Source: Isurus oxyrinchus (Eukaryota). Taken from it: a stretch of DNA of 64,000 nt. Under the pieces are notes generated by a model. It worked only from the letters and a program-made list of their open reading frames with translations. It searched no databases and had not been told where the DNA came from. How positions within the stretch are numbered: the first letter of the stretch is position 1; every line of letters begins with the position of its first letter. Location: assembly GCA_026770705.1 (NCBI GenBank), contig JANJGN010000010.1:154814001-154878000 (forward strand), read 5' to 3'. The position numbers and the translations under genes are program-made. Shown one piece after another: positions 1-64,000 of the stretch.

Positions 1-1056
1 AGGTGATATCTGCATTTCAGGATATATGATTTATAATGATTTAGTCTTCATAAATAACCGACGAGCCTCAAATGATATTCAGCTATGTGACCCACAAAGT
101 CAAAAGCTCAGAGACCCGTGATTCAAAGCATTGAGCTAACCCCAAGCAAAATCACAGGGCCAGCAGAGGAGGAAGGTTTCAAGTTACTGACTCTTTGGCC
201 TTGTATCTTTTTTCTCAAATTCCCCTATCTTAAACTTCTAAAGCATCCAAAGACGGTTATTTATACTTTGACCTCAGGACAGAAAGCCTAAAAAGGACTT
301 TTAGGAAAAATAATGCCGCTACAAAGAACTCAGCGGACAGACAAGAGTAACATCAGAAAATTGAAGAAAAGAAGCCTCATGACCAGAGATAGAACCTGAA
401 AGTGGCACAAATTCAATGTTACAAGTTGGCAAACTGCTTTGTTATTTCAGCTCGCTAAAGTCAGTAGACAGCTCACCCCAGGCTAGTTAAGCAGTGGAAT
501 TTTCCAGTCCTAGTTCAAGTACATGCAGCTTTCTCACATTACTGACATTCAATTTGCTGACTTCCTCCTGTCACTCGCTGCAAACCCTGTTGAGGTTGGG
601 AGGGGGATGGATTACTGGTTGGAAATTTTGCTCAAGATTATATCAGAAACAGCAAAAACAATATGCGGGTCCTGAGACTGCTTTTAAAGGACTGGCGCAT
701 GTAGTTTTGTTGCACTTCGTCTACCAGATATACACCTGTATTTAATATGTGGCTAACGGCATATTAAGTGCTAATAAAATCTGGGAATATCACAACTCAT
801 TACGATTCTAAAGTGCAGATAGGCATCCGGGTGTGCGTTCCTGGGAAAGCCTCTCTTCACTCGAGTATAAACACAATGCAAGTATTTTCTGAACTCAGCA
901 CTGAGGTAGTTTAAAGTGACCACATCACATAATATTACATTTCAAAATATAACTGCTTCCTTGATTGTGCTCATCGTAGTGAGGAATGACAATGCTGTTG
1001 AAAATTTTTTTAAAAATCCTGCTTTGAGTAATAACATGCAGTATTAGAAGGTTTCT

Positions 1057-1580
1057 ATGCTCTATAAACTTCAGGTCATCCAAAATGCTGCTGCCAGTAT
1101 CTTAACTCACACCAAGTCCAGTTCACCTATCACTCCTGTGCTGGCTGACCTACATTGGGTCCTGACCAAGCAATGTCTTGATAATATAACTCTCATCCTT
1201 GTTTTCAAATTCCTGCTTGGCCTCCACTCTTTATATCTCTAGAGTCTCCTCCAGCCCCATAACTCCATTAAATACCTGCGCTCATCTGATTCTGGCCTCT
1301 TGTGCATCCCCAATGTTAAATGCTTCACTACTGGTGGTTGTGCCTTCAGCTGCCTGGGCCCTAAGCTCTGGAATATTTTCTCTACACCTCTCCTCCTCAC
1401 TTTCCTCCATTAGGACACTCCTTAAAAGCTACCTTGTTGACTGAGCCTTTGCCAGCTGCCCTGATTTCTCCCTATGTGGCTCAGTGTCATATTTTGTTCT
1501 ATAATGCTCCTGTGAGGCGCCTTGGGAGGTTTTATTATATTAAAAGGTGATATAGTAATAAAAGTTGTTTTTGTTGTTGT
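1057..1580 (+). mobile_element. L2-type LINE 3' fragment
   Basis: LQVIQNAAASILT...SPITPVLADLHW is the typical L2 ORF2 C-terminus; it ends in a (ttg)-rich tail. Related copies at ~51945-52410 (+) and ~62455-62930 (-). Confidence 0.75.
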
Positions 1581-1809
1581 TTTGCCACTTCTCTCATGCT
1601 GCTCCAAGACAACAAGCCAGGAGAGCCTTGCTAAATACTTGCTCATCTCAAGGCAAACCACCTGCTTCAAGTGTATCTCAGGAAATTAAGGGCGCTTCAC
1701 CCTTATTTTCTAATATGCACTCAAGACTGCCAAGGACTTAGAAAATTTGCTATTCATGGTCAAAGTTGCTGCCCAATCCCTAGGATCCCAAAAGGCTAGA
1801 TTTTCCTCT

Positions 1810-2340
1810 GTTTTTATTCATTTACGGGATGTGGGTGTCGCTGGTTAGGCCCATCCCCAATGGCCTTTGAGAAGATGGTGGTGAGCTGCCTTCTTGAATT
1901 GCTGCAGTCCATGTGGTGTAGGTACACTCACACTGCTGTTAGGGAGGGAGTTCCAAGATTTTGACCCAGCGACAGTGAAGGAATGGTGATATATTTCCAA
2001 GTCAGGATGGTGAGTGGCTTGGAGGGGAACTTTCAGGTGGTGGTGTTCCCATGTGTCTGCTGCCCTGATGATTCTAGATGGTTGTGGTCATGGGTTTGGA
2101 AGCTGCTGCCTAAGGAGCCTTGGTGAGTTTCTGTAGTGTATCTTGTAGAGGGTGCACACTGCTGCCACTATGCATCAGTAGTGTAGGGAGTGAATGTTTG
2201 TGACTGGGTGCCAATCAAGCAGGCTGCTTTGTCCTGGATGGTGTCAATCTTCTTGAGTGTTATTGGAGCTGCACTCATCCAGGGAAGTGGAGTGTGTTCC
2301 ATCACACTCCTGACTTGTGCCTTGTAGATGGTGGGCAGGC
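1810..2340 (-). mobile_element. L2/CR1-group LINE 3' fragment (family also at 8072-9227)
   Basis: Reverse complement matches the 3' end of 8072-9227 (…cacatcccRtRaatgaataaaaa). Confidence 0.8.
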
Positions 2341-2534
2341 TATTCACAACACGGCTGTTAAACCAAGAAAGTAGGGCTCTAATGCTAAGTAATAGCCTGG
2401 ATATACCTTATCTACACAATACACTTCAATGCTACCTTCCCCTTAACCGCCTTCTTTCTAATCTTTCCTTTTACACTCAGGAGCAGTCAGTCACTATTTC
2501 TTTTCTAACTGCAGCTCAATGCAATTGAAAGAAA

Positions 2535-2690
2535 AGACTTGCATTTATATAGAGCCTTTCATATTCTCAGGACGTCCCAAAGTGCATTACAGCCGCGTTG
2601 TACTTTTTGAAATGTTGCAATTTAGGAAACGTGGCAGCCAGATTGTACACAGCAAGGTCCTACAAACAGCAATGCAACAATGACCATTTA
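2535..2690 (-). mobile_element. Deu-domain SINE 3' fragment
   Basis: Reverse complement of the 3' half of the copy at 55985-56360 (…ctttgggacgtcctgag…gaaaggctctatataaatgcaagtc). Confidence 0.7.
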
Positions 2691-3233
2691 TTAATAATAA
2701 TAATTTCTCATCCGGTCTTTCAGGTTATGTGTAAAAGATAAGCATTTTCTGAAGACCAGCCCTGTTACAATTGAGGATGGGCTTGACCAGTCTCACTTTG
2801 CTTTTTGCTTCCTGCTTGTATCAACTAGGTCATTTATTTACAGGCCACACGCATAGTGGCTGCATAGAACTGCGTGCAAACCACCTGTTATTTCAGCTAT
2901 GCCATTCACTCTGCTGCATGAGTCTCAACGTATCCAGTGAATGCATGGCGCACAGTATTCGTGCAATCAGAAATAAGGGAATTTAGAGAAAATGCAGATG
3001 GAATTCAAATCTTAAACTCTTTTACAGTACTCCTGCGTGTCAGACTGCTGAAACTTCAATTTCAAAGCTCCTGTGATGAACTAGTAGATAAAGCCCTCAC
3101 CAGGGGGCTCATATTAAACCATATGCATCCTGGTTTGTGTGCAAAGCTAAGTATGTCAGCTGGACCAACAGCTGAATTTTGATGCAATGATACTAGGATG
3201 GGGAGGGGAAAAATCAACTTGGATTTCCATTTT

Positions 3234-5124
3234 CATTAGTCGTCTCAATTTCTCTGCTCCTCTCACCCATTCTAACCTCTCTCTCTCTCTGAACTTACTG
3301 CACTCCGTTCTCTCAGGTCCAACTCTGACATTGTCATCAAACCCGCTGACAACGGTGGTGCTGTTGTTGTCTGGCGCACTGACCTCTACCTCGTGGAGGC
3401 TGAGCGCCAACTCGCAGACACTTCCTCCTACCTCTCCCTGGACCATGACCCTAACATTGAACATCAAGCCATTGCTTCCAGGACTGTCACTGACCTCATC
3501 TCCTCTGGAGATCTTCCTCCCACAGCTTCCAACCTGATAGTCGCCCAACCTTGGACGGCCCGCTTCTACCTCCTACCCAAAATCCACAAACAGGACTGTC
3601 CCGGCAGTCCGATCGTGTCAGCCTGTTCCTGCCCCACGGAACTCATTTCTCATTATCTTGATTCCCTTCTCTTTCCCTTTGTCCAGTCCCTTCCCACCTA
3701 CATCCGTGATTCCTCTGACACCTTACGTCACATCAACAATTTCCAGTTCCCTGGCCCCAACTGCCTCCTCTTCACCATGGACATCCAATACCTCTACACC
3801 TCCATCCCCCACCAGGATGGTCTGAGGGCCCTTAGCTTCTTCCTCAAACAGAGGCCCGAACAACCCCCATCCACCACTACTCTCCTCCGTCTGGCTGAAC
3901 TTGTTCTCACAATCAACAATTTGCCTTAAACTCCTCTCACTTCTTCCAAATAAAAGGTGTGGCTATGGGTACCCACATGGGCCCCAGCTATGCCTGTCTC
4001 TTTATGGGATATGTGGAACATTCCTTGTTCCAGTCCTACTCCGGCCCCCTCCCACAACTCTTTCTCTGGTACATCGATGATTACTTCGGTGTTGCTTCAT
4101 GCTCTTGTTGGGACCTGGAAAAATTTATTATTTTGGTTCCAATCTCCACCCCTCCATCATTTTCACATGGTCCATCTCTGACACTTTCCTTCCCTTCCTT
4201 GATCACTCTGTCTCAATTTCTGGTGATGGACTGTCCACCAATATCCATTACAAGCCTACCGACTCCCACAGCGACCTCAACTACAGCTCCTCACACCCCG
4301 CTTCCTGCAAGGACTCCATCCCATTCTCTAAGTTCCTTCACCTCCGTCGCATCTGTTCTGATGATGCTACCTTCAAAAACAGTTCCTCTGACATGTCCTC
4401 CTTCTTCCTTAACCAAGATTTTCCACACATGTCATTGACAGGGCCCTCAACGTGTCCGGCTCATCTCCCGTGCATCTGCCCTCACGCCTTCTCCTTCCTC
4501 CCAGAAGCATGATAGGGTCCACCTTGTCCTCACTTATCACCCCACCAGCCTCCGCATTCAAAGGATCATCCTCCGCCATTTCCGCCAACTCCAGCATGAT
4601 GAAACCACCAAACACATCTTCCCTTCACCCGCTCTGGCGGCATTCCATAGGGATCGTTCCCTCCAGAACACCTTGGTCCACTCCTCCATCACCCCCTACT
4701 CCTCAACCATGACCTACGGCACCTCCCGATGCCCACGCAAAAGATGCAACACTTGCCCCTTCATTTCCTCTCTCATCACCGTCCAAGGGTCCAAACACTC
4801 CTTTCAAGTGAAGCAGTATTTCACTTGCATTTCCCCCAACTTAGTCTACTGCATTCATTGCTCTCAATGCGGTCTCCTCTACATTGGAGAGACCAAATGC
4901 AGACTGGGCGACCGCTTTGCAGAACATCTTCGGTCTATCCGCAAGCATTACCCAGACGTCCCTGTCGCTTGCCATTTTAACACTCCACCCTGCTCTCTTG
5001 CCTACATGTCCGTCCTTGGCTTGCTGCATTGTTCCAGTGAAGCTCAACGCAAACTGGAGGAACAGCACCTCATCTTCTGACTAGGTACTTTACAGTCTTC
5101 CGGACTGAATATTGAATTCAACAA
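3234..5124 (+). mobile_element. Penelope-like element copy A1: 5'-truncated, frameshifted RT + GIY-YIG endonuclease
   Basis: ORFs 3393-3929, 3959-4438, 4099-4512 and 4673-5080 give PLE motifs: FYLLPKIHK, DIQYLYTSIPH, GVAMGT-MGPSYA, YIDD, YKPTDSH, CxxC, and NLVYCIHC…YIGETK…RFAEH. Confidence 0.93.
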
Positions 5125-5621
5125 AAACAGAATTACCTGGAAAAACTCAGCAGGTCTGGCAGCATTGGCGGAGAAGAACAAAGTTGATGCTTCGAGTCCT
5201 CATGACCCTTCAACAGAACTGAGTAAAATTAGGAGAGGGGTAAAATATAAGCTGGTTTAAGGTGGAGGTGGGGTGAGAGAAGTGGTGGGGGGGGGTTGTA
5301 GGGACAAGCAAGCAGTGATAGGAGCAGATAATCAAAAGATGTCACAGACAAAAGAACAATGAGGTGTTGAAGGTGGTGATATTATCTAAGAGAATGTGCT
5401 AATTAAGAATGGATGGCAGGACACACAAGGTACAGCTCTAGTGGGGGTGGGGTGAAATGAGTAACAGGGCATAAGAGGTATAGATTTAAAAATAATGGAA
5501 ATAGGTGGGAAAAGAAAAATCTATATAAATTTTTGGAAAAAACAAAAGGGAGGGGGAAGGAACGGAAAGGGTGTGGGGATGGAGGAGGGAGTTCAAGATC
5601 TAAAGTTGTTGAATTCAATAT
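5123..5621 (-). repeat. Inverted Penelope 3' terminal segment (pseudo-LTR)
   Basis: Reverse complement of ~7433-7938, including the hammerhead-like motif. Confidence 0.92.
5182..5220 (-). ncRNA. Hammerhead-like motif, degenerate (GAAG/CATC)
   Basis: Reverse complement is AGTTCTGTTGAAGGGTCATGAGGACTCGAAGCATCAACT. Confidence 0.5.
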
Positions 5622-7952
5622 ATCGTTGCATTCTGAGATCCACACTCAGTGCCATGTGCCGCCATATGTACACACTCGACCTCTCCCTCCAGCATCACCA
5701 CCGCACCCTTTTTCAAAGCTGCGCGTGCCCCCAGTTTTATTTTATTCTTCGTCTCATCCGACGCCTCAACAAGAAACTTTTTCTCTTTCTCTCAAGTGCT
5801 AAGGAACACAAGCTCCAACAACTCATCGACACCAACATCAATCTAGGACCCTCCACCCCTGCCTGTCCCTCCGTCCCCACCCCATCTTCCAATCCCAGCC
5901 CCAGCCGTGTATTCACTATACCCCCTGACTTTCCCCTCTCCGATGCTGAACGTTCAGTGCTCAGCAAAGGACTTAGTTTCATACCCTTACGCCCTCATCT
6001 CAATGAATTTCAGGCTCGGCACGATGCTGAACTCTTCTTCCGCCATCTTCGTCTCCGGGCTCACTTCTTTGGGCTGGAGTCCTCTCCCCGTTCAACGGAT
6101 CCTTTTACCCATCTCCAATATTCTCCCTCCACCTGGACCCCTCCCTCTGGATTCTTACCTTCTCTTGATCTTTTCATTGAGAACTGTCGGTGTGACATTA
6201 GTCGTCTCAATTTCTCTGCTCCTCTCACTCATTCTAACCTGTCTCTCTCTGAACTTACTGCACTCCGTTCTCATAGGTGTGGCTATGGGTACCCGCATGG
6301 GCCCCAGCTATGCCTGTCTCTTTATGGGGTATGTGGAACATTCCTTGATCCAGTCCTACTCCGGCCCCCTTCCACAACTCTTTCTCCAGTACATCGATGA
6401 TTACTTCGGTGCTGCTTCATGCTCTCGTCTGGAACTGGAAAAATTTATTAATTTTGCTTCCAATCTCCACCCCTCCATCATTTTCACGTGGTCCATCTCT
6501 GACACTTTCCTTCCCTTCCTTGACCTCTCTGTCTCAATTTCTGGTGATAGACTGTCCACCAACATCCATTACAAGCCTACCGACTCCCACAGCTACCTCG
6601 ACTACAGCTCCTCACACCCCGCTTCCTGTAAGGATTCCATCCCATTCTCTCAGTTCCTTTGCCTCCGTCGCATCTGTTCTGATGATGCTACCTTCAAAAA
6701 CAGGTCCTCTGACATGTCCTCCTTCTTCCTTAACCGAGGTTTTCCACCCACAGTCGTTGACAGGGCCCTCAACCGTGTCCGGCCCATCTCCCGTGCATCC
6801 GCCCTCACGCCTTCTCCTCCCTCCCAGAAACACGATAGGGTCCTCCTTGTCCTCACTTATCACCCCACCAGCCTCAACATTCAAAGGATCATCCTCCGCC
6901 ATTTCCGCCAACTCCAGCATGATGCCACCACCAAACATATCTTCCCTTCACCTCCCCCCGGCGGCATTCCATAGGGATTGTTCCCTCCGGGAGACCTTGG
7001 TCCACTCCTCCATCACCCCCTCCTCCTCAACCCCCACCCACGGTACCTCCCGATGCAAACGCAAAAGATGCAACACCTGCCCCTTCACTTCCTCTGTCCT
7101 CACCGTCCAAGGGCCCAAACACTCCTCTCAAGTGAAGCAGCATTTCACTTGCATTTCCCCCAACTTTGTCTACTGCATTCGTTGTTCCCAATGCGGTCTC
7201 CTCTACACTGGAGAGACCAAATGCAAACTGGGCAACCACTTTGCAGAACACTTGCGGTCTGTCCATAAGAATGACCCAAACCTCCCTGTCGCTTGCCATT
7301 TTAACACTCCACCCTGCTCTCTTGCCCACATGTCTGTCCTTGGCTTGCTGCCTTGTTCCAGTGAAGCCCAACGCAAACTGGAGGAACAACACCTCATCTT
7401 CCGACTAGGCACTTTACAGCCTTCCGGACTGAATATTGAATTCAACAACTTTAGATCTTGAACTCCCTCCTCCATCCCCACCCCCTTTCCGTTTCTTCCC
7501 CCTTCCTTTTGTTTTTTCCAATAATTTATATAGATTTTTCTTTTCCCACCTATTTCCATTATTTTTAAATCCATACCTCTTATGCCCTGTTAGTCTCACT
7601 TCACCCCACCCCCACTAGAGCTGTACCTTGTGTGCCCTGCTATCCATTCTTAATTAGCACATTATGTTAGATATCACCACCTTCAACACCTCTTTATTCT
7701 TTTGTCTGTGACATCTTTTGATTATCTGCTCCTATCACTGCTTGCTTGTCCCTACAACCACACCCCCCCCCCCCAACTTCTCTTCTCTCCCCCCACCACC
7801 TTAAACCAGCTTATATTTTACCCCTCCCCTAAGTTTACTCAGTTCTGTTGAAGGGTCATGAGGACTCGAAACGTCAACTTTTTACTTCTCCGCTGATGCT
7901 TCCAGACCTGCTGAGTTTTTCCAGGTAATTCTGTTTTTGTTTTGGATTTCCA
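5622..7952 (+). mobile_element. Penelope-like element copy A2: N-terminal region, internal deletion, RT C-half, GIY-YIG and 3' UTR
   Basis: LSDAERSVLSKGLSFIP…LRLRAHF (PLE N-terminus), then GVAMGTRMGPSYA…YIDD…FLD, then VYCIRC…YTGETK…GLN, with stop at 7461 followed by a ~490 nt 3' UTR. Confidence 0.93.
7841..7879 (+). ncRNA. Minimal type I hammerhead ribozyme-like motif in the Penelope 3' end
   Basis: AGTT-CTGTTGA-A-GGGTC-ATGAG-GACTC-GAAA-CGTC-AACT: stem I AGUU/AACU, stem II GGGUC/GACUC, GAAA, palindromic ACGU helix III, GUC cleavage triplet. The core has A6 replaced by U. Confidence 0.7.
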
Positions 7953-8071
7953 CTTGCCTGCTACCCAATGAATCTTACTAGAAAGGGAGTATAAGCATCA
8001 GATGATGACAGAACGGTGCTCAACTGGAATGCCCTCTTATAGCTGAACAGCTTGGCACCACTGACTGTATA

Positions 8072-9227
8072 AAGAGTGACTGCCCTTGACATCAAAGCAG
8101 CTTTTGACTGAGCGTGGCACCAAGGTGCCCTATCAAAACTGGAGTCAATGGGAATCGGGGGAAAGCTCTCCACTGGTTGGAGTCATACCTAGCACAAAGG
8201 AAGATGGTTGTGGCTGTTGGAGGTCTGTCATCTCAGCTCCAGGACATCATTGCAGGAGTTCCTCAGGGTAGTGTTCTCGGCCCAACCATCTTCAGCTGCT
8301 TCAATCACCTTCCTTCCATCAGAAGGTCAAAAGTGGAGATGTTCACTAATGATTGCGCAATGTTCAGCACCATTCGTGACTCCTCAGATATTGAAGCAAT
8401 CCATATCCAAATGCACGAACACCTGGACAATATCAGGCTTGGGCTGACAAGTGGCAAGTAACATTCATACCACACAAGTACTGGGCAATGACCATTTCCA
8501 ATACCTAACCCTTGCACCTTGACATTCAATGGCATTACCATTGCTAAATCCCCCCACTATCAACATCCTGGGGGTTACCATTGACCAGAAACTGAACTGG
8601 AATAGCCATATAAATACTGTGGCTACAAGAGAAGGTCAGATACTAGGAATCCTGCGGTGAGTAACTCACCTCCTACCTCCCCAAAGCCTGTCCACCAACT
8701 ACAAGGCACGAGTCAATGTGATGGAATACTCTCCACTTGCCTGGATGAATGCAGCTCCAACAATACTCAGAAGCTTCACACCATCCAGGACAAAGAAGTC
8801 GCTTGACTGGCACCCCATTCACAAACATTCACTCCCTCCACCACCGACGCACAGTGGCAGCAGTGTGCACCATATACAAAATGCAATGCAGGAACACACC
8901 AAGACTCCTTAGGCAGCACCTTCCAAACCTACAGCCACTAGCATCTAGAAGGACAAGGGCAGCAGACATATGGGAATACCAATACCTGAAAGTTCCCCTC
9001 CAAGCTACACACCACCCTGACTTGAAAATATATCACTGTTCCTTCATAGTTGCTGGGTCAAAATCCTGGAACTCCCTCCCTAACAGCATTGTGAGTGTAT
9101 GTACACCACAGGGACTACAGCGGTTCAAGGCGGCAACTCACCACCACCTTCTCAAGGGGCAATTAGGGATAAGCAATAAATTCTGGCCTATCCAGCGACA
9201 CGCACATCCCATGAATGAATAAAAAAA
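8072..9227 (+). mobile_element. L2/CR1-group LINE, 5'-truncated RT pseudogene
   Basis: ALDIKAAFD…WLESYLAQRKMVV…GVPQGSVLGPTIF…MFTNDC; 3' end atgaatgaataaaaaaa. Short 3' copy at ~9820-9985. Confidence 0.88.
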
Positions 9228-9229
9228 CC

Positions 9230-9790
9230 TCTGGTTAGACCACAGCTACAGTAGTGTACCCAGTTCTGATCACATTGCAGTAAGGATCCACATTACAGGA
9301 AGGATGTGATCGCATGAGAGAGGGTATGGGAGGAGATTTATGAGGATGTTGCCAGGACTGGAGAATTTTAAGATTGGATAAGCTAGGGTTGTTTTCTTTG
9401 GAACAAGGGAGGATGAAGGAAGATTTAATTGAAGTGTATAGAAACGAGGGACCTAGATAAAGTGGATAGGAAGAACTTATTTCTCTTAACAGAGAGATCA
9501 GTAACCAGAAAGCATAGATTTAAAGTAATTGGCAGCGGATTAGTTGGGAGTTTAGGAGGATTCTTTTCACCCAGAAGGTGGTCAGGGTCTGGAACTCTGC
9601 CTGAAAACTGATAGAGGCAAAAGCCCTCATCACATTTAAAAATTACTCGGAAATGCACTTGAAGTGCCGTATCCTTCAAGACAACTGAACAAGAACTGGA
9701 AAATGGGGTCAAGGCTGGATAACCCTTTTTCAGACACAATGTGTCAAATGGCTTCTTTTTGCTCTGGAAATTTTCTATATTTCAATGACA
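9230..9790 (+). mobile_element. CR1 LINE 3' fragment
   Basis: Degenerate LVRPQL-Y…FW, LFSLE, DKVDRKNLF…TRKHRFKV, followed by a CR1-type 3' UTR. Confidence 0.8.
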
Positions 9791-11296
9791 GTCCAAGCGC
9801 AAACATAAAAAATGGTCAAAATCTTGGAATTCCCTCACTAACAGCACAGTGGGTGTACCTATACCACAGGGACTGCAGCAGGTCAAGAAGGCAGCTCACC
9901 ACCACCTTCTCAAAGGCAATTTGGGATGGGCAATAAATGTTGGCCTAGCCAGCACTGCCTATATCCCATGAATGAATTTTTAAAAATTTGGGTGAGATGT
10001 CAGAGCATCACCGGAGTCAGTGGCAGATCACCCCAACGACATCAGGATTGAATCCACATCTTTAGCAGAAAAGCCTGGATTTTTTGTTTTAAAATCAAAA
10101 AAATTAATCGTGGAAAAAATATAATTAACACCACACCCAATCTCCATTTTGTGGAACACTTTATCAGAAGCACCCCTTCAGGCTTGCATCCCTTTACCAC
10201 TCCCTCCCAAATGCAGTCACACCCAATTCAATGACTGTAAGCTATTTGCTGAAAGCTAAGAACGCCCTTCCGGCCGAGCCACAGTCAAAACTAAGTGAAA
10301 TTATATATTGTGTCATAATGGAATTGCAATGTTATGACAGCACAGAGCTGCAGAATAGATAATTATTTGGCTAAGGGGCAATAAGGACACTCAGAGCGTC
10401 ATTGAAGGTTTAACGTAGCATTTGTTGTATTTTTAAATGAAAATGGAATAAAAGATCTAGACTATCTATCTGCCTTCTGAAATGTTATAACATACAAATT
10501 AACACTTATCTTTGCTACAGCTGTAATGAAAACATTCCACCAGTTATCTTGGTTATGTGATGGAAATTCAACCACATACGCAGAAAAATTAAAGCTAAGT
10601 TACTTCAAAATTATCCAACATCAAACAACGCAATGTTCACCATTTTGCCTCCATGTTGTTGATACCAAGCCCCTTTCCTCCTATTCAATGAGGAGTCTAT
10701 CCATTTCTTTCTTGAATGCTTCAACTAAGTCTGCATTCAATGTCCCCAGATGCTTGCCAGTTTCTAACTTTGTGTGCATGCAGTGTCAGGAGGAAATTTG
10801 TTTCAGGTAGTAGTTTTAAATGTCACTTGAGGAGCCAAATTGGATTTAGGAAACAAAAGTATCGTCAATTGGAATGACTGGGATGGGGGTGTTTGCTATT
10901 AAAACACTGAAGCTGATTTTACTTCTGCGTTTCTGGGGTTCCATTTTAGGAGAGTCACTTCCAAGCAGTTATCATTCTCCTTTTACACTGGCCTCTGTGA
11001 ACGCATTGGTGTCCTTTGTGTAATGTTGAGACTCAGAGGGCAAATGCATGAGACCCAGTACTGATACGTTCACATTACTGAAACCAGCGGCCTTGGACTG
11101 AAAACACATTTGTTTATGATGTCGCCAGTTCACTGAATTTCAGCCAAACAACTTAAGGTAATTGGCAAAAGAGCTAGAAATTAAATGAGGATTTTTTTTA
11201 ATGCAGCAAATTATGACAGTTTGGAATGCACTGCCTGAAAGGGAGGCGGAAGCACTTTCAGTAGTAACTTTCAGAAGGAACTTGGGTAAATACTTT

Positions 11297-14142
11297 TAAG
11301 ACCATAAGACAAAGGAGCAGAAATTAGGCCATTCGCCCCATCGAGTCTGCTCCGCCATTCAATCACGGCTGATAAGGTTCTCAACACCATTCTCCCGCCT
11401 TCTCCCCATAACCTTTGATCCCCTTACCAATCAAAAACCTATCTATCTTGGTCTTAAATACACACAATGACCTGGTCTCCACAGCCTTCTGTGGCAATGA
11501 ATTCCATAGATTCACTACTCTCTGGCTAAAGAAGTTTCTCCTCATCTCTGTTCTAAAAGGTCTTCCCTTTACTTTGAGGCTGTGCCCTCGGGTCCTAGTC
11601 TCTCCTACTAATGGAAACATCTTCCCCACGTCCACTCTATCAAGGCCTTTCAGTATTCTGTAAGTTTCAATCAGATCCCCCCTCATCCTTCTAAACTCCA
11701 TCGAGTATAGACCCAGAGTCCTCAAACGTTCCTCATATGTTAAGCCTTCCATTCCTGGGATCATTCTTGTGAACCTCCTCTGGACCCTCTCCAGGGCCAG
11801 CACATTCTTCCTGAGATATGGGGCCCAAAATTGCTCACAATATTCTAAATGTGGTCTGACCAGAGCCTTATAAAGCCTCTGCAGCACATCCCTGCTTTTA
11901 TATTCTAGTCCTCTCGAAATAAATGCCAACATTGCATTTGCCTTCCTAACTACCGACTCAACCTGCAAGTTAACCTTAAGAGAATCCAGGACTAGGACTC
12001 CCAAGTCCCTTTGCACTCCAGATTTCTGAATTCTCTCCCCATTTAGAAAATAGTCTACGCCTCTATTCTTCCTATCAAAGTGCATGACCTCACACTTCCC
12101 CATGTTGTATTCCATCTGCCATTTCTTTGCCCATTCTCCTAACCTGTCCAAATCCTTATGCAGCCTCCCCACCTCAATACTACCTGTCCCTCCACCTATC
12201 TTTGTATCGTCTGCAAACTTAGCCAGGATGCCCTCAGTTTCTTCATCTAGATCATTAATGTATAAAGTGAAAAGTTGTGGTCCCAACACTGACCCCTGCG
12301 GAACTCCACTAGTCACCAGCCGCCATCCTGAGAAGGACCCCCTTATCCCCACTCTCTGCCTCCTGCTAGACAGCCAATCTTCTATCCATGCTAGTACCTT
12401 ACCTCTAACATCATGGGCTCTTATCTTACTGAGCAGCCTCCTGTGCAACACCTTGTCAAAGGGCTTCTGGAAGTCCAAGTAGATAACATCCATTGGCTCT
12501 CCTTTGTCTAACCTACTCGTTACCTCCTCAAAGAATTCTAACAGATTTGTCAGGCATGACTTCCCCTTAATGAAACCATGCTGACTTTGTCCTATTTTAC
12601 CATGCACTTCCAAATATACTGCAATCTCATCCTTAATAATGGACTCTAAAATCTTACCAACGACCGAGGTCAGGCTAATCGGCCTGTAATTTCCCGTCTT
12701 TTACCTCACTCACTTCTTAAACGGGGGTGGTAGTGGTTACATTAGCGATTTTCCAGTTCTCTCGGACCCTCCCTGACTCCAGTGATTCCTGAAAGATCAC
12801 CATTAACGCCTCCACTATCTCCTTCAGAACTCTGGGGTGTAATCCATCTGGTCCAGGTGATTTATCCACATTCAGACCTTCAGTTTTCCTAGCACCTTCT
12901 CCTTGGCAATGGCCATCATACTCACCTCTGCCCCCCGACTCTCTTGAACTTTGGGGATGTCACTCGTGTCTTCCACCATGAAGACTGATGCAAAGTACCT
13001 ATTCAGTTCCTCTGCCATTTCTTTGTTCCCCACTACTACTTCTCCAGCGTCATCTTCCAGCGGCCCAATGTCCACTTTTGCCTCTCTCTTACCCTTTATA
13101 TATCTAAAAAAAAACTCTTGCAATCTTCTTTTATATTACTGGCTAGTTTACCCTCATATTTAATCTTCTCCCTCCTTATTTCTTTTTTAGTTGTCCTCTG
13201 TTGGTCTTTGTAGGTTTCCCAATCCCCTGGTTTCCCACTGCTCTTCGTCGCATTGTATGCTTTATCTTTAGCTTTTATGCTGTCCCTGACTTCCCTTGTC
13301 AGCCATGGTTGCCTCGTCCTCCCTTTAGTATGCTGTTGCTTCTTCCTAGGGATGAATTTTTGCTGGATATTTAGCTCCCAGTCCTGATTCCCTTGCAGCC
13401 ATGTCTCTGTGATGTCCACCACATCATACCTGCCAATTTCAATCTGCACCACAAGCTCATTTACCTTGTTTCGTAAAGTGCATGCATTCAGATACAACAC
13501 CTTCAGTCCTGTATTTCCTATCCCTTTCCAAACACTCTGTCCTATTTTGTGTTCTGGAGACTTTAATAGCCTCTCCTGGGCTCTCCTTTCTTTTCAGTCT
13601 TTTCATAATTTTCCATGAAGTTGAATCCACTCCCCCACACGCTAACCTGCTGCTTTGTTTCCCATTAGTCATACTGCTTGGAGTTATACCCTTCCCTTCC
13701 CCCCCACTTTCTAGTTTAAAACCTGTTGACCAGCCTATTTACCCTTTTCGCTAGAACACTGGTCCCAGATCGGTTCAGGAGACCACTGTCCCAATGGTAC
13801 AGATCCCTCCTGTTCCAATACTGATGCCTGTGTCCCACGAAATGGAACCCTTCTTTCCCACACCACTCCTTTAGCCACGTGTTTACTTCCCTTATTCTTG
13901 TGTCCCCATGCCAATTTGGACGTGGCTTGGGTAGTAATCCGGAAATTAAAACCCTTGAGGACCTGTTCTTTAATTTAGTTCCTAGTTCCTGATAATCCAC
14001 AAACAGGTCCTCTTTCCTAGTCTTACCTATGTTATTTGCCCCGATGTGGACCACAACAACTGGATCCTCCCCCTCCCTCTCCAATATCCTTTCAAGCCGG
14101 TCAGACATGTCCCTCACCCTGGCACCGGGCAGGTAACATACC
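11297..14142 (-). mobile_element. Young CR1 LINE (partial ORF1 esterase; ORF2 with endonuclease deletion; open 410-aa RT portion), inserted in an older CR1 3' fragment
   Basis: 13716-14117 gives VVVHIGANNIG…ISGLLP…DSGLLNRSG (SGNH esterase ORF1). 13096-13500 gives LYLNA…ITETWL fused to a downstream part. 11381-12613 is the RT (QHGF, YLDFQK, GVPQGSVLGP, FADD). There is a tcttatgg repeat tail, and the host CR1 resumes at ~14146. Confidence 0.95.
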
Positions 14143-15244
14143 TTGTAGAGGAGAAAATTGCAAGGCTGCTGGGAATGAGCAGGGTGATGGGACTAATCAG
14201 ATAACAGTTTCAAAAACCAGCAGAAGCATGATGGGCCAAATGGCCTCCTTCTGAGCTGAATGATCAGGCAATACAGGTAACAGAGGGGGAACTTGCATCT
14301 ATCCCAACTGCACTCCTATTGTGTGAGAGCAACATAAGTGGATATCTGGTGTCCTGCAGTCATAAAGAAAAAAAGAGTAGCATCTGTTCCAGATGTGGAT
14401 TAATGCTAATCCTGCTGAAAACCATAGAATAGGTTACAATTAATGCAGTGGAGATAATAGGAGTTCGCTCCCTTTCTGCTCAGCCAAAACTTAGTCTTCA
14501 TAACTTATGCGGCCATGAATGGGTAAGGAACATTTAAAAGTAAGGCCACAAAAGAGGCTTTGTAACTTTTTTTTTTAAAAGATCTATATACCTCTACAGA
14601 GCTGGAGGCAACTCCATTTTTTAAGTGACACTTCTTTGTGGCTGGCTTGTTTGCACAGAGGGAATTCACCAAGGCTATCACTATAAAAAAAACCTGCACA
14701 GTATTAGCTTAGCTATATCCCAAGTACAATATAATCACTAGATCCAGCATTGATGTGGGCCCAGAATCTGACCCTGACCTCAAAGGCCTTACTCTGCGAT
14801 GAACTGGTCAGATTTCAGAATTAAGGTGTTACACATAGTCTGTCATTCGCTCAGTGGATTTCATAGCCAGAAGTGAATTCCACAGAGACCGAGAGAAAAT
14901 ATTTTGATGTCTGGACCTGTATTTTCTTTTCTGAAACTTTAGCCTTTTATATTGCTTAAATCTTCGCGTTTTAGACATAACCTAAAATAGTTTCATGGCT
15001 TTATTAATGTCAGGATGTTTTTTTTTAGAACTATGTTCTGGGGAAAAATTTTTTTTGAATGTAAGTCTTCCCAATGGCATGTTATCCCATATTGATTCAC
15101 ACTGGACGTGGGCCTCTGGTGACTAGTAGAGAGGCAGATGGACTGCGAGCTCCTTCTAATATTGTTATCAGCACAACAATAAGTGACATGCACAACTGGA
15201 GAGAATCAATGGATTTAGTTCATATATAAAGTTTTTTAAACAAT

Positions 15245-16507
15245 GGGCGGAGTTATCCCAGATTTGCACTAAATATGGGAGCGGGCGGGGGAAAGGATGT
15301 TTCAATGGCAGGTTTTCGTGCCGTATTGTCCCAATCCCGCCTCATTAATCAGGCATTCCCGGGAAACATGCCATTTCACTGGTGGGCAGCCTCCAATTCA
15401 CCCGCCATACCATTACCTCGCTGCTTCCTCACGCCAGACGCATATTTAAAGAGCAGCCATGCACATCTGTGTGCTTCCAGCCCAGGACTGTTGCACCGAA
15501 GACATGGCTCCGAAAGGCAAAAAGACTGCAGCCCCTCGATTCAGTGATGCATCCCTGGGACGGCTTCTGGACACCACTGGAGAATGCCGTGATGTCCTCT
15601 ACCCCTGCTCTGGCTGCAGGAGGCCCATCTGTGTCACCACTCCCACTTGGGAGTCGGTGGCAGTGGTGGTCAGTGCCAACGCTGCACAGAAGAGGTTCAC
15701 CATCTTCAGAGAGAGGATGAATGATCTCATCCGTTCCACCAAGATAAGGCAACCATCTCATCACTCTAAACTAGCACACTCACGAGACCATTACATATTC
15801 ACTAACATCTCACTCACTACCAGCTCAAGGGACATCACCACTCAATCTCTCATGCACACCCTCACATCTCCATCTGGGTTCATCTCCTCGGCCTCCTCAG
15901 CCCTCACCCTCTTGAGGCCATTTGCACAAATCAACGTGTCCCCACACACACCCTGCAACACCCACTTCCAGTACTGCCCTAGCCCTGCGGCCTTATCCCA
16001 TGCCTGAGGCCACTTCTCCCCCTTACCCAAGCAGGCCATTGCCCTGCAGCTGTTGAAAGGCCACCCGCTGGCTGCAATGGCTAGTCTTGTAAGTAGAGGC
16101 CTGCCCGTGAGCCCCCCTAAAAGTGATGTGGTGCTGCCTGCGAAGCCTGGTGTTGATGACAAGTGCTGCCCAAAGCAAGGTGGGCAAACAAGCCTCAAAG
16201 TCCCGAGTGAAGTGCAGCTCGCCAGGTGCACGTAGCTTATGTTCAGTTGTGAAACACGTCAGCGTGATTGGTGCCCGGATGATCCAGCGTGGGGCATGAT
16301 TCCGGCGAACAGGGGCTTATAATGTAGGTGTATTACAATGAAGTTCCCCTTGTGCGGTGGCAGGAAACGCAGCCCACCACTGAAGGGCGGAACGGACGAT
16401 TGCAAACTGGTTTCGCGATTGTGAAACCGATTTCTGGCCTTCCCGCCACATTGTCCACTCACGCCCGCCATGACACCCGACGCCAGCAGGAACAGGAAAT
16501 CCCACCC
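15245..16507 (+). mobile_element. Non-autonomous PIF/Harbinger transposon carrying a Myb/SANT-like exon
   Basis: TIRs GGGCGGAGTTATCC / rc GGGTGGGATTTCC; 3-bp TSD AAT (15242-44 and 16508-10); Myb-like coding segment inside. Confidence 0.8.
15504..15743 (+). pseudogene. Harbinger Myb/SANT-like (NAIF1/MSANTD-type) DNA-binding protein, first exon remnant
   Basis: MAPKGKKTAAPRFSDASLGRLLD…RDVLYP…TWESVAVVVSA…KR…RERMNDL. Preceded by catatttaaa at 15441 and followed by ataagg, a probable mutated GT donor. Confidence 0.7.
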
Positions 16508-16544
16508 AATGTTTCCATGAAAATGAAAGCGATTACTTGGTACA

Positions 16545-16793
16545 AAAGCAAAATATTGGAGATGCTGGAAATCTGAAATACAATGCAGAAAATGCTCAGA
16601 TTATCAGGCAGCATCTGTGGAGAAAGAAAGAGAGTTAATATTTCAGGTCTTTGACCTTTCACCAGATCTTTCATTCTGATGATAGGTCACAGACCTGAAA
16701 CGTTAACTGTTTGTCTCACTCTACAGATGCTGCCACATGCACACTATTTCCACTATTTTCTGTAATCACTTAGCATCTGCATCTTATTTTGCT
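16545..16793. repeat. Palindromic (fold-back) mini-element made of two divergent Penelope termini, each with a hammerhead core
   Basis: Left arm aaaagcaaaatattggagatgctgg…ggcagcatctgtggag…ttaatatttcaggtctttgacctttcaccaga is the inverse of the right arm tctgatgataggtcacagacctgaaacgttaac…ctctacagatgctgcc…agcatctgcatcttattttgct. Confidence 0.8.
16673..16708 (+). ncRNA. Minimal hammerhead motif with canonical core
   Basis: CTGATGA-T-AGGTC-ACA-GACCT-GAAA-CGTT-AAC. Antisense partner at 16633-16666 reads CTGGTGA-A-AGGTC-AAA-GACCT-GAAA-TATT-AAC. Confidence 0.7.
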
Positions 16794-17427
16794 GCAGTCA
16801 CTTTTAAACATTCTGAGTCCTATTTTCAACTACTGTGCCTTGTTTAAGCTAGAAAATAGGAAAGTTGGTAAAAGAAAAATGCACGACTATTAGCTGTGCA
16901 AGTACTGCCTAATGTGATTTTAAGATAGGCCTCGAAATGGCAGAACCTACTTAAATATTTAATTCACGTTTCTCGGCCTATTATAGACCCAAAATGAAAT
17001 TTTCACATACTGATGGTGGAGACTTTTGTGGGGCCAGGAGAAGCATGAAACTGCTCCAAGCCCACTGTCAGATACTCACTACCTGCCTGCACCCCATCCA
17101 CCCCAAGTTGGCTCCACGAAGAAGCCACTGGGTATCTCCTCCCCCAGCCATCTTCGCATTAACTGCTACCTCCACAGACGCATAATTGTACACAGTTCTT
17201 TCCTTTTAATTCAAATTATCTGGTAATTAAAATTACTTTTGTGCAATAAAACACAAATGCCTGTTTTCTTTAAATTCTTTAAGCTACTAAATTTACCAAT
17301 TTCTTTAAAAAGAATGTAAAAACAACTGCACATTGATGGGATATCAGACTGGATTAACCCTCTCCAGGAACTTCAAGAATAAAGCTTGTTCATTAGTCAT
17401 CTAATTGATTTGCCATTTTTGCACAAA

Positions 17428-18996
17428 TAGAAACATAGAAACTAGGAGCAGGGGTAGGCCATTCGGCCCTTTGAGCTGCTCCACCATTCATTATGTTCAT
17501 GACTGATCATCCAACTCAATAGCCTGCTCTCACTTTCTCCCCATATCCTTTGATCCCTTTCGCCCCAAGAGCTATATCTAATTCCTTCTTGAAAACAATG
17601 TTTTGGCCTCAACTACTTTCTGTGGTAATGAATTCCACAGGCTCACCACTCTCTGGGTAAAGAAATTTCTGCTCATCTCAGTCTTAAATGGTCGACCCCA
17701 TATCCTCAGACTGTGACCCCTGGCTCTGGACTCCCCCACCATCGGGAACATCCTTCCTGCATCTACCCTGTCTAGTCCTGTTAGAATTTTGTAGGTTTCT
17801 ATGAGATCCCCCCTCATTCTTCTGAACTCCAGCGAATATAATCCAACAGACTCAATCTCTCCTCATATGTCAGTCCCGCCATCCCAGGAATCAGTCTGGT
17901 AAACCTTCGCTGCACTCCCTCTATAGCAAGTACATCCTTCCTCAGATAAGGAGGCCAAAACTGCACACAATATTCCAGGTGTGGTCTCACCAAGGCCCTG
18001 TACAATTGCAGCAAGACATCCCTGTTTCTGTACTCGAATCCTCTGGCTATGAAGGCCACCATACCATTTGCCTTCTTTACCACCTGCTGCACCTGCATGC
18101 TTACCTTCAGCGATTGGTGTACGAGGACACCCAGGACTCATTGCACATTCCCCTCTCTCTCAATTTATAGCCAGATAATAATCTGCCTTCCTGTTTTAGC
18201 TACCAAAGTGGAGAACCTCACATTTATCCACATTATACTCATCTGCCATGCATTTGCCCACTCACTCAGCTTGTCCAAATCACACTGAAGCATCTCTGCA
18301 TCCTCCTCACAGTTCACCCTTCCACCCAGCTTTGTGTCATCTGCAAATTTGGAGATATTACATTTAATTTCCACATCTAAATCCATATATATTGTGAATA
18401 ACTGGGGTCCCAGCATCGATCCCTGTGGTACCCCACTAGTCACTGCCTGCCATTCAGAAAAAAACCCGTTGATTCTTACTCTTTGTTTCTTGTCTGCCAA
18501 CCAGTTTTCTATCCATCTCAATACACTACCCCCAATCTCATGCGCTTTAATTTTACACGCCAATCTCTTACATGGGACTTTGTCGAAAGCCTTCTGAAAG
18601 TCCAAATAAATCACATCCACTGGCTCTCCCTCATCAACTCTACTAGTTACATCCTCAAAAAACTCCAATAGATTACTCTGGGAGTAATGCACATCCAAAT
18701 CCGCTCTGCATGATTTCCCTTTCCTAAATCCATGCTGACTTTGTCCGATTCTGCCACTGTTTTCCATGTGCTCAGCTATTAAATCTTTTATAACGGACTC
18801 TAAAATTTTCCCCACTACCGATGTCAGGCTGACTGGTCTATAATTCCCTATTTTCTCTCTACTTCCCTTTTTAAATAGTGGAGTTACATTAGCTACCCTC
18901 CAATCTGTAGGAACTGTTCCAGAGTCTATAGAATCTCAGAAGATGACCACCAATGCATCCACTATTTCTAGCGCCACTTCCTTAAGTACTCTGGGA
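17428..18996 (-). mobile_element. CR1 LINE, 5'-truncated RT pseudogene
   Basis: ORFs 18165-18815, 17814-18098 and 17578-17817 carry CR1 RT motifs; (ttctatgt)n tail at ~17428. Confidence 0.93.
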
Positions 18997-20104
18997 GTAA
19001 TGCAAATCCAAATTCGTTCTATACTGATGCGAAGTAGCACTGTATGTGCCACTCCTTACAGCTCAGTTCAACACAAAACAGAGGATTAGAAAGTCTAGGG
19101 AAGTGCCATACACTCAGGTATTTGGGAAGTAAGCAGGAAGTGAGATTTGACTTGGTAGCTTATGTGGAGAAAATCAATGGCACAGACTTGATGGATGAGT
19201 GCCCATTTCTTTTCTCAAAAACTCTACAAGCACCAACTGTATTTTGGGGGGAGTGTGCAGTGTAACAACTTTATTATGGGAACATCAACTTGATGTCCTC
19301 CCATAATAAATGAATGAATGCAAATTCTTCCCTCAACCCCTACCGCCATCCCCCACACCCAACCCAGAGTATGAAGTGCTTTCCCAAGCAAGATAAGCCT
19401 CATTGTTATAAAATGTAAACTCTGTAGACTAATTACTGATAAGTACTCTTTATAAATAATAGAACAGACAGAGAATATATGAATGAAAGTTAATGAGCCA
19501 AATATTGGTTAGATATTCAAGGAATTGCAGGGGTCATGAGAAAGCACAAACTTCAGATTTTTTAAATTAGATTAAACCTGCCACAGCCAATTAAAAGAAA
19601 GCAAATTCATGCTAAAACTAACAGTAGGGTGCACAAAACAAAATGAAAAAATGAGGCATTTAAGTAAGCTGCTTGGCCAAGTTAATAATAAATAGTGAAA
19701 ATCAGACTAATTTAACTATGTAATAAATAATCACTGCCTTTGAGTTGCAGGGAAGGTTTTTTTTTAAAAACTAGTTTCATCCAAATATGTGAACCGAATT
19801 AAATTCATATGGTTTTCCTCTTGACATGAAGACTTTTTCCTCTGAGTGTCATAGTATGAACATAAAGCTATTGCTGAAAATGTGAAGACCAACTCTGCCT
19901 CACAAACAAGGCAAATCTGTAAAAAGCCTCTGACTGAACTGCGAACATTTCATGTCTCTAGTTAATGTAATGCAACATTAGCACATTCATAGACCCTCCA
20001 TGTGCTATTGGTTCTGAATGGCCTCTAAATCATTTCGAAACAAATAGGATTCCAAGTCGTTTTCATAAAACTATACAGATTTTCCACCTGATGTTGATGT
20101 TACC

Positions 20105-20330
20105 AATGGAATTATACAATGATACAGCAGAGAAAGGGGCTATTCATCCCACTGTGCCTGTGCTGGTCCTTTGAAAGTGCTCCAATTATTCCTTGCTCAT
20201 TCATCGTAGCCTTGCAAATTTTTCCAATTGCCTTTCGAAAGTTATTATTAAATGTGCTTTCTTTTCAGGCAGTGCATTCCTGATCATCATATTTCACTGC
20301 CTTAATAAATGTCTTCTCATCTCGCCTCTG
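20105..20330 (-). mobile_element. Old CR1-type 3' end fragment
   Basis: Similar to the reverse complement of CR1 3' UTRs elsewhere (gcagtgcattcc…, ctattcatcccactgtgcctgtgctggtcc). Confidence 0.55.
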
Positions 20331-22049
20331 GATGCTGAATATTCTGTAACTACACAGGTTGTCCTCATCAGGGAACAATTATTGGCAGGTCAAGTTTCTT
20401 TACTTCATCGTTCTAGTTCACTTGGTTGGACTTGAAGAAGATTCAGTTCTTAACGTGTTAATCTCCGCACAATGGAATATATATTCCCCCACTTTGTGGA
20501 TTTTTTATTGTTGCAATTTTGCACTTCAAATTAAATGACAGTGGAACTTGGTCACAGGCACAATTGGTTCTACAATGAAAATTAATAGACTATCTGAATG
20601 CAGGAATTCAGTCCATTAATCATTTCATAGCAGCTGTAACAGGGGGTCCAATAAGCTTTTAGAATCAGGACTCCATATAGCAGCACACAGCCTTCAACCA
20701 GCAACAATATTCACAGAAGGAAAGCAGAGCTTAAAACCAAACAGAAAAATTAACTGAATATGGAAGGTCGGGGGTGGTAAGGAGTTGGGTGGAGAAATGG
20801 GGAAATAGTGAATGGATGGTGGAGGAATCAACACAAATAATGAACCAAAACTCCAAAGTGATCAACAAGAATGATTAAAATCTACAGGTTACTGATACAG
20901 GAAAGTGGATGTGAACAATCCTCCTTATATTCCCTTTCCTACGAAATGTAATCAAATATAAATGTAATCAAGGAAGGAAATAAGTAACACCTACTTTTTT
21001 TCTATTAAAGCTACAGAGTAAACAACAATAAATGTTTCTACACAGGCAGATACTTTATAGGTAGTCTGTGAAGACAGAGTTCAAAGTGGTTTGTTAAAAA
21101 AAAAAGTTTAAAGCTGGAGTAATGCCTTGTTAGGATATCTGAAGATCCTCATATGAACGTTTACATCAGTTAAGACAATGACACATTAAATAATCACTTT
21201 CTCCAGTTGACTGATATTTAGTTCAGATCTTAACTGGCAAGTCCAGATCTTCAGAAAAAGCATACAAATATAAACTCCTAAGAGATCCTAAACTCCTACA
21301 GATTGCACTTGACTTATTTAAAATTTGACATTTTGTTGCAGCAGAACTCACAAGTATGACTTCAATGGTGATATTTCTATCCAAATCTCTTGTTGCCTGC
21401 CAAGCAAACCCATGAGGCAGACAGCATGTTGTAATTTTGGTTTTACTGTGCATAACATTTCTATGGGACAAAATGGATTGAGTTTCACTCATTTTCCTCT
21501 ATCCTTTTACAATGGCTTGTTGGAGCTCTGGCCTGTGTCTAGAGACAATTGAGTAATTATTGAGACATGAAACATGGCCTCAATGCTATAAGGCCATCAA
21601 ACTGTTCAGGTTTTCCTAAAGACAATTCACAGAGGCAATCTGGTTTCAGCATGGTGGCTGAACAGGAATTAATTGAAACCTCAATAACATTACTGAACTG
21701 GCCACCTCTCTGTACCACTGTAATCCTTCACAAAAAATGTGATGATGAAGATTATGAATTGCATCCTGCCATCATGTCTCTAAGCACAAAACTGATCCGG
21801 TTATTCTGGTAACATAGTAAAAGTTTCCAATTTTAAAAACTTGCCACCTTCCAAGCAGATGATATACCCCAATGGGGAGTCTAAAACAAACAAAACCAGT
21901 TATCAACATGGACCTTGAAAATGACCAAAACTGTTCTCATTCTCTCCAAATTTATTTTTGCTTAAACTTGCATGCTTTAAAAAGAATAGGCCTGTAGGTG
22001 AGATAGCATGTTTGCTTTTTAGTGATGACTTGTAGCATCGTGAAAAGAA

Positions 22050-22430
22050 ATACTTGCATTTCTATGATGATTTGTTATAACTCTCAGGAAATTCTAAAAG
22101 AGTTTCCCATTTCATGATTTACTTTAGCATCGAATCACTGCTGTCATACAAGCAAACGGGGCAGCCATTTTGGATGCGGTAAGATCCCACAAACAGCGAT
22201 TAGGCAACTAACCTGATTTACAGGTTACATAGTGGTGCTGATGTGTAGGAAGAATGCTGGCTAGACAAATCCAAACTCCTTTGAATACTGGATTGATTTG
22301 ATTCACTGAAACCACCCAAACAGATCTCTGTTTAGTGTCTCAAAAATAAATAGAATCTTTGACAATACATCACTCACTTAATACTGTGTGGAAGAGTCAA
22401 CCTAAACCAAGTTCAAACTCCTGGTATGGA
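22050..22430 (-). mobile_element. Deu-domain SINE, degraded
   Basis: acttgcatttctat…ggcagccattttg…aagatcccacaaacagc is the reverse complement of the Deu core. Similar copies at ~33310-33650 (-) and ~57565-57660 (-). Confidence 0.6.
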
Positions 22431-22586
22431 GCTTATCCTGTCACTGAAAACAACAAAATGTGTTGTTAAGGTCTTGTCTACAAACTAGATGGGGAAAAAA
22501 AAGTTTTAATAATGGTGCCTACAATTTGAAAGGTCTGACCAGTACAAGCTGCTCAAAAAGTCAATATATACTGATATGGCACAATA

Positions 22587-22635
22587 ACCCACTGCCATCT
22601 GTTAGTGACCCACTGCCATCTGTTAGTGACCCACT
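22587..22635 (+). repeat. Tandem repeat, 21-bp unit x2.3
   Basis: ACCCACTGCCATCTGTTAGTG repeated exactly. Confidence 0.9.
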
Positions 22636-23169
22636 TACACTCATTTCAAGCTAAAGGAAACTTGCAGTTGCAAAAGATTAAGGTAGGGGAATTAAGGGGA
22701 AAAACAAAAAGAAAATCAAAAGCTACAATTTCAGCTTATGTCAGCTGTGAGACTGAAGTACAATAACTGCCACATGCCTGAGCAGAACCACAAAGTTTCT
22801 GGGACAAGTCTGAACCACCTGCCTGTGGAACAAGCATGCCAAGCCACATTCCAATATGTGAAACTGCTTTGAAAAGAACATAATGCAGGTTATTATTTGA
22901 GAAACTTATCTTCAAAAACTTGGCAGACCAGCAACTAAATTTGTTGAAGAACCATGCCATACTTAAATGGTCTGACACCTTATCAGTTCCATCTGGTGCA
23001 CGCTATTTTTAAACAGTTCTGAACTGAAGACTATGCTAAAACTTTTACATAAATTGTTCACATTATGGTACTGGCTGGTGAACACAAAATGGAAAGAAGT
23101 GACTAATGAGGAGCAGTGTTTACATTAAAATGTTATCTTTTAAATGAAAATAGAAACTTATGACTTCCT

Positions 23170-23310
23170 GTGGACTCAGAGGCTAAGTTTCTGTCCCATG
23201 GGAGGTCCCAGGTTTGATTCCCAGTCTATGCTGAGTTAGCTTATCTCAGCTGGGACAGCATTAGGGGTGTTAAAATTGGCCTCAATTGCTCCAAGTCGAG
23301 TTCCTGCTCC
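23170..23310 (+). mobile_element. AmnSINE2-like SINE 5' fragment
   Basis: B-box-like ggtttgattccc followed by agtctatgctgagttagcttatctcagctggg…aattggcctc. Confidence 0.5.
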
Positions 23311-23459
23311 TGAGGAACATAGAAGGTCATAGGTAGGAAGGCCATTCGACCAGCATAGTTAATCCATCCAACGAGTTCATAATCCCTCTGAACCCCAACC
23401 TCCAGCCATTTGAGCATAATTCTGTTGGAGCCAATAACTAAAGTTGGAGACAAGCTTTT

Positions 23460-23824
23460 GGAGTTACACTGTCAAGTGTGAACTGTGGTAGCTTGCTGGC
23501 TTGTTATTTTTTAAATTTAAAATCTATTTTGGATTGTTGCCTTAAGGGGTGTGCTTAGTTGGGAGTCAAGTTAATTGGGACTTTAGGATTTGTCATAGTA
23601 TTAAGTAATTGTAGTCTTATGTATGTGCGTGAAATGTTTTTTGTTAATAAATATTTGAATTTACTTTTTAAAATCTCTAAAGGCCCTAGTGGACTCATTG
23701 CTTCTGAATCAGTGCACACATCTACCTGTAATAAATACAAATTGCAAAACTGTTGTGATTGCATGGTCAAGTATCCCTTGTGGATTTAATTGGCTTGGCA
23801 CAAATCATCTTCCACGTCATAACA
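23460..23824 (+). mobile_element. Possible LTR 3' portion (solo-LTR remnant)
   Basis: AATAAA motifs and an LTR-like end …cgtcataaca. The 5' TG end was not identified. Confidence 0.3.
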
Positions 23825-24034
23825 ATTTTAAAAAATGATTCCAGGATTTATGCTTCCAAAACTCTATCTGGAAGTTTATTCTACATATTGAAAAACAGCT
23901 GCACCTGGATTAGGCATGGCAATGATTTTCTCTGTAGTTGGACAGTCAGTCCACTATAAAGGAGGCACACATGAAACTGTCCCCATTGTCAGGAGCTGAC
24001 AGTAATAATCAGCTGAAATAGAAGGTCGCTAGTC

Positions 24035-24245
24035 TGTGGATTTCTCTTCCCCAGAAAGTAGTGGAGGCTGGGTCTTTAAATTTACCCAAGGTTGAGTTAG
24101 ATAGATAAGGGAGTCAAGAGTTATGGTGGGAAGTCAGGAAAGTGGAGTTGAGGCCACAACCAGATCAGCCATGATCTTACTGAATGGTGGAGCAGGCTTA
24201 AAGGGTCAAATAGCCTATTCCTGCTCCTAGGTTCTATGTTCCTAC
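24035..24245 (+). mobile_element. CR1 3' end fragment
   Basis: …gatcagccatgatcttactgaatggtggagcaggc…cctgctcctaggttctatgttcc. Similar fragment at ~27760-28045. Confidence 0.8.
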
Positions 24246-24316
24246 TCTAGAGAGTCTGAGGTCCTGCAGTTACGAAAAGGGGGATGTTTGGGTTTTGAAA
24301 TACAACAGTACTACAT

Positions 24317-24538
24317 GTTTTAAGATAAAAGCAAAATACTGCGGATGCTGGAAATCTGAAATAAAAGCAGAAAATGCTGGAAAAACTCAGCAGGTCGAAA
24401 AGCATCTGTGGAGACAGAAATAGCTTTAATGTTTCAAGTCCGTATGGCTTGAAATGTTAACTCTGTTTCTCTCTCCACACATGCTATCAGGCCTGTTGTG
24501 TTTTTAGAACATTTTCTGTTTTTGTTACCTATTATATT
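24317..24538. repeat. Palindromic Penelope-terminus mini-element inserted in the Gypsy 5' LTR
   Basis: 10-bp TSD AGTACTACAT (24307-16 and 24539-48); absent from the 3' LTR; arms fold back around gtttcaagtc-cgtat-ggcttgaaat. Confidence 0.85.
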
Positions 24539-25589
24539 AGTACTACATATCCTATCTGGCTTACTGTGGTCACGTGACCTCTGCCATGACGGAAGCTCTG
24601 TAAGCTGCCATCTTACAGTCAGTTCAATAAAAACTCTCACTGAGAAAGCACTGCAATCACTGAACATGAAACATGTCAAGAAGTGGAGATAAAATAAGAG
24701 TTTTGAAATCCTGGAAATGCTGCAGAGTAGACAGCCCAGAAAAGCACAAAGAAATGTTCAAATATGCTAATAGCTGCTGAGAAAGGGCAAGGAAAAGAAA
24801 AAACAAACCAAAGGCTACTAGTTAATACTGGTGAGTTAACATGGCTGTCAACTTTCTACTCCCAGCTCTGGCAGAAATGAAAGGTGAAATATGACAGAAC
24901 TGGCAGTTTTTCCACTTGTAGTGGCAAAACTAAGAGTTGGCAACAGGTTTAATTTACAAGCTGGAGGCAGTAAGAGTAGCCACACTTCTAACACTGCTGG
25001 GGAGGGATTGCTACAAATTATAATCCACCCTAAATCTAACCGACAAACAAAGGAAACAGATGACAGAGACTTTGAAAGCCTTGAACATACATTTTGAACC
25101 CCGAGTGAATACTACTCATAAATGCTATGTATTCAACACTTGAGCTCAAGGTGCAAACGAGCCCACTGAACAGTATAAGTTTGCAGTAACACAGCTTGCA
25201 GAATCATGTGAATTCGGGCAGCTAAAAAATGATCTGATTAAAGATCGAATAGTCTTAGGCCTACGAGACCCCTCAGTGGGACCAAGTCTATTGAAAGAGG
25301 AGAAATTTATGCTCAGGAAAGCAACAGGCATATGTAGAGATGTGTAACTTGCAAAAGGTCAGTTATAGCACATGCAAGGCAGAGCAGACCAGGAGATACA
25401 TCATGTTGAGAGACATAACATGCCAAAAGAGCAGAACAATTGCAGACAAATGGCAGGATGCAAATACTGTAGAAAAAATCATACAAAGGAAAAGAAGGAT
25501 TGCCCAGCGTGGGGAAAGCAGTGTTTTAATTGCAAGAAGTGAATAATTTTGCATGTGTTTGGCTAGAAAGAAGCAAACAAGCCACTGGG

Positions 25590-25705
25590 GAGAGTGATCG
25601 GCACCCTATCCACAAACATTCATTCCTTCCACCACTGTCGCACAGTGGCAGCAGTGTGTACCATCTACAAGATGCACTGCAGGAACTCACCAAGATTCCT
25701 TAGAC
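25590..25705 (+). mobile_element. LINE fragment (8072-9227 family) at the Gypsy internal deletion
   Basis: caaacattcattccttccaccactgtcgcacagtggcagcagtgtgtaccatctacaagatgcactgc matches ~8820-8910. Confidence 0.75.
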
Positions 25706-28074
25706 TTGTGAGCATTTTCATCAATTGCTTGGGAGAGACAAACTAATAGTGGAGTCCGACCACAAGCCACTTCAAAGCATTTTTCTTAAACTGCTACTAT
25801 CTGCTCCAAAGCGTCTGCAAAGAACGTTAATTCGGTTACAGGGATATCATCTGGACATGACATACAAGCAAGGGAAACAGATGTACATCGCAGACATGCT
25901 GTTGAGAGCAGCACTCCCCATGAAGAAAGCTGAGGATGCTAAACCAGAATATGAAATCTTCCTGATTCAAGGTGAAGCAGCTGCTCGACATGATCTGGAA
26001 GTCATCAACCCAGCAGAGACATTGAAACTGACAGACAAGCGCCTTGCTCAAGTCAAGCGATATACTCAACACAATGCAACTCTCCAGGCACTACAAGAAT
26101 TAGTGATGGAAGGATCGCCTGAGAGCACCGAGGACACACCTGTGGTCATGAAAGCAGATTGGGCATACCGAGATGAATTAACAGCCCAAGATGGCACCTT
26201 GAACAAAAGAAACGGAGTCATCATCCCTAAGGAGATGAGAGATGCTGAAGCGCGCTGTTGCACGCCATCAAGGAATTAAATTGAGCCCGAGAAAGGCAAG
26301 AAAAGTGCTCTACTGGCCAAACATGAGCAATGAAATTAAAGACCACATAGGTTGGTATGCTACACACACACTGCACTAAGTTAAACAAGCTAGAGAACCA
26401 CTGATGATGCATGACATCCCAGACAGACCATTGATGAAGCTGGGAGGAGACCTCTTCACTCTAGCAGGAAGTGATTATCTTATCACTGTCGACTACTATT
26501 CTGACTATTGGGAATTAGATCCAGTAAAAATAGTAGAATGCCTGAAAGCACATTTTAGCCGTGACGACATTCCAGACATTGTGATGAGTGACAATGGCCC
26601 TCAACGCATGAGCAAAGAATTCAGCCAATTCATGAACGATTGGGAAATTCAACATTACACATCATCTCCGTACTATCCCCAGTCGAATGGAAAGGCCTAG
26701 GCGACAGTAAAAATCGCCAAAGGAATCATCAACAAATTGAGCAAGTCTAGCACAGGTGTAGACAAGGCAATCCTCGAGCAGAGAAACACACCAGCTGAAG
26801 GCATGGATAGTAGTCCAGTCCAAAGACTAATGTCATGCTACACACAAACTATTCTTACAAAAGCGAAAAAGCTACTGAAACCAGAAGTGGTAGCACCTGC
26901 AAGTGAAAAAATCAAAGGGAAATGACAGAAAGCCAAAGAGTATTTTGACAAGACTGAAAAACCATTGCCAGAGCTGAGCATTGGAGAGCCAGTCAGGGTA
27001 TAAGCCTTCAACGCTCTCAACAGGAGTCAGCCCACATGGAAACTTGGGACACGCATACAGAAATTGTCACGTCAATCGTATGCAGTGGAGGTGAACAAGG
27101 TGAATGCAAGCATATACAAATGACTAGTAAAGTTGTTCCTTCACTGCAGCTGGCCGGTCAGGAAGATGGGATCTCACCAGCTGTACAAATTACAAAATGA
27201 CCATCACTCCCACAGGTCCAATTGTCCCCAACATCGGAAATGGAACAACAGGTACCAAGGCAACACGTGCCATGAGAACAATATTCTCCAGACAAGGAAC
27301 ATCAGCCAGACAAACAGCCAATGACAATGTGCACGCATACCACTAAGAGACCTGATGATTTATAAACTATGTATGCAATGCAAGTGCAGAGGCTGACTAT
27401 TAGAACAAACAGTTGTTAGTGCACGAGAACAGTGGGTGTATAGTGGGTAATTTGAGTAAATCACAGTTACACATGAACATGCATGCAAATCTGTCTTCTG
27501 TTTGTTAGAAAAAAGGGACTGTTTGGATCTTTTGTTTGTTATGAAAAGGGGGTGTTTGGGTTTTGAAATGCATCAGTACTACATGTCCTATCTGGCTTGC
27601 TGTAGTCATGTGACCTCTGCCATGAGGAAAACTCTAAGCTGCCATCTTACAGTCAATTCAATAAAGACCCCTACAAAGCACTGCAATCACTGAACACGAA
27701 ACATAGGCCCTACGTTCCTACTTGGGATAGTCTTAAGTTCTGCAGTTTATGCAGGATGAGGGCCAATCATTTTAGACTGAGATGGGGAGAAATTACATTG
27801 CTCAAAGGGTTGTGAATCCTTAGAATTTCTCTACCCCAGAGGGTTGTGGATTCTGCATCATTGAATACATTTAAGGCTAAGATAGATAGATAGATTGTTG
27901 ATCTCTCAGGGAATTAAGAGATATGGGTAGCAGGCAGGAAAATGGAGTTGAAGCCCAAGATCAGCCATGATCACATTGAATGGCGAAGCAGGCTCAACAG
28001 GCCATGTGGTCTACTTCTGATCCTATTTTTTGTGTTCTTCTGTTATGCTGTGAACAGAAATTCTTGATTTATTT

Positions 28075-29040
28075 GAAACATAAAATACTGCAGATGCTGG
28101 AAATCTGAAGTAAAATCAGAAAGTTCTGGAAACACACAGCATATGTGGAGAGAGAAAAACGGAGTTAATGTTTCAGAGTGACTATGATGTAACAGGTTTA
28201 ATGCAAGTAAATACATGGGCAGGGAAAGGTGGGGTGGAGTGGAAGAACAAAAAAAGAGAAGGTCTGTGATAGTGTTGAGAATAGAAGAGATTGAAGAGAT
28301 TATGGTGTTAAGGCAAAAGGAGATGTTAATGAGACAAGTAAAGAAACAAAAGTTTTGTGCTAGAGGAGGTGTAAATGGGAATGCAGAATCGTCTAAAAAT
28401 TTGGGGCGGAGATTATATTCTTAAATTCAATGTTGAATCCAGAAGGCAATAAAGTGCCTAATTTAAAGATGAAGTCCTGTTCCCTGAGCTTATGTTGGGC
28501 TTCACTGGAACAGTGTAGAAGTGGATTCAAAGTGGGAGGAGAATCAAAAGCTACCAGAAGCTCAATGTCACACTTGCAGAATGAATGGAGGCATTTTGTA
28601 AAGCGGTCACCCTACCTGCATTTGATCTCTTTAGTGTAGAGGGGGCTGCATCATGAGTAGTCAATTCAGTATACTCAATTGAAAATAAAAGTAAATCGCT
28701 GTTTGGAAGGAGTGTTTGGGGGTCCTGGATAGGGGGAGGGGAGGAGGAAAGGACAGGTGTTGCATCTCCTGCACTTGCATAGGAAAGTGCTGTGGGAAGG
28801 GATGGGGGAGTTGGGGATGAGTGAGGAGTGGAATAGGGTCTTGCAAAGGGTACAGCCCCTTTGGAAAGCCAAAAATGGAAGGGGAAGATGTGTTTGGTGG
28901 TGGCATCACCATGGAGATGGTGGAAATGCCGGAGGATGATCCATTGAATGTGGAGGCAGGTAAGGCAGAAGGTGAGGACAAGGACAAGGCGAGCCCAAAA
29001 GTGGAAACATGAGACTGGACACATGGGTGAGTCACAGTGC
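28075..29040 (-). mobile_element. Older Penelope-like fragment (GIY-YIG region and 3' end)
   Basis: HIQWIILRHF…DATTKHIFP, CKCRRCNTCPF, and terminus aaaatactgcagatgctggaaatctgaa. Confidence 0.8.
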
Positions 29041-29660
29041 GAGAGCTGGGGTTGGGGGAGGGGCCAACAGCATGAATTACAACACGCAGTAGGTGAGGCA
29101 GGGTAAGCATGAGTTGGGTGGAGCTGGTGGGTGCAAACGTGAACAAGAGAGGTAAAGTGAGAGACCTGACCAAGGGTCCATAACCTGAAATATCTGTGTA
29201 TTCACTCACCAGACCTACCTAATCTGGAGGTTTCTAGCCTTTATCTGTTTTTGTTCTATTCGAAGAGGCTTTGTTTATCAAGTTGAACATTATTTACCTG
29301 CTATAGACTAGAATAGTTTGGCAGTACCACCCACTGACAATACGCTGCAATAAAGCTTTAGCAGCAGTCAGCTCAGCATTGAAGTCAGGCTGCATGAGAC
29401 CTCCTGCATTCTCACATTCTACGTCACTTATGGATGCAATGGTGTTCTGAATGGGAATATCCCAACCTTACCCAGTGCCTATATTCAAACAGGTATGTGG
29501 AATGATCATAATGGAACTGCAAAACAATTACACAAGCTTCATTTGTTAACTTGAGGATTTTCCTGTCTAGTGAAGGGAAATTATTGCATATACTATCCAA
29601 CATTATAGGTAACTGGCCTGTCGATAACTGAAATTGGCTAATGATCAAGAGTTCTTAAAT

Positions 29661-31023
29661 CTGGAGTTCCCAAATTGTGGGTCATGCTCTCCAGTGGGGT
29701 TGCAGAGATCGCATTTGGGGTCACGAGCTCCCCCTCCTCTGAGGCAGCAATGGTGACTATGGAGAGGAGACTGCCCATCCTGGAAACTCTGGCTGGGTAG
29801 CCTTGGATTCTCTGGAATTTCAAAAAAATTAACTCATGGGATGTGGACGTCGCTGGTTAAGCCAGCATTTACTGCCCACCTCCAATTGCCCTGGAGAAGG
29901 TGGTGGTGAGCTGCCTTCTTGAACTGCTGCAGTCCATGTGGTGTAGGTACATCCACAACGCTATTAAGGAGGGAGTTTCAGGATTTTGACCCAGTGACTG
30001 TGAAGGAACGGTGATATGTTTCCAATTCAGGATGGTGAGTGGCTTGGAGGGGAACTTCCAGGTGGTGGTGTTCCCATATCTGCTGCCCTTGTCCTAGATG
30101 GTAGCAGTCGTGGGTTTGGAAGGTGTTGCCTAAGGAGCCTTGGTGAGTTCCTGCAGTGTAACTTGTAGATGGTACACACTGCTGCCACTGCGTCAGTGGT
30201 GGAGGGAATGAATGTTTGTGGAAGGGGTGCCAATCAAATGGGCTGCTTTGTCCTGGATGATGTCAAGCTTCTTGAGCGTTGTTGGAGCTGCACTCATCCA
30301 GGATTGATGCTGCCAAACAGCAAGGGATGGACTGTGAGTCCAAAGCATCTTTGAACATCAGAAATTACTTTTAGTGAAGCATTTGAATGGGTCCCCAATG
30401 TTTGTGTACCAACTTAGTTCAGGTAGAGGCCAGCAAGTGTAACTCAGCAACTGACAGAGTACGGGAAAAAGCAGAAGTCACATGGCTAAGCCGGAAAGAT
30501 GAATGGTGGCTTCAAACTTTACTGTATTTCTGGTCCTGTCTGCCTGTTGTACAGATTCCTTACCCCAGGAAGACAACTCGGCTTCGAAGGCACAGACGAC
30601 CAGACCAAAAGGGGAGAAGGGCATGGTTGGAAAGGGTGGCTGGTGTGTTTGTGTATGGGGAGGATGGGGATTAGGAAGAGTTGTTGCTGAATGAGTGAGT
30701 GAATGGGAGGTAGAGGTTTGGGAAGTGGATCTGCTGGACAAGTGAACAGGCAAGGGTGGGGGGTTTGGGAAGACTGTTACTGGGAACATGCAGAGCTTGG
30801 CAGAAACCTATATGAGTACATTAAATAATGGTATTAAAGTACTTTAAAATACAGATATTCATATTTATATGATGTATTGTATGTTGATATGTAAACTTTA
30901 ATAATTATGTACTGAAAATTACTGTATTGCTTTATTTGCTACTTTTTTTTCTGGCTTCTGGGGTCACGTTAATTTGCAGTTGTTAAAATGGGGTCACATT
31001 GGAAAGTAGTTTGGGAAACACTG
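29661..31023. mobile_element. Non-autonomous hAT (Charlie-like) element with a nested LINE fragment (~29822-30301, -)
   Basis: TIRs CTGGAGTTCCCAAATT / rc CAGTGTTTCCCAAACT; subterminal ggggtcac repeats; 8-bp TSD tcttaaat/ccctaaat (6/8). Confidence 0.7.
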
Positions 31024-33016
31024 CCCTAAATCATGGTCTGGCAAGCTTGATACATAACTGAAGACAGCTACAATACAAATAAAGCAACAGTATATAATTT
31101 CAAAGTTCCATGCCAAGAAAATTCTGATTGAAATCAGGACAGCAGAAAATCAAGGTATAATATTTTTGCAAATAGCAATAAAGATTTGAACTTCCAAAAT
31201 GCAGAGATATTTGCAAATAAAACCAACAAAAACAAGTAAAATAATACAACATTGACCATTAATGCAAAATTGAGTGATTCACTGGAGTAGGTAAGCCAAG
31301 ATGGATATGTAAACAGAAGCAATACACACATCAAGATATATACAGAGAACACACATGGGATAGGGACATATAAGTTTCCAATAAGCCTGTTGCAATTGCC
31401 ATTGGCTACCAGGTAAGATTATATTCACAGAACTTTGAACATCACTGAATGCAGCCAAAACTGAGAAAACAGTAGGAATTGATCCAGTTGAATAACGGTG
31501 ATCTCCTAAGTATGGAAATATGAAAAATATTTCCACATTTCCAACCACACATCTGGTATAAAATCAGTTTCACTCTTAACAGAGCGCACTGTATACACAG
31601 GAGATGCTTAGCGTAACAAGTACTTGCTGTTATAAAGCAAGCAGTTTGAACTGGACTGGTAGGCAGCCATAAAATGATTCAAACAGTAGCTACTGGGCAG
31701 TTGCTTCAATAGTTCTTTCTTGTTCTTAACAGTTCCCTAGGGAATCCAGTTCTGGCTGGGTCGATCAATTGCTGACAGCTTCAAAATTCACAATCAGATT
31801 ATTTCTTTTTGAATCCACTGTAATTCTTCAACAGGGCTTTTTAAATTTTATCTGAGGTCTATTCGATTAAAAAAAAACTTACCTAATTTATATATCTTTC
31901 CAAAAGATTCCTTTAAATTTAAGCAATCCAAATTGAGAGACACAATCTACACACTCAAGTATCCTAGAAGAACTCAGCTGTCAATCTGACTAGTAGAATT
32001 AAACCACTCCCCTTGAAGTAAAACCTTGTTCACTTCTCACATCACGTTAATCAGAATTAAATGAACATGCATTTATATTGCGCATTGAAACCTAAAGTGC
32101 TTTACATACAGTGAGTCGCTGTTACACAAGGAGACACTGCACATGGCACATAGCAATGAGATGAATGGCCAATGAACACGTTTTTTGGTGGTTCTTATTG
32201 AGAAAACATTCACCGCAGAAGCAGGAGAATTTGCATAAACAATATAATGTGAACTCTTCCAAAAAACCTCTTTGTTTTCTCCTTGACTCATTTTGCTGAG
32301 TAAGATGTTAAGCTAAAACAAACACAAGTTATTCAGTTTGAACACCATTGGCGCAATCTGTCCCTCTGCGCAACACTTAACCAAATGAACTGGATCGAAC
32401 AGCGAGTATAATTACTTCACCCTGCCATATATCAGTTTTTGCACTGAATTATCATAATTGAGTTTGACACAACAGTGGAATTAATATGGGATTAGTTATT
32501 TGAATCACTTAAACAGACAGGATTATCCCAAACTGTTTACGATTAATGGCGTCCCCCAAAGTATGTGGCTAGAATTTCCTAACAACTAAGCCACAACCAC
32601 CGGAAAGTTATGGTATTAAGCACTGGCATTGTGAAGCAAATGTTGGGTTTTGTTACAGTTAATTAAAAAATGCTGAAATTGCATTATTTTGGTAAAAGAT
32701 TAAGATTCTGAACATGTGTTATGTAAAACACACAATAAGTAAATCTATTCCTCTTCTCATTTTCATCTTGTACAAATATATTACAAGTAAACTTCCTTTC
32801 CCACACCAGTTATTCAAAGGCGTCGATTTTCATGGGAAGACTGGACAGAGTCTCAGAACACAGGCTCCCAAAAGCCCTGTAAAAACCCCTGAATCCCATG
32901 CAATAAAAAAGTAGCTGGATTTATTCACCACATAGTAGTAGCTCTGTTTATCCTTACCACAAGATTGCCTCTGAAGAAACACCTTGCATTGAAGGTGAAG
33001 TTGTGAACATTACTTA

Positions 33017-33166
<150 letters not shown>

Positions 33167-33955
33167 CTAGAAGGAATACACTACATAAATTTCTACATTT
33201 AAAAAAAAATTATTAACCAAAAGCATTTTAACTAGATCATCTAGTGGAAATATTTGCCTCAATAATTTAGTCAGAATCATTATTTCATCTGTAGGACATT
33301 AAAATGACAGTTGCATTTATATAAGACTTAGCACGTAGAGTGTGTTAAAGTGCTTTGTAATCACATTATTTTTCAAAGTACAGTTACAGCCATATTGTGC
33401 CAGCAATATCCCACAGATAGCAATGGGATGAATCATTAATTAATCCTTTAGATTGAGGGGCAAGTATGGTGGTTAGAACATTTGAGTGAACTCCCGCTCT
33501 ACTTTGGATATTGCCAGGGCATCTTCACCATCCATCTGAACTATCGGAGCAGGTTGATAGGACTTGTTTAATATCTTACTTAAGAAAAAAACTCCTTTGG
33601 AAAACAAAATGCTGCACTTTTTGGAAAGTCAGTCTATATGAGCTCCTACCCAGAGGGGAGAGGGTGCTGTCAACTTGGTCAAGTTTCCAAGATTATTAGA
33701 GAAACATGTGTTGTCATAGGAATACAACTCATTAACACTGCCACAAGAAAACAATGGGCTGATTCCTTGATTTGGCACTCCCTAAAGGAAGGCACCTAGG
33801 AAAATTTCAGACCAAATGTCCAAGGTCCATTCACTGTTAGTGTAGCTCTGTGCTCAAAGCACCAGATCAAAGAATCACCCCACATTGGCTTTTCAATGTT
33901 AACAACATCCAGTAAATCTGTGAAGAGAACCACAGTGTCAAGATTTTGCACCTAC

Positions 33956-34034
33956 TTTACTCATGGCGGTCAGTGCAGGATCGCAGGCTGCATCCAAGTC
34001 CTGAACTAACAACTGGATACTATTAGAAATCACA
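33956..34034 (-). CDS. VPS53: VPS53 internal exon (79 nt)
   Basis: (T)[26 protein letters not shown]. Acceptor tgtgttgcag|T, donor AAA|gtaggt. Confidence 0.96.
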
Positions 34035-34669
34035 CTGCAACACAAAACACAAGACGGGAGAAACTCATTAAACACAATGTAGGAATACATAAAATAAACC
34101 GATCTCCCGTAAATGGAATATTCTGTAGAAATTAAACCAATCATTATTAATATAGATAGTGTGCTTATTAATATAATTTTTCTTTGAAGTTCCAAAAGCA
34201 TAATTTAGCTGTGCATTTATATACAGCTTTAAGGATAAACTTTTCAGCTTCAGGTTTCTAAATATTACAGATTGAGAATTTCAAAGTGTCAGTATTTCAA
34301 AATGTCATTTTACAACTTGCAGCTGCTGGACTCGATGGAAGCACAGTTCCCACTCATAGATTGAGACGGAGGAATTAGCTTCATTGTATAGCGCTCATTG
34401 TACTGGACAGTGCAGTTGGTTGGACAGCAGATGGGGAAGCTGCAGTATTGGGGGCGAATGAGGGCACTGGGGGAGTGAGGGCAGCAGCATTACAGACTAT
34501 CTTGAATTTGGGAACAAAAATGTCTATGGTATCTTGGCAGGTTCAGACAAAGGTGTGGTAGGTGTTCTTGGGAAGCATTTAACAGCATAGAAAGAGTTGT
34601 TCATCTCCTAACTTGCTGGCTTTTTGCCCTCGCACCACATTTTAAGTACAGAATGGGAAAAAACATATT

Positions 34670-34980
34670 TTAAATGAAGTTCCTTGGGCATGTTCTGGCA
34701 TTCAATATATCTTGGCTAATCTGTGCCTCAATTCCATTTAGTCATCTCTTCTTCACATCCCTTGATTCCCTTATCTAACAAAAATAAATCAAGCTCAGTT
34801 CGAAACTTTCAATTGACCTTGTATCTTCAGACTTTTGGGTTTTTTGGGAGAGGGGGTGCAGGGGAGTGGAGGGGAAGAGTTCCAAATGTCCAGCACCCTT
34901 GGCGTGAAAAAATGTTTTGTAATTTCACACCTAACTGGCCTAGCTTAAATTTTAAGATTATGAATCCTTGTTCCATGTCA
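34670..34980 (-). mobile_element. Old CR1 3' fragment
   Basis: cccttgattcccttatctaacaaaaa…gggaagagttcca…; similar to ~46490-46705. Confidence 0.6.
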
Positions 34981-35514
34981 GGATTCCCTTCATTCACAAT
35001 TTTGTGGCAATTAATTCTCTAATCTAGTTTGATGAAATGTTGTGCAATTCTGAAGCTTCCCAAGCTACCTACTGCTTGGCCAATGGAGCAGTACTTCAAT
35101 GCATTAAAACTGTTCTGCTGGGACTGCTTTACTAGCTCAATTTAAAGGTAGGAGAAATTTTATGGGTAATCAAATCAGGATTAATTTATAGATGAATCAC
35201 TGATAAAATTAGATACACATGCAGAGCAGTTATCACAGTGTAATGCAATAAAAGGTGGTTGAACATAGTGTTAATTAACTGGACACAATTTACAGTGTCA
35301 ACAGGATATTCTTACAAGGTGAGCAGAAAATCCTTTGAAAACATGATTTTATTACGCCATGTAACACCAACAAATTAGAGGACAATATACTTTAGAAAAT
35401 CGAAATTACTCCAAAACAGATTCAAAATCTTCTGTAGAGTTTCCCAATGCTTTAAAGCGTGGACTATGACAAATTGCCTTTGCTGACCGAAATATTGCTG
35501 CCACTATCAGCAAA

Positions 35515-37745
35515 TCACAGAATCTCTCTGTGGAGATGAGGCCCTTCGGCCCATCGAGTCTGCACCGACACCTGACCTACCTACCTAATCCCATTTACCA
35601 GCGCTTGGCCCATAGCCTTGAATGTTATGATGTGCCAAGTGCTCATCCAGGTACTTTTTAAAAGGATGTGAGGCAACCCGCCTCCACCACCCTCCCAGGC
35701 AGTGCATTCCAGATCATCACTACCCTCTGGGTAAAAATGTTTTTCTCACATCCCCCCTAAATCTCCTGCCCCTCACCTTGAACTTATGTCTCCTTGTGAC
35801 TGACCCTTCAACTAAGGGAAACAGCTGTTCTCTATCCACCCTGTCCATGCCCCACATAATCTTGTACACCTCGATTAGGTCATCCCTCAGTCTTCTCTGC
35901 TCCAAAGAAAACAACCCAAGTCTATCCAACCTCTCTTCATAACTTAAATGTTTCATCCCAGGTAACATCCTGGTGAATCTCCTCTGCACCCCCTCCAGTG
36001 CAATCACATCCTTCCTATAATGTGGCGACCAGAACTGCACACAGTACTCCAGCTGTGGCCTCACCAAGGTTCAATACAACTCCAAAATCACCTCCCTACT
36101 TTTGTAATCTATGCCTCGATTGATAAAGGCAAGTGTCCCATATGCCTTTTTCACAACCCACTAACATGCCCCTCCGCCTTCAGAGACACACACGCCAAGG
36201 TCCCTTTGTTCCTCAGAACTTCCTAGTGCCATGCCATTCATTGAACACTTCCTTGTCAAATTACTCCTTCCAAAGTGTATCACCTCTCACTTTTCATGGT
36301 TAAATTCCATCTGCCACTTATCTACCCATTTGACCATCCCGTCTATTTTCTTGTAGCCCAAGACACTCAACCTCACTATTAATCACCCGGCCAATCTTTG
36401 TGTCATCCGCAAACTTACTAATCCTACCCCCACATAGTCATCTATGTCGTTTATATAAATGACAAATAATAGGGGACTGAATACAGATCCCTGTGGTATG
36501 CCTGGACACGGGCTTCCAGTCACTAAAGAATCCTTCTGTCATCACCCTCTGTCTCCTACAACTAAGCCAATTTTGAATCCACCTTATCAAATTACCCTGT
36601 ATCCCATATGCATTTGCCTTCTTTACAAGTCTACCATGTGGGACCTTTTCAAAGGCTTTGCTGAAATTCATATAAACTACATCAACTGCGCTACCCTCAT
36701 CTACACACCTGGTCACCTCCTCAAAAAATTCAATCAAATTGGTTAGGCATGACCTCCCTCTGACAAAGCCATGCTGATTATCCCTGATCAAACCTTGCCT
36801 CTCCAAGTGGAGATAGATTTTCTCCTTCAGAATTTTCTCCAATAGTTTCCCTACCACTGACGTGAGACTCACTGGCCTGTAGTTCCCTGGCTTTCCTCTA
36901 CAACCCTTCTTATATAGCGGAACCACTTTAGCTGTTCTCCAGTCCTCTGGCACCTCCCCTGTGGCCAGAGAGGAATAAAAAATTTGGCTCAGAGCCCCTG
37001 TGACCTCCTCCCTTGCCTCCCTCAACAGTCTGGGACACAAATCATTGGACCTGGAGATTTGTCCACTTTTAAGCTTGCCAGCACCTTCAATACCTTGTCA
37101 CTCCCTATATCAATTTGCTTAAGAACCTCGCAGTCTCTCTCCCCGAGTTCAATACCTTTTTCCTCATTCTCTTGGGTGAAGACGCTGGTGAAGTATTCAT
37201 TCAACACTCTAGCGATGTCCTCTGGCTCCACCCCATTGATTGCCCCCTTGGTATCTTATGGGTCCTACTCTTTCCGTGGTTATCCTCTTCCCATTGATAT
37301 ACTTATAGAATATCTTGGGATTTTCCCTACTTTTACCAGCTAGAGCTTTCTCATATCCCCTCTTTGCTCTCCTAATTGCTTTCTTAAGCTCCACCCTGCA
37401 TTTTCTGTACTCCACTAATGCCTCCGTTGATTTGCTTCTCTTGTACCTGCTAAAAGCCTCTCTTTTCCTTCTCATCGTAACCTGAATACCTCTGGTCATC
37501 AATGGTTCTCTGGGCTTGTTACTCCTTCCTTTCACCCTAGAGGGAACATGTTGAGCCTGTACCCTCCCCATTTCCTTTTTGAACATCCCCCACTGCTCCT
37601 CTGTCGATTTCCCCACAAGTAGCTGTTCCCAGTCTATCTTGGCCAGATCCTGCCTTATTTTACTAAAATCCACTCTCCCCCAGTCCAAAACATTTTTTTG
37701 CAACTTGTCTATTTCTTTGTCCATAACAAAGTTGTGGCCGCTATC
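35515..37745 (-). mobile_element. CR1 LINE, 5'-truncated ORF2 pseudogene
   Basis: ORFs 37209-37826, 37022-37231, 36438-37040 and 35720-36067 carry KSPGP, PEDWR, PGNYRPVSLTS, NQHGF and LVRPQLEYCVQFW. Confidence 0.93.
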
Positions 37746-38264
37746 ACTAAAATGACACCTACTGGAGGAAAAGTGCAGAGTTAAATGCAGAAGACAACAA
37801 CTTATCCTCCAGTCAGGCAAGGTCATGTGAATGCAGACAGGTGATCAGGTAAAATAGCTCCAGGAGGATTGATGGGAAGAGACAATTTAGTAAAATTAAG
37901 ATAGAAATAAATATACTTAAATCAAGGTGCACCAGTGAGGGTCTACATTTTGTTTTCCTGGGGACACTTAAGACAAAATGTTGGAATTTTTTTTGGAGGG
38001 CAGGGAGAAGATTTTGCTCTTTTAAAGAACCAACACAGGCACGATGGACTGTGGCCTTTTCCTGTGCTGTATGACTCATTGCAATAGTATCCAGGGATGT
38101 TTACTGAGTTCCATAGTAGACAAATATGGTTTTGATTTGCTCCACATACCATAGGTCACTATGCATAAGTCGAACAGGCGTATAAGGCAACTCCATTTCC
38201 TCCAAAATGCATGTTTAGACCTATCTTTGGCACAAAAGTCAACGCTACATTTTCCACACAATAA

Positions 38265-38988
38265 ATAAATATTTAGGGCTATAATCACATTGGGAGTCGG
38301 CCTCGATTTTTCAGCTCAGAACAACATATTTAGGGTTATACTCGCCTTATGAAGTTGGTGCATGGGATCAAGCAGGTGCTATGGCCTGTGAAGATGCACA
38401 GGATTTTAAGGTCATGTTCATGCTCAATGGAATAGGTAGAGGGTTGACTGAGAAATAACCTTAAAGAATGGAAATATGCACGCTTCCCTGCTTGATATTT
38501 TGTGTGGTGTCATCGTGAAATTGTGGGAAGCTATTAATGCAAGAATTGTCATCAGATTGTTCATAAAATGCAGAATATATAATTAAATGAATGGAGAGGA
38601 AGATGGTTTATTGTAGTGGGATAATTATAAAACTGGAAGTATCACATCTGATCCAGTGTGGGATTCTTATGATGATGCCATAGCCAAAGTGACTCCGGGT
38701 GAATCTGATTAACTTTTTGCATCAAATGCCGAGGATGATGAATTTGATGGTTTTTAAAACGTTTAAAATGATTCAAGTTCAAATTAACCTCATGGAATTA
38801 TTTCATTAAATAAAACATGACAGGTTGATTTAATTTGAATTACTAGTTTTTTTTTTACATAAATGGTGACCACCTACACCAACACTGGCAATTCACACTT
38901 TATACTCAGTACTTAAGTTTTTTTAAGCTGTTTTTTGAAGGATTTTTTGAAGCTTCCCAGATTGACTTATACACTATGATGTACGGTA
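38265..38988 (+). mobile_element. pogo/Tigger-like DNA transposon remnant
   Basis: Degenerate transposase C-terminus (…LWEAINARIVIRLFIKCRI-N-MNGEEDGLL…, acidic tail EDDEFDGF) and right end gacttatac…tacggta. Confidence 0.6.
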
Positions 38989-40584
38989 CCTAGATTGATA
39001 ATTGAAAGAGTACAGCAACAATTTACATTCGGCTGGCAGCACTGAAGCATGAACCAAAGATGGCACTTAAAAGCCACAACCTGTCTTGGTCTAGACAGGC
39101 AAGGATTTTACTAACACTTAAAACAAGTTCCATATATTCATTGTGGAGGCATGAAAATTAAATTGTTTATTATTTATAGCTAGGCACTAAATTTATGGAG
39201 TAACTTATTAGCGAAACTTGATAAACAACTAGCTAGAGATTTATTTTAAGGCTGGAGCAGCTTAAGCTAGTCCTAAATCAGTCATTTGCATTGCAGGATT
39301 CTATGCACGCTACTGTATTTTGTCTGTATATGTAATTATGTGTAGTCCATTCTTGGCTAATCAAATCAAGCATAATATTTTTGTGTCTTTAAATATAACA
39401 ACTGTGTACCAGCCCTGTGTTAAAAGAAGACATTTGTGACCAAAACTATTTGGCAAAGCTGAAGGCTCCATTAGATCGGCGCCATATGATTTACTCCCCA
39501 AAGAGCAGCAGTGAGCAAAATTAACTATACCTCATAAACTCCAAATGATTGAAATATTTTGGCACATGGACATTCACAACAGACCAACTGATAGAACTGC
39601 GCAGGAAATACTTGTGGCTTTGCACCATCTTATTGTAATCCATGGACTCTCCATCCTGACTGAAATAGGCTATGGCTTCATCACAAAGAATTAGATCGCT
39701 CCAGAAGGGCAACCAGAAGAAAAGCTTACTGAAAAATGAGTTGTTCTCTTTAGAGGGGCCTCCATCTTTCCAGCAGGGAAAAGGAAGAGCCAAAACAGTC
39801 CCAGATCCATTTCTGACGTGATGACATCACTAAGTGACACAATGGCACTTCATTATGCAGTAATATTTGTTAATGTGAACTGAATCACAATATCAAGTGC
39901 ATCATAAACAAGTAAACAAGCCTTACAATTTTACAAAAAAGGTGGCACTTCTTTAAGATGAACAGCTCAGCGAAGCAAAGCCTTATGGCTGTGGGGTTCA
40001 TTGGGAGGAAGTAAGTTGTAGACTGCAGGAAAACAGTCAGGTGGGCAAATCCAGAATTGAGAGATGATGCATTTTGGGGGGAGAGGGGGGGTGATGTTGC
40101 AAATAAGGGAAAAGAATACACAATGGATGGTGGAATACTGACAGCTGTACTGGAGCACAAGGACCTTGAAGCATATGTCCACAGGTCCCTGAAGGTAGGT
40201 CAGCTGGTTAAGAAGGCATATGGGATCAGCCAAAGCATAGATTATAAGAGAAGAAGCAGCAAGAACTGTATTAAACAGTAGTTAGGCCACAGCTAGAGTA
40301 TTGTATACAGTTCTGGTCATATTACAGGAAGGATGTGATCGCATTACAAGGGGTGCAGAGGAGATTTATGAGGATGTTAATAAATTGGAAAATATTGCTA
40401 TGAGGTAAGAGTGGATAAGCTGGTTTTGAAACAGAGGAGACTGAGGCGAGATTTAATTGACACAAAATTATAAAGCAGTCTAGATTAAGTGGATAGAAAG
40501 GACCTATTTCTCTTGTAAAGAGATCGATGACCAGAAGGTATCAATTTTAACTAATCGTTAGAAGGATTAGAGGGGAGTTATTAT

Positions 40585-41063
40585 AGGATCACAAGGAATG
40601 GGAGCAGGAGTAGGCAATTCAGCCCATCGAGCCTGCTCCGCAATTCCATAAGATCATGGATGATCTGATTGTGGCCTTAGCTCCAATTTCCTGCCTGCCC
40701 CCTATTACCCTTGACTGTCACGTTGATCAAAAATCTGCCTAACTCATCCTTGAATATATTCAATGACACAGCCTCCACTGCACTATGTAGAAGAGAATTT
40801 CAAAGACTAACGATTCTCAGAAGGGATTCCTCCTTGTCTATCTCTTGAACAGGAGATCCCTTATTTTTAAACCGTGTTCCCTAGTTCTAGATTTCCTCAT
40901 GAGGGGAAACATCCTCTCAACATCCACCCTGTCAAGCCCCCTCAGAATTTTCTATGTTTCAACTCATTCTTCTAAATTCCAATGAGTATAGGCCCAACCT
41001 GCTCAACCTTTACTCATAAGACAACCCTTTCATCCCAGGAATCAACCTAGTGAACCTTCTCTG
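40585..41063 (-). mobile_element. CR1 3' end, interrupted by Penelope copy B
   Basis: Matches 11300-11780 in layout. Confidence 0.85.
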
Positions 41064-41120
41064 AAACAGAATTATCTGGAAAAACTCAGCAGGTCTGGCA
41101 GCATCGGCGGAGAAGAAAAG

Positions 41121-41159
41121 AGTTGACGTTTCGAGTCCTCATGACCCTTCGACAGAACT
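41121..41159 (-). ncRNA. Minimal hammerhead-like motif (CUGUCGA core)
   Basis: Reverse complement is AGTT-CTGTCGA-A-GGGTC-ATGAG-GACTC-GAAA-CGTC-AACT. Confidence 0.7.
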
Positions 41160-42919
41160 TGAGTTAGAGTCGAAGAAAGAGTTGAAATATAAGCTGGTTT
41201 AAGGTGTGTGTGTGTTGGGTGGGGGGGGGGGGGGGGGGGGGGGGGGGGGGCGGAGAGAGAGAGAGAGGTGGGAGGGGGTGTGGTTGTACGGACAAACAAG
41301 CAGTGATAGAAGCAGATCATCAAAAAATGTCAACAACAATAGTACAAAAGAACACATAGGTGTTAAAGTTGGTGATATTATCTAAACAAATGTGCTGATT
41401 AAGAATGGATGGTAGGGCACTCAAGGTATAGCTCTAGTGGGGGTGTTTTTTTTAAATAATGGAAATAGGTGGGAAAAGGAAAATCTTTATAATTTATTGG
41501 AAAAAAAAAGGAAGGGGGAAACAAAAAGGGGGTGGGGATGGGGGAGGGAGCTCACGACCTAAAGTTGTTGAATTCAATATTCAGTCCGGAAGGCTGTAAA
41601 GTGCCTAGTCTGAAGATGAGGTGTTGTTCCTCCAGTTTGCGTTGGGCTTCACTGGAACAATGCAGCAAGCCAAGGACAGACATGTGGGCAAGAGAGCAGG
41701 GTGGAGTGGTAAAATGGCAAGCGACAGGGAGGTTTGGGTCATTCTTGCGGACAGACCGCAGGTGTTCTGCAAAGCAGTCGCCCAGTTTATGTTTGGTACG
41801 TTTGTTGACAGGGCCCTCAACCGTGTCCGGCCCATCTCCCGCGCATCCGCCCTCACGCCTTCTCCTCCCTCCCAGAAACATGATAGGGTCCCCCTTGTCC
41901 TCACTTATCACCCCACCAGCCTCCGCATTCAAAGGATCATCCTCTGACATTTCTGCCAACTCCAACATGATGCCACCACCAAACACATCTTCCCTTCACC
42001 CCCCCTATCGGCATTCCGTAGGGATCACTTCCTCCGGGACACCCTGGTCCACTCCTCCATCACCACCTACTCCTCAACCCCCTCCTATGGCACCACCCCA
42101 TGCCCACGCAAAAGATGCAACACCTGCCCCTTCACTTCCTCTCTCCTCACCGTCCAAGGACCCAAACACTCCTTTCAAGTGAAGCAGCATTTCACTTGCA
42201 TTTCCCCCAACTTAGTCTACTGCATTCGTTGCTCCCAATGTGGTCTCCTCTACATTGGAGAGACCAAACGTAAACTGGGCGACCGCTTTGCAGAACACCT
42301 GCGGTCTGTCCGCAAGAATGACCCAAACCTCCCTGTCGCTTGCCATTTTAACACTCCACCCTGCTCTCTTGCCCACATGTCTGTCCTTGGCTTGCTGCAT
42401 TGTTCCAGTGAAACCCAACGCAAACCGGAGGAACAACACCTCATCTTCCGACTAGGCACTTTACAGCCTTCCGGACTGAATACTGAATTCAACAACTTTA
42501 GGTCGTGAGCTCCCTCCCCCATCCCACCCCCTTTCTGTTTCCCCCTTCCTTTTTTTTTCCAATGAATTATAAAGATTTTCCTTTTCCCACCTATTTCCAT
42601 TTTTTTAAAAAAAATTCTTTTTTTTTAAATTTTAAAAAAATCTTTTATGCTCTCCCCACCCCCACTAGAGCGCCTTGAGTGCCCTACCATCCATTCTTAA
42701 TTAGCACATTCGTTTAGATAATATCACCAACTTTAACTTTAACACCTATGTGTTCTTTTGTACTATTGTTGTTGACATCTTTTGATGATCTGCTTCTTTC
42801 ACTGCTTGTTTGTCCCTACAATCACACCCCCACTCCACTTCTCTCTCTCTCTCTCTCCGCCCCCCACACACACACCTTAAACCAGCTTATATTTCAACTC
42901 TTTCTTGGACTCGAACTCA

Positions 42920-42958
42920 AGTTCTGTCGAAGGGTCATGAGGACTCGAAACGTCAACT
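42920..42958 (+). ncRNA. Minimal hammerhead-like motif (CUGUCGA core)
   Basis: AGTT-CTGTCGA-A-GGGTC-ATGAG-GACTC-GAAA-CGTC-AACT. Confidence 0.7.
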
Positions 42959-43055
42959 CTTTTCTTCTCCGCCCATCCTGCCAGACCTGCTGAGTTTTTC
43001 CAGGTAATTCTGTTTTTGTTTTGGATTTCCAGCATCTGCAGTTTTTTTGTTTTTA

Positions 43056-43890
43056 TCCTGAGTCTTTTACTGTTCCTGATGGTCACGCATTCCCTTTCTG
43101 CCTGTGTAATCTTCTGCAGTATGACCACCTTGCTAAACGTGCTATCCATGACTTGCTCAGCATCATGGATACTCCACAATGAGTCCACCCGCAGCTCCAG
43201 CTCCGAAATCTGGTTAGCTAGAAGCTGCATTTGAATACACCTTCCGCCCACATGGTCAACAGGGGCGCTGGAAGCGTCCCTCATTTCCACATCCTGCAAG
43301 AGGAGCATACCATGGGTCTGAGATCTCCTGCCATGACATCCCTCTCGATTAAGCTGGTTACTCCCTTAAGAAATACGCTAGCTCGGGGCCTTATTTATGT
43401 CAGCTAGGAACCTTGTTTCTTGACTAATTATACTTGTACAGTACTACTCTATACTTTTTTTTAGCTCCTACCTCAGTATTAAGCAATTAATAACTTTAAT
43501 AAATTGAAAAATACTCACCAGGATTTACTCATTAATCAGCTGCTTTTTTTTTATCCACTTTTAGAAGAGTGTCCCTCACAGGTCTGGTGCATTCCTGAAG
43601 GTACTGCCTCTCTTTTTTATTGGTTTGAGAAGGGAGGTAGGGATGGAAACATTACAGCAATACAATGTTTGGGGCTAGTCCGTTTGTTGACAGTGGGTCC
43701 TCCTCGATCCCCTTCTGAGTTGCGGTGTCTGCAGTGACTTCTCCCAGAATGCTTCCATCACTTCTCACTACCGCCCTCTGTTGGATGCTCTTCCTCTTGT
43801 TGAGTGCAAGAGTCCTTTCTCCTCGATCCCGAGTCGCGGTGTCTACGGTGACTTCTCCCAGAATGCTTCAGTCACTTCTCACTAACGCCC
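43056..43890 (-). mobile_element. CR1 5' portion (probable 5' UTR and ORF1 N-terminus)
   Basis: DHVGGRCIQMQLLANQISELELRVDSLWSIHDAE resembles the CR1 ORF1 zinc finger/leucine zipper. Imperfect ~75-bp direct repeat at ~43700-43778 and ~43820-43892. Confidence 0.65.
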
Positions 43891-44850
43891 TCAGTATCCT
43901 CCTCAGAACTTGCACTTCTCTGCCCTTTGTTTCCTCATCAAATTTGGCTACAATGCAGTTGGTCCCTTCATCCAAGTCATTCATATAGATCTTAAATAGT
44001 TGAGGCCCTGATCCCACTGATCCCTGAAGCAAATCTACTAGATACAGTTTGCCAATCCAAAGACGGCCCATTTATCTTGACTCTCTTTTTCCCGTTAGTT
44101 AGCCAATCCTATATCCATGCTAATATGTTACCAACACAATGAGCTCTTATCTTATGCAGTAACCTCTCACGTGGCACCTAACTAAATGTCTTTTGGAAAT
44201 CCAAATACATGACATCTATTGGTATCCCTTTATCCATTTGACTTGTTATATACTCAAAGAACTTTAATAAATTTGTCAAACATGATTTCCCTGTCTCAAA
44301 GCTATGTTGAATCTGCCTGATTGCAATATGATTTTCTAAAAGCCCTGATACTACCTCCTTAATAATGGATTCCAGCATTTTCCCAATGATAGATATTAGA
44401 CCTATAGATTCCTGCTTTCTGTCTCCCTCCTTTCCTGAACAGAGGTGTTACATTTTCAGCTTTCCAATCAGCTGGGACCTTTCAAGAATCTAGGGAATTT
44501 TGGAAGATTACAACCAATGGCATCCACTTTCTCTGCAGCCACTTCGTTTATGACCCTAGATTGCAGGCCATCAGGTCCAGGGGACTTGTCAACCTTTAAT
44601 CTCATTAGTTTTCCTAGGACTGTTTCTCTAGTGATCATGGTTGTTTTAAGTTCCTCCCTCCCTTTTGCCCTCTGCTTTTCTACTATTCTTGGGATGCATT
44701 TTCTGTCCTCTGCTATGAAAACAGATACAAAATACTTGTTCAAAGTCTCTGCCATTTTCTTGTTTCCCATTATTAATTCCCCAATCTTACCCGCTAAGGA
44801 ACCAATGCTCACTTTAGCTACTCATTTCATTTTTATCTACTTGTAGAAGC
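43890..44850 (-). mobile_element. CR1 ORF2 internal RT fragment
   Basis: LNKYFVSVF…KSPGPDG, KSCLTNLLKFF…YLDFQK, QGSV-GPQLF…AKFD. Confidence 0.88.
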
Positions 44851-45204
44851 TTAGAGAGTTGAAGATAAGCTTTTTTTTCACCAATGGGTGGTAGAGTCTG
44901 GAGCTCAATGCCTGAAAGGGTTCTAGAGCTAGAAACCTTCATTACATTTAAAAAAAACACTTGGACATGCATTTTGAACTGTCAAAACCTACAGCGCTAG
45001 AGTCTTAGGAGGTGCAAAGCGGGATTAGGCTGGATAGCTTTCTCGATTGGCAGAGACATGATAGCCTCCTTCTCTACCTTAAATTTCTATGATTCTGTGA
45101 TCAGCTAGCAACTTATCATCAGGGTACTTATGCAATTGTGAAGTATTTATTTTTAAATTGGTGAAGTGGAAATAATAAATTAGTCAATCATTGCTTGTAC
45201 TCAC

Positions 45205-45287
45205 GTGCTGAAGGTGTCCATTTCTGACATCAGATTAATCCTTTCCACTAGACTTACATCCACCTTCTCTTTGAGTTTCTCTTCAAG
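45205..45287 (-). CDS. VPS53: VPS53 internal exon (83 nt; not in the ORF track)
   Basis: [27 protein letters not shown](T). Acceptor tcctaatttctccaaaag|C, donor AC|gtgagt. Confidence 0.95.
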
Positions 45288-47389
45288 CTTTTGGAGAAAT
45301 TAGGAATGTCAATAACATACAGGCAACAACTTAACTTAGAGAACACATAATGGAAAACATAGCCTCCAAGTTACAAGCGACAACATCACTCCAAGTTTTT
45401 TTGTTTCTATTCTACATATTTTATTCTCTCTCTTCAGTATCTAAGAGACTCCCATCACTGAGCCCTCGATTCCTTATGTCTTTACCTGCTCAATATCTAC
45501 ATAATTTGTAGCGTGCCCAGGAACTGAAGACAGACCGTGTGTTTCAGCTACCATTCATATCACATGTCCTCACATAATCTACCCTGATCTTGGAAGGCAG
45601 TAAACACTGCTACATCTGCCAAACAAATTATACAGTAAATGGCTAAGTCGACGCATTGAAGATTTACAGTAGCTACAGTTGCATTTGCTTCTGTGCAATT
45701 CAATGATAACTAGACGAAGCTCAAAATCTGTGATTTAACATTTTCTTGCTATCCTTTCACTGAATCCTCCATCCTATCCATAACTTTATGAAAGTTTAGA
45801 TAGACTGCTCAGCTGCAAAAGACAAGTCAATGTATGCTTTCAAACCTTGAGTGGGTCAAAGAAAATTTACATATGTTTCCCAACCTCCAATGCAGCTACC
45901 AATTTAATGTATGGTGTAGTGAAACAAAATCCACGTTTGTATTTGAAACAAATCTATTTTAAATGGATACATATTTACAAAACAAAATCTGTTAAAGTAC
46001 ACTGCAACAGTTAAACACTGCATGTAGTTAAGTTGCTTTGCTGTTATGACGAAGCTGGTTATTATCATGTGAAAGGATTCTTTTCACTGCAGATAGTTGA
46101 TATGTGTATTGTGGACTGCACTCGATTATTCTCCATTTGTGGAACAGATTCATTAAACAATTGTACTCCCACACACAGAGCAAAATTTCTACTTATGTAT
46201 AACAATTTACGGCTGAATTAAGATGTAGCTTGTAATGCTTTAACAGAACACAGGCATTAAGTTGGAACAGGACATACTGACTAAATTATCAAGATTATAT
46301 CTTATAACATAAGATGGGCTATTTCCTGAAATGCTTGAAAAATCCATATGGCAGATTAACCCAATCACCAAATCGTGATTTGAAATCTTGAGAAAGTACT
46401 TTTATTTGTTTAAACATGATTATTACAGAAAAAAAACCTTCTACAGTTACAATAATTTTTAACCATTCACCAGTCAATTTAGTTCTTTGGAACATAGGAA
46501 CAAAAGTAGACCATTCGGCCCCTCGAGCCTGTTCACTGCCAATAAATGAGATCATGGCTGATCTCTGCCTTAACTCAGTCCACTTGCCTTGGCTGTGTGT
46601 CCTATTATACCACTGGCAAGCAAAAAAATTGATCAAGCTCAGATTTAAAATTATTGATTGAGCTAGGCATCTACCGGTTTTTGTGGGACAGAGCTGTACA
46701 CACTTGGGATATTTGATTTAAAAGCCAAATATTGATGTAAGGTAGGCTGGCACGACAGTGTGTTACTGAGGAAAGGCTGCATTTTCAGTAGTGCCATTCT
46801 AAAGAGGAGACATTAAGCCAGTCCTGTCCAATATTTTTGCGTAGGGAGGCCACATTTCCATTTTTTTCGCATTCAAGGGACCCATGAGCAAATTTCAGAA
46901 AGATACATGAACTTCAAAAAAAAGTTGAGTATGAAAAGAAACAACCTGCTGAGCAAAATTAAAACAATGTCAAAGTAATAAACTCATAATATTTTTAAAA
47001 AGAGTAATTCATGAAGATGACTTTTAAGATTGTGAGAAGGTGCATGTGTGGGTATCCGGCTCACTCCCACGCTCAGGATTCTCATTCGCCCTCATCCTCA
47101 CACACCAACAGATATTCACACCCATTCACACACTGGGTGAGTCTCAGGGTGCTCACTCATTTTCCCACTGTGTAAATATCTGTTGGTGCATGGGGATGAG
47201 GGCGAGTGAAAATCCTCAGCATAGGAGTGAGCCAGACGGGCGCTCTCACTCTCTCCCTCCTTCCCGCGCATCCTCACGCCATCCCTCCTTCCCCCCCGTG
47301 CACGCACTCGCCTTCTCTCTCCCTACATGTGCGAGGGGAGGGAGGGCGAGCGAGCGAGAGGGAGAACGAGTGAGCACTCACACGCACGC

Positions 47390-47470
47390 ATGAGAGAGAG
47401 AGGGGGAGAGAGAGAGAGAGAGGGAGGGAGGGAGGGAGGGAGGGAAAGAGAGGGAAAGAGAGAGCGCGCA
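47390..47470. repeat. (GA)n/(GGGA)n microsatellite
   Basis: Directly visible purine-rich simple repeat. Confidence 0.9.
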
Positions 47471-48938
47471 TATGTGTGTGTGCGGGAGAGGTAGGAGAGA
47501 GAAATCGAGCAAGCAGGCGCGCTCTCTCTCTCTGTCTGGAGTAGGTTATGTTGTAGTCAGATAGTCTGGCTTATTTTACAGTGCATAATATATTTGAGAC
47601 GCCCTCCTTAATGTATCATTTTTATTTTATAATAAAAATAGCTGAATTCCTGCCCAAAAATGGTAAAATTGATCATAATTATTTTTGATGGTGCAATTTT
47701 AAAGCTAGTATTGATGATGAGGAGGCTGCTTAAGGGACATACATAAAACTCGTTATCCAGCGGGAAATCAGAGCTGCCAAGAGCACAACCAATATCTTGC
47801 CACAGTTTAATGAACATGTTAAATCAAAACAAACAGCGGATGCAAGCTCAAAAATCACACAGCCTGTCATAATTGCTTGCAATTTCCCTTTTGTGTAGGA
47901 TTCATGGTAATGCATTGAAAATGGGTTTATTTTGAGACTGAGGCCCTTGATTTGTGTGTGCATGTGTACACATACCATACTCCTCCCTTGCCAGGAATCA
48001 AGGAGCTGAAAAAGCATACAAAGCTGAAGCAGTGTTTGTTTTCACTGCTCGAAGACAGCCAGTCCTCAGTGACAACTTCAAAATTCATTGGAAATCAAGA
48101 CTGCCAACTCAACAGGGACAAAAACTGTAGGGTGCAGTGGGTTCAGGAAAGGTTTCCCAGCAACACAAGGGAAAGAAAATGCAGTCTATTCCTGATAATT
48201 CAAAACCAATTTTTGCTTTCAAATAAGTTATCAAATCATTTCATTTCAGCAAGTTTGAACTAAGAGTAGACGACACTATCAAATGAAAAAGACTGACTGA
48301 TGGCATTAAAACATCTGTGAAAGCTCTAGCCTGAATAATCTCTACACAAGGTGGGTACTTTTCATGAGATCTGGCACCAGCATCATCCTATAAATTACTT
48401 AACAGGAATTATATCGTCCATTGGCTAAGGAAGAGAAATTCTAACAGTTTTTAAATAAGGTGAGATGCTCAACTTCACAGTTAGAAAAGTGAGAGAATGA
48501 ACCATTGTAGCAGTGACATGGAACACTAGAAAACATGGAGACCTCGATAACATTTTCATATGTTTTAATGTTTGCTGATGACATACACCACAATGCAACC
48601 ATAAAACTACAGGAGCATTTATAAAATCTGGATTATTACATGAAATACCTAGGCCACAGACTACTGTAAAGCTGGAAGCATTTTGCCAGTCTCTATCCAG
48701 CTCCTAGTGGTACAACCCATGGCAGAAAAGCAGTCCCAGAGTCTCCTGTGATGACTGAGCTAGTTTAGCAATGAGTACCTGAGTCACATAGATCAGGAAG
48801 GTTCCCAATCCTAGTTCAATTAACAGAGCTCAAAGAGATATATTAAACTGTGTTAGCTGCAGGGAATCCTGCAATTTCCTTCAATCTCCCCTGTGGAAAG
48901 TCAACTGGAATTCCCGATTACGATCCATCAAAGCTCAC

Positions 48939-49611
48939 AGACTGGATTATCGGGGGTCTTTGTTCGCTGCCCTGGCGCCCTGGCTGGGGATGGGGGTGCC
49001 TGCCCCAGCCAGGCCAACTGTCCTGATTGACCATTAATTGGCTTGAGGCAGGACTTCTGTCTGCCGGCAATAGGACTCCTGCCTCAGAGAGCTATGGACC
49101 AGAGGCCATCAGCTCCCCTGTACCAGCAGTGCCACCGTGAGCTGTGACCACTGCTGGTATTGCAGCAAGGCCTGTACTGGAGCCAGGACCAGAGGCAAGT
49201 CTGGGGGTCCCACCAAGGCCAGGCTGGCAGGGTGCCAGGATAGAAAGGCAAGGCGGGAAGGGTAATCTGGTGGGTGGGGTACACCTTGGGGGTGGCCCTC
49301 CGATGGGCCCAGGGGTCCCCTGTCCGCCACCAGCCCACGCATTGAAAGCTGCCAGACTGGACACAGCGTAAGCCTCTCCAGATGCTGGTTAAATCCCAGG
49401 TGGGTGTTGCTTGGCCACTTAAAGGTCTCAACTGGCCCACAGATGTTTAGGTCGCCACATGTGCCCCCCTGTCCCCATCTCCTACCCCACTGCTGGTAAA
49501 ATTGTGGAAAGGGCAGGACAGATAGACAGCGAACATGGTACCCACTGGATATTACTTGCCCCCCCACCCCACATTTAAACCCTCAGGCAGGGGAACGTTA
49601 AATGCAGTCCC
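48939..49611. mobile_element. GC-rich Harbinger-type MITE
   Basis: Termini agactggattat / rc gggactgcattta resemble the GGGC(T/G)GGATTT TIR type seen at 15245. It sits in an old SINE; TSD not resolved. Confidence 0.5.
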
Positions 49612-51453
49612 ATGTGTAAAATCAGCCGAGCACAGGACACTTGGGAACTTGGACATCATTGTACACACAAAATGTTGCAGTTAATGCAAAGTACACAGAA
49701 GGAAAGCACTGAGTAGAATAGTATGTGTGTGTGAAAGAGGGGTGTACCATTGCCCCACCCATCCCCCTGCCACCTTTAAACCCTCAAGTTAAATGCAGCC
49801 CCATGTGTAAAATCAGCTGAACATAGGAGCTGATTTGATTGTGATCCTCCCTCACAATTAAAATGGATTGCCAGCATTACCATTATAAATGGCGCCTCGA
49901 GCAAAACACCAGGAAATTATCTACGCTACCTGACCCTAAAAAGCAGTCAATGCCTTTGCAGCTGAGATGTGCGATAATTAACACACAGCAGAATAAAACA
50001 ATGGCTACAGTTCTAGACTAAATGCCAGTTTCACTCAGAGAAGCGACAGGATGCCTGGCATGCAAATGTTGGGGTACCCCTCTGACAATGCTGTAAGATA
50101 CATTGTTGGGGGTAGAGTGAGTTTTATCTTTCATTGAATTGTTCTGCACTGGACCTGGGACTGCTGATGCTAGGCATTGGGTGTCTGAAATGGAAAGTGT
50201 TCCGAGCAACAACATCCTTTACTTTGATGAGCACCAAATTCATAGTGGATAAGGGTTTTTTTAAAAAAGCACAAATGCAGCTGGAGGATTATGGTTCAGA
50301 CTTATCTAATACATGTAGATTGGAGGCATGGCTAAAGTTTAAACCACCAAAGTCAATTAAAGTCCTCAGACTGTAATTTATTCTCCTCTGCTGTCTCTTT
50401 CCCTCTCACACCACCTGCTGACAGTCTACAACAATGCATTGCAGCTTTATAAAACTAGAACTATCTAAATGAACTACTGGTTTGAAATCAAATTGTAAAT
50501 ACTTCTGATGCTGAGCATGCCAGTCGACTGGTAGATGATACTCCCTTTGGTTCAATACATGACTGGTAAATTAGAATTGGTGATGGCTCACTTCTCTCTC
50601 ACGCACACATACTATTCTACTCGGTGCTTTCCTTCTGTGTACTTTCCATTAACTGCAACATTTTAAGTGTACAATGATGTCCAAGTACCCAAGTGTACGC
50701 CTTGAGGCAACTTCTTAACATTTGAGCATGGCAACAGGGCCAAGCCACAGGCCATATGCAACTGTTCTACCAAAATATACTAGATGTATTCCAGCTACGC
50801 CCAAGTCAAATCAAATCATCTCAAAGTTATCACATACATCTGTATAAAATAGAATCATTTGACTATCACTCGGAACCAGTCATGCACCAAGAACTGGTAC
50901 AAACAATATGCAAAGCCACTCACTAACATTATTAATGAGCTTTTGTTCTAGCAGGCATAACTAAACTATTTGTTTGTAGCTTTTTACACTGGGAACAGTT
51001 ACTGCTTCAGACCTTTGTGTATGGAATCGCTATAGAGAAACCCCTTGGGTAGATTTTAGGATAAGTACTCCCTGCTTGTTTGGGACTGCGCATTAAAGGT
51101 CAGCATGCTCAACACAGCAGTCTAATTTTGTTAAAGTTATTTTCTCACACTGAAAAAATGTTATATATTATCTGGTATTATAGTTATGTAACTTTGAATT
51201 AACAAGAGAAGAATGTAGTTTCTGCCATTAAGGTTAATCATGATGGTCACACGCAAATGTGTCACATGAAGCTCTGTGCCAGCAGCACTACTTCATACAA
51301 TTCCATCTGCCATTTCACAAATTCTGTCACAAAATACTCCTTCAGTGAGAGAATCTATTTACCAAAATATTCTTCAACTACAGCAAGCTTTTTGTTTTGC
51401 ACTTAAAATTACAGGCAGCTCTGTGGGAGTCATTCTGCAAGCAAAGTAGCTTA

Positions 51454-51741
<288 letters not shown>

Positions 51742-51849
51742 CTACTTCCATTCTCTTCGATCTGAAACCTTCCCCCAATCTTCACCACACCCCATGCCAG
51801 GCTTCTCCAAAGTTTCTCGTTTCAGCCTTCAGAGTCCAACTCACCCAAA

Positions 51850-51940
51850 ACTGATCAAAGATGATCAACCTGAAAGATTATTTCTCTCTCCAGATGTTGT
51901 CAAATCTGCTGAGCTTTTGAGCATTTTCTGTTTTTATTTC
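51850..51940 (+). repeat. Short degenerate Penelope 3' terminus (decayed hammerhead)
   Basis: ctgatca…acctgaaa…tctctccagatg…ctgctgagc…agcattttctgtttttatttc. Similar piece at 55199-55295. Confidence 0.55.
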
Positions 51941-54204
51941 ATCCAAATTCCTGCCACCTAAATTTTATCCAGGAGTAAGTCCCACTCACTTGTCACCTGC
52001 ATTCTCACCAGCCTCCTTGTGCCCCAAAGCTTTGACTTTGAAACTCTCACCCTGGTTTACAAAACATTCCACAGTGTTCACCCGAATTCTGCAAGCTCAT
52101 CTAGACCTGTGTTTCAGCTTACACCCTTTGTATTTCAAATTCAGACCTCAGATACACAGTCCTCTGCTTCTGAATGACAGAACCTTCATTCATCATGGCT
52201 CTGTACTCTGGAATTGGCTTGCTAATGCCCTACGTCATGTCACATCTCTCCCCAGTGTCAAAGGAACTCTCAGAACCCACCCCTTTGACCACAGCTTTGA
52301 TTGCCACCCCTAAATCTTACCCCACCATCTGCTCAGTGTTCAATTTTCCTCATAAAGCTCCTCGGGTTTCCCTTTTGTTTTAAGGTGCTATATAATGGTA
52401 AGGTGTTATTGCATCTAAGCCATTTTTCTCCCATGGTATGAGGGCCTTCAGCAGCAATTAAAATAGATTTCCATCAGAAAATTCATGTTTATTGAAGAGA
52501 TGACTGAATTAGGATCCTCAAGGCTGTTTTTGCTGTTTATATATTTGCAATTCCCTCCGCACCCCCACCCACCGGCCAACCAAAACACATGTTGCCCAGT
52601 AATTTTTCTGCTGATTCAGGCCTCATAGCAGTAAGCACTGATTCGAGATGTTCTAACCCCAAACACTCTTACCCATGTTTGCCATTAACATGCATGCAGC
52701 CAGCAGAACAGTGTTATAATATTACCCCTCAAATGTTTCAGAGGACAGAAATGTAACAGGCCTGGTACAGATTCAGCATGCTCCCCCTCAACAAGGTTAC
52801 GTTTGTTGATGCATCTCACCACCAAGATATTCAGACACAGTGGTTGATCCAAGAGGCCATTCTTGGTGTCCACATTTTCACTGTGTGGTCCATTTGAGGT
52901 AGTTCTCCTCAAATTATGCAGTTATCAACGTGGCTGCTGCAAAGTCTTAACTGCAGTCATTATTGCAAACTGAGACACCGGGTGTGAGAATTTCAGCTTT
53001 TCATTTATACATACCATAAGTTGGAAAGGCCTCAACAATCCACCTGTGAAATCACAGGTGTGTAATAATTCTTGTCAATTCATGTCTTTCAATTTGAATG
53101 TTCTATATATTTTCTTCCCCTTCTCTTCTCCTGTAGCTTCCTTTCAGCACAAGCCTTCCTTTGCAGAGAAAACAAGATGAAAACTTACCCCCACCCACCA
53201 TTTTCCCCATGCTGTCACTCAACTAGTTACTAGACATGCTTGATTTGTTGCCTGGACCAACTGATCCTTAGTGTTTGCTCCCTCCATATGGGGAGAAGTG
53301 CCCTGGCCTTGAAACAGTACTCTCCAAAAGTAGTCACAGTTCAGCTTCAAAGCTCACCACGTGGGATATTGTCATTATCCCATCACTGCATGGCACCCAC
53401 TGAATCTATCACATTTTAAACATTGATGTCCAATCATATTCCAATTTCACTGAGTACAAAGGTGGAGGAAGGATTTTCCATTTACCATATAGGAAAATAG
53501 TGCATAACTTCAAAATAAATGTGCCTATTCACCATTATTAGGACTTTCAGGTTCAATAAAACTTCTGGTTTCCAAGAACAGTGTTGAATAGAAAGCTTGC
53601 CAAAAATCTGCACACAACCTGGTGATCTGAATCTGTATAATACCATATATGGTGAAAATTATTGCAGTCCATTCCAATTAGGACCAGTTGTTCTTTCTGT
53701 TTGCATCCGATTTACTGAGTCTCCCCATGCTGTGCCTAGGCAAAAATTTATGCCAACTGCAGTAACAGGAAAATCTGCCCTGTGGTGTCCCCTCTGCACA
53801 AAATAGACCTAAACTTCAACAATCTTCTCAGTACATCGTACAAATAAAAATAACTTCATGAAAGAAAACAAAATGTAAGTGAGTGAACTTTAAGATGAAG
53901 CATAATCTCGTTTAGGGGTTAAGAGCTATAAAATGGCCCACTTGGTTTTATCTGAACCCCTCATTCTAATGACACCTTTCAGCTCTCAAGTTCCAAGTAT
54001 TCTTTATTTAACTGGACTTAGCTTGCCCTGGACAATGGAGCTATGTAAGCCACATGTGGGGCTTCTCATTTAGGAACGCAGCTAATTGAAGGGGATTACA
54101 CTGATTTGGGATGTTATTACTGCAGATTTGAAATCAAGTAATCATTTGCTGTTGATTACAGAGGAAATCCTCTGCCTGGCTATTTAAAGGTCATTTCATA
54201 CTCA

Positions 54205-54504
<300 letters not shown>

Positions 54505-55984
54505 TTAGCGCATGAAAATTTCCCTGGTTACATAGGCGATGTATGAGTAGAGAAATTAGCATATGGAAAATGTACCAGTTAGACTCTGCCGCTGTAACAA
54601 GCAGTTTTATAAAACCTGAAGCAATCAAATCTCAAATCATCTGATTCAACTGTAGGGATATGCTATTTTCTGTGCACTTCAAGATTCACAGCTAGCTCAA
54701 GCAAAATATTTCAGAAGTATGAAACTAAACTGTCTCTCCTCCCCCCCAAGAAAATCACAGCTCATTTTATCTCACATTACAACTCATTGGATATTTTATA
54801 TGTAGTATGTGCACTCGAGTCACAGAGGCTATTTTCAATTACCAAACACGTTAGAATGTAAATTAAAGCCCCCCTGTTTTCATTTTTGACTCTCCAGCGA
54901 TTTAAAGACCAAGTGTTTTGAAACTTGCTCTTTTAAATCACTTGTGGTACAGCTTGGAACTTGCCAGGCTCTTTCAGAAAGCAATGGCACCTCCCTCCCT
55001 CAACCAATGCTGTCCATCTGCAGCCCTGCAGCAAATGATAAAGGTGAGAACATTGGAAAGTGAAATAAATACCGTCAAATTTCTCAAGTACAAAATCAAC
55101 TACAAATGCTGGAACACTGAATTAGTGAAGTGACCGTCGTTTCCCTTCACCTTTCCTCTCTAATTTTTCAACCTTACTAAAATACTTGTTCATGTTTTAG
55201 TTCTGAGAAACGAGTATGCACCCAAAATGTTAACTTGTCCTCTCACGTTACAGACTGATCTGCTGTGTGTTTCCAGCAATTTTTTGTTTTTTTAAAAAGT
55301 CTTAGATCAAGTTAGCTTGGCCATCATCTTCCATCAGCAAATAGAACCCTTCTGCATTACATCTACCTGACCAAAATAACACACCAGAGGCAAGGACCAG
55401 TGGTTTCAATGTAAATGCAAGGACTGGAACACCCAGCTTGATCAGTGTATGCATTTGCCTCATGAATGTAATTTATTTTTGTTTCATTTCAGCAGGATGC
55501 ACAGAAGGGAATCAGACTGAGGAGAGTGTCTACCTTCCTGCTCAAGTGTGCTTCTTTCTAATCAAGTATGCTAGTGCCCTTCAGGTGGACTTCTCCTGCC
55601 TTTCACACAGACGCAAGCATGGAAAATAAGACCAAGAAAGACATTCCAAGTGCAGAATACTAAAGTGAATGTGGCACAACATTATAAATCAGGATTTCAT
55701 AAACTGGATTTATAGTAGTATTATGCTGGAAATGATGTATCTGACATACAGATCTTCCAAATTTGGTCAGGATTAAAGGAACTTCAGGATAAGGCTATGG
55801 GCAACATAGCAGCCCACCTTACCTGGCTCCAGGTATACAAGTCTGTAGATGTAACGTATCCTTTTTAAAGCTCACTACATGGTGGATGCCTCTCAAGCAG
55901 CTCACCAGCTTTCTGACTTAGGCACTTTTCATCAATTAACCTTGGCTGTCAACTCTAGTGTCAGTGTGGCTCCCTCTCACATCT

Positions 55985-56360
55985 CATTCCAGAGACCTGA
56001 GCGCAACATCCAGGCAAACACTCCAGTTTATTACTGAGGGAGGATTGTGCTGTCAGATATGCCTTTTTTAGATGAGATATCTATCTGAAGTCCTGTTTGC
56101 TCTCTTAAGTGGTGTAAAAGATACGAAAGCACTATCCCGAAGAAGAACAAGAGAGCTCGGGTAAATATTTATCTCTCAATCAAAAACAGACTGTCTGGTC
56201 ATTAACACATTGCTGTTTGTGACAACTTGCTATGCTCAAATTGTTTGCTGCATTTCCTATGTTACAACAATGACTACACTTCAAAGTACTTAATTGGCTG
56301 TAAGGTACTTTGGGACATCATGAAGTCATGAAAGGCAATTTATCAAAGCAAATCTCTATT
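55985..56360 (+). mobile_element. Deu-domain SINE (SacSINE1/AmnSINE1-like)
   Basis: tactgagggag…gatgaga…gtaaaagat…gcactat…gaagaaga…ctggtcatta…cattgctgtttgtg…gcatttccta…acaacaatgactacacttcaaagtacttaattggctgtaa…tttgggaca matches the Deu core as recalled. Confidence 0.75.
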
Positions 56361-56499
56361 ATTACTTCCTTCAGGGATCAGCAGGGAGAATGAGGTGTTG
56401 ACTGAAAATTAAATGCAGTATCTAGTCATAGACATGATGGGTTATTACATCCTTTTACCAGCTCCCCACCCACTACTCCCAAACATTGCAAGGTTATCC

Positions 56500-56850
56500 A
56501 ATGACTAGCTGAAGCTTACAGACTAGGTGCTTCCAGATTTTATCCCTGCTCTGCGCAGAATTGGTTGATCTTAGTCAGGGCAATGGTAGAGACACTAATG
56601 GGAGCAGAAAATTAGCCAGAATTTATGATGCTTATCACTATCCAGGAACTTCTGCCTGAAGTGAATCTTTCTAGACAACATGTGAGGTCAGAGTCAGTCC
56701 CAACTGAGCTGTCCCTAATGATTAAAAAGACTGCTGATTCTAGCTAGGCTCTTGTGGCTTCAGCAAGACACAGGAAGGCTCCTGGTGCCTGTGGAACAGT
56801 ACCCAGCAGAGAGTCAACACCTTCAAGAAGAATGGGGAGGGGAAGAAATG
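56500..56850 (+). mobile_element. AmnSINE2/UCON3-like ancient SINE
   Basis: …aaaattagccag…tcactatccag…gtgagg…cctgtggaacagtacccagcagagagtcaacaccttcaagaagaatggggagg resembles the consensus as recalled. Confidence 0.55.
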
Positions 56851-58129
56851 ACTAAGGGAAAACATTTTTTAAAAATAAGTGTACTTTTTTAGGCAAATAC
56901 ATGTGGGTAAAATTTACTCCTTGATATGCCTTCAAAATTGATCAGTGCTCCTTTAAGGCGCTCTTTTACAAAACACCAAAAAGGCTAGTGCAAATGAAGA
57001 AGAGCATGTGCAAGTCTCAATGGTGTAAGCAAAGGTCCAAAGTTTACTACAAAGAATAAGTAGGTAGACAAATTCAGAGAAAAGGCTGATCAGAACATTA
57101 CAAAGGATTTATGCAGAACCAAGCTTAGTCTAATTTAATGTATGTATCTGCAGCACAGCTTTTAAGAGTAAGGTTACTACAATCGGAAACACTGGCATTG
57201 TGCCAACAAGGAGGTTAATAGTGCCCATATGTTGTCCAACCACAGAAATTTTCTGAACCCAAGTACCAGTTATTTCTGGGAAATATTCTTAAACACACAT
57301 TAGCAATTAGTGCTAAATTGGTCATACTCAGACTATCCCTCCAGGGGCCCATCAGTTACATTTGGGTTTAATCTTGGCAATGGGGATTATTTTACAGCAC
57401 TGGAAAGGTGCAGCTTCTCAGGATGTTAGATAATGGATAAATACGTTGATTGATGTACAAAAAGTAGAAAGCCCCGAGTCACGAGGGAACGGCTGTTATG
57501 TATCAGATTCTGTGAAAGCTGAAGGAAGAAACAAAGAAAAGGAAAAGAAAGAGAGAAAGCTAAAAAACGTTTCCTTTATATAATGCCTTATATTGCAATG
57601 TCTCAAAATGCTTTATACAATTAATTACTCTGGAATGTAGTCATTATTGTAACTTGGGAAGAGCTCAGAGTCACTGCAAATTTTTCTCAAGAAACTGAAG
57701 ATTAAAAATGCTCGAATAAAAAAAACTACAGTGATAAAATAAAAAGGCGGCATGATTTGGAGTAGGTCCATAGTCTGTACACTTGAGGTTCAAGGAATAT
57801 GGGAAACTTAATGAAACTGATTTAAGATCCAAAATAATAGGAAAGAATGAGGAAAAGATAAATATCCAGAAGTCTATCCTCTTAGGTTTATGTAAAACGT
57901 ACCGCATAAATTTTGGAGAACTGTAATAGAAGTTTTGTACTAAAATAAACCTTTTCTGGTTTATACAGAGATTATACCAATTAAGACACATCATGTAGTT
58001 TGACATATTTCTCTGTAGCTGCATCAACAATTTAAAGAAAGCAATTTTCATAAAGAACCGAAAAGATGTTTTGGCAATGTTTTTAAATCTATTTATTCTT
58101 CCTCATTCAACTTTTCCCATTTTACTTGG

Positions 58130-58760
58130 GGTGGCTACAATGCTGGTTGATCACCCTTGTTCTTCTCCTCCTGTCAGTCACCTATTTCTCTTCCAATCCT
58201 ACTACAATTAAATGTCTTGCCATCGCATCTTTCCATCTGATCTTAGGCCTTCCTCTTCCTGGCAATCCCATCTCCATTATTCGCATCACCACATTTCCTC
58301 TCTCTTTCCTCAACAGATGACCATCCCATTTCAATCTCTTCTTGGCTACTTTCTTCGATGCTCCCACAATCTTCACTGACCCCTGATGTGCTGGTTCCTG
58401 ATTTTGTCTCTCTCATTACTCTACACATCCATCCCAGCATCCACATCTCATTGGTATCCAGTTATTGTTCCTCTCTTCTTGATGGTGCCCATGTTTCTGC
58501 ACTATATAACAAGGCCAGTCTCTCAACTGTCTTGTAGATTCCTCTTTCAGTTTCAGCGATACTTTTCTATCTTTTCTTACATAACACTCCACTGCACTTC
58601 TTCCAATTACTCCAACCAGACCTAATCCATTGCTTAGTTTCAATTTCTTTACTTCCATCTTCTGCCACCGCTGATCCCAAGTGCTGGAAACCACTCACTT
58701 TCTCCAAATCTTCACCCATACATAATAATATTTACACTTTCACTCTGAAATCAGAACAGC
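58130..58760 (-). mobile_element. RTE-clade LINE 3' fragment
   Basis: EMWMLGWMCRV…KKRLKWDGHLLRK…GRGRPKIRWKD is the RTE ORF C-terminal signature. Confidence 0.75.
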
Positions 58761-59119
58761 AATGAAATCTATCTACAAATCTATTATTTGTAAATGCACA
58801 AATGGAACAATAAACATTAAAAATACAAACTATAAAGTAAAGTAGTAAAGTATCAAGGAGTGTTGGCAAAATAAACAAGTATAGAAATTGAATGGTAATG
58901 TGTGTCTCTTCAGGTGTTAACCAGGTCTAAGTCTCCAGGAAATACACGGAATCTGCATCATCTGTCATATTGGTGTAGGCACGAAAGCGAAATCCAAGAC
59001 CCTCAAACATGGGACCAAGGCTTGTTGAGGCTACCTCTGCAATTTTGCTTTGCCCTGAGGCATTCGGGAAAGAGCACGTTTACATGCAGTCCTTGCAGGC
59101 TGGGATTACTGCAAACTGC

Positions 59120-59885
59120 AGCGATGACTGAGATTCATTCCCCATGATATCAAGGAACAGCTGAAGATACTGGATACTGAAAAGGCTATAGGCCCTCACA
59201 ACTTTCCGGCAGTACTGAAGACTTGTGCTCCAGAACTAGCCATGCCCCTAGTCAAAACAAAAACAGAATTACCTGGAAAAACTCAGCAGGTCTGGCAGCA
59301 TCGGCGGAGAAGAAAAGAGTTGACGTTTCGAGTCCTCATGACCCTTCAACAGAACCCAATGCTCCTAGCCAAACTGCTCCAGTACAGCAACAACGTTGGC
59401 ATCTACCTGGCAATGTGGAAAATTGCCCAGGTACATCCTGTACATAAAAAGCAGGACAAACCCAACCCAGCATATTACTGGCCCATCAGTCTACTCTCGA
59501 TCATCAGCAAAGTGATCGAAGGGTTATCGACAGTGCTATCATGTGGCACTTACTCAGCAATAACCTGCTCACTGATGCTAAGTTTGGGTTCCTCCAGGGC
59601 CACTTAGCTCCTGACCTCATTACAGCCTTGGTCAAAAGAACCGAACTCAAGAGGTGAAGTAAGAGTGACTGCCCTTGACATCAAGGCAGCATTTGACCAA
59701 GTGTGGCATCAAGGAGCCCTAGAAAAGCTGAAGTCAGTGGGAATAAGGGGAAAAAATATTGACTGGTTGGAATCATACCTAGCACAATGGAAGATGGTTG
59801 TGGATGTTGGAGGTCAATCATCTCAGGCCCAGGACATCACTACAGGAGTTCCTCAGATTAGCGTCCAAGACTCAACGGTCTTCAC
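59120..59885 (+). mobile_element. L2/CR1-group LINE internal RT fragment (8072-9227 family)
   Basis: WKIAQVHPVHKKQDKPNPAYYWPISLLSIISKVIE and ALDIKAAFDQVWH…GVPQ. Confidence 0.85.
59257..59356 (-). mobile_element. ~100-bp Penelope terminus insertion (hammerhead at 59318-59355 plus 3' end)
   Basis: Flanked by ccatgcccctagtcaaa (59240-56) and caatgctcctagccaaa (59357-73). Confidence 0.85.
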
Positions 59886-59889
59886 ACAT

Positions 59890-60412
59890 GAGTCAGAAGC
59901 GTGCCCACTGACAATTAAGAGGCCTATTAAGGCCATTAAAGTAGTAATTAACTAAGATTTTTTGTTGCCCATCCAATGTTACGGTTGGCGGGGGAGCGAA
60001 CCAGCCAGGTGGCCTTTGCATTTTTCAGGAAACCTCATCCACAGTCAGGATGATGTTTCTGTTATTAAATATTTTTTAAAATAAAAATGTACGGATAGAA
60101 TTTTCATCGCCTATATGTTCTGATGACTGATTCTGATGCGTGGGCATTTTTCCCAGTCTTTAAAATCTTTATATTTTGCATTCAAATTTTTCAGCTCCCT
60201 GAGGCAGCTCTCTGCCTTCAGGGAGCTTTCGTTCCATGCTCCCCTGTGCCCGTGCTGACTTCGGCTCTCGCCCTCCTCCCACTCCTGCCCCCGCTGAGCC
60301 GTTCAGCATGCCTTTCATGCTGGCTGGTTGTTAATTGGCCAGCCAGTGTGAAATCACGGTCGGGGGTCTATTCCTTGGCCGCTCTCGGGCTCGCCGATCT
60401 AAAAATCCTGCT
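59890..60412. mobile_element. Probable Harbinger-type MITE fragment
   Basis: GC-rich; ends in aaaaatcctgc like the other Harbinger-type termini. Left end not found. Confidence 0.4.
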
Positions 60413-60879
60413 CCTTGTGATTTTTGAAATAAAGCGGACAGTTACTTACTGAAATTAAGGTTATACCCTATAAAATCCAGAAACATTAGTAATGGCAACA
60501 TGCAGTCCCTGCTGTGACTCATGCAACTTCTTTCCCATTTTGTACAAAAAGCTCTTCACTCTCTTTCTGTACAGACAGGCAGCACCAACAGAGTGTGGAC
60601 CAGTAGTTTCCTGCTTCACCTAGCTGAATGAAGGGGGAGGTGATGCTGAGCATCCAGCTCATAATACTCATGGATTTTGTGAAGACCGTTGTAATTGTTT
60701 ATTATTTAAAGTGCATTATTTACTATTTCTGAAGTTACTTTGCTGATTGAACAATATTTACTGACATTCCATCTTTGATCAGAAAAAGCATGGAGTTGCT
60801 TCCGATCGATTTCACCCAGGTAGCTGACCGAATTCAGAACTCAAACTGCAAATAAAGCGAAACTGTTTACAGCGGCAGG

Positions 60880-61155
60880 AAGGCTGGTAACCAGAGAACA
60901 CACACTTAAGATACTGGCAAAACAATCAGGCAGAATGAAGAAACTTTTTTTTCTACACACAGAGGTCATTGGAATACTCTCCCTCACAGGATGGTGGAAG
61001 CAGATTTTACTGTAACTTTCAGAAGGGAATTGGAAAATACTTGAAGTGAAAAGAAAATACAGGGCTGCAGGGAAAGGGCAGTGGGGGTGGGATTAATTCG
61101 ATGGCTCTACCAAAGGACTGGCACAGGTGCAATGGGCCAAATGGTCTCTGCCTCT
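60880..61155 (+). mobile_element. CR1 3' fragment
   Basis: Colinear with the joined pieces 11150-11296 and 14146-14260. Confidence 0.7.
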
Positions 61156-63824
61156 GCTGTATTATTCTTTGATTTAATTATATATGTTTCAATAATAATG
61201 GAACATTCAATTGGAGGAAAATAAAGAGGAAAAATGGATAAAGGCAATGGACAATAAAATAAAATAAATGAGGGAGGACTCAGCAATTTTGTTCTAGGTC
61301 AGTGTGACTCCTAAGTACTCACTAGAGAGATAGTTTTGGCAAATGCATGCAACTTTTGTGGCAAATTGTTGTGTACCTTACACAACATGATCACATCTAT
61401 AAGAAATATATAAATCACATGCTGCAGTTTGACGTGGTTGCAGCAGTATCAATTAGTTGGCTTTTTCTGCCTTGAAAGTTCAGTAGTTCTAAATGTCAAA
61501 ATAGATCCTCCCCTCATCCACCATCACCACCCCAACAACTCCCCACCCCCACCCTCTCCCCCACTCAATCTCATCATGGAAATTGACTGATAATTGAGGG
61601 TCTGCAAAATTTGGTCTGACATGTACAGTATGGGTATGGAAATAAGTACAATACTAACAAAGGAAACATTATGCAGTTTCAACGGCTGTGAAAATTCTAG
61701 CGTATAGTTGTGACACTGGGTAATTAGAGCATGGCTAATAGAGCTTTCACTATGTGTTAGTCTGGAAAAACAGGCTCTGGGAGGGGAGAGAAATGCCCAG
61801 GTCATAATTTTTAAAAATTCTAAGTTAGTAATTCAAGTTTCTAATTTTTCAATGTAATTATACATAATTTCCCATTTCCAGCCTGCATCCTTATCCAGCT
61901 TAGTAAAATTTCGACACTGAAATTAGCAGCTCCTTACATTATATCACCAACTAATGACCTTAATGAATTGCATCACAATTTAGAAACAATCATTCACTAA
62001 AAGTAAATGACTTGTTCACCACAAAAAACATGCATTCACTTGCTAGTAATATCCTTTTGACAAGAGTTCACCCTGAAATGGGAGTCAGACTGACCCAACA
62101 GAAACCCAGGTCTGCCTTCAAAGGATACTATTATGAGACTGCACATAATGGCACTGAGTGATGTTCCTGCCATGTTGCAACCATGTATTGGCTGCACAAC
62201 TTGGTGTGTGTTTTGTCTGTATTTATTTTAAAACAGATTGAGTAAGGAAGCTGGGTAAGCCCATGTGAATATTTTTTAAGCATTCTCTCTCTCTCTGGGT
62301 GTAAAATCACACCATCTCTCCTTCTGCATCTCAATGTCATACATCAGTACACATTTTCATTCCTATCTTTTTCCATCTCTATTATAAACCAATATCCTTG
62401 GGTGCTCAGCGTTGCACTTCATGTGAGTCTTGAAGCTTACAGCTACAACACCAATAACTTGCATTTTTACAGAATCTTTAATGTAGTAAAATATTCACAG
62501 AGGCATTATCAAACAAAGGTTGACACCAAGCCACATAAGGAGATATTAGGACAGGTGACAAAAAGCTTGGCCTAATGGGTAGGTTCTGAGGAGTATTGTC
62601 AAGGAAGAGAGAGAGGTAGCGAGGCGGAGAGGTTTAAGGAAGGAATTCCAGATCCCTGGGCCTAGGCAGCTGAAGGCTCGGCCACCAATGGTACAACAAT
62701 AAAAATCAGGGATGTGCAAAAGGCTGGAATTTGAGGAGCACAGAGATCTCAAGGAGGGCTGTAAAGGTTGGGAGAAGTTACAGAGAAATGGACAGGCTGG
62801 AAAGCAAAGATGAGAATTTTAAAATAGAGGAGCTGTTGTACCTGAAGTCAACAAAGGTCAGCAATCATAGGGTCAATGGGTGAATAGGACTTGGAGCAAG
62901 TTAAGATATTGGTAACAGAGTTTTGGATAATATACTAAAGGAATTACCATTGCAGCGCTGTCAAATAGGATGCTGAAAAAATGTGTGCAATCCTACAACT
63001 ACACGTAATTACAGGCTATATTTTAGATTTCAAAACCTTAACAAAGACTAGGTCTGAAGTTGAGCACGAATGCAACATCTTAATTACTGGTGCCATTCAG
63101 TACATTGAGAATAAAATCAGAGTATTGATGTAAAATGTTAAGATGGAGAATTAAAATGTTACAGCCTTGCAGTCATTTGTTTCTCATGAAAGGGATCATC
63201 CCACCTTATACTGGACCAACCAAAGAGTCCACTGCTCCAGTAGTTAATCAAAACAAGTTAAGGGGGACTCCTGCCTTCTCAAGCAACTTTTCTAGGTATG
63301 CTTAGTTCCAGGAAAACCCACATTATGCATTTCTGCCAGATCTGATTTTACTAGAAGCCTTTTTTAAAAATAAAGCCAGCATATATGATTAGTGATGGAA
63401 CTCCATGTTTCTGAACTCGCTTAACTGCCTCGTGTTTGATCTGCACAATTTAACTTTGGCCTCCCTTAAAAAAAATGTTTCACAGGTTTCTCTGGTCAGC
63501 ACTTGCAAAGTCACCTTTACAAGAACATTTATGGGAAAATGAATTATAACATAATTGAGCATTTTAAGCTCTTTGCCACAGGCAACAGCAGTTAAACAGT
63601 AACTTCTGTTTTTGTGAATATTTAATGTTATTTCATATGGGGAGGAATGAACCAATCTAAAATTAAACCTCATCATGGCAACAATTTAGTGGAAACCTAC
63701 ATGAAAGAGCAAAATCATTCATGTGCAAAGTAAAAAGTTCAGCATTTAATGCAATGACCCTTTGAACTCTGTAGAATTATAGCTTTATAGAAGATGAATC
63801 CAGTTTAATATCTTTGCTAAAATA

Positions 63825-64000
63825 AAAGTGAAATACTGCGGACCTGGAAATCTGAGATAAAAATAGAGTGCTGGAAATACTAAGCAGGTCTGCTAGCATC
63901 TGTGGAGAGGGAAAGAGAGTTTACGTTTTAAGTCAAATATGACGCTTCTTCAGAACTGAAGAATCATTTAATGAAGAAGTCATATTCTACTCAAAACGTT
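63825..64000. repeat. Palindromic Penelope-terminus mini-element, cut by the window end
   Basis: Left arm aaatactgcggacctggaaatctg…cagaact (minus-strand core CTGAAGA, 63918-63957), then the start of the mirror arm atgaagaagtcatatt…aaaacgtt. Confidence 0.65.

What the first reader, a model, noticed from the sequence alone, without database searches (positions are those of the whole stretch)
7841..7879. Hammerhead ribozyme with a fixed non-canonical core (CUGUYGA, A6->U) in the youngest Penelope family
Seen: five copies (5182-, 7841+, 41121-, 42920+, 59318-) read AGUU-CUGUYGA-A-GGGUC(AUGAG)GACUC-GAAA-CGUC-AACU; the 5182 copy is further mutated. Older relatives here keep CUGAUGA or CUGAAGA and a different but still paired stem II (AGGUC/GACCU), which is covariation. 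Established: Penelope-like elements carry minimal type I hammerheads whose palindromic helix III needs dimerisation, and A6 is a conserved core base. Inference: a recently active family has fixed a core variant, so it is either an unusual active hammerhead or an attenuated fold kept as a cis signal.
Basis: partly seen in the sequence, partly recalled or inferred. Interest (0 to 1): 0.7.

Follow-up and report, generated by a model that had tools for sequence, protein, structure and literature searches.

The report
Core-variant hammerhead ribozyme in Penelope retrotransposon
A large, old family of jumping genes in a cartilaginous-fish-like genome carries the usual self-cutting RNA motif with one normally invariant letter changed, probably weakening it, which makes the family a natural test of whether these elements need to cut their RNA at all.

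Summary
The motif is real: a minimal type I hammerhead in the pseudo-LTR of a Neptune-type Penelope-like element, with U at core position 6 in 5 of 5 copies. These come from three insertions and two subfamilies. U6 is a family trait, not decay. In contigs of two public runs (60,990 and 3,048 laid) no A reaches 2% at that place; C reaches 4.8% in one run. Between the two subfamilies the hammerhead plus tail differ at 2 of 96 columns, against 41 of 357 upstream, and the one hammerhead difference is at the free position 7. 'Recently active' is not supported: arms of one insertion differ by 3–7% and all ORFs are broken. The covariation evidence is thin. Published data put A6 changes at low but non-zero activity and show that a PLE protein inserts uncleaved RNA regardless of hammerhead catalysis. 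Best reading (0.5): an attenuated ribozyme, tolerated or favoured because templates must stay uncut, with the fold still under selection. Cleavage was not tested. New variant of a known kind; the key 2017 paper could not be read.

The parts
7841..7879 (+). Minimal type I hammerhead, subfamily B. Stem I 7841-7844/7876-7879; core C3-A9 7845-7851 (U6 = 7848, U7 = 7849); extra base 9a 7852; stem II 7853-7857/7863-7867; G12-A14 7868-7870; palindromic A15.1-C-G-U16.1 7871-7874; C17 7875; predicted cut 7875|7876
   Evidence: numbering against the PLE consensus in PMC4209133 Fig. S3
7433..7952 (+). 3' pseudo-LTR of insertion B, ending about 75 nt downstream of the hammerhead
   Evidence: self-BLAST; alignment; junction
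5622..7461 (+). 5'-truncated, frameshifted RT/GIY-YIG ORF of insertion B; internal deletion of part of the RT near 6275-6278
5120..5621 (-). Inverted pLTR arm of insertion B, with the hammerhead at 5182-5220 (U6U7; A15.1->G and G16.2->A)
3234..5124 (+). Copy A: RT/GIY-YIG ORF remnant of the same family, ending at the ORF/pLTR junction; it has no pLTR, so its hammerhead state is unknown
41064..41797 (-). Inverted arm of insertion C (end of ORF plus pLTR), hammerhead 41121-41159 (U6C7)
41805..43057 (+). Direct arm of insertion C: GIY-YIG domain with CX4CX2C linker and CCHH motif, and pLTR with hammerhead 42920-42958 (U6C7)
59253..59356 (-). Solo fragment of about 103 bp (hammerhead 59318-59356, U6U7, plus tail) inside a LINE-like repeat, flanked by a diverged 12-13 bp direct repeat (read by eye)
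16633..16708 (.). Older, different family: two inverted arms with hammerheads (A6 at 16670-16708+, G6 at 16633-16671-), stem II AGGUC/GACCU, GUU or AUU triplet
63918..63959 (-). Older pLTR hammerhead with A6A7 core, decayed (G12->A, mismatch in stem II)
55197..55235 (+). Further decayed older pLTR hammerhead with A at position 6
   Evidence: 19.4 bits, E 0.003, rough

Best explanation
This is the pLTR hammerhead of a Neptune-type Penelope-like family in which a master lineage replaced A6 by U and went on multiplying. Shown: the anatomy, the family-wide U6, and conservation of the rest of the motif between two subfamilies. Inferred: U6 lowers cleavage (roughly 10-100-fold by analogy with other A6 changes) without abolishing the fold. 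A copy that still joins ORF, hammerhead and tail can only come from an RNA not cut at that hammerhead, since reverse transcription starts in the tail downstream. Weaker cutting therefore costs the element little and may raise the share of usable templates. The other core bases, both stems and the palindrome are kept because slow, protein-assisted dimer cleavage or the fold itself still matters in the RNP.
For: U6 in 5 of 5 copies from 3 insertions and 2 subfamilies. In 60,990 contigs of run X1 and 3,048 of run X15, the only other letter listed at 7848 is C (4.8% and 0.8% of depth); no A row at the 2% threshold, and no row at C3, U4, G5, G8, A9, G12-A14, A15.1, U16.1 or C17. B-versus-C differences: 41 of 357 columns upstream against 2 of 96 in hammerhead plus tail (Fisher p=0.003); the single hammerhead difference is at position 7. 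13 of 13 tail-bearing fragments among the 14 stretches shown span the predicted cut site, by eye. Literature: natural A6C variant kobs <0.1/min (PMC3088659); A6 changes 10-100-fold against >100-fold for C3, G5, G8, G12, A14, A15.1 (PMC4075628 citing its ref. 9); single and double mutants in the CUGA region have low activity except the C3-G8 swap (PMC9901934). In the anole PLE, hammerhead-dead mutants insert normally in vitro, uncut RNA is the main template, and cleavage needs the PLE protein (PMC11167929). Naiad PLEs thrive without canonical hammerheads (PMC8557442).
Against: No cleavage data exist for this RNA. The activity figures come from other hammerheads and mostly other substitutions. 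The conservation test compares one pair of lineages and treats sites as independent; for the hammerhead alone (1 of 39) p=0.10. Contig shares are depth-weighted, drop rare variants and look uneven: at one CpG, C>T is 7.2% while the partner G>A is not listed, and the C7 state seen in the window is not listed. An A6A7 class could be clipped instead of counted. Folding does not single out U6: canonical A6U7 and A6C7 misfold as much or more in this context. That weaker cutting was favoured, not merely tolerated, is not shown.
Confidence: 0.5

Rival explanations
1. Catalytically dead relic. U6 knocked the ribozyme out, the family spread because cleavage is dispensable, and the 39 nt look conserved only because too few master generations have passed or because they overlap another signal (protein-binding or RT-start tail, splice or translation signal).
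For: Insertion is independent of hammerhead catalysis in vitro (PMC11167929). Minimal PLE hammerheads are weak even with a canonical core (PMC4209133). The tail is as conserved as the hammerhead (1 of 57 against 1 of 39). Position 6 appears to drift on to C in part of the family (4.8%). U6U7 allows two competing pairings that bury the palindrome or C17. No U6 copy has a same-strand U6 partner nearer than about 18 kb.
Against: The 50 columns just upstream collected 11 subfamily differences while the hammerhead collected 1, at the free position (p=0.010). A dead core should also drift at C3, G5, G8 and G12, and none is listed. The natural A6C variant keeps detectable activity.
Confidence: 0.23
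2. A fully functional variant. With the PLE protein, or in the dimer, U6 is accommodated, and the family cleaves as well as canonical PLE hammerheads.
For: All other core bases, G10.1-C11.1, the palindrome and a GUC triplet are intact. A6 stacks on G5 and points away from the loop's minor-groove face (PMC11300833) and is among the more tolerant core bases. The anole PLE hammerhead works only with protein, so naked-RNA mutagenesis may overstate the defect.
Against: No rescue of CUGA-region mutants among all double mutants of a type III hammerhead. All 56 representative PLE hammerheads in PMC4209133 Fig. S3 have A6, though their descriptor required it. No start or end pile-up was seen, but contigs cannot show one.
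Confidence: 0.2
3. Substrate-only passenger. In a double hammerhead each core cuts the partner strand, so U6 RNAs could be cut in heterodimers by A6 hammerheads of other PLE families while cutting nothing themselves.
For: The dimer topology follows from the published model (PMC4209133). An older A6 family here has the same stem I arms and the same start of the palindrome (63918-63959). The U6 family has the GUC triplet.
Against: It does not explain why the enzyme half (C3-A9, stem II, G12-A14) is conserved. The A6 relatives in the window are far more decayed (74-77% identity). A 4-bp helix III between different transcripts is weak.
Confidence: 0.07

Closest known systems
Minimal type I hammerheads of metazoan Penelope-like elements (Cervera and de la Pena 2014, PMC4209133; Lunse et al. 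2017, not readable here)
   Same: pLTR position downstream of an RT/GIY-YIG ORF; 4-bp helix I; 5-bp helix II opened by G10.1-C11.1; extra base between 9 and 10.1; no helix III loop, palindromic 15.2-16.2; NUH triplet
   Different: U, not A, at position 6 as the family state. All 56 representatives in Fig. S3 have A6, none is from a cartilaginous fish, and the core covariation described in the text read is U3-A8.
Bacteriophage Bcep176 A6C hammerhead (Perreault et al. 2011, PMC3088659)
   Same: Natural substitution at core position 6; low but detectable activity
   Different: C rather than U; a single phage locus, not a high-copy retrotransposon family
PAc (Poseidon) element of the green anole (Frangieh et al. 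2024, PMC11167929)
   Same: pLTR hammerhead upstream of a tail where reverse transcription starts; insertion at the element's own ORF/pLTR junction, as seen at 5124
   Different: Penelope/Poseidon clade; C3 and G8 are conserved and its position 6 was not seen in the text read. Here the ORF has the CX2-5CxxC linker of Neptune/Nematis, and no ATG opens stem II.
Neptune-type PLEs (Craig et al. 2021, PMC8557442)
   Same: C-terminal GIY-YIG with CCHH, CX4CX2C linker, inverted 5'-truncated arm next to the direct copy
   Different: No RT tree was built; all copies here are broken

Membership tests
PLE minimal type I hammerhead | Lies in the pLTR of an element with RT and GIY-YIG | tested here: met
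PLE minimal type I hammerhead | Core CUGANGA with A at position 6 | tested here: not met
   U6 in 5 of 5 copies; no A row at 2% in two runs. It is therefore filed as a variant, not a canonical member.
PLE minimal type I hammerhead | Other core bases (C3, U4, G5, G8, A9, G12, A13, A14, A15.1, U16.1, H17) | tested here: met
   intact in 4 of 5 copies; the 5182 copy has A15.1->G
PLE minimal type I hammerhead | Extra base between 9 and 10.1; G10.1-C11.1; helices I and II pair | tested here: met
PLE minimal type I hammerhead | Palindromic 15.2-16.2 for an intermolecular helix III | tested here: met
   CG in 4 of 5 U6 copies
PLE minimal type I hammerhead | Compensatory stem changes across families | tested here: inconclusive
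   2 of 11 pairs on 7 distinct rows; 100 of 500 shuffles reach that count
PLE minimal type I hammerhead | Self-cleavage after NUH as a dimer | not testable with these tools
   The two raw-read runs were DNA and held 2 and 0 reads; contigs cannot show ends
Rfam hammerhead families | Match to a curated covariance model | tested here: not met
   None of 13 matches at E<=5 is a hammerhead family. The A6 copy at 16670 is missed too, so this reflects the minimal form and not U6.
Neptune-type PLE | C-terminal GIY-YIG endonuclease with CCHH motif | tested here: met
   Pfam GIY-YIG in 2 of 5 PLE pieces scanned, 22.6 bits (at the cut-off) and 20.1 bits (below it); CxxC-H-H by eye
Neptune-type PLE | CX2-5CxxC zinc-finger linker (absent from Penelope/Poseidon) | tested here: met
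   CX4CX2C before the GIY-YIG in the translations; criterion from PMC8557442
Neptune-type PLE | PLE-type RT and placement in the Neptune clade | tested here: inconclusive
   RT-like motifs by eye in broken frames; no Pfam hit for the 217-aa piece; no tree built
Non-LTR retrozyme | Non-coding tandem repeats with a hammerhead in consecutive units | tested here: not met
   Copies are inverted arms or solo and sit behind an ORF; definition from bioRxiv 10.64898/2026.07.22.740005

The most novel reading that the evidence does not exclude
A high-copy Penelope-like lineage has turned its hammerhead from a stand-alone enzyme into a protein-dependent switch or a non-cutting RNP signal. It fixed a core change that cripples naked hammerheads, kept every other core base and stem under selection across subfamilies, and spread widely. 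Either the element's own protein rescues a U6 core, or evolution selected against cutting while keeping the fold.
Probability: 0.2. Interest if true: 0.75.

Novelty: new variant of a known kind. Interest (0 to 1): 0.45.

Why it matters
What the hammerhead does in Penelope-like elements is open. It is nearly universal in canonical PLEs, yet weak in vitro and dispensable for insertion in the one reconstituted system. A family that multiplied to very high copy number with a substituted core base, while holding the rest of the motif, is a natural experiment that separates catalysis from fold. It also shows that descriptors requiring CUGANGA miss whole high-copy families.

Tried and rejected
No whole genome is held for this window, so no per-copy census could be made. 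Rfam gave no hammerhead match. Two metagenome scans, one for the family motif with positions 6-7 free and one for a looser motif, found 0 matches each. Raw-read DNA runs X21 and X22 held 2 and 0 reads and are no test. Folding of the pLTR end is no more stable than shuffles (z from -1.6 to +2.0 over 7 sequences). In-silico variation of positions 6 and 7 does not single out U6: the gap from the active dimer to the best dimer fold is 12.6 kcal/mol for U6U7, 8.1 for U6C7, 7.1 for A6A7, 13.9 for A6U7 and 16.1 for A6C7. Post-insertion decay was rejected as the source of U6, since it is shared by independent insertions and dominant in other runs. 'Recently active' was rejected. No U6 hammerhead was seen in viral contigs (0 of 40 with stem II). 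Earlier scan notes returned nothing. Literature searches listed no paper on an A6U hammerhead or a shark PLE hammerhead by title or abstract start; 'hammerhead' plus 'A6U' gave one paper, on twister ribozymes. Lunse et al. 2017 is not held and may already include this family. Passages of PMC11014351, PMC2553840 and PMC6155905 gave nothing on A6; PMC5785220 was an unrelated paper.

Full report
Observation. The 39 bases at 7841-7879(+) fit the minimal type I hammerhead of Penelope-like elements (PLEs). They give a 4-bp stem I, core C3-U4-G5-U6-U7-G8-A9, an extra A before a 5-bp stem II opened by G10.1-C11.1, G12-A13-A14, the self-complementary A15.1-C-G-U16.1, and C17, with the cut predicted at 7875|7876. 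A descriptor with position 6 free finds 5 sites in the window (4 U6, 1 A6; the 5182 copy fails because of A15.1->G) and none in 60 shuffles. Rfam has no hammerhead among 13 matches at E<=5 and also misses the A6 copy.

Context. The motif sits near the end of a pseudo-LTR behind a broken RT/GIY-YIG ORF. Pfam GIY-YIG hits 2 of the 5 PLE pieces scanned, at and just below the cut-off. The CX4CX2C linker and CCHH motif point to the Neptune type by the criteria in PMC8557442 (passages); no tree was built. The best named protein relatives are from skates and a shark, at 63-71% identity over partial matches. I take the host to be a cartilaginous fish on that basis; this is an inference. The five copies are three insertions. 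B has an inverted arm at 5120-5621 and a direct arm ending at 7952; C has arms at 41064-41797 and 41805-43057; the third is a solo fragment at 59253-59356. No U6 copy has a same-strand U6 partner closer than about 18 kb, so these loci cannot form the cis dimer.

Is U6 a family trait? B and C are distinct subfamilies. Counting columns where both B arms agree, both C arms agree and the two differ gives 41 of 357 in the upstream pLTR, 1 of 39 in the hammerhead and 1 of 57 in the tail. Fisher p is 0.003 for hammerhead plus tail, 0.10 for the hammerhead alone, and 0.010 for the hammerhead against the adjacent 50 columns. This is one lineage pair, so the p values are only a guide. In the ORF end the B/C difference is 2 to 8 of 225 columns. 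The one hammerhead difference is at position 7, the free core position. So U6 predates the B/C split and elements went on inserting with it.

Beyond the window, no genome is held. Of 24 runs listed, 14 hold half or more of the sampled words, under two organism labels. I laid 4 of them on 7780-7980. Two raw DNA runs held 2 and 0 reads and are no test. Run X1 (about half read) laid 60,990 contigs and run X15 laid 3,048. At 7848 the only other letter listed is C, at 4.8% and 0.8% of summed depth; A does not reach 2%. No other core position is listed. These shares are depth-weighted, contigs drop rare variants, and the table is visibly uneven: G12->A at a CpG is missing although its partner C->T is 7.2%, and C7 is not listed. 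A one-step A6U7 class should have been seen as the C variant was. A two-step A6A7 class could be clipped, although depth is roughly symmetrical about the motif (11.1 and 13.2 million in the bins 7843-7849 and 7871-7877). I conclude that U6 is the dominant state of a very large family; 'fixed' in the strict sense is not proven, and position 6 may be drifting on to C.

Age. The family gives the most alike repeat pairs of 200 nt or more in the window (91-92%; other repeats 87% and below; an older PLE 66-67%). It is not recent. The two arms of B differ at 15 of 279 columns (33 of 499 with the low-complexity middle) and those of C at 16 of 500 (47 of 704). Suppose the arms were identical at insertion and the epaulette shark rate of 7e-10 per site per generation applies (95% CI 1.4-14.1e-10; PMC10587355, passages). 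That gives about 23-48 million generations, or 11-24 million at the upper bound. The rate is from another species and CpG sites inflate the figure, but every ORF here is also broken. Active masters elsewhere cannot be excluded.

Covariation. On 8 window copies (7 distinct), 93.5% of cells pair. Two of 11 pairs change on both sides: 10.1-11.1 in the 16.6-kb element and the helix III palindrome in one of its arms. 100 of 500 shuffles reach that count and 13 of 500 reach the covariation score. This agrees with the fold but rests on one older insertion.

What A6U should do. In PMC4209133 (main text parts 1-2 of 4, supplement parts 1-2 of 3) all 56 representatives have A6, though the descriptor demanded it, and minimal hammerheads cleave weakly even as dimers. 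PMC3088659 (section 8 and passages) reports a natural A6C phage hammerhead with kobs below 0.1 per minute. PMC4075628 (passages) cites 10-100-fold inhibition for A6 changes against more than 100-fold for C3, G5, G8, G12, A14 and A15.1; I did not see its source. PMC9901934 (passages; supplements listed, not read) found low activity for single and double mutants in the CUGA region except the C3-G8 swap. PMC11300833 (passages) shows A6 stacked on G5. PMC11167929 (parts 1-2 of 4; supplement text search empty, and figures may hold more) shows three things for the anole PLE: its hammerhead cuts only with the PLE protein, catalytic mutants insert normally in vitro, and reverse transcription starts in the tail downstream. 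In the window, 13 of 13 tail-bearing fragments among the 14 stretches displayed run through the predicted cut site, judged by eye. Folding adds little. U6U7 allows competing pairings, about 2 kcal/mol per monomer more than A6A7, but A6U7 and A6C7 misfold more. This matters mainly for choosing controls. In viral contigs, 0 of 40 U6-pattern hits and 13 of 121 A6-pattern hits form stem II (p=0.04; unequal patterns, truncated A6 scan).

Verdict. Most likely (0.5) this is an attenuated ribozyme, tolerated or favoured because integration uses uncut RNA, with the remaining core and stems still selected. A dead relic (0.23), a fully active protein-rescued variant (0.2) and a substrate-only partner in heterodimers (0.07) remain. 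Anatomy, family-wide U6, subfamily conservation and old age are shown; all statements about activity are inferred. It is built like a PLE minimal hammerhead but fails the A6 criterion, so it is a new variant of a known kind. Nine searches on hammerheads and PLEs listed no report of it. Lunse et al. 2017, the largest survey of these motifs, could not be read (seen only as summarised in PMC6765202, passages), so novelty is provisional. Of the bioRxiv retrozyme preprint I read part 1 of 5 and passages, not its supplements; it sampled one cartilaginous fish using canonical and minimal descriptors.

Noticed in passing
window 7885-7930 and the same stretch in the other U6 copies: Downstream of the hammerhead the U6 family has CCG before an ATG where older families have an acceptor-like CAG after a pyrimidine tract. 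Ten codons later it has AG|GTAATT (a donor-like site, or an in-frame stop) where older families read through. The family may have rewired its intron or ORF start together with the core change.
   Followed up: no
window 7847-7851 and 7874-7878: In the U6U7 form, G5-A9 is the exact reverse complement of U16.1-C17 and the next three bases. The double change from an A6A7 core could have arisen in one template-switch step, and this pairing would bury the scissile bond (seen in the dimer fold). A 5-bp match can be chance.
   Followed up: partly
window 5120-5124: The tail of insertion B joins copy A exactly at A's ORF/pLTR junction with about 5 bases of microhomology, like the preferred cut site reported for the anole PLE endonuclease.
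   Followed up: partly
window 59253-59356: The solo fragment starts at stem I and is flanked by a diverged 12-13 bp direct repeat. The target sequence downstream resembles the start of the motif, so microhomology may have set its 5' end.
   Followed up: partly
run X1 on window 7841-7878: 5 of 12 listed joints with letters between go from 7876-7878 (just 3' of the predicted cut) to 7841-7847, each at about single-contig depth. The kind of joint was not shown, so tandem duplication and inversion could not be told apart.
   Followed up: no
run X1, place 7848: A C6 variant at 4.8% of depth (85 contigs) may be a further subfamily, matching the substitution known from phage Bcep176.
   Followed up: no
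window 16607-16734 and 24349-24526: Short palindromic elements made of two inverted pLTR ends of older families, joined near the hammerhead; they give weak miRNA-family matches in Rfam.
   Followed up: no
window 28408-28984 (-): An older, diverged PLE ORF remnant (47% amino-acid identity to the C-copy endonuclease region) with a decayed pLTR tail near 28082-28176.
   Followed up: no
window 11381-12700 (-): A 438-aa open frame of a non-LTR (LINE-type) reverse transcriptase, Pfam RVT_1 E 2e-30, unrelated to the finding.
   Followed up: no
loci L041, L046, L062, L077, L079, L085, L090, L097, L101, L154, L159, L160, L161: Viral contigs with a canonical core, an extra base after A9, a paired stem II and the same short palindrome; only L041 has a stem I of 3 bp by my test. 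They may be other-topology or dimer-type hammerheads in phages.
   Followed up: no
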